From: Rhynchobatus australiae
Lineage: Eukaryota
Reading direction: 5' to 3'
DNA length: 63,485 nt
Assembly (NCBI GenBank): GCA_034780895.1
Contig: JAUZTB010000107.1
Location: forward strand, 33,268,758 to 33,332,242
Made by a program: the position numbers and the translations under genes. Numbering within the stretch: position 1 is the stretch's first letter; each line of letters opens with the position of its first letter. Below are positions 1 through 63,485 of this stretch, piece by piece. The notes under the pieces are model-generated. The model did not search any database. It had not been told where the DNA came from and saw nothing but the letters and a program-made list of their open reading frames with translations.

Positions 1-1465
1 CACTGACTCTCCTTTGTCTATCCTGCCTGTTACTTCCTCAAAGAATTCCAACAGATTTGTCAGGCAATATCTCCCCTCCAGGAAACCATGCTGACTTTGG
101 CCTATTTTATCATGAGTTTTCAAGTACCCCGAAACCTCATCCTGAATAATGGACTCTAACATCTTACCAACCACTGAAGTCAGGCTAACTGGCCTATAAG
201 TTCCTGTCTTTTGCCTCCCTCTCTTCTTAAAGAGTGGAGTGACATTTGCGATTTTCCAATCCTCCGGAACTATTCCTGACTCTAGAGATTCTTGAAAGAT
301 CACCACTAATGTTTCCACAATCTCTTCAGCGACCTCTTTCAGACCCTGGGGTGTAGTCCATATGGCCCAGGTGACTTATCTACCTACAGATCTTTCAGTT
401 TCTTAAGTACCTTCTACTTAGCAATAGCGACTACATTCGCTTCTGTCCCCTGACTCTCTCAAATTTTTGGCATGTTGCTGGAGTCTTCCACAGTGAAGAC
501 TGATGCAAAATACTTATTCAGTTCATCCACCAATTCTTTGTTCCCCATTACTATCTCTCCAGCGTCATTTTCCAGTGGTCCAAAGTCCACTTTTGCCTCT
601 CTTTTACTCTTTATATGACTGAAAAAACTTTTGGTATCCTCTTTTATTGATTAGTTTACCTTCATATTTCATCTTTTCTCCCCTTATTACTTTTTTAGTT
701 GTCTTCTGTTGATTTTTAAAAGCTTCCCAATCCTCTAGCTTCCCACTAATTTTTGCAATATTGTATGCCCTCTCTTTTTTTTATGTTGTCCTTGACTTCC
801 CTTGTCAGCCACAGTTGCCTCGTCCTCCCTTCAGAATGCTTCTTCTTCTTTGGGATGAACTGAATGAACTGATCCTGCGTCTTCCGAATTACTCCCAGAA
901 ACTCCTGCCATTTGCTACTCTACTGTCATCCCAGCTAGGGTTCCCTTCTAATCGACTTTGGCCAGCTCCTCTCTCATGCCTCTGTAGTTACCTTTACTCA
1001 ACTGTAATACTGATACGTCCAGTTTTAGTGTCTCCCTTCCAAACTGCAGGGTGAATCCTGTCACATTATGATCACTACCTCCTTAGGGTTCCTTTACCGT
1101 AAGCTCGCTAATCAAATCTGGTTCATTGCACAGCACCAAATCCAGATTTGCCTTTTCCCCAGTGGGCTCTGCCACAAGCTGCTCTAAAAATCATTCTACA
1201 AATTCCTTCTCTTGGGATCCAGTGCCAACCTGATTTTCCCAATCTGCCTGTGTATTGAAATCCCCCTTCTTTCTAAGGATTTGATTTCATTTTTTACTAA
1301 CAGAACTACCCCATCCCCTCTGCCCACCTGCCTGTCTTTTCGATAGGATGTGTGTCCTTGGACGTATAGCTCCCAGCTGTGATCTTCTTCCAACCACAAC
1401 TCTGTGTTGCTCACAACGTCATAAATGTCCATTTCTAACTGCGCTATGAGCTCGTCTACCTTTAT
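1..1465 (-). mobile_element. CR1-clade LINE ORF2 remnant (APE endonuclease N-terminus to RT), internally deleted, runs off the window start
   Basis: The minus strand reads KVDELIAQLEMDIYDVVSNTELWL...YRKDRQVGRGDGVVLLVK (APE motifs). Near 1-260 it reads WKIANVTPLFKKRGRQKTGTYRPVSLTSVVGKMLESII...QSQHGFLEGRYCLTNLLEFFEEVT (CR1 RT). Confidence 0.95.
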
Positions 1466-2594
1466 CAGGGCCACAGAAATCACTGCAAAATGTCACCAAC
1501 AATGAACAGTAACTAACGTTCTATTTTTTTGAAATAAGTGAATGAAGATTTGATGTTGTCAGTTGGAGAATGGACAAAGATTTTCCAGACAAGATCATGT
1601 ACCACGTACTTTCATTGCATAAGTGGCAGAACCAGTCAAGTCCCTGCCTCTTGATAAGCTATCACAAGAGTTGAGGGAGATAAAGCTAGTCAGCATCCCC
1701 TCAAGCTGCTTATTCTTTCAGACAGTGGAATCCACAGGTATTTTAGTTTATTCTTTACGTTTTACAATATTTCAAAACACATAATTAATTGCAGTTTGAA
1801 TGGAGATGCTAACCACATAGTGTCAATAATTAAAACCATATTTTTCCATCTCCAGACACTCACTTGCTGTAGCTGCTGCACTACCAAGAGTCTTAACTGC
1901 AGTATAAAATAATCTGCTTAGATCTAGAAGTAGTTCAATAGCTTTTAATTCAAAGTACTAAACATAAACTTTAGTTTTGAAAAGCATCTGCAAAATCTAA
2001 TGATTCTGAAAAGCATTTGGTCGAACAGTAATAAATATGCTGCCTATTTTGTGCGGTACTACTGTTATCTTTTATTTCGTTCTATTTTTCTTCTAAATTT
2101 ACCTTCCTCAATTAAAACCAGGTGGTTCCGTGCTTTCAGGCATGCGGATCCCTTTACTCCGATTGGACTGAATTAAAAGGAACATTTTTGGACAGAATCT
2201 TGTGTTATTGTTTCCAGGACAATTTGATACTCCAATTGCAGGAGTAAGGGAAAGAGAGAGAAAAGGAGGGACAAATGAAGAATGAGAAAGAGAAACAGCT
2301 GCCTGTGTGCATAACAATTAACCTTTTCACTGGCACAAGCCTATATTTAGGTTTGAACAAACTGTGCTCCAGATGTCATTAACCTCTTTTACAGCTTGTA
2401 TCACTACTCGCAATTCACAGTTTAAACAATCAAACTGCACACTTTTTAACTTTCAGGGAATAGAACAGACAAAATTCAGATGTGCCAGCAAGTTCAGCAA
2501 AGTGTATTAAATTACTGCCTTTTCTTAACCAAAAAAAAACAGAATTCAAAGATAAACCACAAAGCACACAAAACTTGTGGCAAATTGAATTGAT

Positions 2595-2810
2595 GGGATT
2601 GTTACAGAACAGAGTCTATTCAGCCCATCATCTCCATGCCAGATAATTGGAAAACAATACAGTTAGTACTATTCCTCTTCTGCTTCCCCCAACCCTGCAA
2701 GTTATTTTCCCTCCAATGCCTACTAAGTTTCCCTTCAAAATTCTTGATTGACTCCGTTTCTACCATCACTAAGTTGCTGATCATGATCGACCTCTGCATA
2801 AGAAAATATT
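2595..2810 (-). mobile_element. Old CR1 3' end fragment
   Basis: Minus translation VETESIKNFEGKLSRHWRENNLQGWG resembles the CR1 ORF2 C-terminus, followed by a degenerate CR1 3' UTR (gatgggctgaatagactctgttctgtaac). Confidence 0.7.
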
Positions 2811-4983
2811 TCATCAAGTCCTCAGAATGAATCAGTACTATCATACCTGTCCAGGTTAAGGACCATTGCTGAATTGGTAAACTTGCTTGGAAATTACCAT
2901 CTATGCTGCATTGTTACCATTGTAGAATCCATTGTCAGATCCTCTGACTTTTACATGGTTTAATTAAATTATTAGTTGAAGATAGCTGAATGGCTTTAGA
3001 ACAATCTGTACAGCAACAGATGTAGGGCATGCTGCACTTCAAACTGCTTCCAGTAGCGATCACACTGAAGGCTTTGGCAAGGGCTGCTCATGCAATTGAG
3101 TCTGATTGGGGAAAAAGTAAATCCCCAAGATCTCAGTGCTCTGAGCTCTCCTCCTGTTGAGCAGTCAATGAGGAAGTGCCAAACCTATAGTATGTGGAGG
3201 CATCTGGGAGCAACTCAGTTAATCAAAAGGGGAAGAGAGTTATAAAAATATACAGGCAGAGAAGGAAAGAAAATGAAAGGAATTAGAAAAATACACTTGA
3301 ATTAAAGCCTTAATTAATCTTTGATACTACAGGAACTATCGCAGATGACTTTTACTATATGGAAATGAAGGTATGGAGGTGCTGAAGATCTGCTTAGTTT
3401 CTGCAGAATTTAACTTCACACCTTTCAGCCCTGTAGGAATATTTATTTTGAAAATATAATTGGCAAACATTTATTCCTGGGCTATTCGAATAATGTCATT
3501 GTTACAAATATTCCATTTTGCCTTCATCTGGATATATTTTTGAAACAATTTCATTTGATAGCGAAGTTATTAAGCTCCTCTGTATTCAGTTGATTCTCAG
3601 CCAACATTTTGTCTCCATGCAAATAAGTGTTGTTGTTTTACCCACATCTGCTTATGAAGCATGCTTTCACACCTGTGACACACACTTGCAACTGTAACAG
3701 CCGGAATTTGAAAACTTCACAATTTTGACACACAGAGTTGGTAATGTATGTAACCACATCATAATTGTCCTATCTTCAGCAGATTTTTGCAAATTTTATC
3801 AACCTCTTTAACATGCTAATTTGCATTCAAGTCTGCATTAGATAGAAACTGCATTAGAACAATGTGCTCAGCAGCAGTTCAAATCTAGCTAAGGTTTACC
3901 AGGATAAAAGTATCCTATTTCTATTGGTTTGTCCTCAAGAAGGACAAATACTACCCAGTTCCTGGCAGGTGCAGAAGTATTTATAATTAATTGTAAATTG
4001 GCACAACACTGAAAATTACTCTCAGCAGCTACATTCGAGGCTGATAGGAAACTGAAATCTCAGACAGGTGTGGTACGGAGATCTTCGGAGGCTGGGATTA
4101 AAGTACAGAATTGTGGGCAATGTCATCAACACTTAATCTTGCATTTGATGTTGATTTAGCTGCATGTGCTTGATGCTGTGTCCAGGTGTGAAAAATGTTG
4201 AGCTTTTCCCAGCACAGACATCATTACCTCAAACATACAAGTACTTAATGTAAGAAAGGCTATATATATCAATATATATGTCACTAAAAATTGTCATTTG
4301 AGGGTCAACATTGTGTTGTAAACATTCAGGACAGCATAAATAATGGTAGAAATAATGGTTCAAGGTGTTTAATATTACCAGGTTCACACATGCTTTTCAT
4401 GTATTAGTTTAAAATGCTAGAAACATTGAAATATTTTCAAACACAGGGCTGTATTTTCAATGAAGTACATGTTTAACACAACAGGACACATTGATCAATC
4501 TCATTTTTAACCAGTGGCCTCTCATGCTTGCCTGTTGACTTGTATTATAACTACCAGACCTCATTAATATAGTCCAGGCCTGGCTTACTGCCCAAACCAG
4601 GTGTGAATAACAAGCAGCTGAGAGTTGTGCAAATCCTGCAGAAGGCCACTGTGTGAGACCAGCAGTAGGGTATCCCATCAGTGGGGAGTGGAGGAAGCAA
4701 GGGCTTTAAACATAATCACAGATAATGAAGGGAGAGGAAATCCTGGTTGGAATAGGCTAAGGAGCATGTCTGTTCCTCCTGAACCACGACCAATCTTTTA
4801 ACATTTCAAATCCTTTTATTTTGAAATCCTCTTCTGATTCTGGTTCTCCTTTGGCCAGTATCCATGATGAAGCTGGTATTGGGTGCTAAATTTGCAAAGG
4901 AAAGTTAACTCAGGCACCAAATTTTAATTCTCAATGGCACTCTTGCCTGTCTGGGGCAAAAGCTTCACATATTCATTAAAATA

Positions 4984-5244
4984 GGCAGGCACGGTAGTGC
5001 AGTAATTAGTTTAACACTTCACAGCGCCAGCGACCTGGGTTCAAATCCAGCCACTGTCTGTAAGGAGTTTGTATGTTCTCCCTGTGTCTGCATGGATTTC
5101 CTCCGGGTTAGGACATTGTGGGCATGCTGTGTTGGCGCCAGAAGTGTGGCGACGTTTGTGGGCTGTCCCCAGAACACTACACAAACAGATGTATTTCACT
5201 ATGTGTTTTGATGTACATGTGACTAATAAAGATATCTTATCTTA
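4984..5244 (+). mobile_element. tRNA-derived V-SINE with an internal deletion and a (TCTTA)n tail
   Basis: Pol III B-box gggttcaaatcc; V-domain gagtttgtatgttctccctgtgtctgcatggatttcctccggg; tail aataaagatatcttatctta; likely TSD ttaaaat at 4976-4982 and 5242-5248. It aligns to the copy at 44963-45267 apart from a deletion of about 35 bp. Confidence 0.92.
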
Positions 5245-7389
5245 AAATGGCAAGGGATGTTAAAAGATACAGTATGTGTGGCACCTGCCACAATGCTCAC
5301 TCCCATACAGTTCCATTAAGTCTAATGCATCTACCCTATCAGACCAAGGGCTAAGTTTATTTCTGTTTCAATTTAAAGTACATAATGTGAAGACATATGA
5401 TCGATCACAGTCTATGGCGTAGCAGATCGTAGTGAAAAAGAAGTATTGAAGATCACAGTGGAACTGGAATGTGAGAAAATTCTCAAAAAGGGAAACATAG
5501 TAAATTGCATATAGTATAAAGATAGATTCATTGTTCATATCACTAAAGGTAAAAAATATTGGTGTGTACATTGCTGAGGATGTGTATGCCTATATAAACA
5601 ACTTCAATTTAATTCGCATAATTTTACAATTCCATGCTACTTCTTCAAGTGTGTTGCATCCTTGCATCACATTGCCAGTCAGCTGTTGTGTAATGATTCT
5701 GAGATTGCTCCTTATTGGGGTTCTCATAACTGGTTGATTAGTGTTCAAATAATGTTGTTTTGTTTAAATCTCATCTTTGTCTCATCCCATCATTTGCACC
5801 AAATTGATGTTTGCATGAAGGAGAACTCAAGTGGACGGTTTCTCTTTACATTTAAATAAATACATTAATGAAGTACACTTGAATCACATTGGTGACAATT
5901 TTTGCATTGATTGTGTTTTCTAACAAACTAGTTCTCTATCAAAGCATTCACCTAAACTGTGAAGCTTTTGTATTAATTGAGAGAGTGCCAAATTCTGATT
6001 TATAATGTGTTCTCTTAGTTGTTAAAATGAAGATTTTGTAAAAGAAAAAAAAGACATAATTAAAATAAATACAATTCACCCTATCTGCTCAACAAGAGCA
6101 TTTCTCTCCATAAGGTTTTGTCTTGCAGTGCATATTGCCATTCCCTAGGCTGTCAGATCTGCCTTTGCTTGGCAGGAGAGAAAAACAGAACTCCAAATTG
6201 GAATTCATTTATTAGTATGTGGAGCAATAAATGGCCTCGCCCAACAAGGAGTACAGTGTGAGGTTGGTAGACCAATCTGGACAGAATGAAAAGAAGGACA
6301 GATAAGTAGTTGCAATGATTCTTTACTGGCCTGAAAATTAATTAAACAAAAGAGATTATTGGAGCCTGTTTCTGGTTTGTCTCCTCTTTAACACAATACT
6401 GACAAAAGGAGTTTTACTCTTTCCAAAATGCTGAAGTGGCTGAAAACGAACACCTTGTTTCTGAACAAGAAAACTGAATGCATTTTCCCACCCCACCTTA
6501 TTCAGTACAGACTTAGTCATATGAAGCTGAAAGTCTAAAATATTATGATTTATGAGATCAGGGTGTGTTCAGTAATAAAGGAACATTATCTGATGTTTGA
6601 TGAGTCACATTCTTGGTTTGAGTTATATATCCCCAAAACCATCATTGATCTTGAATACTAACCTTTAATTATTTTGTGTCTGCAGTATTTATACTGACTC
6701 ACATCTTTGTCAGTTGTGCTGGTGTAATCAAACAGTTTTCTCTGCTGTATTATTACATTCCAACACTTTTAAAGGAACAAGTTCATAAGTTTGTCTGGAT
6801 TATGACAAGTGCAGGAACAACATTTGCATTAAAACCATCAGCATGGTAACATTATTACAAGAACCCAGTCATTATGTTTCTCCTTCTTCTTGGGACTCCC
6901 GGTTCCATACTCCATTTAAAAAAAACAAGGGAAACCAGTAATCCACACCTATCCTGTACTAATGGAGTTCTTGACATGCCCATCAGAGTGTACATGGAAA
7001 TTGATTATCTGCTTTTATAGAAATAATTTCAATGCCGGTTTGTGAGATAATTTCTAATCCACTAACAACTTTTTTACCAACCAGAATCATTCGGCAAAGT
7101 TATGTCCTCTGAAAACTCACTGGAGTTTAAATGTTCCCATACCACAGAACAGACTTTTGAGGATTGAGGGAGAGGTTTGAACCTTTGATGCGCTGGCCTC
7201 TGCTGGATTTTGCAGGCAGGTAACATGATTTTCTCAGCGGTAGATTTAATGCACATCATCATTTAGATTTCATAAGCAGGTACAATGATGCCACATGCAA
7301 ATCAGCTTCACCTTGGATTTCTGATGGGACATTTTAAATGTTATATTTGATGGAATATGGACTTGGCTATGCTGCAAAAGGGGACAAGA

Positions 7390-7910
7390 AAACGGGAGGC
7401 AGACACATCACATCTGCCAGATTCGCTGATGCCTCACTGGATGTTATGCTGGGGGCTGTAAGTGTGTGCAGGAGGAAAATATTCCCTGGCAGCTGGAGGA
7501 AAAAGCCTGCAGCCAAAACAAGAATGAGTGGTTGGATGTGACCACAACTGTCAGCAGCCAGACTGTGCTCCTTGCCTCCATAACCCAGTGCTAGAGGTGA
7601 CTTGATATCTTCACTAAATCAGGAAAAAATGAGAGTGGTACATTCACCCAACCTTGATGTGGGTATTCACTCTGCCCTCTTAGCTCTATTCCCAAACCTC
7701 ATTCCTCACACTGTGCTTTTGGAGAATGAGCCATCCTCCTCGATCTATACACTTCTTAGATGCCACTGACAGTCAGACTCAACTCAATGTCATGACTCTC
7801 CTTTACAGTCACAAGTATAAATGTTTTTCATCCATGCCTCATATAGGTGTTGCATTTTATTCCTTACAATAGAAGAGAACATAGAACACCAGAGAGAGGC
7901 AGAGAAGCAG
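7390..7910 (+). pseudogene. PIF/Harbinger Myb/SANT-like DNA-binding protein gene remnant (probably two exons)
   Basis: SARFADASLDVMLGAVSVCRRKIFPGSWRKKPAAKT, then after a frameshift NEWLDVTTTVSSQTVLLASITQC*R*LDIFTKSGK. This fits the Harbinger Myb pattern (RF..L..L...W..VA..VS.....R...QC.KR..D). A KRT*NTRER segment near 7870-7900 may be exon 2. Confidence 0.75.
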
Positions 7911-8189
7911 TAGCCCTTCACTCTCAAGCAGCTACCATTTGTAAAAGGGGCAGTCTCAGACAAAACCAAGATATTAGACTTTCTGGTCCATAGTAATTCT
8001 CTTTGTTATTAAGTGTCATGGGAGCTCAAACACTGACACTATGCAACAGGGGATGGGTGAGTGTGTATTTGTGTTTACGGAACTGGCTTTTGATTAGAGA
8101 AGTGAGAGAGGACTCACAAAATGGGCTTCCATCAAGCTGTAGTCTGCTGTCCTTGCAGGAAGCTAGCTGAACCTTGCAGCTATCAATCC

Positions 8190-8895
8190 ATTTGGTGTAC
8201 CATCCACAGCAAATTGAATGGTTTGTCCCAACACCACCGGCATTTACTTCTTCCAGCTCTTCCCCAGAAGAGGGTGTAGATGCAGAGCAGTTGGGTGTTA
8301 ATAAAGTAGAAAACTATTCCACTCAGATCCAGGATAGCACATGATCTCAGATCACCACGAGTGTTGTCAATGACACCTTGCTCCTGCAACAAGTCAGCCT
8401 GAGCAGCAAATCCAAGCACCCTGACTCATGCCATCTACTATAAACTTTAAATAACATGCCAGCTCTTATCAAAAAGAAGTTTGTTATCTGCCAGTCTGAG
8501 CTGGCCAATTGAGGAATTCTACAGACATCACTGGAGCAGCTTTGGAATTTTTCAAGTTTGTAGAAGCTGGGGGCAATGGACAATTTCACAGCCACCAGCA
8601 AAGCATGTCTAACAAGCAGCAGGTGTTGGTCAAAGGAGATGCAATTGATCTACCACCAACTGCCATGATGGTCAGGGCCTCAAGAGACACCGGTGTTCCA
8701 TTGTATTAAGGATACTGAACCTCTGTGTATTCACAAAATATTCACAGAAAATGCTGGAGATGCTCAGCAGGATAAGCAACTCTGTAAGGAGAGGAACAGA
8801 GTTGACGTTTCAGGTTGATGACTGTTTATTGGATCTCTAAAGTATCGACTCTCTGTGTATTCATGCTGTGTACAGGGTATTGCCTCCTGTGAACT
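8190..8895 (-). pseudogene. PIF/Harbinger DDE transposase remnant (HARBI1-like), with frameshifts and deletions
   Basis: Minus-strand pieces: RRQYPVHSMNTQRFSILNTMEHRC; LLVAVKLSIAPSFYKLEKFQSCSSDVCRIPQ (cf. LPVAVKVT.ALNFYA.GSFQ...D.C.ISQ); GFAAQADLLQEQGVIDNTR (cf. GFP.VQG.IDGTH); FINTQLLC (cf. S.NVQ.VC); RWCWDKPFNLLWM (cf. WLLGD.GYPL..WL). Confidence 0.85.
8734..8850 (-). mobile_element. Short Penelope-derived fold-back insert with a decayed hammerhead-like motif and a 13-bp TSD
   Basis: Perfect direct repeat ctctgtgtattca at 8721-8733 and 8851-8863. The minus strand contains aacctGAAACGTCaactctg and the PLE terminal motif cctgctgagcatctccagcattttctg. Confidence 0.8.
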
Positions 8896-11864
8896 ACAGA
8901 CGAGTCAGCAGTAGCCTGCTGTCAATCCCGGGTTTCCTTTGGTTGATATCCACACCTACTCTTTGCCCCCTTGTTATTGCTATAGGAGCATAACCCAAAT
9001 CCCCTCATTAAATATCACTAAAGATGTGCTGACCTCACTACATTTGTGACCAGTTCAAAATATTGTAACTGTACAGCAAACTTGATGAAATTAACACTAA
9101 ACCTCTCAAAACATTCTCTAGCATTCACACAGGAAAAAAATAACACAACTCTTATGAAGAAAATCTTTCACAATCACTGAAGACTTACGTGCTGCAATTT
9201 TTATTATCAGAATGTCAGTCCTTCTTCTCCATTTAATACTACTCTGTTTCTGCCATGGTTTTGCTGGCATGTTTCATAGAGAAACCCATGCACCTGGAGT
9301 TAAATTCATAAACTGCTGTTAAAGTTGCTCTTAATGGACAATTAACTCAGTTAAGTTGGCAACCTGCCTCTCCTGAGGGGTATCCCGCTCACTGCCAGAT
9401 GTGCTCAGTTAAATCCAGGATAGTGGCAGATCCTCTAACCATGCACACTTAGCTCTCAGTATCAACCACAGTGAAATCAGGCTTTCCCCAAACCTACTGC
9501 GCATCATAACTGAATTCAACTTAGCATGTTTATCCAACAGAAGACACACTCACAACATTCCCCACATTTATTCTCAATTGTGGGGAATGGAATTCAACTT
9601 GAACAGAAACAAAAATAAAACGGTGAACCTGATCACTGAGAAAGTTAGATAAAAACTGCCCCATCCCAGTTCTTCCCTATCCCTTAGTGTTTAGAAGTCT
9701 TATAAGTGAGATGAGTGGAAATATACTTATACTGTACATTCGGACACATTTGTGATGTTGCATCATGTAGCGAATGATTAAGTATGTCCTGTAGTTAACA
9801 CCTTTCAAAAATTATTTTCATGCACACAAACTTTAGATTCAATTAGTTAAAAAATTAGAATCCTTATGAATGGGCCATCTTCCATTTCAAACACACAAAT
9901 CAGATACAGAATATTTAGATAGATATTAAAGCTCCATCTTAGACTCAACAATGCATCTTACAGTCACAGAGATACTTTGAGCAGTGGAGCAGTCCCTCGG
10001 CCCAACTTGTTCATGCCAACCAAGCTCTCAGCTTAGAACCAACTACAAAAAAAGCTCTTACTATGATACCATTGTTCCACTTCTCCATTTCCCACCTCAG
10101 CCACCCACTGAGTGAAATTGTCAATTTCAGACGGAGCTCCATTCTACCAAATAACGTCCATTAGGAAAACTGAAAGCCAGGAAATGTTTCTCATACATGA
10201 AACTTACACTGGCAAATATTTAGCTTCAATAAATTAAAACCTGGTTTAAGGAGAAGCTCTAGTATCAAATAAATGGCACCACCCAGTCATCTAAAATGTA
10301 ACAAAGCTGAAGTAACAAAGTGGAATTGAGTTATGTTCTTCAGCAGAGAATATTACTGGTAATACAAAATGGTGGAATGAACTCCTATTCAGTTTCTTTA
10401 GACCAAATGTTCCACATTAGATTTTAATTAAATGTCTTTTTTTCTGATATAACTATGTAATTTAGTCATGCATGTATAGTTATAAACCTCCAACTAATTT
10501 CCTGTTCCTATTGTACTCAGACTAACTACAAAGTCTGCTCAGGTCTCAACATTTTTCTCCATCCTTTATAATAATGACACTTATTTTGTCCTTATTATAG
10601 GTACCATTCATGACAAAACAGCATTTTAATCTCAAATGTAACTGTGCTGAATTTTACTAACAGCTTTGTCTTAATATTAGAAATGTTTTATGGCATTATC
10701 TTTGAAAAAATTCTGTAAAGTGACAGTTAAGCTCTGATCCTTCAAGTTTTTAATACAATACTGGAAATTAATTTTATGATCAACGTCCTTCAAATTTAGA
10801 ACTGGTTGTTCACGGCTTTGATAGCTGTCCACTCAGGTCCATTCCTGAGATGCACTGAATGCATGCACTGGATGGCATACTTCAAAAGCAGTTCTCTTTC
10901 AGGTAAGTAATTAACAATTTTTCAAATTATTTTTAGACAAAGAGCAGTGGATTATAGAATTCATGAAAATTTTACTTTAATGATAATGAAAGGAGCACTG
11001 TCTATTAAAAATAACCTAACCCCATTAAGATATCTGACAAAGAGACCTCCAATAAAGGAAGTGAAAGCATGTTGAAATATTTTAGTTATTAGGCCACAAG
11101 GAGATGCCTCTTAGTGATTAGTTGCTGCTACTAATAATGTTCTTTGACAGTGTAGTGGTATTTTCTGAGCATTTTGTATTTATATCTCAATTCACATCTA
11201 AGTCTTAATGGCGATCAAACATCAAACATGCCATTTAGCCATGTTAAATATAGTAAGCTCTCAGATGGGATGTGTTCCCCAAGGGGACATTGGCAATGAT
11301 TTTATTCATTCATTCCTCATCTTTTGTGTACCTCTTGATAAACAATCCACGGTACAGCATTAAGTGTCAGAATAAGTGCAGTAATCTGTCCATCTAAATG
11401 ATTAGCATTGAGCACCAGTAGAACACTTGCTGAAGTGAAATAAAAGATTGAATCCTGGCATTTTACCAATGCTTTAATACCTAACTGTTGGTGTATGTTG
11501 ACTAGCATTAACCATGTATTCTTCCAACATAATAGCTTACACTGCATGGTATAAAATTTCATACTGCACTTCACAATTCTTAGCAATTTGTTCTTGGTTA
11601 CTGAATTCATTGTCTTGAAGTGATATGAAACATGTATTTTTCAAAGAGCTATGTGAATAGGGTTGCAATCATCTGGCTTGAAATCAACCATCAGTTAACG
11701 TATTGTCTGGTTTGGCTGCTTTTCACCCAGCTGAACAGTAGTATGTATTACAACAAAGTGACCGCAGAATTTCAGCATTCAGATAAAGAAATTAAAGAGC
11801 CAATTATCCAACTTTCAAAATCACAAGCCATTCACATATGCTGTCCTGCAACTAGCAATTCTCA

Positions 11865-12105
11865 AGGCTGGAGGCTGAAAAACAGCTGTCTCATACCTCC
11901 TCCTATCTCCCAGAGCCTGTCACTGAAAATCAGGCAATGGTTTCCCATATGTTCATTGATTTCATCCCTTGTGATCTTCCCTCCATGGCCACTAACCACA
12001 CAGTCACCAAACACTGCAGAATCCACTTCCATTTCTAGTCCAAGATCCACAAAAGGACCATGCTGGTGGACCATTATATCAGCTCATTCTTGCCCCACAA
12101 AATAT
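11865..12105 (+). mobile_element. Penelope-like element, RT N-terminal remnant
   Basis: LEAEKQLSHTSSYLPEPVTENQAMVSHMFIDFIPCDLPSMATNHTV...FHF*SKIHK then (frameshift) IISAHSCPT. This matches the PLE pattern EA.RQLSD.SSY.....DP...DLP..A..L....FYLLPKIHK...GRPIVSACSCPT. Confidence 0.8.
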
Positions 12106-12109
12106 TCTG

Positions 12110-12690
12110 ATGCTCCTGTCTATATCTGCTCTAGACTCATACTTTGTTTCTTCATTTGTCATGTTTTTCCCCTCTTTTGTCTTGCACCATCATTTTTTCT
12201 GTAATTTTAACCTTTCCTGCTTTCCACCCTATCATACATAGACCTTAACTTTTGCTCTCTCCTCTCCTCCTCCTTTTTCCCCCATCTTGCAACTTGGCTC
12301 AGTTGTTCTATACTACAAAAGACGCATTAAAGCTGCACTGTATGTGGGGCCCATGCCTGCAATTTGCAATGCCATTGCAGAGCTAACAGATGAAGTTGGC
12401 TGCTTGACAACATTGCATGTGTCCCACAGACTCTATCCATATACACATCAAGTGCATAGTATTTCTGTGAGTGTTCTGTGCGCACGCAAAAGAGTCAAAG
12501 GCATTTAGATTTAATTTGCATAGCTCACAAAAATATTCCCTATGCAAAATAATTTCTACTCCCTCGTTTATCTAACTTTTTCCAGTTCTAATTAAAAGTC
12601 ATTGACCTAAAATATTAACTCCTTTCTTACTCCACAGATGTTGGCTGACCTGCTGAGTATTTACAACATTTTCTGTTTTTATTTTTGTAA
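12110..12690 (+). mobile_element. Penelope pLTR/3' terminal region, interrupted by an unrelated stretch of about 270 bp (about 12291-12564)
   Basis: Pyrimidine-rich pLTR-like body similar to 41570-41870, ending in ccagttctaattaaaagtcattgacctaaaatattaact...ccacagatgttggctgacctgctgagtatttacaacattttctgtttttatt. Confidence 0.65.
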
Positions 12691-12966
12691 ATCTGGACTG
12701 ATTTTGCAATAAATTTCCACATTGCAGAAACAGATGTTCCTAGTCCAGAGCAACTCCCTACAATTCTGTTTCATGTCATTGATGTCTCCTATTCTGAGGC
12801 AGTGTACTCAACTATGAAAGTGCCAGTTTGCATTTAAATAGCATGCATTTTCTGAGCCTCATCTGAACCCTCACAAATAAAGATGAGTTGAGGATATGCA
12901 GTTCTACAGGTCCTGCCATTATTCAAACAGTTTCGTTTCTAAAGTAAGTCAAATCTAACAACAAGG

Positions 12967-13174
12967 ATTCAGAATCAAATTTGTTATCATGGACATATGA
13001 TGCAAAATGTGTTGATCTGCAGCAGCAGTACAGTGCCAAACATAAAAATCTGCAAATTACAAAAATAAATAAATAGTGCAAAAAAAAAGGAATAATGAGA
13101 TAGTGTTGGTGGGTTCACGGATCATTCAGAAACCTGATGGCAGAGGGGAAGAAGCTGTTCCTGAATCATTGAGT
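12967..13174 (-). mobile_element. Rex1/Babar-type LINE 3' end
   Basis: Minus strand encodes FRNSFFPSAIRFLN followed by a 3' UTR that aligns to the Rex1 copy at 55900-56095. Confidence 0.85.
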
Positions 13175-13273
13175 TTCATTCATAGATCTTACCCATGGAA
13201 CATGCACACACTGTGGAGGGAGGTCTGACACAACCAGACGAGTAGCATGACACTGGAACTCAAACAAGAATAT

Positions 13274-13652
13274 GACCATACGGCCATAAGACATAGGAGC
13301 AGAATTAGGCCATTCGGCCCATCGAGTCTGCTCTGCCTTTCAATGACGCTGATTTATTTTTCCCTCTCAATCCCATTCTCCAGCCTTCTCCTCATAACCT
13401 ATGACACCCTTACTAATCAAGAACTTATCAAACTCTACTTTAAATACACTCAATGACTTAGCCTCCACAGCCGTCTGTGACAATGAATTCCACAGATTCA
13501 TCACCCTCTGGCTAAAGAAATTCCTCCTCATCACTGTTCTAAAGGGACGTCCTTCTATTTTGAGGTGTGCCCTCTGGTTCTGGACTCTCCCCCTACTGGA
13601 AACATCCTCTCCACGTCCACTCTATCCAGGCCTTTCAATATTCAGTGGGTTC
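13274..13652 (-). mobile_element. CR1 3' end (relatively young subfamily)
   Basis: Reverse complement aligns to the 3' end of the CR1 at 37320-37682 (RRNFFSQRV.NLWNSL; gggccgaatggcctaattctgctcctatgtcttatgg tail). Confidence 0.92.
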
Positions 13653-13884
13653 AGTAAAATATCTCACATCTGGGCAACATTTGAATCATTTTCAAAATTA
13701 GCAGTCATAATTTCCCCATTTCCATAATACTTCTGTTTGCCTTATGGATTCTTCTTTTTCCAAATCTCTCTGGTTCCTGTTATCCCATTATAACTTAACA
13801 AGCAGCATGCTTTACCTGTTCTTTCATTATTTTAATATAATGTATAATACCCAAACTAAACCATCAGGATTGAAAGACTATTGC

Positions 13885-14018
13885 AAAAAAACAAAATGCT
13901 ATATGAATCTGTGAACAATTCAACAGGAGAAAGAAACAGAGTTAAAGTTTTAAGCCTTGATTTTTCATTGGAACCTCTGACTGATCTGCTGAGTATTTCC
14001 AGCAATTTTCTGTTTGTC
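13885..14018. mobile_element. Degenerate Penelope-terminal fold-back remnant
   Basis: An antisense arm (gaaagaaacagagttaaagttttaag...ttcattggaac) abuts a sense arm (ctgatctgctgagtatttccagcaattttctgttt). Confidence 0.55.
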
Positions 14019-16646
14019 GTAAGGATACTTTTAATTGGATAGTTCATGACCATAATATAAACTGGAATATTTTGCACTTGAAAGTCAATATTTTTATATT
14101 CCAGTGTTTCNNNNNNNNNNNNNNNNNNNNNNNNNNNNNNNNNNNNNNNNNNNNNNNNNNNNNNNNNNNNNNNNNNNNNNNNNNNNNNNNNNNNNNNNNN
14201 NNNNNNNNNNCTAGTTCTGGTGTTGTAACATTAAAGTACTTTTCAGATTTCTGTTTAGTCTGTTTAATGTATTACTGTATTCTCATATTGACTACATTCT
14301 ACTGTGTGTGATGAATGTTTATGATGAGATTGCATGGTTCACTAGCCCAGCCCTCATTATATAGATTAGCCACATTTCCTTTATAGTTCATGTAACTCTA
14401 GTATGGAGAGTGGTGCATGCATATGATTGAATGGCAGCTCTCTTATCTAAATACTATTTTATTTGTTTGAGAAAGTCTGTTTACGCTTGTAAATGGAAAT
14501 AACAGAGTTTTGAAAATGTAGCCGTCGTAGCTACTATAAAACCCTCTCTGTCCACCACAGTGTTGATAGCAATTATTGGGTGCAAAGATACTGCAATTAA
14601 AAGTGCAGAAACTGAGTAATTTGTATGAAATTATGTAAATTAACATTTCTAATTTTATGTGTACAAATAAAAGATGTTTTGTTATTCCCATGAACAATTT
14701 TATTAGTATTGAATATTATGAAATTGTTTTGCTAAAGTCAATCATTGGAAGCTTTGTCTCTGAATGTGTTACACCAATGTCCAGTCCATCATCGCTTTAC
14801 TGTTCAAATTATACACATAATATGTTGAGTTAAAAGTTGAAATACATTGTCATTAACAAGAGGGACTGCAAAATGCCTGATTTAATTGATTCTGCTTCTT
14901 TGGTTCTACTACAATTTAATCATAGTGCTTTCATTTTAGCCCAAACCACATAGAATTTTTTCTTCATTCTTATTCAATAAGTTTATGACTTATAATTTCA
15001 GATAATATTCAGCATTTTTAGTATTCATCTTAATCTGATTTAGACATTTTCCTTTGTCATTTTAATAATTCAAGTCCATATCCAGAATGGTTTGGTGTTA
15101 ACCTAAATGCATCATTTTTTTCTGTTTTGTGTTTATCTGTTGCCATAGAATTCTATTTCATGACAGAACACAAGCAGCATCCATTAATAAAGGCAGCAGG
15201 GTCAGTGCTTATGTCTCATTAGTCATTTAATAATGACACGCCTCCTAATGAGGGCTGGCCTCAGGCCTTTGTACTGTAAACATGCAATGATAATGCCTTT
15301 TAGCATATTTCAACATAGTTTCTTGTGTGCAGTAATGATAAACCACACTTTGACATTATAAACTTCTTATAAAATTATTCTGCAAAAATATCTTCTTTGC
15401 ATTCAAGGCTAATATATATTTGTCAATTTGCTAGTTCACAAATGAAAATAGAACTTTTAAATTCAGAACGTCAGGAGTGAACATTCTGAAAAATACCTTA
15501 AGTGGTATGAATTTTGTATGTGGTAATACGTGCTTCTATTGTTACAGCTTTATGAAACATGTCCATCTGCAAAGTACCAAAAATACTTAACATATATGAT
15601 AATGTATTTTCTAGATACTATTGGTGTAACATATTCATTTTAATACTACATCTGGTCTAATCCATTTGTGTTTAAAATGTCCATGGCAAAAGGATTGGCA
15701 TTAAGTAGAACTATTTAAAGAAGCAATGTGCTGTAACAAAACAGAATTAGGGATAAGTGGCTACATATAAGAGCATGGAAAAGGTTCAAAGGTTTGACTG
15801 CCGGAATTTTCTGCAGATTTTTGATGAGGATTTTTCCCATCCTTATTTCTTCAACAATTTGTCAAATATGAGTTGTCATCTGCATTTTTTTTTCAGGACT
15901 TCTTAACTTATTGGCTGTTACTTCTTTTGAGTGCGTTTTCTTTTTTTGTCCTTCATTATTCCTTGTCCAAGATGGTTTTCAGGTCATCTGCTTTCAGACC
16001 ACTATTTTGCCAACCCNNNNNNNNNNNNNNNNNNNNNNNNCATGCAGTTCTTAGTCTGGGACTTGTGGGATATGTTAACCACCCCACCCCCCCCCACGAT
16101 ACCATCCTTGCTTATTCTCATTGTTCTCCATTTACAGTGATTTAGTCAGATGAATGCAAGAGCAAAAGAAATCGAAGAACACTTTTCAGAATAAAGTTAC
16201 AGCAAGAAATGACCATTAATGACTGGAATGCATAATTGCAGTGAAAATTTGACTGCAGATATGTTTCTGACAACCTGGATGATGAGTTTTTACCACCTTG
16301 GGATGGTCTTTATTCTCAGTCTTCCTGAGAATGGTTACTTGATTGACATAAATTACCATTTATAAAATTTTCAACGCAGACCAGATGAAGTTTGCTTTGC
16401 ACGATGGATGTAAGTTTACTATGACATACAGTATATGTAGCATCTCTTAGGTTGTGAAGTTCTGTTTTACAGGCTGAAATCAGGACATTGTTTTCAATAG
16501 TTCCTGTAATTTATTTTATTGCAGGTAGTAGAGTTATTTTGTCCTTTTATTAATATTTTTCCTAATACCTTTTTGTCAACAATAGCTGCTGAGATAATGA
16601 ATTGTGTGCATGTTTGAATGCAGGATTGTACTTGTCTAATTGTGGC

Positions 16647-16676
16647 ATTGGTTGCTATGGAAACTATCAGCCAATC
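16647..16676. promoter_or_regulatory. RFX X-box flanked by two CCAAT (NF-Y) motifs
   Basis: GTTGCTATGGAAAC at 16651-16664 matches the RFX near-palindromic consensus; ATTGG at 16647-16651 and agCCAATc at 16669-16676. Confidence 0.45.
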
Positions 16677-18379
16677 TGTGAATAAACACCCTTACTTGGC
16701 AGTGTTTAGGTAGAACTGCTTTGTGCAGATGTCAGCTTGAGATTTATGATGGTAAAAACTATATTTGGCACAAAAATCAATGTAATGACCAGCTTTTTTG
16801 TTTTGTCTTGTTTGGTTAAAGCTGTCTGACTGAAAAATCCACCTGTGTACAGACGATTCATGTTCTATGTTCAAAAATGTTCCTATTTCTTTTAAGATAG
16901 ACTTANNNNNNNNNNNNNNNNNNNNNNNNNNNNNNNNNNNNNNNNNNNNNNNNNNNNNNNNNNNNNNNNNNNNNNNNNNNNNNNNNNNNNNNNNNNNNNN
17001 NNNNNATAGACTTACGTCTGTAAAAAAAGTTTGCGCAGAGCAACTATCTACTTGTACACATTCTTTTATCAGAGAACCCTCCCATGTATAAGAGTGCTTT
17101 TAACATAAATACCAAGAAATGGGCTTAATATTAAACTATATTGAGTGATTGGCAATTTACTTCCTCAGCTAAATGTTATATCCTGATTACTAACTCATCA
17201 ACTGTCATCACTAGAAACCTTTTTTTTAATCCTTGTCCATTATTATGTAGGCTAGACACTGTTGCTTAGTTTTTGTTAACTAGAGATAGTATTCAGAATG
17301 TTCTCTGGTTATTTAGCAATAACCTTACCACCACAACTATTCTACCATTCACATCTCAAACACATACACATCTCATATTCAATTACATCTATCTATTAAA
17401 AGATTTGCATGTAACTAACATTTCCTGTAAGTATCACATTTACTTCCTGTAATACTTCTATTATCACTTTTTGTTGATTACAGCTATAAATGAATGTACC
17501 CTCAGACTCACTGTCAACGAGACTGGAGCAGATAAAAGTGGTATGTATGGCTTACAATTCCAGTAACTGACAGTTTTTGAAAATGATTTCTTCATTACAC
17601 ATTTTATGTGCTCATCAATAATCATCCTGACATTGTGGATAAGATAGAATGAGACTTAAAACATTAAGCAAAGATATTTGAAAACTATGCAGAAGTATAA
17701 TCTCGGTATTTATTTATACCAAATAATTTCTTTGCCATCTGTATTTCTGCCATTACACTACTCTCCCTTTCACCCAAATCTTTGAAGTTCACATCCAGGT
17801 TTTCCCATTAAAGATTCGACTTCAACTTTTATTTTCCTGGAAAAAGAAGGAATGGGGAAAAGGAGGCCAAGCTGATGAACATACTGAAGATATACCTCTT
17901 TTACTTGCCATACTGACCGCACCAGAAAATATGTTAGGCAAAGCATGGTGAGAAGGAATAGTCTGTACTCACAGATGGATTATGTAAGAATTGTGTTTAT
18001 TCTAAATTTATTGCTCAAGTTTCCAAAGTTTCATGCAGTGGAATGAATGGGGTCAATATAATTTGAAACACATAGGAAAAATTGTGTAAGTGACATGTTA
18101 ATGGCACCAAGTCAGTATTTGCACATTTATTTCTCTAGTTTTGCCCTAAAAAGGAGGAGCAGCATATCTTGACAATGCAAAGGGCAATTGTTTGCAATCT
18201 GCAAAGGACAATGCCGCAACTTTCTTAGAGGTACTCTTTTACTACCTTACCCAGCCATTGCATAAAACCCACCATAAACATTATTCCCATATGTTACAAA
18301 ACACATAGCTCCACTCATTCCACCAGATGGAATTTTCAAATCTTGCACAACAACTATTGCTAAAATTGCAAACCAAGCT

Positions 18380-19135
18380 ATTCCATATTCCAGCTCTCAG
18401 TCTAAGGTCTTGCAAGTAGGATGCGTCAAGTTCTCACCAAGATACCTTTAAAATGCAATGGTGTCTGGTGAGCTTCTGAAGGCCAGTATTCATTAGTGTA
18501 TTCCCCTCAACTCATTCTAATCCTTCTAGCAGTAGCTTAAATCTATGTCACCTTATTATTGACCTTCTAAAGGGAGATAGATCATTCTTGTCTAGGTCTC
18601 TCATTACATTATTCCTATCAAATGTTAACCCTTCAGTCTCCCTCATTTCAAGAATAACTCCAATCTTTCCTGACAACTAGAATTCTCCAATCCTGGTGAG
18701 ATCCTCTTAAATCCTCTTTGCCTTCTTTCTGTGTTATTGCATTCTTCCAAAAACAAGGTGACCAGAGCTATATACAATACACTAACCGTTGCCTAACCAG
18801 TGTTTTATACTATTCTAGTTGACCAAACCAGCTCTTTATTCTAAGGCTCAGTACTTTCAGTAATCTGTGAACATGCACTCCAGAATTTTGCTGTCCCTAT
18901 ACACTTCCTAATGTCCTATTATTTATTAGGCTTTCATTGTCTCATTTGTCCTCCCACATTTGTGTTACCCCACGCTTCTCCAGATTGAAATCGGGTTTTG
19001 ACAGTTTTTATCTGCCAGGCCCACATTTTCCTGCAGCCTACAAGTTTCATGTTGATTATCAATCACGTTACCAACGTAGCTAACAACTATAAACTTCTTA
19101 ATCATCTTTCCCACGTTTAAGTCTGAATCATTGAA
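18380..19135 (-). mobile_element. Old, heavily decayed CR1 3' portion
   Basis: The minus strand preserves the CR1 order YKTLVRQRLVYCI*LWSPC...KRISPGL...LKG, then the C-terminal region. Confidence 0.7.
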
Positions 19136-19249
19136 GCAAGCAACCTCACACTGAGTCTTGTAGAATCTCACTACATACAGCCGTCCAGGAACCAGAGCAG
19201 CCCCAAAACAGCAGTGAGATACAAAACGGCATAGGGAGAAATGAAGAAG

Positions 19250-19425
19250 AAAGGAACAAACTTGCAGGACCTCTGTCCTTACAAAGACAACTATGTGATT
19301 GTGAATATTGGAATGAAGGGAAATGTCACAATCAATTAGGAAACAGCAAGCTCCCAGAAATAGTAGTGAGATAGATAACAAGGCAATCTATTGAAGGGAT
19401 AAATACTGTCCTGTAAATAGGGGAC
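19250..19425 (-). mobile_element. Deu-domain SINE fragment
   Basis: acagcaagctcccagaaatagtagtgagata...ttgaagggataaatactgtcc is the reverse complement of the Deu core also seen at 52330-52410. Confidence 0.55.
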
Positions 19426-19633
19426 ATCAAGTCTTTAAACTATTTTGATTTATTTTACATACACAGAGAATATCATGGCATTATCTTTTATTCCAATGAA
19501 TTTATTTCCATAAAAATAGGTCTTTGTTACCTCCAATGATCCCTTAGCTATTCTCATTTCTTCTTTTATCTGTAAGCTCTGCTACCTATATCTTCATTGA
19601 AGCACATACACGTTTTAGCAGGCNNNNNNNNNN

Positions 19634-19960
19634 GTGCAGGAATGATGTTTTTCTTGGCTGGTATGTTCAGAATCAAGGGGTCACATTCTCAGAATAAAGG
19701 ATTGACAATTTAGGAGAGAGATGGGAAGAAATATCTTCAGCCATTGAGTAATGGATCTTTGGAATGATTTTCCAAGAGGATTGTTGAGGTTCAGTCACTG
19801 AGTATAATTAAGAAAGAGATTGATATATTTTTTAGATATTAAGGAAATCAAGTGATATAGAGTTAAAGCAGGAGAATGGTGCTCTGATAAAAGATCTTGT
19901 GGGTGGACGAGCAGGCACAAGGGGCCAAATGACCTACTCTGACTTCTGTTTTATATGTTA
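19634..19960 (+). mobile_element. CR1 3' end
   Basis: aggggtcacattctcagaataaagg...gagatgggaagaaatatcttcagcc...ctttggaat; tail gagcaggcacaaggggccaaatgacctactctgacttctgttttatatgtt. Confidence 0.85.
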
Positions 19961-20091
19961 TTATCCTAATTCACACCAGTTTCTACTAGCACATTATGTT
20001 AACCAACCTAAACTGTCTCTCAACTGACATCATCTTGATTATAAAGATCTTGTCTTCTCCTTCATCTTGACCTTCCTTATCTCGCTCTTAT

Positions 20092-20333
20092 ATAGAACCA
20101 TGTAACAGAGATATATTATTTGACTCAACTGTGCTGATGTTTATACATCTCTGTGATCATTCAATCTATTTCATCTCAGTCTTTCAATATAACTATTTCC
20201 TTTTCTGTGACGCACTTATCCAATTTCTTTTTGAAATCACGGAAGCTATTTGCCTTAACCGCTATTGCTGCTAATGAATTCTACTTCCTAGCCACCAAAT
20301 GTAGAGAAATTTCTCCTTAGTACCCTATTTGAC
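20092..20333 (-). mobile_element. Old CR1 3' end
   Basis: Degenerate reverse complement of the CR1 terminus (agaaatttctctac...gtggctaggaagtagaattcatt...ttcaaaaagaaattggataagtgc). Confidence 0.6.
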
Positions 20334-20439
20334 TGATTAGGTTAATAGAGTGACATTTGTAAAAGGAGGTGGAAATATTTCTGTGACCTTATCTGCACAC
20401 ATCCAAGCATCTGTCACTCTGCTGAACTAGAAAACATCT

Positions 20440-20766
20440 TCAGTCCTACCATCCTCAAATATCACTGTGTTCCTCCAATCCTGCATGCAAATGTATCTAT
20501 GAATTCCTTTAGCTTATTGCTGGGAGTTACATCTTCAGCTCTCCAGAAATTAAGATCTGGCAATCTTTCTGTAATTCTATCAGCTTCCCCCCAACACCGC
20601 TCTCTTTTTTAAGGCATTCCTTCAAACCTAACGCTATTACCCAGCTTTTTGTCACATTTCCTAATTTCATTTAATTTGCTCAGTGTCAAATTATTTCTAA
20701 TAATGCATTTTTGAAATGCCTTAGGACATTTGTGTTGTTAAAAACATTTTATAGGTCCAAGTTGTT
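20440..20766 (+). mobile_element. L2-clade LINE 3' end
   Basis: cttcagctctccagaaattaagatctggcaatct...tttaaggcattccttcaaacctaacgctattacccagctttt (cf. AFS...P.LWNSLP...FK..LKT.LF..AF); tail tgaaatgccttaggacatt...ataggtccaagttgtt. Confidence 0.7.
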
Positions 20767-21029
20767 CTTTTGCAGCAATCCTTCAATATTACACTGAAGT
20801 GTCAACAAGATGGTATGCTTGAGTCTGCAGAGTAGCATTTTAATCCAAATGAGATTTCTACCATTGAGCCAAAGCTGACACTGCGGAGAAGAAAAATATC
20901 AAGAAAAACATTCTGATAAGCTTGCTGAGAATTACCCCACTTAGTAATCTCCACATCCTCCTTATCCATGATGTGAGGAGTTCCTTCCTCATTGAGTGTC
21001 AAAATTACAGGTTTGAGACCTCACAATCT

Positions 21030-21884
21030 GATACCACCAACATGTCTGTCCATGGTCTCCTCCGCTGCCAAGTTGAGGCCAGATGCAGATTCGAGGAACA
21101 GCACTTCATTTTCTGATTTCTTTAACTTTCAGTAACCACTCCCCTCTGTCCATTCCCTTTTTTACCTAATCCCACCACACCCCCTCACCCTATCTCTTTG
21201 NNNNNNNNNNNNNNNNNNNNNNNNNNNNNNNNNNNNNNNNNNNNNNNNNNNNNNNNNNNNNNNNNNNNNNNNNNNNNNNNNNNNNNNNNNNNNNNNNNNN
21301 NNNNNNNNNNNNNNNNNNNNNNNNNNNNNNNNNNNNNNNNNNNNNNNNNNNNNNNNNNNNNNNNNNNNNNNNNNNNNNNNNNNNNNNNNNNNNNNNNNNN
21401 NNNNNNNNNNNNNNNNNNNNNNNNNNNNNNNNNNNNNNNNNNNNNNNNNNNNNNNNNNNNNNNNNNNNNNNNNNNNNNNNNNNNNNNNNNNNNNNNNNNN
21501 NNNNNNNNNNNNNNNNNNNNNNNNNNNNNNNNNNNNNNNNNNNNNNNNNNNNNNNNNNNNNNNNNNNNNNNNNNNNNNNNNNNNNNNNNNNNNNNNNNNN
21601 NNNNNNNNNNNNNNNNNNNNNNNNNNNNNNNNNNNNNNNNNNNNNNNNNNNNNGCCCACAACTTCCTAACCTGTACATCTTTGGAATGTGGGAGGAAACT
21701 GGAGCACCCAGAGGAAACCCACACAGACACAGGGAGAATGTATAAACTCCTTACAGACAGCGGCCGGATTTAAATTTGGGTTGCTGGCACTGGCATTACG
21801 CTAACCGCTACACTACCATGCGTACCCCTTCACTACCGTGCATCCTGACCCGCTGAGTTCCTCCAGCTCCTTTGTGTATTGCTC
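21030..21884 (+). mobile_element. Penelope 3' end (GIY-YIG C-terminus and pLTR) spanning a gap and interrupted by a V-SINE
   Basis: DTTNMSVHGLLRCQVEARCRFEEQHFIF matches the PLE endonuclease C-terminus (MSVHGLL.C..EA.RRLEEQHLIF). The terminal motif cctgacccgctgagttcctccagc is at 21844-21867. Confidence 0.8.
21654..21827 (-). mobile_element. V-SINE (same family as 4984 and 44963), 3' part lost in the gap
   Basis: Reverse complement gives the tRNA head gcatggtagtgtagcggttagcgtaatg and the V-domain ttctccctgtgtctgtgtgggtttcctctgggtgctccagtttcctcccacattccaaaga. Confidence 0.9.
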
Positions 21885-24429
21885 TTGATAAGACTTGAAT
21901 CTATGAGGGATACTTGCTTCTTGAAGGAAGAATGCAAAAGGTAAAAATAATACTCATCTCCTGGAACTTTTTTACCTAGCTGTAACTGGTAAGATCATTA
22001 ATTTGTTTGAGCCATCAAGTAGTCATCCACCACATACTGGAAATGGTGCTAAACTGTGCAGCCACCTCCTACTTCAGATCATCTTAGGACTTTTATTTAG
22101 TTGATTCAAAAGAAAGGAACTTTACTGAGAAGAATTCTCTCAAAGCTGCACTTAAACATCAGCTGCCAAACAGCTGTATGCCCTTTAGGTTTTCTCTCTG
22201 ATATTCTCAGATGGAAAAAATTGTTTATCATGTACAAAATTAAGTGTAAACCTACAAGCCTTTGGTCGTACAGAAGCATGATATTTTCCAATTTGAAATC
22301 GGCAAGTTATCAACAACAGATTTGTCCTTTGCCTGAAACTCACGCACGTTATGTAAATTCCACTCATCCTCGACATGACAGTGAGTTCAGCTTTGCTTTC
22401 CACACACACATATGCTTGCGCATATGCAAACATATAAATGAATATACCTGCATAAATGCACGTAAATTCTTTTTTACTTGGTAAATGTGACACAAATTCA
22501 TGAGAGGACATAATGTTTATTTACAGAAGGTGTATGCCCTGTGAAAATTTTTTTATGGTGCTTATATTTTTCTATAGTGAGATAATTTGTTTACATCTGG
22601 CCCATGCTACCTGTGATGTGGGTTGTGGAATGATGGTAGATGAAGAAATGTCAAAATGTTCCATTCCCCAGAAATAAATATACTGTATAATCCATCAAAA
22701 GAAAGCTTGTATCCTCCTCTCTACATTCCTACTCTATCTTGTCACTAGACAAATTTAGCTAATGCAATTATTTCTTCTCGAACAACATAAATGGAAAATA
22801 AAATCTTACTTCATTCAGCTTCTTCAGACTGACTATACAAAGAAACAATAGTGGAGACTGTGAGCAAACTGAATCCCAATATATTTAACTGTTGGAAAAG
22901 TCACTAATTTCTATTTATGTATTTATATGATTGTGAGCCTCACTCATGGAAGTGTGAAACAGGCACCACCCATTTAACTGTTTTAATTAGCCATTTCTTT
23001 AAAAGAGCTTTTCTGACCTTGCAATTCACTGGATTCATATATTGTTGTCAGATGTTTGGATTTCCATTTCCTTATTTCAGTTCTTGATCTAATGTACATA
23101 AACCTTTACTACATTACAGCATATTCCTTCCAGTATAAACAGTTGAATATTTTTATAGTGGCAACTCTCAACACATCAAAATGTGTTTGCTCAGCAGAAA
23201 AATATTTGTGGCACCCAATGTATTGACACAAGTGTTTAGTTCAGTTTACTCCTGGATTTTCAACATGAAATAGCCATCTGTTAAGGCATTTCCACTCTTT
23301 AAAAGCGATCTTTTTTTCCTTCCTTTGACAAAAGAAGTGTTCTTTTTTCACTTGGGCTAATTTTGAGCATATGAACGCAAGAGCTGTCTGCTAAAATCCA
23401 AACATTTTCCACTTCTCACACAGCTTCAGGATTCCAGCACTCAGACCCCACCATAGTAGGGATCAGATACAGGATAGAGATTATGATACTCTTAACCTCA
23501 GTTTTGGAAGAGGGATACAGCGTTTCCACTTCCTACACTAGTCATTCATGTGGCTTTGCACGATGAGAGGATAATTTACTGCCAAATAGTACTGAATTAG
23601 AAGTAGTTTGCTGTGGACTCCTGTCCATTCACATTTGTGCTAAGACCCATGTTCAGATTTTCTCCAGCACCAGGACTCCCACTCAGAGCAGGCCTTCTAC
23701 CTGCCAGCATGACTCTGCTGTGACCTTTGTGCATTTTTCCAGGTCAGTCTCATTTGTTTATTCTGGGCATGATCCCAGTTTTTCTGCCTTCATTTGGGAG
23801 ATTGCCACCGGAGCAAGACAGGCTCAGAACTTGCAGCAGCATTTCAAAGGCCAGGATGACTTAAAGGGACAGACCATCCTGACAAGATCAGAATTGGAAG
23901 TGGTCCTGTAGAGTACTTCTTTAACTGTTTCTTATGAAGGCAAGGCATTAAAACTCTGCGATTCTTTGTTGGAGGATATATTGTCTCTAAGGGATTTCAG
24001 GGTTGTCAGCTTTCTCTGGAGCACTTTTGCATTGCAACTTCATCGCTGATTATTCATCCGCAAGCTTTACCCTTTCTGCACAATCTCCTCTCTTCCACTG
24101 GAATAGTGGTTCCATCGCCAGTGGCTTCCTCCTCTCTCTAGCAATTGGCTGAGGGTGAACCAAATTAAATTTGGTGTCCGATGTCACCTCATTAGGTGAT
24201 GTGGGATAGGTTGCACCATTTATCTTCACCAGGACTTGTGTAATTGCTTGTCACAAACACTTGACGTTATTCTCTTAATAACGTGCGTGATGATGGCATA
24301 TGGGGATCTAATGTGGGAGGAATCAGGAAGCATTCATTCATTCTCCTCACGATTAAAAGGGAGCCATTTGGCCCATTAAGTTTACACTAACTCTCAGAGA
24401 AGTCCTATCAAACACATTCCCCACCTTAT

Positions 24430-24523
24430 CAGAAGTCAGAACAAAAGGACTTCAACCTGAAATATTGGCTCTGCTTCTCTTCCCACAGATGCTGCCTGAC
24501 CTGTTCAGTGTTTCCAGCAATTC
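24430..24523 (+). mobile_element. Penelope-terminal motif remnant (next to a short CR1 tail at about 24350-24430)
   Basis: caacctgaaatattggctctgcttctcttcccacagatgctgcctgacctgttcagtgtttccagc. Confidence 0.7.
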
Positions 24524-24769
24524 AAAAGTGTCTACTATTGCTACGTCACAATGACTTTGGGACGTTGCTGCTTAAGCAAGGTTGTGTGAGGGAAGGGAAA
24601 ATGGGTTCACTAGTATAGAAGTTTAACAACTCTTAAGTCTCTTGCTCCTGCACCAGCAACAATATTGCCTTCTTCTTTTCATGTATGGCTAAAGAGATTG
24701 TTAGTGATGGTACATTAATTTATCAATTGAGAATGCTATGATTAGGATACATGATGATGCTGGTGCCTG

Positions 24770-25037
24770 GCAATCAGTTAAATGGCAGGATGTGTTTTGG
24801 AAAGTCAAAGGGTAGAAGGAGCATTCAGGATGGTGTGGAGATACATTGGAAGCACATGGGGTCCCATGTAATCAGAAGAAGGAACAGACCGCCTCATATA
24901 TCACCCACTCACTCTCCCTACCAGCCACCTCCTTCCCAGTCAGTGAAGGGATCTGTGGTTCTCACATTGGCTTCATTAGCCACTTCTCAACCCATAAACC
25001 CTTGCTCCCGAGGGACTGCCTAGGAAGAAGAAAGAAG
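24770..25037 (+). mobile_element. RTE-clade LINE 3' end
   Basis: FPVSEGICGSHIGFISHFSTHK corresponds to the RTE C-terminal C..C.R.C.S.IGL.SH.RTH motif, followed by ccgagggactgcctaggaagaagaaagaag tail. Confidence 0.75.
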
Positions 25038-27019
25038 TATTGTGAACAGCTCAAATGATTTTTATTAAAGCAGAATAAAATGCTGTTGGTCAATTGTCCA
25101 GGAGAGATTTCCAAGTTATGGGGTGGTAACCTTTTGGAGACAAAAGGATCTGTTTACCTATTGTGGTTATGGGCCGGAACCAGGTACCTGCGATCATGGG
25201 TATCAATTGGACAGAAACATTCAAAATGAGAGCTTTGTGTTTTAGAGAATCACAGTTGAGCAGTGAAGAGATCCAGGAGCCCTTCAAGCTGTGAGGTACA
25301 CTGGCCCTGCCCAAACAGATCATTAATAAGGCAGCCTTGAGAAGCAACAAGAAGACTGGAGCTCATAATCACTGGTGGATGAGAGTGACTGGTTACAGCT
25401 CTAATGGGGTGATAACAGAGAACGAGAAATTGATGGCTACTCTTCCACCACCTGAGAAAGAGACAAAGGGTATAACTTGGGGGGGGGGGGGTAAGAAAAA
25501 GAACAGCAGCTTTCTTCATAGAGGTAAGCGTGGTTATCAATGTTCAGGTAATTATAGAAATAGCAGGAGTAGAACTGCAGAGGTTGAAAAGAGGTCATCT
25601 GAAATGGGGGGGTGAAGCTTGGGTTAAAGGGTGAGCTAAAGAGAAAAATATGATACCTTCTCAGGATGAAGTAAGCAAAAAAATCGAATCAGCAGGTAAG
25701 TGTTGTCGACCAAAGTCATTGCTAACTTCTATGGTGCAATTGTAAGGCACTGAAGGCAAAGGCAACATTGCCAGGCAGATTTGTAGTGTGAGTTGGTCAT
25801 GTCAATAAAGAAAACACCTGTCGAGACATTAAGAGATCCTGAGAACTTTTCTCAAGACCCATGGGTTTGCAGTGTTAACTGATTGAGTGTCAGCCAACAA
25901 GCACTGTACAGTTGCTTACTTCACTACAGGGCAGCAAATTAAACAAACCCCACTGTACAATGGCAGTAACAAATTTGGTCAGAAGGAGTCCATGGTGAAA
26001 ACATCTGCAAAGGCAACACAATGTGGCCAAGAAAAGAGCCAGCCAATTCAAAGGAATATTAGGACAATAACTGTACCATTGTAAGAATGCACAAATAAAG
26101 CAAAACATGAAAAGCTTGGCACAGTAGTGGTGAATTGGTGTATTTGTCAGGTTTGGGGTTGGAATTGACACTTAGAAAATTATGTACTATGTTGTATCTT
26201 TATTATATGTATTCAAGGTACAAATTGTTTTACAAGATGTGAAATTAGGTGTATATAAAGTCAATTGGAGAAATGATCCAACGGGATTATCAGTATCAGG
26301 GGTGGATAACTGTAGAGAAATTGGCATTAATTTATAGAGCTGAGCTTTGAGTTGAGAGAACCACAACCTGAGTGACTATGTCAATTGAATTTAAGGATTG
26401 TATATATCTGTCTTTGTAAATAATTAGTTAAATTGTATAATTTCATTTAAAAGTGAATTGTTAATTTACAAAACAATATAACGTGTCAATAGTTGTTGTT
26501 GGTATGGGTTTTTGAGGGAAAATAGTGTGTTATGTATAGAATGTGTGCATATCTTTATAAACTATGTGTACCAGATGGTACAATTCTTGACGTATATTGG
26601 GGGCAGCCACAGCTGGCAGTTAAGTGTTGTTTCTCTTCAATGCAGTATACTTGCTTTGTGGCTTAGTTCTTTCCGTATTACTTGCCCTACTAAAATGTTG
26701 TACAAAAGAATCTACAATTACTACATTCAACTGGGACTCAAATATATACTATGGTGGTACTGGTTTCCATCATGGAAAGGGATCTCACAACCAGCATATA
26801 TGGCTGAATTCAGAGCAATGTCTCAGAACTAATGACAAAAATCAGTATTGTTTGGTCAAATTCCCTGAAATAAAAGGATATTCTCAGCCACAGTCTTATA
26901 ACCATGCCATTAATATTTCAGGCTTTAATGATGTTTGGTCTTGACAGTGGGGACATATTACATCCTTTTTAAATGCCAGCAAAATACAAAAAGGGGAGAT
27001 CACAAGTAATGCAGATAGT

Positions 27020-27130
27020 ATCGGGTTCCCCCTCAGAGGAAAGAAGACTAAGAGAAGATTTAATAGAAAACTTTTAAAAAAATTATAATTAGATTTACTA
27101 AAATGGACAGGGAGTAATTATGCATCTTCT
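27020..27130 (+). mobile_element. Small old CR1 fragment
   Basis: EERRLREDLIENF*K resembles the CR1 LE.RRLRGDLIE.FK motif. Confidence 0.5.
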
Positions 27131-30100
27131 AGAAAAATTGGATAGGTGTTTCAAGCAGAGGAATTTACCAAGCTATGGGTGAAACCAAGGCAATCAGATT
27201 AGTTTCAAATTCCATCAGTAAGATCCAAGACAGATGCAGAGGGTGTGTTGTGAAATAGATTGCTATGAATATCCATGGCTTATGTTGGTGCTCCCTAGGT
27301 GACAGTTGAGTGTGAGTCAATTGGCTACTGTAAGCCATCATGAGCCTTTCTAGACAAACAGAGTCCTGAGAGCAATGGAATGTCCTCTGCTTCCTCTGAA
27401 TAACAGATTCTAGTGAATTCCCCAAAACAAAAAAAAAAGCTGTTTCAGAGAAATACTGCCAATTCCCACAATGCTACACCTCTATCCTGAAGAGCTGAGC
27501 ATCAAAATAGCACAAGAAAAGACTATAAAAGGACTCCAGAAGTTAAGGACTTTGCAGCGGCTTTGCCAGAAGCTATCAATGCCCTTTGAAATGGCTTTCA
27601 CCTTGATATGGCCACCTGGAAATTCTGGATGGTTGTTTTATAGAGGACTTCACAGCTCTGGGCAGAAATGCATCTGGAGAAGTGTAAAATGGAATGGCAC
27701 TTTGCAGAATGTCATTAGCACACCATATATTATGAACAAAATGTATGTTTATGTTATAAATACTCATCTATAGTTAGGTGTTATTTTCCATCAGCTTTAC
27801 TTTCGGTGAAATCCTGCCAGTATTTCTGTGTGTAGGGATTCAATGAAATGCCTCCCTGCATCTGCTGTCTGGTATAGTGCCAGAAACCGGTACAAATAGT
27901 GCAGGAAACCCATCCCTTAGGATATGTATCCTTCAGAGAGAACAATACGGTTAACCTGTCAGTCTGGACTTGATTCTATTCTAGCTCAGCACCAAAGGGA
28001 CTGTCTTCCAACATAATGTGCTGTCTAATAAGTTAATAGAACTGGTTTGGATGATCATTTATCTTTGCACAATGAAGGGAAATTGTTGCTGAAAGTAAGA
28101 GATTGACTGAAAATCTCATCTGTTTGTGTTTTCTAGCAAACAACAGCTACAGCTGTCTGTATCGATCTGCTCCAATTTATTAGGTTGAATTGGTAAAGAA
28201 ACAAAGCATTGAAATTTGCATAAATTCTAGAGACATATGGAGAGAAATTAAAGATGATGCATTAAAGCACACACACATATTTACTAGCCTTTCATTGTCA
28301 ATGTATGTAAATCTATGATGAGGTCTTTCAAAAGAACACATGTTTTATCCAGCACAATTATTTAAAAGTAATAATGCCTGGCAAAACTATCTGACATTTC
28401 ATCACACTTTTAGTGCTTTACTTTTGAGAAGTTACAATGTGAACTTTTTTGTCTGAAAATAAAACATTTTATTGCTATACTGCTCACTTGCATATTATGA
28501 CATAATTGCTCTACAAATCAGAATCAGAGCCAACATCCATTTGTATTTTCCATCTGTAACATGGGAAGAAGAGGGAGAAATTCATGCAATTGCTTGGAAT
28601 TTTCCCACATTCTCAATGGAACTTGCAATAATATAGCTGTTTTGTCAAGCATTGTCTACAAACCTACTTGGAGTAACTGGAACTATGTTTATTAATAAGA
28701 TGCTACGTGCATTCACAGAACAAAACAATGTTCCTCATAATTCAAAAACCTGGTTTTCTTTGAAAGACATGATTGTTATTTATTTGGATTATATTTGTGC
28801 TTTGTTACAGTTTTAATTAGTACACTGTTCAATGCTTAGTTGTACAAAACTTGGCATGAAAGTGTGCAGGTATAATTATGTATGAATTGTAATCAAAGCC
28901 ATTAAAATATAGCATAAAAAGATCACCACAAAACTAACTTAGCTACTATGTTGTGTCAAAAACAGATTTCCCATATTTTATTCCCATGCACTTCTTGTAT
29001 ATAAAAATCCCAGTTTGAACTTAATTATGCATTTAACAGGAACAAATAATCATGAATTAAAGTGTGACAAATGATCATTAAACTTTACTTCAACCAAGTC
29101 ATTTCTATTACCCAAAAACTTCATGTCATACTTTTCCCGTAATTCCAGATTTATATGTTTTTGGTCACTATGGGCAACCCAAATTGACAGAGTGGTGCAG
29201 AACTGATAGGCAAAGGTGATATAAGCTCTAGGTTAGTTTCCAGTGATATTTTAGTTTGGAAGTAAAGTTTCCATGAGCATTGCTGCTGAATTAAATGCAC
29301 GGAGGGAATGCCTCTGTTCATACACCTTTGTGTGACAAAACAATGACCGGATTCATTAAGTTTCAGTAAGGCTTTAACTTAAAGGAAGTAGGCTGCTAAA
29401 TGGATTTCTGAACCCTACCATAGAGAATCAACTAGTCAACACTCATTTTATGCAGTCTCCTAAGTTGCTGGTATGAAATACTCTCATTACCAGCTTGAAG
29501 TGTGCCACCTACTATTTTGGTAAAGATCAAAATAATCAAAGTGAATCAGCTACACCTGAACCAGACATCATTTCCTTTGAACAAACAAATGTTTGTTGAG
29601 GGCCCATTTGGTAAACTGGTTGTCCCTGAGCCAAGCTGAACTGATCAAATCTACTCAAAGTGCACCCTAACAAGCAGTCCTTAAAGTAACAACTGCAGGT
29701 TACAACCAAAAGGTAAAATTTTAAGTATATTCCTCTGAATCTCAATCCTGTTCCCCGCAGTCCACAGTCAAAGGATGTAAATCACCATCGTTACCCACTC
29801 TCAGCCATCACTACCACCATATTCTGCCATCACTTCCACAGCTATGCAGTCTCTACCATTATTACTCCCAAGCCACCACTTACTGTTACTTGTTAGATTG
29901 CTCCCCTTTCCAGTTCCTCCAGTGAAAAGAAGAAATAGACCTGATAGTGGCCCATAATTTCATGAGCATTCTAGAGGACGGACAACACCCATAACAAAGG
30001 GCAACAAAGAGCTCATCCAAGAGGCAGGCTTGAATACAACTGAGTCCCTGTGGGTTTTTGCTGGGTTCCTCTGTATTGCTACTGAAGGCACAGCAGGATG

Positions 30101-30290
30101 CACAAGGACATTTTGCAGACACAAAATGGAAATATTGACTTTATATTTTTCCTGAATTGTTTTTAATTTGTATCCAGATTAAGCTTTTCATGTTTTAAAA
30201 CATTAAAACCTCTATTTGTAAAAGAACTCTATTGAAGTACCTCAACAAAATATGAATTTTAGCCACAGATACTATTGAACAGGCTACATA

Positions 30291-30359
30291 CACTGAAAAT
30301 TGTAGGCACCTGAGGAGAATCAACAAATGACTCTCCTCAGGTGCCTATAATTTTCAGTG
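30291..30359. mobile_element. 69-bp hairpin MITE, probably Tc1/mariner-derived, flanked by TA
   Basis: 32-bp inverted arms (30291-30322 and 30328-30359) with 2 mismatches and a 5-nt loop acaaa; TA at 30289-30290 and 30360-30361; termini CACTG...CAGTG. Confidence 0.75.
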
Positions 30360-30674
30360 TACATGCTGTTATCATTGAGACAAACCTCAGTAACCTCCAC
30401 AAGTCAAAAGCAAGATAAAATTCATCATTCTCTTTCACTACACATGATCTTGTGGGTCTTCATCCCCTGCTGGACTCATACAAACTGGTTGTACTAAAAG
30501 TCAGCAAGTAGCAGCTGGCACTGCAACATGATAAATTAGGGTTTATACTGAGAGCACATCAGGATAGAAGTTGGTCCTCAATCGCTTGCACTAAATGCAT
30601 GACAGAATGGCAGCTGTACAGTATGTTCTTCATCCAAGTTCCATTTACCCAGTGGAACTTTCTTATTTTACTTG

Positions 30675-31863
30675 TTTTCAGGGTCTAAGTGTTGGTAGCA
30701 AGGCCAGCATTTATTGCCTATGCAAAGCTAGCGAGGAGCTGCCTTCTTGAACTGTTGTAGCCCTTATTATCAAGGTGCTTCCACAGTGCTATTGGAGAGG
30801 GAGTTCCAGGATTTAGACCCGATGACAATAAAGGTCCTGCTGTATATCTCCAAGTCCAGATGATGTGTGACTTGGAGGGAAACCTGCAGGTTGTGGTGTT
30901 CCCATGCANNNNNNNNNNNNNNNNNNNNNNNNNNNNNNNNNNNNNNNNNNNNNNNNNNNNNNNNNNNNNNNNNNNNNNNNNNNNNNNNNNNNNNNNNNNN
31001 NNNNNNNNTGGGAAACCTGCAGGGTGTGGTGTTCCCATGCATGTTCGGCCCTTGTCCTTATTGGTGAAATAGGTCACAGGTTTGGAAGGTGCTGCCAGAG
31101 AAGCCTGGGTGAGTAACTGCAGTACATTTTGTAGATGGAACTCACGACAAACTCTGTCTGCAGGTGGTGGAGGGAATTATTGTTTCAGTTGGAGAAATGA
31201 GTGCCAATCAATTATTCTTGTTGATGCTGAGCTTCTTAGGAATGCACTCATCTAGGCCAGTGGAGAGTATTCCATCACACTGCTGACTTATTCCCTGTAG
31301 CTGTTATAAAGGCCTTGGGGTGAGACATTAATTGCAGGATATCCAGCCTAATATCTGAGCTTGTAGCCCCATTATTTATGTGGCTTGTCCAGTTGCGTTT
31401 CTGTTAAACAGTGACCCCAGGATATTGATGTTAGAGGTCTTTGTAATGGTAATGTCATTGAACGTCAAGAATAGGTGGCCAGACTCTCTCTTGGAAATGT
31501 CACTCTTGTGGCACAGAGGTTATTTGTCATTTATCAACCTGTGCCTATATATTGTATAGGTTTGCTGCATACAAGCCTGGGCTGCTTCTATTGCTGAGGA
31601 GTTTCAAATAAAGAAAACATTATGCAATCATTAGTAAACCTACCCATTTCTGACCTTATGATAGAAGGAAGGTCACCAATGAAGCAGCTGATTGGATGGC
31701 CATAGGACACTGCCCCAAGGAACATCTGCAGTGATATCCTGAGAATGAGATGATTGACCTCCAGTGACCACAACCAGTGGAGGGTGTTCCTCTGATGTCC
31801 ATTGACTTTACTTTTACAAGGGCACCTTGATGCCGCACTTGGTCAAATGATATCTTGATGTTA
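30675..31863 (-). mobile_element. Second CR1-like LINE family ('family B'), RT to 3' end
   Basis: Minus strand: FDQVRHQGALVKVKSMDIRG, ISCFIGDLPSIIRSEMGRFTND, WEHHNLQVSLQVTHHLDLEIYSRTFIVIGSKSWNSL; tail ggcaataaatgctggccttgctaccaacac. Confidence 0.88.
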
Positions 31864-31966
31864 ACCCACTACCATGGTGCACGTTAGCTTCTACCAAAGA
31901 TCAATTACCACCATCTACCGTCAATCTGAAAAGTAGAAACAAAGGACAAAAGAACTGCATGTCACA

Positions 31967-32335
31967 GTGTGGCTACAGAACATTCTCAAGGGGAAGGTTA
32001 AGCAGCAAGAAGTCATTGTGCATGTTGGCACAAATAGCATAGGTAGGGAAAGTGATGATGTCCTGTGGAGTGAATATAGGGAGCTTGGGAAGAAGTTAAA
32101 AAGCAGGACCTTGAGGGTAGTAATCTCTGGATTACTTCCAGTGCCACGTGCTAGTGGGGGCAAGAATAGGACGATATGGCAAATGAATGCATGGCTGAAA
32201 AATTGGTGTAGGGGGCAGGGATTCAGATTTTTGGATCATTGGGATCTCTCTTGGGGCAGAGGTGACCTGCACAAGAGCGACAGGTTACACCCAAACTGGA
32301 GGGGGGACCAATATTCTGGCGGGCAGATTTGCTAG
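31967..32335 (+). pseudogene. CR1 ORF1 SGNH/GDSL esterase domain
   Basis: VIVHVGTNSIG (GxND block), VVISGLLPVPR, NAWLKNWCRGQGFRFLDHW, DRLHPN (DxxH block). Confidence 0.9.
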
Positions 32336-32489
32336 TGCTGCTTGGGTGGGCTTAACCTAGATTAGCAGGGATGTAGGATCCCGAGCATCAGGGAGGCAAA
32401 TGAGAGGCTGGAAAATGATGCAGAAGTCAGTGACAGCAAGTTGAATAGGCATGACAAGCAGGACTATGGCCAGGCATGAGGAAAGCCTA

Positions 32490-35190
32490 TTGGATTAAAT
32501 TGCATTTATTCCAGTGCAAGAGGTCTGACTGGTCAGGCAGATGAATTTAGGGCTTGGATATCTCTTTGGGACTGGGATATTATAGCCATTACAGAAACAT
32601 GGCTAAAGAAGGGACAGGACTGGCAGCTCAAAGTTCTGGGATACAGTGTTTTAGGTGGGATAGAGGCAGAGGAAAGAGAGGAGGGGGAGTTGCGTTTTTG
32701 ATTAAGGGGAATGTCACAGTAGTAGTCAGAGATGAAATTACTGAAGGACCAGCCAGTGAGGTTTTATGGGTGGAGCTGAGAAATAAGAAGGGGATGATCA
32801 CAATGTTGGGGTTATATTATAGGCCCCCAAATAGTCAACGGGAATTAAAAGAACAAGTATGCAGGGAGATTGTGCAGAGTTGTAAGATTAATAGGGTTGT
32901 CATAGTAGGGGATTTTAACTTTCCTAACANNNNNNNNNNNNNNNNNNNNNNNNNNGCTCAGATGGGGTGGAATTTGTTGAGTGTGGTCAGGAAAGTTAAA
33001 GAAACTATAGAGGGCCCTACTAGGTAGAGGGCAAAGCTTGACCTACTCTGGGGTAATAGGGCAGGGCAAGTGACTGTGGTGACAGAGAGGGAGTACTTTG
33101 GGACCAGTGACTATAGTTCTATTAATTTTAAAATAGTTACAGAAAGGGAGGTTCAAGTCCTAAATTGGGGCAAGGTGAAATTTGGCAGTGAGACAGGAGC
33201 TTGCAAAGGTTGATTAGAGCAGGTTATTTGCAGGCAAAGGGACCACAGGACCAAAGGGTGAGATAGTGAGAGCTCAAGGTCTGCACGTTCCTGTCAGTGT
33301 GAGGGACAAGGCTGGTTGGAGTAGGGAAGCCTGGATGATGAGATGTATTGAGACCCTGGCCAGAAAAAAGAAAGAGGCATGGATCAGGTACAGGCAGCTG
33401 GGATCGTGAATTCCCAGAGGAGTATAAGGGATGCAGAAGTGTACTCAAGAAGGAAATTAGGAGGGCAAGAAGGGGGCATGAGATACCTTTGGCAGAGAAG
33501 ATTGAGGAAAATCCAAAGAGATTTTATAAGTATATTAAGGTAAAAAGAGTAACTAAAGAGAGAATAGGGCCCCTCAAAGACCAAAGGGAACACCATTGTG
33601 TGGAGCCACAGGAGATGGGCAAGGTCCTTAATGAATATTTCTCCTCTGTTTTTACAGAAGACTTAGGAACTAGGAAAAGTAAATGGGGAAGTCTTGGGAA
33701 TGGTCCGCATTACAGTAGAGGAGGTGCTGGATGTCTTAAAAGCTATGAAGGTAGATAAATCTCCAGGTACCTGACCAGGTATATCCAAGAACATCATGGG
33801 AGGCTGGAGAAGAAATTGCGGGAGCCTTGACTGAGTTATTTGCATCATCTTTAGCTGCAGATGAGGTGCGGGTAGACTGGAGGGAAGCAAATGTTGTGCC
33901 TTTATTTAAGAAGGGCAGCAAAGAAACCCCTGGGAACTATAGGCCAGTAAGTCTAACATCTGTAGTAGGTAAGTTACTGAAGAGGATTCTGAGAGATAAG
34001 ATACACGTACATCTGGAAAGGCAGGGGTTGATTATGGGTAGTCAGCATGGCTTTGTGCATGGAAGATATCCCTTACGAACTTGATTGAGTCTTTTGATGA
34101 GATGACCAAGAAAGCTGATGAAGGTAGGGCAGTAGACATGGTTTATATGGATTTCAGTAGGCCTTTGACAAGGTTCCACATGGTAGGCTGTTCTGGCAGG
34201 TTAGATCAGATGGAATCCAGGGAGACCTGGCTAATTGGATACACAATTGGTTTGATGGTAGAAAACAGAGGGTGATAGAAGGTTGTTTCTTGGACTGGAG
34301 GCCCATGACTAGTGGTGTGCCACGGGGTCAGTTCTGGGCCCATTGTTGTATATCAACAATTTGGATTAGAACGTAAAAGGGATGGTTAGCAAGTTTGCAG
34401 AAGACACTAAAATAGGTAGTATAGTGGACAATGACAAAGGTTATCAAAATTTTCAGTGGGATCTTGATCAGTTGAGTAAGTAGGCCAAGTAATGACAAAT
34501 GGAGTTTAATTCGGATAAGTGTGAGTTTTGCATTTTGGAAAGTCAATTCCAGGTAGGGCTTCCACAGTGAATGGCGGGGCCCTGGGAAGTGTTATGGAAC
34601 TGAGGGGCCTTGGAGTACAGGTACATGGTTCATTGAAAGTGGAGTCACAGGTAGACAGGGTGGCGAAGAAGACTTTTGGCATGCTGGCCTTCATAAGTCA
34701 GGGCATTGAGTATGAAAGTTGGGAGGTCATGGTGTGGTTGTACAGGACACTGGTGAGGCAGTACTTGGAGGATTGTGTTCACTTTTGGTCACCCTGCTGT
34801 AGGAAAGATATTACTAAACTGGAAAGAGTGCGGAAAAGATTTACAAGGATGCTGCCAGAACTTGAGGGACTGAGCTACAGGGTGAGGTTGGACAGGCTAG
34901 GACTTTATTCCTTAGAGTGTAGGAAACTGAGGGGTGATCTTATAGAGGTGTATAAAATTATGAGGGCATAGATAAGATGAATGCACTCAGTCTTTTTCCC
35001 AGGGCTGAGGAATCAAGAACTAGAAGGCATAAGGTGAAAGGAGAAAGATTTAAGAGGAACATGAGGGGCAACTTTTTTACACAGGGGGAATGTGGAACCA
35101 GAGGAAGTGGCTGAGGCAGGTACAATAACAACTTTTAAAAGACAGTTAGACAAGTACATGGATTGGAAAGGTTTAGAAGGTTATGGGCCA
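32490..35190 (+). pseudogene. CR1 ORF2 (APE endonuclease and reverse transcriptase), disrupted
   Basis: The ORF-track fragments 32554-33027, 33348-33758, 33827-34084, 34081-34275 and 34528-34971 are consecutive frameshifted pieces of one ORF2. Confidence 0.93.
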
Positions 35191-35689
35191 AATTCTGGCA
35201 AATAAGACTAACTTGAATGGAGCATCTGGGTCAGCATGAACCAGTTGAACCAAAAGGCCTGTTTCTGTGCTTGTATGACTCTATGTTCTGACTGCAATTT
35301 TTTGGGCACAAAATCATCCCATTTGTTCAACAATTGGAAGGGCCATTCACAATCCTTTTCCTTCACATGTCCACATATCCCCTTCCTCCTGCTTTTCCAT
35401 GCACCTCACAGGCTCCCTTACTCATTCACCCCCACCAGTGTTACTTAATGCAATCAGATGGTAGCAGGTTAGTTGTTGATAGATTTCTACTGAAAGTTTC
35501 AATGATTGTACAAGGGTTTGGTGCATTTAAGCATCCTTCAGGTTGTGTCAGGTGCAAAATGATTTCTTTCTGACTTCTGCATGTACACTTCTGCACAAGC
35601 CAATTACTCCCCACCCCAGCATGTTTGCATTAGTAAACATAGGAGTAAGACTCTTGGAGAAGGATTTTCAGCAAAAGACTGTTTTCTCT

Positions 35690-35935
35690 TGTTTGCAAGA
35701 TGTGGATGTTGCTGGCAAACCCTGCCCTCATTATCCATCGAGCTACAAAGTCCAATACCTTATTGTTGGCTTGGAGTCACTTACTTTAGGATCCAGACCA
35801 AAAAAGACTTCAATTTTCCTTCCCTGAGGATATTAGGCAACATGATGAACCTTTACAACAATCTAGCAATTTCATGGTCACTACTACTCCCATGAATGGC
35901 CACGAATGAATTTTAGATATGAGTTTAAATTGATA
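35690..35935 (-). mobile_element. Degenerate SINE, same family as 53600-53932
   Basis: Reverse complement shows gtgaccatgaaattgctagattgttgtaaagg...ctaatatcctcagggaaggaaaatt...tttgccagcaacatccacatc. Confidence 0.65.
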
Positions 35936-36934
35936 GGGATACCAGTTAGGTGAACAATGGGGATGTGGTGCATTGTATAATGTCTAATGCTCATGGCACA
36001 GTCGATGGCATAAGGAATGAGAAATTGCATCAGCTGCCCTTAAATACTGTCATTGAGCTTATTACAACAATGCAAACAAGGCTTGACTCTAGGCATTTCC
36101 CATGCACCTCAAAGCTGATGTGAAGCAACTATTCCAGGTTAATTTTTCATTGTATTTCCCGTGCCAATCTCTGTAATTCATTAAATTTAACTTCCCAAAC
36201 TATTTTATTCAGAAATCCCTTTAACAGGTGGTAAAATCTAATCAAAATTATAATCAATGGAGTTTGAAAGTTTATGATAGAAGTTCTAACATGTCCAATT
36301 TTGTGTAATTTGTTTGAAGCAGGATAGAAATTTGTATTAGCTTGTGCTAAAAATGCAATGGTATAGTGTCTGTGCATTGTACTCTGCTTCTAAAATTTGG
36401 TTGTACTGACTTTAAATGAACCTAGGTGGATTGCAACACACAGCCACTATTATAATGCAAGTTTAGCAAACAGGACAATGGACAAACCTTTAATCCATCA
36501 TTCTCACATTAATTCTACTACTTGGCTAATAGTTTTCCTGAGAACAGTTTACATTTGTGAAAGAATTGCATTTATGTAGAATATTTCACAAACGATGTTC
36601 CAAAACTAATTAGATAGCTTCCTTGAAACTTTGTTAATCTTATGTAGACTTCCAGTACACCTTATATAGGGTTCCAAACAGGGATAAATGTGAGAAGCCC
36701 TCTACCCTGGGACTACATGAAACAAGTTGTCTAACTCTAATTGGGCTTCACATAAATTGCTAAGTAAGATCTCTGACAAACTATTCCTGCATATTGCAAC
36801 ATATCGAATCTGAATTTGCTGGAATTTGGCAATTATCATATTGTCATGCATTAAAATATAGACCTTCAATATATTGTATTTATTAGAGAAAAGCATTCAT
36901 TGTTAAGAGTGTTTAGCAGGATTATCCAGATTTA

Positions 36935-37682
36935 ACATCTTCTAAATGGGGAGAAAATTAAGAAATCAAAGGTGCAAAGAGACTTGGGACTTGGGTGCAA
37001 AGAGACCCTCGAGTTTAGCTTGCAGGTTAAGTCAGTAAAAAAGAAGGTAAATGCAAGGTTACCATTCATTTCAAGATGACTAGAATATACGTAAAAGCAA
37101 GGATGTACTGTTGAGGCTTCATAAGGCGTTGTTCAGACTGCATCTGGAATATTGTGAGCAATTCTGGGCCCTGTATCTAAGGAAGGATGTGTTAGCCCTG
37201 AGGAGAGCCCAGAGTAGGTTCTAAAAATGATCCCAGGAATGAAAAGCTTAACATATGAGGAGCATTTAATGTCTCTGGGCCTGTACTCAATGGAGTTCAG
37301 AAGGATGAGGGGGGATTTCATTGAAACCTACCAGATACCAAAAGGCCAGGATTGAATGGACATGGAGAGGATGTTTCCATTAGTAGGATCCAAGAGCACA
37401 GCCTCAGAATAAAGGAACATCCCTTTAAAACTGGGATGAGGAGGAATTTCTTCAGCCAAAGGGCAGTGAATCTGTACAATTCATTGCCACAGAGGGCTCT
37501 GGAGGCTAAGTCGTTGGGTGTATTTAAGGCAGAGATTGATAGGTTCTTGACTGGTAAGAGGGTTAAGGGTTACATCAAGAAGGTGGGATAATGGGGATGA
37601 AAAAATCAGCCGTAATTGAATGGTGGAGCAGACTCAATGGGCTGAATGGCCTAATTCTGCACCCATATCTTATGGTCTTATA
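36935..37682 (+). mobile_element. CR1 3' portion
   Basis: HLEYCEQFWALYLRKDVLAL, FRRMRGDFIETYQI, MRRNFFSQRAVNLYNSLPQRALEAKSLGVFKAEIDRFL; tail gggctgaatggcctaattctgcacccatatcttatggtcttat. Confidence 0.93.
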
Positions 37683-37774
37683 GGCAAACAATACTGGAAA
37701 AATATGACTAAGGATCACATTTCATAATATTGCCAGGATATTGAAGTGTAAACCATTTTTAAGTGACTTGTTAA

Positions 37775-38112
37775 GGTAGATTCAGTATTAATTTATTTCC
37801 TGGCTGGGATGTCTAATTTAAGGGATCAGTCCCAAAATAAGGGACTGATCATGCAGGACAGAGTTGTGAAGACATACAGTACCTTCAGCAAGAGTGCAAT
37901 GAATCTTTGGAATTATCTTCCTCAGAGGGCTAGGAAGGTTCAGCCACTGAGTATTTTCAAGACAGAAATGAATAGTTTTTTTTGTGTATTAAGGGAATCA
38001 TTGGATATGGGATTAGTGCAGGAAAGTGACACTGAGGTAAATGATCAGCCATGATCTAGTTGAACAGTGGAGCAGACTGGAGGCCTACTGCCGCTTCTGT
38101 TTCTTATGTTCT
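37775..38112 (+). mobile_element. Older CR1 3' end
   Basis: FSKSAMNLWNYLPQRARKVQPLSIFKTEMNSF; tail ggcctactgccgcttctgtttcttatgtt. Confidence 0.85.
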
Positions 38113-41100
38113 AATTAATGGTTTCTTTCTGAACTGTAATGGTGATAATGCAAATCAATTTCAATTCAGCAAAGGCATATCGCAGGTTATAGAGGATTGG
38201 TTGCTCATTATACAGTATCCAAACAGGAAGGAAAATCACATCAAGTACAAAGCAGGCAGATGATCATGTGTTTTACACCTTGCAACAGCTGAAAGTTTTA
38301 CACATCATATGGTGACTTCTTGAACCTCCTCTAAATTTTGGTCTGAGATAATGAGGGTCAATTAATGGCTCAGTCCAGGTTCTCCACACTCAATGCTTTC
38401 TGCGTCTTCAATTTTATTTGCTGTATCTCCTGCTGTTTTGTTCATTGGTAGAATTGATATGTTAATGATTTTGCACAGACCAAAGAAACTAGGCTCATAT
38501 ATATTAATTAATGCTGATTTTATTAGCTAATTTTTGCCTGATACATTTTGTTCACTGTCTCGTACAACTAGGCATTGCTTGCTGCACTGTTTTGTTTTAT
38601 TATTTCTGTTATTGATTATTGCCTTTTCTTTGCCAAAATCATGAAAGAACTTCATTTTTAGTTTTTATTTATTATTAATGTGAATAATCATTATAGTCCT
38701 ATTTCTTTCCCTAGTCATATGGCTCTTTAATCAATTCCTTAATCCCATCATGAAATATAAGCATATTGCTTGCATGTTTGGAACTGATGTGTATGGTAGT
38801 TACTTTAACTCAAGTTAGGAAGAAAATATTCTATATGGTCATGAATTATTTTTCACCAGTTTTAAATTACCAACAGTAAATTTTATTACAAATGATAAAT
38901 GAATTAAAATAACTGCACACTAACACATTTCAATTCCTATTCTGACATTTACCAAAGAGATTGATCCCCAGTGTGACCTGTGGATTGATAGTAATATATT
39001 CATAAAAATTCCAATAAGAATGAACTAGAAAAATGTATCTAATCCACACTATGATTTTAGTTAATGTTTCCATGAATAGAATGTATCCTGTTGTCTATAC
39101 ATTATTTCGAAACTCATAGAAAAATCCATAAGCTAATTTATAAAGAAATTTGAAGCCGTTTATTCTTGTGCTGTGCTCCATTTTTATGTTGTCTTTCATA
39201 TATTATATTATAATCCTTGTCCCTCCCCCAGTTCTACAGCTTGCTGACATTTAGCTTTTTAAACATAGAAATGCAGGCGCTTTTTAGTCTGTGTCTATAC
39301 AAGCCATACTTAGACAAAAGTAAACAAGGCTTATATTACAGAGTCACATCTGCAAACGCAGACCATATTCCTGGCGTCTTGTTTATCCAACACAATTTAC
39401 CTATGACAAATGCAGTTGGATTATGGAGTAATGATTATATTTGGAACAGTTCCTAGAACAACAGTACCTTCTGGTAAATTGAAAAAGAACTAAACCTAGT
39501 TAAAGGTTATTACCAGAAACTTTTCACGCTGCAGCTCCTTCGGGCTGAATGATACCTTTGTTCTTTGGAATAGGAATGAAAGCTATTTAGACACCTGTTG
39601 TTTGTTTGCTAAAACAGAGGACAAATCAGCTCCAGAGAATTTAGTTAGATTATGGCAAAGCTGTGAAATGGGAATGGCACCCCAAGTATTGCCCCAGGGT
39701 CAGAATAGTTGCTGTTTATTTCAATAGTGTTCAGAACAGAATCCTGTTTTGATTGTAGCACAGATATGAAGCAAAATGAGAAATCCCCACAGAATGAGTG
39801 ATCATTTGGAAAATGCCTAGATAAATAGAATATTTTTCTACAATGAATAATCATCACAAACCGTTGGAAAACAATTTTACTCTTAGACTTTCCTTTGCAT
39901 TTTGAAGACAGTTTGCTGCTGAATGGAATGGAGCAGCATTGTTTGCTTGCCTACAAGAGGGAAAATCAGAGGGAAAATACTTCATTTAATCTTTGCATGA
40001 TGCAGCCAGATTGAGCACAAACGCTTCAGTTCCAGCTAAATATAACCCTTAAATAAATCCAATAATAGAAGGAAACAAATGAATTTGCTATTTTGTCAGT
40101 TAAACTGTCAAAATATTCTTGATANNNNNNNNNNNNNNNNNNNNNNNNNNNNNNNACAGCAACAGCACAACTTCACTATAGTTATACATGCCACACTGTA
40201 TTTTCTGTGTGACTACAAAATTATTTCAAAGTGTGTACAATGCTGTTTTGCACTGCTGAAGACAGCCAGTCTAGAAATAACTGAAGAAAATCTAATCATG
40301 TACAAATGCTCAAAATGTAATTTAGCAAAGATGGAATTGTTTCAAACAGTTATTTGAAGTAACCGAATTTGTTAAAAACAGGTTGAAATAAAGTGGCCTT
40401 GCAGGATAGCAATCAAGATATCAGGCTCTCCCCCATGTGGTTACAGGCTGGAGGCCCAGTGCTGGCTGACACCCAAATCTGCCAGCCACATGTGTAATGA
40501 TTGAATCGGATCTGAGCCAGGCCACTGGATAGGATGCTTCACAGAAGTAATGTGTTCAACCTTAAGGAAAAAAAACAAACATTTGAGATACCATCCTACT
40601 GTAACTAAGGAAAGATACAACATTCATTATAAAAAAGAAAAACATCATAGTTTCCATTGCTATTACAATATTCATAACAATTCAGGCAGGGAAATGTTCA
40701 AGGAACCTCTTTCAAATACATATTTGTACAAACCATTCCCATGGTGTTGGGTGGGTTAGCATTAATAGAACAGATGGTTACACATTTTTGTTTTATTTCT
40801 GGAGCTTTCCCCTTTCTATTCACCTCACATATTTTACCTTGACATTTTAACTAGTTCCAGACATGGTAAAACAAGCCACCATTTTTTTGCACGTTCACCT
40901 CAGTCATTTTCCCACACACAAAAATGGGGAATGGTCTTCAGGGTCCATCAGGTAATGAACTTCTCCTGCATATTCGCCTTCCAACATTAATGGTGCAATT
41001 CCTTTGTTCCTTAAAAATCACAACACTGAGTGATCACCACTTCCCTCTAGATTGACATATTTCCTGAATTTAAACAAGAATCTTTGTCCAGTTCCCTTTT

Positions 41101-41284
41101 GAAACAACAGACAGATTTCACATTCATTAAACCAAGCGATAACCCGTTCCACAAGTGAACAACTAAATTTGAAGTCAATTTAAGGCCAGTCCTCTTATTT
41201 TATATTTCTAGTCCATTGAACAGTTTTCAGTGTTTAACAAAAGTCTTCAATCATAAATCAACACATATCATTTTCTTAAAAGGT

Positions 41285-41321
41285 ATTATTGCCATCCAAA
41301 TGTGATTTGGATGGCAATAAT
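41285..41321. repeat. Perfect 17-bp inverted repeat with a 3-nt loop
   Basis: attattgccatccaaat-gtg-atttggatggcaataat. Confidence 0.95.
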
Positions 41322-41489
41322 TTGTGATTTCCTGTAGTGTCATTGGATGACATTCAATAACACAGCACCTTTTAGTTTGTCACTTCTTTTAACCTAAGGG
41401 CACTCAAACAGATGGTAGCAGCCAATCATCACACTGTTTGAGATTAGCAAACTCGGCTGTACACTCTGTGGCCTTAAGGACTCAACACT

Positions 41490-41872
41490 GAGTTCAACAA
41501 TTTTAAGTAATCAGCATTCCCATAATTTTTATTTCAGACTTTAGTCCTTCGCAGTGTTTTCCTTGATCGTTTCAGATTTCTCCTATTTACACCTTCTGCT
41601 GACCTACACACAGACATTTTATACATGTCTTTGTCCCTTCCGCATTCACCTTGCCCTATCATCCATTTTTCATTAGTTAATCTCTCCCCACGTTACCTTA
41701 GACCCTCCTTTTTTACTGCCTCCCCTTCTTTCCTTCCTCTTTAAACTTTCTTCATCCCTGATTCTTCCCAGTTCTGATGAAATTCTTTTTTCTTGCTCCA
41801 CAGGAGCTGTCCAATCTGCTGAGTAATTTCTGCTTTAGATTCAAACTTACAATATCTGTAATATTTTGCTAC
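41490..41872 (+). mobile_element. Old Penelope pLTR remnant
   Basis: Pyrimidine-rich body like 12110-12290, then ccagttCTGATGAaa and ctccacaggagctgtccaatctgctgagtaattt...aatatctgtaatattttgct. Confidence 0.6.
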
Positions 41873-42467
41873 CATTTCAAGAAATCAAGTCCCATGCCTG
41901 GGTCATGAATTGGTTACTCAGTGGGGCACTTGCAAGAACTGCTTTTGGGGAAAGACCTTAAATGGATGCATGTTACGCACATATACTTTTAATATGATTA
42001 TTGAGGGGGCACATACCCCTGCTGCCTGCCCGCTCTTGGCTGCTCACTGATTTAACCAGCATAAGCACAGATGAGCCTGTAGGCTGTTCTACAATAAATC
42101 TCATTTGCAGCAGTTCTCATGAATATTCTGCAAGCATCTGTTTCTGATAATTGATTTGGAGCTGCTACATAGCAATTTCAGGGAGAATTCCTTTATCAAC
42201 CCTGAGTCTAATGGATTGAATAGCCTCTCTCCTCATCCCAATGAGACTGAACAGCATTGGCTTTTGATCCACTGGACCTGTTAAAGGATTTTTTTTGTTA
42301 TTAGTTACTTACTGAANNNNNNNNNNNNNNNNNNNNNNNNNNNNNNNNNNNNNNNNNNNNNNNNNNNNNNNNNNNNNNNNNNNNNNNNNNNNNNNNNNNN
42401 NNNNNNNNNNNNNNNNTGTTAAAGGATTTTTTTTGTTATTAGGAAAAAGATTCTTCATTTCATAGGA

Positions 42468-43002
42468 TCAGAGAACTTTGTAACCCAGAATGAAGCAATT
42501 TGACCCATTGTGTCCATGTCATCCAGACATAGAATTTAGGCTAATCCTATTTCCGAGTTTTTGGTCCATACCCTTGTAGATAATGTTTCTTCAGGTAGTT
42601 TTTGAAAAAGGTACAGTTATATGTTCTGTCTCCACTGCCCTTTTAGGCAGTGTGTTCCAGATCCCCACTACTAAGCAAAGGAAAACTTCCCTCAACTCCC
42701 CTTTGGTCTTTTCTAGTGATTAACTCTTCTCTCTAGTTATTGGCCTCTTTGCTAAGAGAAAATTCACTGGTCCAGACTTCTCATAATTTTGTACATTGCA
42801 TTCAAATTTCATTACAGTCTTCTCTGTTCTAAAGAAATCAACACCAGCCTAAACAGTGTCTCCTCACAACTATCATTCTCAGTCCAGGTGACATCTTCAT
42901 AAATTTCCTCTCCATCTCTCCAATGGTATCACATCCTTTCTGTTTTACGGTAAGCAGAACTCTTCACAGTACTTCACCCATGTGTTTGACCAATGTTTAC
43001 AC
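42468..43002 (-). mobile_element. Old CR1 3' portion
   Basis: Reverse complement preserves VKHMGEVL*RVLL/RKDV-like and LE.RRL...YKIM regions, plus gtggggatctggaacacactgcctaaaagggcagtggagaca (IWNTLPKRAVET). Confidence 0.75.
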
Positions 43003-43719
43003 ATGTGCCAAAACACTGTGTTGTCAGTCAGTTTGATTCAGCAATCCTTGCTAAACCAAGTTATGTTCTCCCCTGAAATCCATGCAACATTTGTCCAGTG
43101 TCACTGGACACCAATCAGGAGCGGCATCGCTAGTTTTCATTTTTTCAGCCCAGTGATAATGACAGAATTTAACGCACTATGATTTCTTTAATTAAATTAC
43201 AACGAGGCTTGGAGTTCTCATTCCACATTCATGAGAAGTTAAAGGCTTTCTTGCTGGTCCTGCTCCTCAATTTCTAGTTGCACTTCACATTTGGGCACTT
43301 GGCAAAGTGAGAGTATGGGCAGATTGAGGGACTTCTGAGCTGTTCCTAGCCAAGGTGGTTATTAACAGACCCAGGCAGCTTGTGCATTGAAAGGTCTGCT
43401 CGTCCCCTGCAGCAACATTCACTGTCGGCTCAACCTTGGAAGGGGAACATGCACATTTCGCTTGCTAAAACCTGACATATTGTGTTGCTGCAATTAAAAC
43501 CACCTCTGTGTCTTTTAGCCATTGTGTCAAATGCAAGTTGGAGCTGCCAAATTTAGTATCAAGTGTGTACAATCCAAATGCAAGGACTCTCCAAAAGCCA
43601 GACTATGGTAGCATTCATGCGACAGAAGTTGGGGGAAAACTGCAACCTCGGAAGAATATGATGAAAGAACCTACTGGCAATAATAACTTGAAAGAATAAA
43701 CTTTATTTCAATCTCCAAA

Positions 43720-44800
43720 ACACACTGCTGTTGAACTTTAAATAAACAATATATAATCACTCATCAAACAATGGTCATATCCCTTGGAATTGAAGTTCAT
43801 TTTAGCACACCATCTTGATTACTCTAAAGTTTTCCTCACTTAATGTTAAATTTTCACTGTTAGTTTATATTAGAACTTTCTAAAGTTGCTTTTGAGTAAT
43901 ATCGTGCATTTTAAAATCCCACAAAAATCTGCGTAATCAGCAAATTTAGAATTTCTGCTTTTAATCCCCTTATCTAAGTAATTTATGTAGATTGAGCAAG
44001 TAGTGATCCAAGGTCTGATCTCCAGAGCATCCAGCTGTCACCTCTCCCCAGCACAACTCATATACATTTATAATTAACCTCTGTTTCTTATTTTCAGGTC
44101 AATTTCTGATTCACTTTGCTACTTTTCTCCTAATTACATCCTTACCATCACTTCCAATTTCTTAAGGGATACTTTATTAAACATATTTTAAAAGTCAAGA
44201 TCTATAATATTTGTAGGATGCCACATTGACTAATTTGGTCACATCCTCAAAGTCCAGTAAATTTGAAGGGCATGATTTCACATTTATAAATCTATGCCAG
44301 CTTTCGTTAATCACATTTGTTTTTGATAGATGATACTGAATTGTGTCCCTTTCAATGCCCCCAGGTATTTTTTTTTAATTAGTAATGATTCAAGCTAACC
44401 ACTGTGATTCCCAGGACCATACCTCTGCAGTTCCACATTATGCATTTTCTACACTTCAGATATCTCCCTTGTTTGCAATGAGCTATTGAATATTTCATCC
44501 AAATCTCCTCCGCTTCCTTCTTTATTTCCTTAACACTCCCTAGGCACATGTCATCAGATTGTATCTACTCCAAGTCACTTCAGTTTTTTAATAATACTTC
44601 CTCTAATATTTATCTTCTCTACACACTTTCTTAATGATCTAATCATCTTGATTGTAGAATGGGGAATGTATCCTTTCCCTTCTCAACTTTCTGAAAACTT
44701 ATAAAAGCATACTTTGATCATTTAAAGGATGTAACTGTGCCATCTGCCAATGCTGCATGTATATTTTGATGGTCCACTTAAGTTTCTGAGTAAGAACATT
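43720..44800 (-). mobile_element. Very old CR1 RT remnant
   Basis: Minus strand gives FEDVTKLV...IDLDF...KNKKQRLIIN and IYINYLDKGIKSRNSKFADYAD (RT catalytic FADD region). Boundaries are approximate. Confidence 0.75.
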
Positions 44801-44962
44801 TTTCTTTATACTGTGATATAATTTAGAATGTGACTTGGTTGAAAGATCTGACGTTCAGATGTGAGACCGGTCAATCATTGCTGGAAGGGTCTTCATGCAT
44901 GTCTGAAGTGGGCAAGATGGGGAGCAGCAAATGGAGTCTGGTTTTGTTTTGAAATCCAAATG

Positions 44963-45267
44963 TAAGATAAGATAAGACACCTTTATTAGTCACATGTACA
45001 TCGAAACAAACAGTGAAATGCATCTTTTGCATGGAGTGTTCTGGGGCAGCCCGCAAGTGTTGCCAAACTTCCAGCACCAACATAACATGCCCACGACTTC
45101 ATAATCTCTATGTATTTGGAATGTGGGAGGAAACAGGAGCACCCAGAGGAAACTCATGCAGACACGGGGAGAACATACAAACTCTTTACAGACAGTGGCC
45201 GGAATTGAACCTGGGTCGCTAGCGCTATAATAGCATTACACTAACCACTACACTACCGTGCCTGCCC
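44963..45267 (-). mobile_element. Full-length V-SINE with (TCTTA)n tail
   Basis: tRNA head gggcaggcacggtagtgtagtggttag...caggttcaattcc, complete V-domain, tail gtacatgtgactaataaaggtgtcttatcttatctta. Confidence 0.95.
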
Positions 45268-45319
45268 TCAATGTGAATGTTTTTCAACAGAGGAATTAGT
45301 TACCTTTTTCTCAGAAAAA

Positions 45320-46008
45320 GAACAAACTGCTGGAGGAACTCAGTGGGTCAGGCAGCATCTATGGAGGCAGAGAGATGGTTGATGTTTCCACTGCTCTTCT
45401 GTTCTTCAGCCACTTTTTTACTAAGACTCGCTACTACATCCATGTGCCTCTCCTCAGTATTTGTCTTCACAACTATCATGTCCCACATGGCTTCCACCTC
45501 TGTTTTCAGGCCTCCCAGTTCAGCCCCAGCCAAGATCTCAGGTATTTATAATTAATCTCTGTTTCTTATTTTTAGGTCAATCTCTGATTCACTTTGCAAC
45601 TTTTCTCCTAATTACATCCTTACTACCACTTCCGATTTCTTAAGGGATACTTTAGTAAACATATTTTAAAAGTCAAGATCAATAATATTTGTAGCATGCC
45701 ACATCAACTAATTTGGTCACATCCTCAAAGTCATTCAATTCACCACTTCTCTCAATGGTTTTCCCTCTGTATCCTACATTCTACCATCTCCGCCATGCAT
45801 CAGTACCCTCTGTCCCCTTTTCTCTTTCTACCACAGCTTAGTGCCTCACTTTTCCACATGTGCCACAGTGTGCAGGGTACTGATGCAGGGTCTCGACCTA
45901 AAATGTCGACCATCCCTCTGTCCCCACAGATGCTGCCTGACTCACAGAGTTCCTCCAGAAGTTAGGTTTTCGCTCCAGATTACAGCATCTACAGTCTCTT
46001 CTATCTCT
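45320..46008 (+). mobile_element. Penelope-derived element with inverted terminal arms enclosing captured DNA
   Basis: The left arm 45320-45388 is the reverse complement of about 45900-45970 (cagatgctgcctgac...gagttcctccag). Hammerhead-like motif at 45876-45911. The interior includes a duplicate of 44066-44254. Confidence 0.8.
45544..45732 (+). repeat. 189-bp direct duplicate of 44066-44254
   Basis: Ungapped alignment at offset 1478 with about 12 mismatches by hand count. Confidence 0.95.
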
Positions 46009-47076
46009 CTTCTTTTTCTTCTCTTATAGCTTTATCAGAATAACTTCATGGAAAGGCTCTTTTCCACTCTACACACATCTGGATGTTGTTTATTTCTTTA
46101 AAAAATCTTGTTCATTTCTTGATCTTCAAATCCAGCATCTACATTTCTTTACCTTAAGTTCAAGGTATTGACAACAAAAACCTGGCTGATATTTTCTACG
46201 TTTTTGTTCTATTGCTAGTGTGTAAATCCATACTAACTTTCCAAAAGAGGGTTATTTATCATTTTATTAGCTTTCCATTGATTTTTTTTTAATTTCTCTT
46301 TTCATTCAATGGTACATTTGGTTCTCTGATGAGCTGTGGTATTCCATTCTTTCCACCTGATATTTATCTGTAGCGTTTACTGTTGACGAAGAGGGTATCA
46401 AATGTAGGAGCTGGTTTTTTTGTTATGGTATCAAATACAGGGTTAATAATTCCACCACTCAAAGCAAAACATAATGGTCACAGGGACTTGATTCACACTC
46501 TGAATGATCTCATATCACCCAGTGTAGCAATCAGGAAATTATAATTGGCCTCAGCACTCTTGGCCTTGAAAGTAACAGAAGCAGCAAAAGTTACCATGTG
46601 CATTCACAAAAGACATGAGAGGGCTGGAGCAGGTGTGCTTACCATGTGTCCCTCATCTCGAATGACGTGTTAACACTTGCTGTCTCAGTCCCACAGATTG
46701 TAAGGTTCCAAAGACCAGCACAATCGGCATTTGGTGGGTATTGGAAATAAAACTGAGGAAGAAATTATTTTACAGTTATATCACAAGAATCTTTATCTTA
46801 ACAAATATCCCTTCAGAACAGTTGAGTGGGCGCAATAAGGGAGAAGAGGAGAAGTACTAGATTACTTGGAATGGGGTTAGATTTGTGTGTAACTGACCTA
46901 AAACTCAAAACAAAAAGCACATGGAAACTGAACAATGGGAAAGATATTTGACTATTCTCTAAGTGAATAGTTCCCATCTTGGAGGAATTTAAAGGCCTCA
47001 TAATTCAAAAAACAGCAAGGCACTTGTTGTTTTGTGTGCATGTCCACTATATTGTCATCACTGGCAAAGTACAGAG

Positions 47077-47100
47077 ACACACACACACACACACACACAC
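47077..47100. repeat. (AC)n microsatellite
   Basis: About 12 AC units. Confidence 0.95.
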
Positions 47101-49889
47101 AGAGCATCCTGTTCCAGTGGAAGCTGTCAAAAGCACCTGGTAAAATTGCCCGCAGAGTTTTTTTTCATATAATGATTCTTATGAATCAGTTTAACAAGGG
47201 TGATATTGTTTTCTGTTGCTGATGCAGACTTACACAGTTTAATGAAGTCAAGCCCATGCAAAGCTCAGTAAACAAATGACAATGTTTAGAAAAGAGAGAA
47301 ACTCATTTCCTTTGATACAGCAGAAAAACCAGGCAATGTGTGTTTATAATTACTGTCTCATCAAGTTAATGCACAAGAATCTACTAGCTATTCATTTATA
47401 CATAAACTGCGTAAGAAATTCTACCTTCCTATTTCTGCACTAGTTCTGTTGAGCAATTATTTTATATTTATGCAATTATTTGATTCAGGACAGTAAACAT
47501 ATTGGAGAAATTGCCAAGGTATCCTTTGTAAAGAGGATGAAGACATTATGTTTGATAAATTATGAACATTAATTCTCAAGGACAACCTTGTTTTAAAATC
47601 TAAAGCTACATTTGAGACTTTAGAAATCAGTTGGTCAAACTTAGGAACACTTGGTGAAATCCCAAAAAAAATCATTTTGCTTGGCAGCATATCTAAAGGA
47701 CAAGTTGCTACTAGCTCTAAAGTGGTAAGCCAAAAGCAAATTCACACTCCTGGGCACCAGCTGATCAGAAATAATATAATCTGAAATGAAATCCACCCCT
47801 TCCATTCTGCGGGTTAGAAAGAAATATGCCAGTGTTGTCTGGACCAAAAGGTCTCAAGGGACATTCTTGAGTCTTGCGGTTCCTTCGTGTGCCACTAGCT
47901 AATCTCTTTATATTTTTATGGATTCCTTGGTGTTCAGTGGGATTTTACAAGCAGACAGTTTTTATTGGACTGTGAATATAGCTTTTATTCAGATTCCTTT
48001 TCAAAGTGCATAAAACTATCAGGAAATTTTTAATATCTATAAATCATTTTACTACTGGACATTTGTGAAGGAGTGAGCATTTTCCAGATGTGCTCCCAGC
48101 TATCTATTATTAAAAAGAGAATGCTGCTTTATTTCAAAAGTTGGAGAATAGCAGTTGACATTACTTTTGAAGTTAAGTGTTGTTGGTTCAAGTAACATCC
48201 AATTATTTTTCTTATACTCATTTTAACTGAAGTAATGCACACAGTTGGCCAATCTCTATATGTGTTCACATTACATTCTGGCCTGTTGTTCATGTGTTTT
48301 CCATCAAGGAAGTCTGTGGTTACCTTCATGATTCCATTGGACTGGAAAAACATAGCTAATATGGTGAGATCTGGAAAAGCTTTGATGCTGAGTTTTACAA
48401 ATAAACCCCTGGAACCCATATGTTTTAGATTCGATTCTTTAATTTATTTCCTATAAATGTCCATTAAATATTCCATTGAACCAACATATGTGCTAGTGCA
48501 GTTAAAAAGCAGAAAAATAAAATAATTGCTAGATGACTGGATTATTTTCATTCTTTTACCTTTAGTGCTACTGCTCTCCCTGAAGAATACAGTAAGTAAA
48601 TCACTGTCTGTCAGATTCCCAGCTCAAAGATAAATGCTTTGATTTACACAACTTTAAAGACTGTCAGAATGTTAAAATAAATATAGCCCCATTATTTGTT
48701 GTTTAGGAGATTTCAGTTGAGGCCAAGTGTGTGCAGTTTACTGTAGCTGATATTATAAATGTAAATGTGATATACTCCTGTCAGTTGGTAGTTTGTGCCT
48801 CCATGAAGCTTAAGTCTGCTTTTAAATGAATGTTTCATGCTCGTTTTCCTTCTATTACTCATGAAAAAAGTATCCTGTATGGATGCTGACAACAATTAAC
48901 AATCACTCAAAAATTTGTGTAAGTGGTATCTATCTTTATTCAGGAAGGCAGTAGACATTACATAGCAAACCCTATGACTGCGATAGGTCAACTGAAAAAC
49001 ATTAGGAAACCAATAGGCAGCTTCAAATAGCCCACTAAAGCTCAGCAAATTACCGATGGAAGGCATGAATCTGAAGCCGGTCAATTTTGGTTGCCTTAAG
49101 TTCTGCTTTGAAATTTACCATTACACCACAATAAAATAATCACATCTGAAGATGATATTATTGTGAACACTAATAATTGGTAAAGATTCTTCTATTTGCA
49201 TCAGTGCTTCCAGATATAACAAAAGCAAAGTGAAGGTCCTTTTCATGAAATGCATTCTCCACTCCTCTTTAATTCACTAATTCTTGTTTTCAATCTAATT
49301 TCTATTAGATCGCTGGTCTCACCAGGCAATGACAGTGGCCTTAAGCTAAAAGGATTTTGGCATCAATTGGCAAATTTAGTTCCCTTGTCTCTTCAGAGAC
49401 TGTTATTGACACCTTACGTTGCTAGGCAGCAATCTAAGAACCTTCAATAATGTCAGAAAGGTGCTAATAATGTAATTATGAACTATTAAAAAAGTAAAAA
49501 AGTTTATTGGTGATCATAAATGTAACAGCAATCAGGTTCTAATACAGAAACATTTTGAGACTGCTGATGGTATGAATGTGGTTGCATTTTAGTTGACCTT
49601 GAGCTTGGACTGCTGAATTTATTTACCTATAAAGTATTAAATGAACAATAAACTACAAATTTAAAACCAGGATTTAATTTTGTTTTCCTTTCTTTCCAGT
49701 CTATTTCAGAATATTTCAAAATTTAGAATGGGTGAAACTAACTGTTTTCCTTCTTGAGAAACACAGCTCATTTCCTTTGAAACAGTTAGGAAATGATACT
49801 TAAAATGGCATATTTTCCTTTGTCACTAATTTAGGTGAGTGTTTGAACTGTTCCTGATCTATTACTCATGTTTTCATATATTGTATCAA

Positions 49890-49975
49890 AAATTGCCAGA
49901 AATACTTGTCAAGTCAGGCAATGTCTGTGAGGAGACAAAGAGAATTAAGTTTCAGATCAATGATCTTTCACAAAG
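49890..49975 (-). mobile_element. Penelope-terminal motif remnant
   Basis: Minus strand: tgtgaaAGATCAtTGATCTgaaacttaattctctttgtctcctcacagacattgcctgacttgacaagtatttctggc. Confidence 0.65.
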
Positions 49976-50699
49976 TGAGGAAAAGATAGAAAGCTTAGCC
50001 CAGAGACCAGAGGCTATGCACTTTTGGTGTGCCAAATGGATGCTGCATATGCACTAATGCCAAAGCAAAATTCAAAAGTAAATTGCAGAATTGGGTCATC
50101 CTTGCTTCAATGAATCATTATCATGGTATACTCCCACTTAACACCTTTAAAACCTGACCTGTGCATTTCACAGATAGCAGCTTCTTGCTAGACATGCAAC
50201 TTTGATATTTGCACAGTGACTCATGGGAAGTGGGAAAGTACTTTTAAAGAGACTCCACCATGGCTGCCTATAGAAATGAGGGAAAAAGAGTGGTGAGGAT
50301 CATGGAAAATGGGGGTAAGAGGAGGGGTGAGGGGAGGGGGGTAGATCAGGCTGGGGGAATGACAATGATGCCCAGTGATTGTGGGCTCTCCTGTGACTGG
50401 GGTTAATAGATTATGAAATACACTTACCAGTTGTAGAAGCCTCCATCTTCTCTATCTTTACATCACGCATGGTTCACTTCTTTTAGCATGACACACTCCT
50501 TGTTTTTTTGCAAGTTAATTATGCAGGTTGTACATCAGGAATATATGGGATAAGTTGGTAGGGTGGAAGACAGGAGTGGTTAAATAACTAAAAATGAAAA
50601 CGTTACAAGTTGAAACAGCATGGTAACGAAACAAGTTTAAAAAAGAAGCCAGCATAGAGGAGATATAAATAGGAGAAGCTGGATCCTTGCCTGAATTTG

Positions 50700-51590
50700 C
50701 CTTACAAAAATCCTGGGAATGCTGGAAATATGAAATAAAGATTCTGACAGAGGCACAAGAGACTGGGATAACACACAAAACACTGCAGGGCCTCAGTGTG
50801 TCAGGCAGCATCTGTGGAGGGAAGTGGACTGTCAATGTTTTGGGTCGAGTTCCTTCATCTGGGCAGTCCAGATGAAGGATCTCAGCCCAAAACATTCTGA
50901 CAAGCTGATTATCTGAAGTTGTTGAAAGTGATATTGTATCTGCAAGGACGTAACGTGCCTTGGGTTTACATTGAGCTTTATAGGAAGAGTGTAGGAGACT
51001 GAGGACGGTGGGGGAATGTATGAAAAATTAAAGTGAAGACTGAGTGGAAGCTGCAGGCCGAACAGGAGTGTTCTGCAAAGTGGTGACTCAATCCACATTT
51101 GGTCTCCTCATTGCAGAGAAGGCAAACATTGAGAATAGCAAATACAGTATCCTATTTCCCATGGAAAGATTCTTTGAGACACTACAAATGGAGATAAGGG
51201 TAGCATCTCCTCCCATCACATGGGAAAGTACAGTGAAAAGAAGAGTACATGTTAGTGAAGGAGGAGGATTGAAACAGAGAACTGTAGAAGCAACTTTCCT
51301 TACAGAATGTTCTATAAGAATGGGAGAAGAAGAACTGTCAGGTTAGAAGTATTGGAAATTGTGAAGGATAATCCATTGAATGTGGAGTCGGTTGGGGTGA
51401 AAAGAGAAGACACAAGAATCTTAACCAGTTTTGAGAGGGAAAAGATAATTTTTTTAATGGATACACAGAACATGAAATGGACACAGTGAAAGGTCCTATC
51501 AATTCAGAAGAAGAGGAATCCTTGTTGAGAATAACAGAAGACATATTGGGAGGTCTGATATGGAAAATTACATCATTAAAACTTCCATAA
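50700..51590 (-). mobile_element. Penelope-like element remnant: RT C-terminus, GIY-YIG endonuclease and terminus
   Basis: Minus strand gives FHPNRLHIQWIILHNFQYF (cf. YHP..L.IQ.IILRNFR.L) and YCICYSQC...LCNEETKCGLSHHFAEH (cf. IYCI.C..C...YIGET.R.L..RF.EH). Confidence 0.8.
50750..50893 (-). mobile_element. 144-bp Penelope-derived fold-back insert with two opposed hammerhead-like motifs and a 9-bp TSD
   Basis: Direct repeat attctgaca at 50741-50749 and 50894-50902; 29-bp inverted repeat 50834-50862 / 50868-50896 (26/29 matched). Confidence 0.85.
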
Positions 51591-51881
51591 TAGTATCCTA
51601 TGTTTTCTTCTGATCATAAAATCATGGACTCAAAGAAAATATGCCCCTAAGGAATAAATGGGTGAATTTATTTCATCACAGAGGAATAGTGGGAGGAAGC
51701 AGTGTGATCCAAAATTTTAAAATGCTAGGATTATATATGGAATATTTAACAGTACAAGAGCAAAAATCTCAAAGACCAAGGAACAAAATCACAATCCCCA
51801 CAGAAGTCTTCTTCTTCATACAGTAGGATAGTCAATTCATCAAGTGGAATTATTTCTATGCCATATAAAAAGCTTGAACTT

Positions 51882-51946
51882 TTCAAGTTCAAGTTAAAAC
51901 CTATTGTCATAGGCATACATACCCAGGGTATAAATGCCATGAAAAA
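51882..51946 (-). mobile_element. Rex1-type 3' tail cut by a gap
   Basis: Closely matches 52781-52838 (tacccagggtataaatgccatgaaaaa). Confidence 0.7.
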
Positions 51947-52214
51947 NNNNNNNNNNNNNNNNNNNNNNNNNNNNNNNNNNNNNNNNNNNNNNNNNNNNNN
52001 NNNNNNNNNNNNNNNNNNNNNNNNNNNNNNNNNNNNNNNNNNNNNNCAACAACTAAATGATCAATGTTTATTGTAACAAAGCTAGCGTAGATAGCATCAG
52101 AAATAAATTGAAATATGCAAAGCAAATAATTTCCAGGGCAGTACAAGCAAATAGGTCACTTTGTAAAACACAGGAAATAAATCCAACGAGTCAATTAGAT
52201 TACAGTTCCTTCTC

Positions 52215-52525
52215 TGTGTTTGTCTTTTGAATGAGACATTAAACTGAGGCCCCATCTGCTTTCTCAGCTGGACATAAAAGACCATAGAGTCATCCTTCCA
52301 AAGAGCAGGGATCCTCTCCTTGGTGCGCAGGCCAACATTTATCCTTCAACCAGTACATGACATGATTTATCTTGTCACTTTGCGAATGCTGTTTGCGGGA
52401 TCTTGCTTTGTGTGGATTGGTTTGTATATCACGGCGCTGACTTACCCATCAGAACCTGTACTTTTCACTGTAAAATCACCCAGCCATCTGGAGGCTGTGA
52501 AGACTGCGTTAAAAGTGCATATTCA
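52215..52525 (+). mobile_element. Deu-domain SINE (SacSINE1/AmnSINE1-like core) with an L2-type tail
   Basis: gtcttttgaatgagacattaaactgaggccccatctgc...ggacataaaagacc...gagcaggg...ggccaacatttatccttcaacc...gctgtttgcgggatcttgct. Confidence 0.8.
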
Positions 52526-52778
52526 ACCTTTTATTTTCTTTGTAAAAGTATGACATTACATAGATGTGTGTAAGAAGTATTCTGTGCCCTACTGAGCAGA
52601 AGCAAGCACACAGATGTATTTTGAACATCTGGACTGAAAGGATTTGAATCCTACCGGGAACAAAGTGCTTTGACTGTCAGTTTATAAGAAAAAAGTAGGA
52701 GCTTTGCACAGATCTGTAGAGGACAAGATCTGACATGTGAACGAGCTCTATATGAAGAACAGTAACAATGGGACATAA

Positions 52779-53095
52779 AATTCAAGTTCAATTTATTGTC
52801 AAAGGCACATGTACCCAGGGTATAAATGCCATGAAAAATAGCTTTTTTGCAGCAGCAGCACAGTACATTATAAACATGGCTAACATAAGTTAACATAAAC
52901 TTAAATTAACATAAATTATACACAACTTACATGACAAAATAAATAAAATTAACATGATGACATTAGTGCAAGCTCAGAGAGAGAAAAAAGAACTATGGTC
53001 TGAAGTAGTGTTGGGGTTTTTCAGGTCGGTTCAAGAACCTGATGGCAGTGGGGAAGAAGCTGTTGTTGAACCTTGAGGTGTGTGTCTTCAGGCTT
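52779..53095 (-). mobile_element. Rex1/Babar-type LINE 3' end (second subfamily)
   Basis: Minus strand SLKTHTSRFNNSFFPTAIRFLN; tail gtacatgtgcctttgacaataaattgaacttgaa. Confidence 0.85.
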
Positions 53096-53599
53096 AATTA
53101 TTCATGAAAAAGGAAGATGAGACCAGAGAGGGTAACAAGCTGCCAAGTTGAACAACTGGCCTGCAATTTGCATTGATCTCAATGGTGGGGCTATCAGTTC
53201 TTGTTGAATGAAACACAGCAGCAACATACATGCATTCAAACTCAGAAATCCAGAACTTGCTGACAGTGATTTCCTACCCCTTCACAAGGTATATTGTTTT
53301 GTAATCTTTCCCAGTACATTACGCAGAAGCCTGTGATCTAATGGAAACTTAATATAGTAATGAACTAATCTTGCTTTTAAAATGTTCTGAAAGTTTTACA
53401 CTTTGTTTCTTCAGGTGTAATTGAGGTTCTAATGGTATACTAAGATATAATTATTGTGTAAAAACCTCTCCACTTCTAAAACTCTAATTTTATATATGTG
53501 GATTGCCATTCCCCCAAATATTTCAAAATTCCATGTATGTTCAAAATAACAAAGCATAATTTCAAAATGTGGTTATATTATTGTGGTTATATTATTAGC

Positions 53600-53932
53600 A
53601 CTTTGGTTAAGTTACTGGGCTACCTGATGAAGAACCCAAGTAATCTGAGTTTGAACCCTAATGTGGTAGTCAAGAAATTTAAATTCAAGTGAACAAATAC
53701 ATATGGAATAAAAAAAAGTGAAAGCTAGTTTCATTTATAGTAACTATTGTCATAAAAACTTAAGCTGTTGACTAATGTCATTCAGGGAAGGAAATCTGAA
53801 GAAAATCTGATCTGGGTGGAGTCAATCAATGTGGTTGATTCTTATTTGCCTATTCAATGCAGGCTATAAGGGGCAGGCAATAAATGCTGGCATTGTCAGT
53901 GACATTCATATCCTGTGAACAAATGAAGAAAA
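53600..53932 (+). mobile_element. tRNA-derived SINE sharing its tail with CR1 family B
   Basis: Degenerate B-box gagtttgaaccc; core ctaatgtcattcagggaaggaaatctg; tail ggcaataaatgctggcattgtcagtgacattcatatcc matches the reverse complement of 30680-30720. Confidence 0.7.
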
Positions 53933-55589
53933 GTCTTCCGATATCAAATTTTCATGTATATGTTCCAATCTTTATTTAGTGCTCATAAAATGTATCAAAG
54001 ATGGGTATAACGTGGCTTTTTCGCTTCAAAACTTGGTGTCAGTGAAAATTCTTCAATGTGATTGGCCACTCAGTCTGCTTGCTGCCACCACTGATACTGG
54101 AAGACAAATTATTTGTGTGTGAAACTAAATCAATATTTGAGACATTAACCTGCTGTGATTATTTTTTAAACTTCATTGTGGGTTCCTAAGACTCAGATCA
54201 TAATTGTGGTGGGATAACAGAGTGGGGTAAGGAGTTGTCCTTATGAAATCCAAAAGAGGGATGAATCCCAGTGTTGCTGGGTGGCCACTGAGAGGGGTAG
54301 TGACCCATGGTCACTATTGCACTTACTTCTTTCTTGCTTCATAATTTCAAGAATATCAATTAGATTACTCTAAATGGATGCAAGTGAACACAAACTATAT
54401 TTTGGATAATGGCCAACTTGGTCAACAATTTCCTGGTTCCATATCTTAGTAAGACAAAGTCAGTTGTAGTCATTGGAGCCTCATGGCTGCCCCATCACTC
54501 CCCCTCTCTGGGAGTCACCTGGCCTGTGTGACTGGCCTGTGTGACTTACCTGTGTGTATGCCAGTGTGTATTGGAATAGTGTTAATGGAGTTTTTAATTG
54601 AATCAATTTTCTTGTTTTCCATAACATTTAGGAATTTTCAACATGGCATTTGCTTTTTAAATATGAATTTGAGGTTGATTATAGTCTTAAAAATCAGCAG
54701 TGGTGTTAGATTCACCCTGAGTCATAAACTTACTACTGAGGTGTTGCATTGGTTTGATTAGACAATGCAGAGTTTTGATAAGATCACAAAATAAAAAATA
54801 TATATATTCAGGTTGAAACTTGATTTGTTTTTTTGAAGAAATTTAAATATCATAGACAAGAGAATGAAAGTGTAAGTTTGGACAGAAGTGGACTTTACTA
54901 TCCTCCTGTATCTATGCCAGAGCATGTCTGTAGATATTTGTAGAATCTCACAGAAGGTAGCACAGAAACGTAAAAGGCTTTTTACTTTGGCTGGTTTGCT
55001 AAGGCAAACACTTGCATTAACTTTGACCTTGATGAGGAATGTGACACTTTGGGGACACTTGAACTTTTGTGTCTAACTGGCTTTCCACACAGATGTGCTA
55101 TCAACTGCACGTGTGGAAATCAAGTTACCTCAAATCACCCAGGACCAGTTACTTTCCACTCAACCAATATTCACCTGTGTGTAACCACAAGATATCGTTT
55201 TTTGTGGAAAATTCCAAGTAACAGCCATGATGCCTTCAAGGTGGGTGGTCTACCCTTCTTGATCTCTTCACATCTCCAAGCAGACATAGCAGCTGATTGC
55301 TTAGTCAGAAGGGATACCCCTTTAAATGTGGTTGATGAAACCCATGAAGATCCTAAACAATAAGCTCCTGAAGCAGACTAACCAAACCCATCTGACAACC
55401 AGATGTGTGAATGAATGAGTAGTCAGCAAGCCAAAGATGTGCTTGAGGCATCCCGGTAGATCCAGAGAGGCCAATCAGTACACATGGGCTCAGGGTTGAA
55501 CCTATGTGGATGAAGAGGAGAAGGAACAGGAAGTTGCTGCAAATAATTAATAAAGTATTGTACTTTATTTTTTTATATATATATGGTCA

Positions 55590-56095
55590 TTTGGTATGTC
55601 ACCAAGGAGTCTTGCAAATTTCTACAGCTGTATGGTGGAGAGCATTCTGACTGGTTGCATCACTGCCTGGTACGAAGGCCCCAATATCCAGGATTGAAAG
55701 AGGATGCAGAGGGTTGTAGACTCAGCCAGCTCAGCTCCATCGTGGGCATAACCCTCCCTACCATTGAGGACATCTTCAACAGGCAGCGCCTCAAGAAGGC
55801 AGCATCCATTATTAAGGACCCTCACCACCCAGCACATGCCCTCCACATTACAACCATCAGGGAGGAGGTACAGGAGCCTGAAGACCCACACCCAATGTTT
55901 CAGGAACAGCTTCTTCCTCTCCAACATCAGATTCTGAATGGTCCATGAACACTACCTCATTATTCCTCTTTTGCACTATTCATTTATTTTTTTAACTTAT
56001 AGTAATTTTTAATGTCTTTATCTCTTGCACTGCACTGTTGCCACAAAACAACAAATTTCATGAAATGTGTCAGTGATAATAAACCTGATTCTGAT
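55590..56095 (+). mobile_element. Rex1/Babar-type LINE 3' part
   Basis: FGMSPRSLANFYSCMVESILTGCITAWY...QRVV...LPTIEDIF..RLKKAASIIKDPHHPAHAL...PSGRRYRSLKTHTQCFRNSFF; tail aataaacctgattctgat. Confidence 0.92.
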
Positions 56096-56612
56096 ACTTT
56101 GCTGGCTAGTATGCCCATGGAAATCTTCAATATATTTTTACATTTAGACTCCATCCACTCTCTCATGGAATATCTGGATGGCAAACCCACATATTTGTTC
56201 AATCCAGACTTTCTTTTCATAGAACCCACTGAGAAACAACCATGCATGCTTTGCCTCCTCTTGCTCAAGTGGTCATTTCACAGGTTAAAGACCATTTGCC
56301 AACTACAAAACAGCAGAAAGTGATGGTAAATTTTCTCTCTTGCTTTTGTTATACAGGAAGGTGATGCAGTCTTCTCTGTGTGCCAAAACAAATGCAGCTC
56401 CAATATTTCACAAAAAGAAAGGTCCTCTCGAGGAATAAACAGCCTGTTTGTGTCACAATGTTGAGCAAAGAGCAAGCTCGCAGAGAACCCAAATGCAGCA
56501 CACCAATACAAGNNNNNNNNNNNNNNNNNNNNNNNNNNNNNNNNNNNNNNNNNNNNNNNNNNNNNNNNNNNNNNNNNNNNNNNNNNNNNNNNNNNNNNNN
56601 NNNNNNNNNNNN

Positions 56613-57034
56613 CCAGCATGGAATCCATGTGCTGGACAACAAGGCATTAAAGGAACCAAATTGAGGGCCAGAACTCAGAACCATGACAGTTTGATCAGTA
56701 ACCCCCAAGTGCATTCATTCCCTCCACTGCCAGAACACCGTAGTGCATTGGGCATCATGTACAAAGTGCGCTGCAGCAATTTGCCAAAGCTTTGTCAGCA
56801 GTACCTTCCATCATTTTCCAAATCCTTGATTCCTATGGCCTGAATTACAACCTCTTGGGAACACCACCATCTACAAGATCCCTGCCAAGTCACATACTAT
56901 CCTGACAGGACAGACCCTGGAAATTCCAACCCACCAGCATTGCGGGAATACTCTCAACTTGCAGACTGCAGTGGTTTAAGATTAATAGAAAAGGCATTAA
57001 ATGTGGGCCCTCCCATCCCACAGAATAAAAAAAA
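56613..57034 (+). mobile_element. CR1 family B 3' end, decayed
   Basis: cattccctccactgccagaacaccgtag...tacaaagtgcgctgcagcaatttgccaaagctt...tgggaacaccaccatctacaagatccctgccaagtcacatactatcctgac aligns with the reverse complement of 30800-31170. Confidence 0.75.
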
Positions 57035-59039
57035 TCCAGAATCCATTCAGTGTCTTGGTTGCAAATGTCGCTTTATACTTGCAACCAAGATACTTGGTAC
57101 ATTGACACTGTCACCACTTCACTCATCTAAATTGGTTAAGTAGCTTACTAATTCCAAGGCTCAGTTAAAACTACCAAAAATTCTGTGCTGAAACCTCTAG
57201 CACAACACTCCATCCCCAACTTTCCCCACTGACCCACAAACAGCTCACTTGCTGTTCCCAGCCATGTTAAAATTCAGCCCTTTATCTTTCTTGGATCTTA
57301 TATTATGATTGATCAGTAGTATACAAACTCTGAATTGTACCTCAAAATAATGCAAGACCCTTGCCAAGAACAAAGATCTGTTAACATGCACTGGAGTAAA
57401 ATGTAGCAGCAAATGGATTTGCTCTCTCCAACACCATTTTGAATGGATCTATTCTGTTTGGCAGTGTTCTCGAAACTGTGGCCAAACCAAATGATAATTT
57501 TTATTTGGAAACAAACATAGAATAAAGCAGTGCACTTTAGGGACGGGTGCTTCCTTGAGTGGAAAGCATGCATGGTGATGCAGGTTGTATTTAAGAAAGC
57601 ACAAAATCTGAGGACAGGTCAGAGTTAACAAAATCATCCAAAAAGTAAATGCTTTATTTGCACCAGATGGAGCAGGCAGTGTAATTTGACCCAATTGGCA
57701 TCTACTTTTCAACTTTTACAATACTGGAAGCCTTTATTCCTTGTTTTGCATGTAAAAAAAAGCTTCAGTATTTTACCAATGGGTTTCTGTATTTTTAAAA
57801 TTCCTGAGATAATTCAACACTCTTTCTCTGACTGATGGAATCCTTACTAAAAGTAGGAATGCCCCACTTCGCCACTCCATGTCATCCCTTTAATATGTCA
57901 ATACCATTCATGAGTAGTGGTGAAGGTCTTCTTTAAGATTTTTCAAAGCATAGTGATAAATCCTATTACAATGCCTCGAGATCAAACATACACTTGCTTC
58001 CCATGAGAGCCTGATCTACAGTGTTTAGCACTGAAGCAGTGGATATATCATCAGGATGTTCAGAAGGCACAGATATTTTTGGTATTAAATCATTTTTCAT
58101 CCTTTTCTACGCTGTGGGCAAATTTCTTAAAGAAGGACCTCCTGCATTCTTAAATAAGTCATAATAATATCAGAATAAAATGCAGAAAAAGCATCCAGAT
58201 TATTTGGCAGACAAAAAGAAGGGGAAAATTGGTTTCATGGTGTTGTTATTCCTGTGCCCCTGTAGAGTTAACTTCTCATATGGGTTCTGGCAGTGTTTTG
58301 ATGATAGGTTTTTAGCAGACCACCCATTGCATTGAAAAAAAATAAAGTGATGGATTGCTACCACTTCTAACAGAAGTTCTTTCCTTCCAGATTCCTACTT
58401 AATGGAGTTTCAGCAAATTTGCCTGAAAATGTGCTTTAAGGCTGCAAAACATGATCAGTGCTGCATTTCCCTGACGTGTGGAAGCATAGCCAATGACTTC
58501 ATGTGGAAATGCTGAAAAAATAATGCTGCATCCTCTGAAATGTTGATTTTACATTTGAGCCGAGATAACCTGAGGATTTTGAAGAAACAAAATAGACAAC
58601 AAAAATAATGGCATATTGTATCTGAATTTTTTCCACAAGTCTTCACAGGCCATTTTGAATTTCTGCGAGAGTGCTGGGAGGATGTATTGAGTGAATGAGG
58701 GGGACTTGGCCCAACACCTGAGCTTGCCAAGCACAGAGGCCGAAACAAGTTGATTGGCCACCCCAGGAATCAGCAGCAAAGTGCAGAGAGGCCTCGGGAG
58801 TTTTCTTTTTACTTTTATCCAATGCTAACAATAGACCAAACAAGTCAGTCAGGGACATGTCATCTGAACCCCACAGATAAGAAGAGTTTCATAAAATTGT
58901 CAGCACAAATTGTCATATAAATTGCAGCACAAATTGTCACAACTTTGAGAAGCTTAGGAGCTAGAAATCAGATCTCCATGGCTGGAACTAATATTCAAGT
59001 GCAATTTGTTCCCATGTCAGATTGAGATTTGGAATCAAT

Positions 59040-60855
59040 GAATCATTAGGACATTACAGGACAGAGGGAAGCCATCCAGCCATTGAGTTCTCATTGACTC
59101 CTGGTGGAGCTATCCAACTAGTCCCATTGCCCCCCTCTTTCCCCATATCTCTAGAAAATATTTCTCTCGTTCCTTTTCAGTTCCCTTTTGAAGGCCCCCC
59201 ACCAACCTTACCCACACTGGGTTCAATGCCATAACTCTGCATATTGATGTTTTTTACACATTTCCTCTGAACTGCTTGTCCACCATTCTAAATCAATGTG
59301 CTCTAGTCCTTGAACCATTCTCCTCTGAAGACAGCTTCTCCCTATTTACCCAATCTAAATGCACCATGCTCTGTACACCTCTATCAAATCTCCCCTCAAC
59401 CAATTTTACTCCAGGGAGAGCAACACCAACTATTCTATTCTAACCTTGTTGTTGAAATTTCTCATCACTGGAATCTCTTATCTAGTGTCTCTGCTTCTTT
59501 CCTCAAGTGAGGTGGCCAGAGGTGTCACAGTACTACAGATGGCATAACCAGTGGTGTGTAGAATTTCAGATTAACCTCCCTGCAGCACATCCAGCATCTG
59601 CAGAATGTTTTGTGTCTCTGTATAACCTCCCTGGTTTTTGTATCAGGGTCATAGAGAAATACATCACAGAAACAGGCCCGCAGGAATCCACACCAACCAT
59701 CAAGCACCCATTTTTACACAAATCCTACTCTACCCCATTTTATCCTCCCTACATTCCCATCAACTCCCCTCATCCACACACCAGAGGCATGGAAGGAGAC
59801 AGGAACGCAAAGAGGAAACTGATGCAGTCACAGGGAGAACATGCAAATTCTACAGAGACAGCACCAAAGATCAAGGTTGAACCTGGGTCGCTGGAACTGT
59901 CAGGCAAGAGCTCTACCAGCTGTTCCACTGTGTATTCTGTACCTTTATTTACAAATCCTAGAAACCTACACGCCTTACTAATCACCAACCAAAATAGCTG
60001 ACACTTTATTTATGGGTGTACACATCCAGCTGCTTCTGCACAGCCTTTGGAATGACATTAATAGTCTATTTTGATTCTCACTGTTCTTTCTATCAAAGTG
60101 AATCTGTCCACATTTCTCTGAACCATTTTCCATATGGAACTTATCAACCCAAATTGTATGTCCATTTCTGTACTTTTTCAGTCTAATCCTCACATTTTAC
60201 CACACCTCCATGTTTTGTATCATCTACAGATTTTCAAATGTTTTCATGTATTCCCATGTCTCAATCATTAATATTTATCCACAGAAGAAACTGTATCAAC
60301 ATTCACCCCTAAGGTGACTCCTGGATCCCATTATCTGATCTAAAAGACAGCCCTTTATCGTAACTCATTGCTTTCTACTTTTAGTCGATCTGTTACCCAA
60401 GCTGTTACTGACCCTTATGTTCCATGAGTCTGAATTTTGCTTTTATGTAAAACTTTGTCAAAAGCCTTCCAAAACCCATGGAAACTACATCTTCTTCATT
60501 CCCTTCATCAACTTTCTCATCTAGCCATTCCACCAGGGTAATCAACATATAATTCACTATTAATACATCATATTGGCTCTCCTTAATTAACTCAAGCGTC
60601 TCCAAGCACCTACATATCCTTGATTATTGTTTCAAAAAGAACTTTGGGTTAATCTGACAGGCCTATAATTGTTGGACTTGCCCCACTTGCCATTTTCCTC
60701 TGCTGTATCTGTGGAGGATTTGTGGCGACTCTTCTGCAATCTCCCCTCACACTTCCCTTAGCAATCAGGATGTATCCCACCTGGCCACAATGATTTGTTT
60801 ACCTTAAGCATGGACAGCCTTTCTGGTCTCTGCTTCTTATCAATTTGCACCCCAT
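59040..60855 (-). mobile_element. Old CR1 RT-to-3' end with many deletions, interrupted by a SINE
   Basis: NYRPVRL, LIKESQYDV...LVEWLDEKVDEGNEEDVVSMGFGRLLTK, CGQIHFDRKN; CR1 3' UTR at about 59040-59150. Confidence 0.8.
59644..59930 (-). mobile_element. HE1-type V-SINE with a CR1-derived tail
   Basis: Head cacagtggaacagctggtagagc...caggttcaacc; V-domain gaatttgcatgttctccctgtgactgcatcagtttcctc; tail gggcctgtttctgtgatgtatttctctatgac (cf. CR1 tail 35257-35286); TSD tgtat at 59639-59643 and 59931-59935. Confidence 0.85.
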
Positions 60856-60871
60856 TCATTATCTTCACAGC

Positions 60872-61142
60872 GATGGAAGGTGTTATCAGCAGTGCTATCA
60901 AGACAGGTGTCCACTGACTTGAATCATACCTCACACAAAGGAAGATGACTGTATTTGTTGGAAATCTATCTTCTCAGTCCCAGCACATTACTGCAAGAGT
61001 TCATCAGGAGAGTGCCCCTGGCCCACCTATCTTCAGCTGCTTCATCAGTGACATACCTTTCATTATATCAGAAGTTGGGATGTTCGCTGATGGTCGTGCA
61101 ATATTCTATTCCTTTCTTATCTCCTCCTGCAATGAATCTGTT
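60872..61142 (+). mobile_element. CR1 family B RT core fragment
   Basis: LESYLTQRKMTVFVGNLSSQSQHITARVHQESAPGPPIFSCFISDIPFIISEVGMFADG. Confidence 0.85.
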
Positions 61143-61289
61143 ATTCTTAAACCAACCTGACATTCAGAAACATACAGAACTATCTGAAAACTGTGAATAG
61201 TTAACCAATCTTTTATTATTTATGCAGTCAAACTTTTTAAAAAAAGGTTTAAAAATAATTAAAAATGCAAAAGGTTGAATTTGGCATGG

Positions 61290-62072
61290 GTTCAGTGGGC
61301 AGATCCTCTTGGGCTCAAGAACTGCAGAAGAAATTTGGGTAAGGAAGATGAAATTTAGTTCAGAAGAATGTGACATGCTACAGTTTGGTGGGATGAATGG
61401 GGAGAGGCAATGCTAAAAAAAGGACAGAATTCTAAAGGGGAATCAGGAACTGCAAGATCTGTGGGTATGTGTACAAAGGTCTTTGAAAGTGACAAGGCAG
61501 GTTGAAGGAGTATTCATGATCCTGGGCTTCAGAGGTACAGAGTACAAGAGCAAGGAAATCGTGATGAACCTCTCATACTTGACTCTATTTGACAGCCACA
61601 GATGGTGTATTATGTTATTTCTAGCTACCACCTTTGTAGAAGACATGAAGGCCTTAAAGTGGGCAGAAAACACATTTACTTGAATTTAGTTACATGGATA
61701 GATGGGGGGAACTGGAGTTGTTCTCCTTGGAGCAGAGATTGTGAGGAGATCTGATGGAGCTACTCAAAATCATGAAGATTATAAGCAGAAAAGATTAAGA
61801 GAAACTGTTCCCATTGGTAGATGGGTCAAGAACTAGGACAGATAGAATAAAGGTGATTGGCAAAAGAACAACAAGTGACATGAGGAGAAGATGTTTTGCA
61901 CAGCAAGCAGCCAGGATCTGGAATTCACATTTAGAGAGTGTGGGGGTTGGCAGAGCCAGGTTCGAGATGGAGCTGGATAAATATTTAAAAGGAAGACATT
62001 TTTGGGGCTCTAGGGAGAGACTGGGCAAGAAATTACCTCAGTCCTATCCTATAACCATTCTGTGACTCTGTG
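61290..62072 (+). mobile_element. Old CR1 3' portion
   Basis: MKFSSEECDMLQFG, ILGFRGTEYKSKEIVMNL, SRTRTDRIKVIGKRTTSDMRRRCFAQQAARIWNS...FEMELDKYL. Confidence 0.8.
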
Positions 62073-62617
62073 CATTTTGGGCTCTATTGCTGGAAATCAT
62101 AGCAACAAGACTTATGTCAGATTGTAGTCAGCAAAGCCCCAGCAAGCAACTGTCTGTACATTCAGGACTTGTGCATTCACACAGGAGTCCCAAACATCCT
62201 GACACAAGGGACTTGCAGAATTTCACAGGAAAATCTGGGCTCTCACTGAATTTCTCCACTGAAGATATTTGGCTTGTTGAGTATTTCAAGTATCTTCTGA
62301 CTTTCTATCAAATTTCCAGCATTCACCATATCTCACCTTTCTATTTTGCATATTATTGTCTCAGGAATTGGTTTTGGCCCACTTATGAGTCTAAAATAAG
62401 TAATGCATTCAAGTGGTGCTGCTAATCTCATGGCCACAAGAAAGGCACATGAAAACATTTCTTTTATATTGCAGCAGGCTTGCTGTGAAATCTCTTCTCC
62501 CTCTCCACGCCTTAGAATCTGCAGTTTTGTTGTCTTTGCATTAGGTTAGGGTAAAGGTTAGGATTTGCATTAAGATTAGGCTTAGCAATTGATACTACAC
62601 TGTCACGTTACTTAGCG

Positions 62618-62930
62618 TAGAACATAGAACAATACAGCACAGGAACAGGGCCCTTTAGCCCACAATGTCTGTGCCAACTAGCATGACAAATTAAACTAAA
62701 CCTATCTGCCTGCAGATGATCCATATCCCTCCATTCCCTGCTTGTTTATCTGCCTGTCTCAATGCCCCTTAAGTGCCACCATCATGTCTCCTTCAACTAC
62801 CACCCCTGGCAGTGCATACCAGGCACCTCCCACTCTCTGTGTAAAAAACTTACCCCTCACAACACCTTTAAACTTTCCCCCTCACACTCTAAAGCTGTGT
62901 CCTCCAGTATTTGACATTTCTATCCAAGGA
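62618..62930 (-). mobile_element. CR1 3' end
   Basis: Reverse complement gives FKGVVRGKFFTQRVGGAWYALPGVVVE and tail ccctgttcctgtgctgtattgttctatgttcta. Confidence 0.9.
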
Positions 62931-63485
62931 CCAATGTTATAAATATAATTTGTAATGTATTTAAGCATTGTTTCTGTTGTTGAATTCCTATTGCTAAATT
63001 CTTACCTTTGCAAAAATGTTCTTTTTTTTTGTTGTAACCTCAAAGGCAACATACATTAAAATCGTAAATTCTGGGGTCAAATCTTGTGTCAAGTCAACAA
63101 CTTTATTGTTTTGAATTTTTACAGACACAGGCTTTAGATAAAAACAACTTCCCTCACACAATATACAGTGAATCACATGGCATGATTGATGACCAGTCTA
63201 AGTAGAGTTTGTTTATTCAGCTTTACTGTGTAGGGTTGCTGCAGCTTTGAGGTTTTTTTTCCCTGACTACGCATTCATTGTGCTTAAATGGAAAATAGAG
63301 AAATATTTCAAGATAATTCTTTTCTTCACTGACAATAACTACAACTATGCAAGGCATATGTTTGATACTTTGAGTAGAGCCAGACAAATTAAAATATAAT
63401 CTTGTAATTTTAGCATTTTCAAATTAACACTCTTCCCAAAAAATGCCCTAAAGTAAACTGATATGTGTATGCAAAGTAAAAGGTT

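Follow-up and report, generated by a model that had tools for sequence, protein, structure and literature searches.

How did a short piece of non-coding DNA come to carry one ribozyme-like motif twice, in opposite directions, and what decided where the second, inverted arm ends? The locus lies in a 63,485-nucleotide stretch of Rhynchobatus australiae DNA (the whole of which is called the window below). A first-pass annotation, made from the letters of the window, had reported a 9-bp target site duplication (TSD) around a 144-bp insert and a 29-bp inverted repeat in the right part of that insert. Both were found where they had been described. The direct repeat (50741–50749/50894–50902) is identical at nine of nine positions and encloses 144 bp; the inverted repeat (50834–50862/50868–50896) pairs at 26 of 29 positions around a 5-nt loop. 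The window has just one other locus with an equally good inverted repeat, five block-shuffled windows have none, and a hairpin fold is predicted on both strands (z −4.2 and −5.9; 0 of 200 shuffles in each case). Flanking repeats of at least 9 nt around a 144-nt segment were counted at 52 of 59,542 window positions when 3 nt of slop were allowed, the real one included, and at 234 of 59,542 with 10 nt of slop, which puts the probability of a chance occurrence at 0.0009–0.004. The joints listed for contigs of four sequencing runs (15 of 35) include no empty-site joint; since the empty site was not seen, the TSD is called from position and identity only.

The element reads on the minus strand, with its family 5′ end at the head-to-head junction and its family 3′ end next to the left TSD copy (Table 1). 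No poly(A) tail is present at 50750. Beyond the left TSD copy lies a short fragment similar to the 3′ tail found in a related subfamily; it is likely an older truncated copy beside which the insert landed. Joints leading from this fragment into the insert (50739 to 50792–50801) are present in all four sequencing runs. No homology was found on the right flank, and the notion that the insert splits an older copy was rejected for that reason. The junction is no assembly artefact, because orthologous contigs of three other organisms cross it.

Table 1. Coordinates in the window of the parts of the insert, of the adjoining fragment and of three other family copies
Feature	Position	Strand	Details
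Family copy without inverted head	8721–8863	-	13-bp flanking direct repeat 8721–8733/8851–8863; intact G12-A13-A14-A15.1-C-G-U-H stretch
Probable third inverted-head copy	13926–14009	.	head 13974–13926 (-), model 4–53, E 0.025; body 13977–14009 (+), model 61–93, E 0.00016
Second inverted-head copy	45793–46010	+	arms 45793–45809/45874–45890, 16/17 paired, 64 nt apart
Short fragment outside the TSD, similar to a 3′ tail (related subfamily)	50716–50742	-	score 34 against 62301–62328; background 99th percentile 28, maximum 49
Left TSD copy	50741–50749	.	starts ATT; 1 nt different from the X3 orthologue, 2 nt from the X9 orthologue
Repeat body, downstream of the predicted cut site to the family 3′ end	50750–50833	-	about 16 nt shorter than copy 45872–46012; top family depth at 50801–50827
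Direct (left) hammerhead relic	50829–50863	-	core A4, A12, A16.2; helix II 2/4 pairs; helix I 3′ strand 50833–50829
Head-to-head junction (hairpin loop) at the family 5′ end	50863–50867	.	loose-end agreement drops to about 0.4 behind 50862
Inverted (right) arm, 33 nt	50864–50896	+	from helix I 5′ strand to position 17; 3/4 pairs in helix II; final 3 nt common with the TSD
Right TSD copy	50894–50902	.	alignment to the element across the cut site: 7/9 bases, one 2-nt gap

The two arms had been read as opposed hammerhead-like motifs. Both very likely do derive from a hammerhead, but the right arm lacks the 3′ strand of helix I and is not a complete motif. The insert itself is not an intact minimal type I hammerhead of Penelope-like elements (PLEs). 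Both arms have an A at position 4, so that the consensus core 3–9 (as set out in PMC3088659 and PMC4209133) is not matched, and an A at position 12, so that the G12-A13-A14-A15.1 stretch is not matched. Helix I of the left arm has four of its five pairs, helix II is incomplete in both arms (Table 1), and positions 15.2–16.2 are C-A, not palindromic. According to two sources, U4 and G12 belong to the hammerhead core (PMC3088659) and G12 is the general base (PMC6155905); lacking G12, both arms are predicted to be catalytically dead. RNA reading through the locus would be expected to be locked in a hairpin, and no present function is indicated for the locus. A strict regular expression for the core gave two matches, neither inside the insert. 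When the decayed copies were scored against Rfam, no hammerhead match appeared at E values up to 5–10; the search returned only sub-threshold miRNA and snoRNA matches, with hairpin matches of up to 26.6 bits (gathering score 90).

Contigs of four of 24 listed sequencing runs (X1, X2, X3 and X9) were placed on positions 50450–51250 at 80% likeness. All four gave matches (6,389, 6,440, 8,843 and 10,967 contigs; depth ratios were not taken as copy numbers), with depth concentrated on 50774–50908. The repeat of which the insert is one copy is short and very abundant, and the insert is present in three related organisms. Run X1 showed no differences from the window sequence and may come from the source sample. 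For X2, X3 and X9, orthologous contigs span both flanks and run into the insert, three records cross the junction, and the letters that differ from the window number 8 of 383, 11 of 448, 17 of 362, 34 of 450, 7 of 180 and 31 of 450. Since the insert was found in these three runs, the insertion is older than the corresponding splits. Pattern scans for other copies gave none in viral contigs, none in genome contigs and no fold-back pattern in metagenomes; two metagenome matches to the body pattern, of only 22 nt, were taken as chance. The kind of element is already known. No description of this particular family was found in the full-text literature, the scope of the search excluding Repbase, Dfam and subscription papers; the supplements of bioRxiv 10.64898/2026.07.22.740005 may list it.

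The placed contigs also bear on what the ancestor looked like. Among the 40 of 74 difference rows listed, the family-majority letters at 50830 (91–92% of placed depth), 50850 (93–94%), 50851 (87–89%) and 50863 (46–59%) each restore a helix I or helix II pair that is broken in the insert. Position 4 is U in seven, and A in five, of the 12 loose-end rows that cover it. G12 is found in all four rows behind 50840 (which were chosen for a mismatch there) and in four of the six other window copies covering that position. One junction carries the canonical 12–17 stretch together with helix I, and the layout fits the minimal-hammerhead consensus for PLEs shown in Fig. S3 of PMC4209133. The family ancestor, pieced together from partial copies, was very likely a minimal type I hammerhead, to judge by these sequences. 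In a covariation analysis of eight decayed window rows (one misaligned, one without the 3′ strand), the signal did not exceed that of shuffles, 146 of 500 of which reached the paired share. Loose ends at 50840–50849 show the family variants A4 or C9 to be abundant, which suggests a wide spread of subfamilies whose catalytic core is altered.

Other copies in the family have inverted heads too, and the end points of these differ. Joints of the body to an inverted head that starts at 50863–50867 make up six of the 15 joint rows listed (35 overall) and comprise 17 contigs, some of which may be one locus seen across several species. Non-orthologous copies that cross the junction account for 14 of the 32 pieces listed, two of them with 31 letters on both sides; these pieces were picked for length from about 33,200 and give no frequency. 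The joints 50822–50904, 50823–50911 and 50823–51111, with 22–24 letters a side, are also present. Joints of the 'opposite strands' type at 50823/50895–50896 were set aside as evidence, since ordinary copies yield them. Behind 50862, the loose ends show a similar weak purine-rich consensus in all four runs (agreement about 0.4), and some copies may extend upstream of the family 5′ end toward a longer parent element.

A profile built from six family copies in the window recovered these six and three more pieces at E < 0.001, along with three further ones at E 0.02–0.06; the best E value in the reversed-window control was 0.71. In two of the six window copies tested, an inverted match lay upstream and scored beyond the 99th background percentile, namely in the 50741 insert and in the copy with arms at 45793–45809/45874–45890. 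The latter has a C at core position 9, and its helix I has G-C in place of an A-U pair; the locus also contains a direct repeat of 12 nt (45806–45817/45914–45925). The C9 state marks a subfamily, because it is also found in two loose-end rows of the contig placement. The spacer between the arms of this copy (45810–45873, 64 nt) was considered as a second body copy and dropped, the match being of just 12 nt. In the probable third copy, at 13926–14009, the opposed head and body come close to abutting in the model, a pattern resembling a twin-priming inversion. More decayed copies and fragments of the superfamily lie at 8721–8863, 12584–12685, 24434–24536, 45311–45412, 49884–49970, 21844–21879, 41790–41828 and 62231–62328.

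Since the two arms of the insert were said to share non-canonical bases, copied from one template or homogenized later, their common changes were considered one by one. Both arms do have A4, A12 and A16.2, but as evidence for a common origin all three are weakened. In the right arm A16.2 is the first base of the TSD, and is therefore target DNA that says nothing of a shared template; A4 is a family-level variant; A12 stands in a CpG context, by the family, and recurs in two of six other window copies. The informative base is one that the first-pass annotation had missed. At position 10.3 (50851/50879) the arms share a state open to at most 11–13% of the placed depth, 87–89% being different, and this favours a single template, or else conversion afterwards. 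A single template from which both arms took their common changes had no G12, however, and would not be expected to cleave. The ideas of a single template and of cleavage are therefore at odds, unless decay set in afterwards and spread from arm to arm by copying. Three mismatches between the arms, together with CpG decay, blur the view of the template.

The reading that we prefer, with somewhat more confidence than doubt, is that the insert is an old copy whose minimal hammerhead has decayed and whose head is mirrored, that it represents a truncated PLE end or a non-coding derivative, and that its inverted arm arose by fold-back and microhomology at ATT. Its assignment to a PLE, as truncated end or as non-coding derivative, is likely. 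It has an inverted copy adjoining its 5′ end head to head and a short TSD of 9 bp, both of which are traits of EN+ PLEs. The earlier proposal of a non-autonomous mini-element mobilized by PLE enzymes therefore holds as far as a PLE-type non-coding insert with a TSD is concerned, while mobilization by PLE enzymes is something we infer, because no autonomous partner was found. Pfam searches detected no reverse transcriptase or GIY-YIG family in 114 of the 218 stop-free frames near family copies and no PLE domain in eight long window frames; the frames gave six weak unrelated matches (E 0.014–0.045). The insert is not built as a MITE or DNA transposon, its inverted repeat being confined to 50834–50896, with 84 bp outside it on one side.

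Under the preferred reading, a staggered cut by a PLE endonuclease, at an ATT next to the older tail fragment, would have given the 9-bp TSD. Reverse transcription would have started at the family 3′ end, passed the intact cut site and reached the 5′ end at helix I, where the new strand may have folded back, primed itself and copied 30–33 nt of its own product. A switch to the far target end would have followed, by microhomology at the NUH triplet, and both arms would have decayed afterwards. The PLE enzyme of the anole, studied in one lizard element, cuts both strands and prefers ATT (PMC11167929). PLE insertions with an adjacent inverted copy, TSDs of 8–10 bp and head-to-head palindromes read as self-priming are described in PMC3846280 and PMC8557442. 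Against this reading stands the fact that published inverted copies end at the pLTR end, while the 33-nt arm stops about 84 nt earlier.

The outer end of the inverted arm had been attributed to ribozyme cleavage plus microhomology, on the grounds that it falls on the NUH triplet and that this overlaps the first three letters of the TSD. The placement was correct: position 17, the last in the ungapped match of the right arm, coincides with TSD base 3, and the end is ambiguous over 50893–50896. That hammerhead cleavage set this boundary is not supported. Among 115 element positions, none but the NUH triplet matches the start of the TSD over 3 nt or more, and the triplet is the best gapped match too, so microhomology alone would pick it. 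With one 2-nt gap the homology extends 4 nt beyond the cut, to 50902. The extension takes in base 1.4, whose state is a minority one, and points towards an uncleaved template; by a rough estimate the chance of such an extension is 1–2%. The predicted cut site of the left arm (50834/50833) is still intact in the DNA, and both arms lack G12 and have A4 and a broken helix II pair. Arm ends were to be compared with the cut site, and in the window that comparison covers three copies: the insert stops at position 17, the 45793–46010 copy ends at position 10.3, 17 nt short of it, and the 13926–14009 copy about 18 nt past it (model 35). For cleavage to have made the arm, the hammerhead would have cut the RNA, and the 33-nt 5′ product, reverse transcribed from its new 3′ end with the aid of 3-nt microhomology, would have become the inverted arm. 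The halt of the ungapped arm at position 17 fits this, as do two non-orthologous pieces that also stop at 50896, though any longer arm would do so too. In 16 of the 17 listed fold-back joint contigs the last aligned body base lies at 50822–50829, near the cut site, and five of six fold-back junctions join at helix I, beside it; these joints count against the preferred reading because cleavage predicts them too. Helix I joints need no cut, however, since helix I has 5 nt of self-complementarity; alignments break at 50823 and 50829 anyway, because the insert mismatches the family at 50824 and 50830, and 15 of the 35 joint rows are those listed. According to PMC11167929, the hammerhead of the anole PLE cleaves when its protein is present, but insertion in vitro is as efficient when the hammerhead is catalytically dead, and none of the RNA-seq reads stops at the cut site. 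A cleaved origin for this arm is thus quite improbable; it keeps a small share of our belief because three arms cannot settle how end points are distributed. We are just as sceptical of the wider proposal that cleavage sets PLE template ends in vivo, the 33-nt 5′ product becoming the inverted arm and the 3′ product starting the direct part in other copies. If true, a very abundant family would record thousands of ribozyme cuts in genomic DNA.

An uncleaved RNA could also have been copied by twin or dual priming, in which the second target end anneals at the ATT match and primes an inverted cDNA, the two cDNAs then being joined head to head. Microhomology at the junction of TSD and arm is what such priming predicts (PMC2837659), the PLE enzyme extends both strands in vitro (PMC11167929), one RNA accounts for the shared base, and the 13926–14009 copy, whose parts nearly abut (model 53 and 61), shows the classic pattern. 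Internal deletion is, however, typical of these events (PMC2837659), whereas here 29 nt are duplicated as a palindrome, for which self-priming is simpler (PMC3846280). We therefore infer fold-back in preference to twin priming, which we consider unlikely here. A further possibility places the origin at the DNA level or outside the PLEs: the copy would have been moved by another retroelement, the inverted duplication would have come later, in repair or replication, and the 9-mer would be partly chance. The absence of PLE protein from the 114 of 218 nearby frames searched is consistent with this, as are the lack of an empty site among the listed joint rows and a CR1/L2-like LINE remnant in the window. 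It is at odds with the low chance of the flanking repeat and with the recurrence of inverted heads that start at the same family 5′ end. The missing poly(A) tail speaks against it as well, and so does the absence of tRNA matches: ARAGORN, which is insensitive to decayed heads, found no tRNA gene in the window, and the family 5′ end aligns with helix I instead. Such an origin appears very unlikely.

For now the locus counts as an old insertion of an ordinary kind, common to four related organisms, and one decayed copy cannot tell what PLE hammerheads do, their function being called unclear in PMC8557442. The family could: its thousands of copies, recurrent inverted heads and A4 and C9 core variants provide a built-in comparison of arm ends between dead and intact ribozymes.

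Several other features of the window were recorded. Two unrelated palindromes lie at 30289–30361 (73 nt) and 41285–41321 (37 nt). A broken LINE remnant at 31937–34971, which we take to be of the CR1/L2 type, has an SGNH/GDSL esterase-like frame followed by an AP-endonuclease frame (Pfam). A direct duplication of 189 nt (44066–44254/45544–45732; 94% identity) has its copies 1.5 kb apart with other repeats between them. Contig depth of 115–1,257, as against 6–15, marks another, lower-copy repeat at 51044–51124, and X3 and X9 have 12 extra letters at 51053–51054 and 3 at 51189. Two more dispersed repeat families have several copies each, one at 4984–5244, 21654–21827, 44968–45267 and 59790–59861, and the other at 13278–13635, 19637–19896 and 37341–38046.

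Hammerhead variants of PLEs have reportedly been treated by Lunse et al. With the minimal type I hammerheads of PLEs described in PMC4209133, the insert and its family share helix I, a core with one extra nucleotide, a helix II opening with G10.1-C11.1, the absence of helix III and, in the family, a palindromic 15.2–16.2. Thousands of dispersed single motifs are likewise common to both, and opposite-strand pairs 100–700 bp apart are reported there. The insert differs in that its core fails at positions 4, 12 and 16.2, and its family in that the A4 and C9 variants are abundant; its two motifs cannot form a dimer in cis, because they are 5 nt apart and opposed. The searched part of the supplement of that paper lists no cartilaginous fish. 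Non-LTR retrozymes (bioRxiv 10.64898/2026.07.22.740005) have been reported in one chondrichthyan genome; like the insert, they are non-coding, carry a type I hammerhead, are proposed PLE derivatives and occur as dispersed monomers. Their definition, however, asks for tandem units and for two or more complete motifs in the same direction, whereas the insert is a single dispersed copy with a partial, inverted second motif. L1 5′ inversions made by twin priming (PMC2837659) resemble the insert in their TSD-bounded opposed parts and in the microhomology at the target junction, but it has no poly(A) tail and shows duplication, not deletion, at the inner junction.

Poseidon PAc of Anolis carolinensis (PMC11167929), compared by its described features, has start sites at defined internal stem-loop positions; in common with it are a TSD that begins with ATT, a hammerhead upstream of the 3′ end and uncleaved RNA copied into the direct arm. 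The complex EN+ PLE insertions of PMC3846280 and PMC8557442 differ from the 144-bp insert, which has no ORF and whose 33-nt arm ends not at the pLTR end but about 84 nt short of the 3′ end, but they share with it an inverted copy at the 5′ end, a palindromic junction, a 9-bp TSD and an older relative adjoining the insertion.
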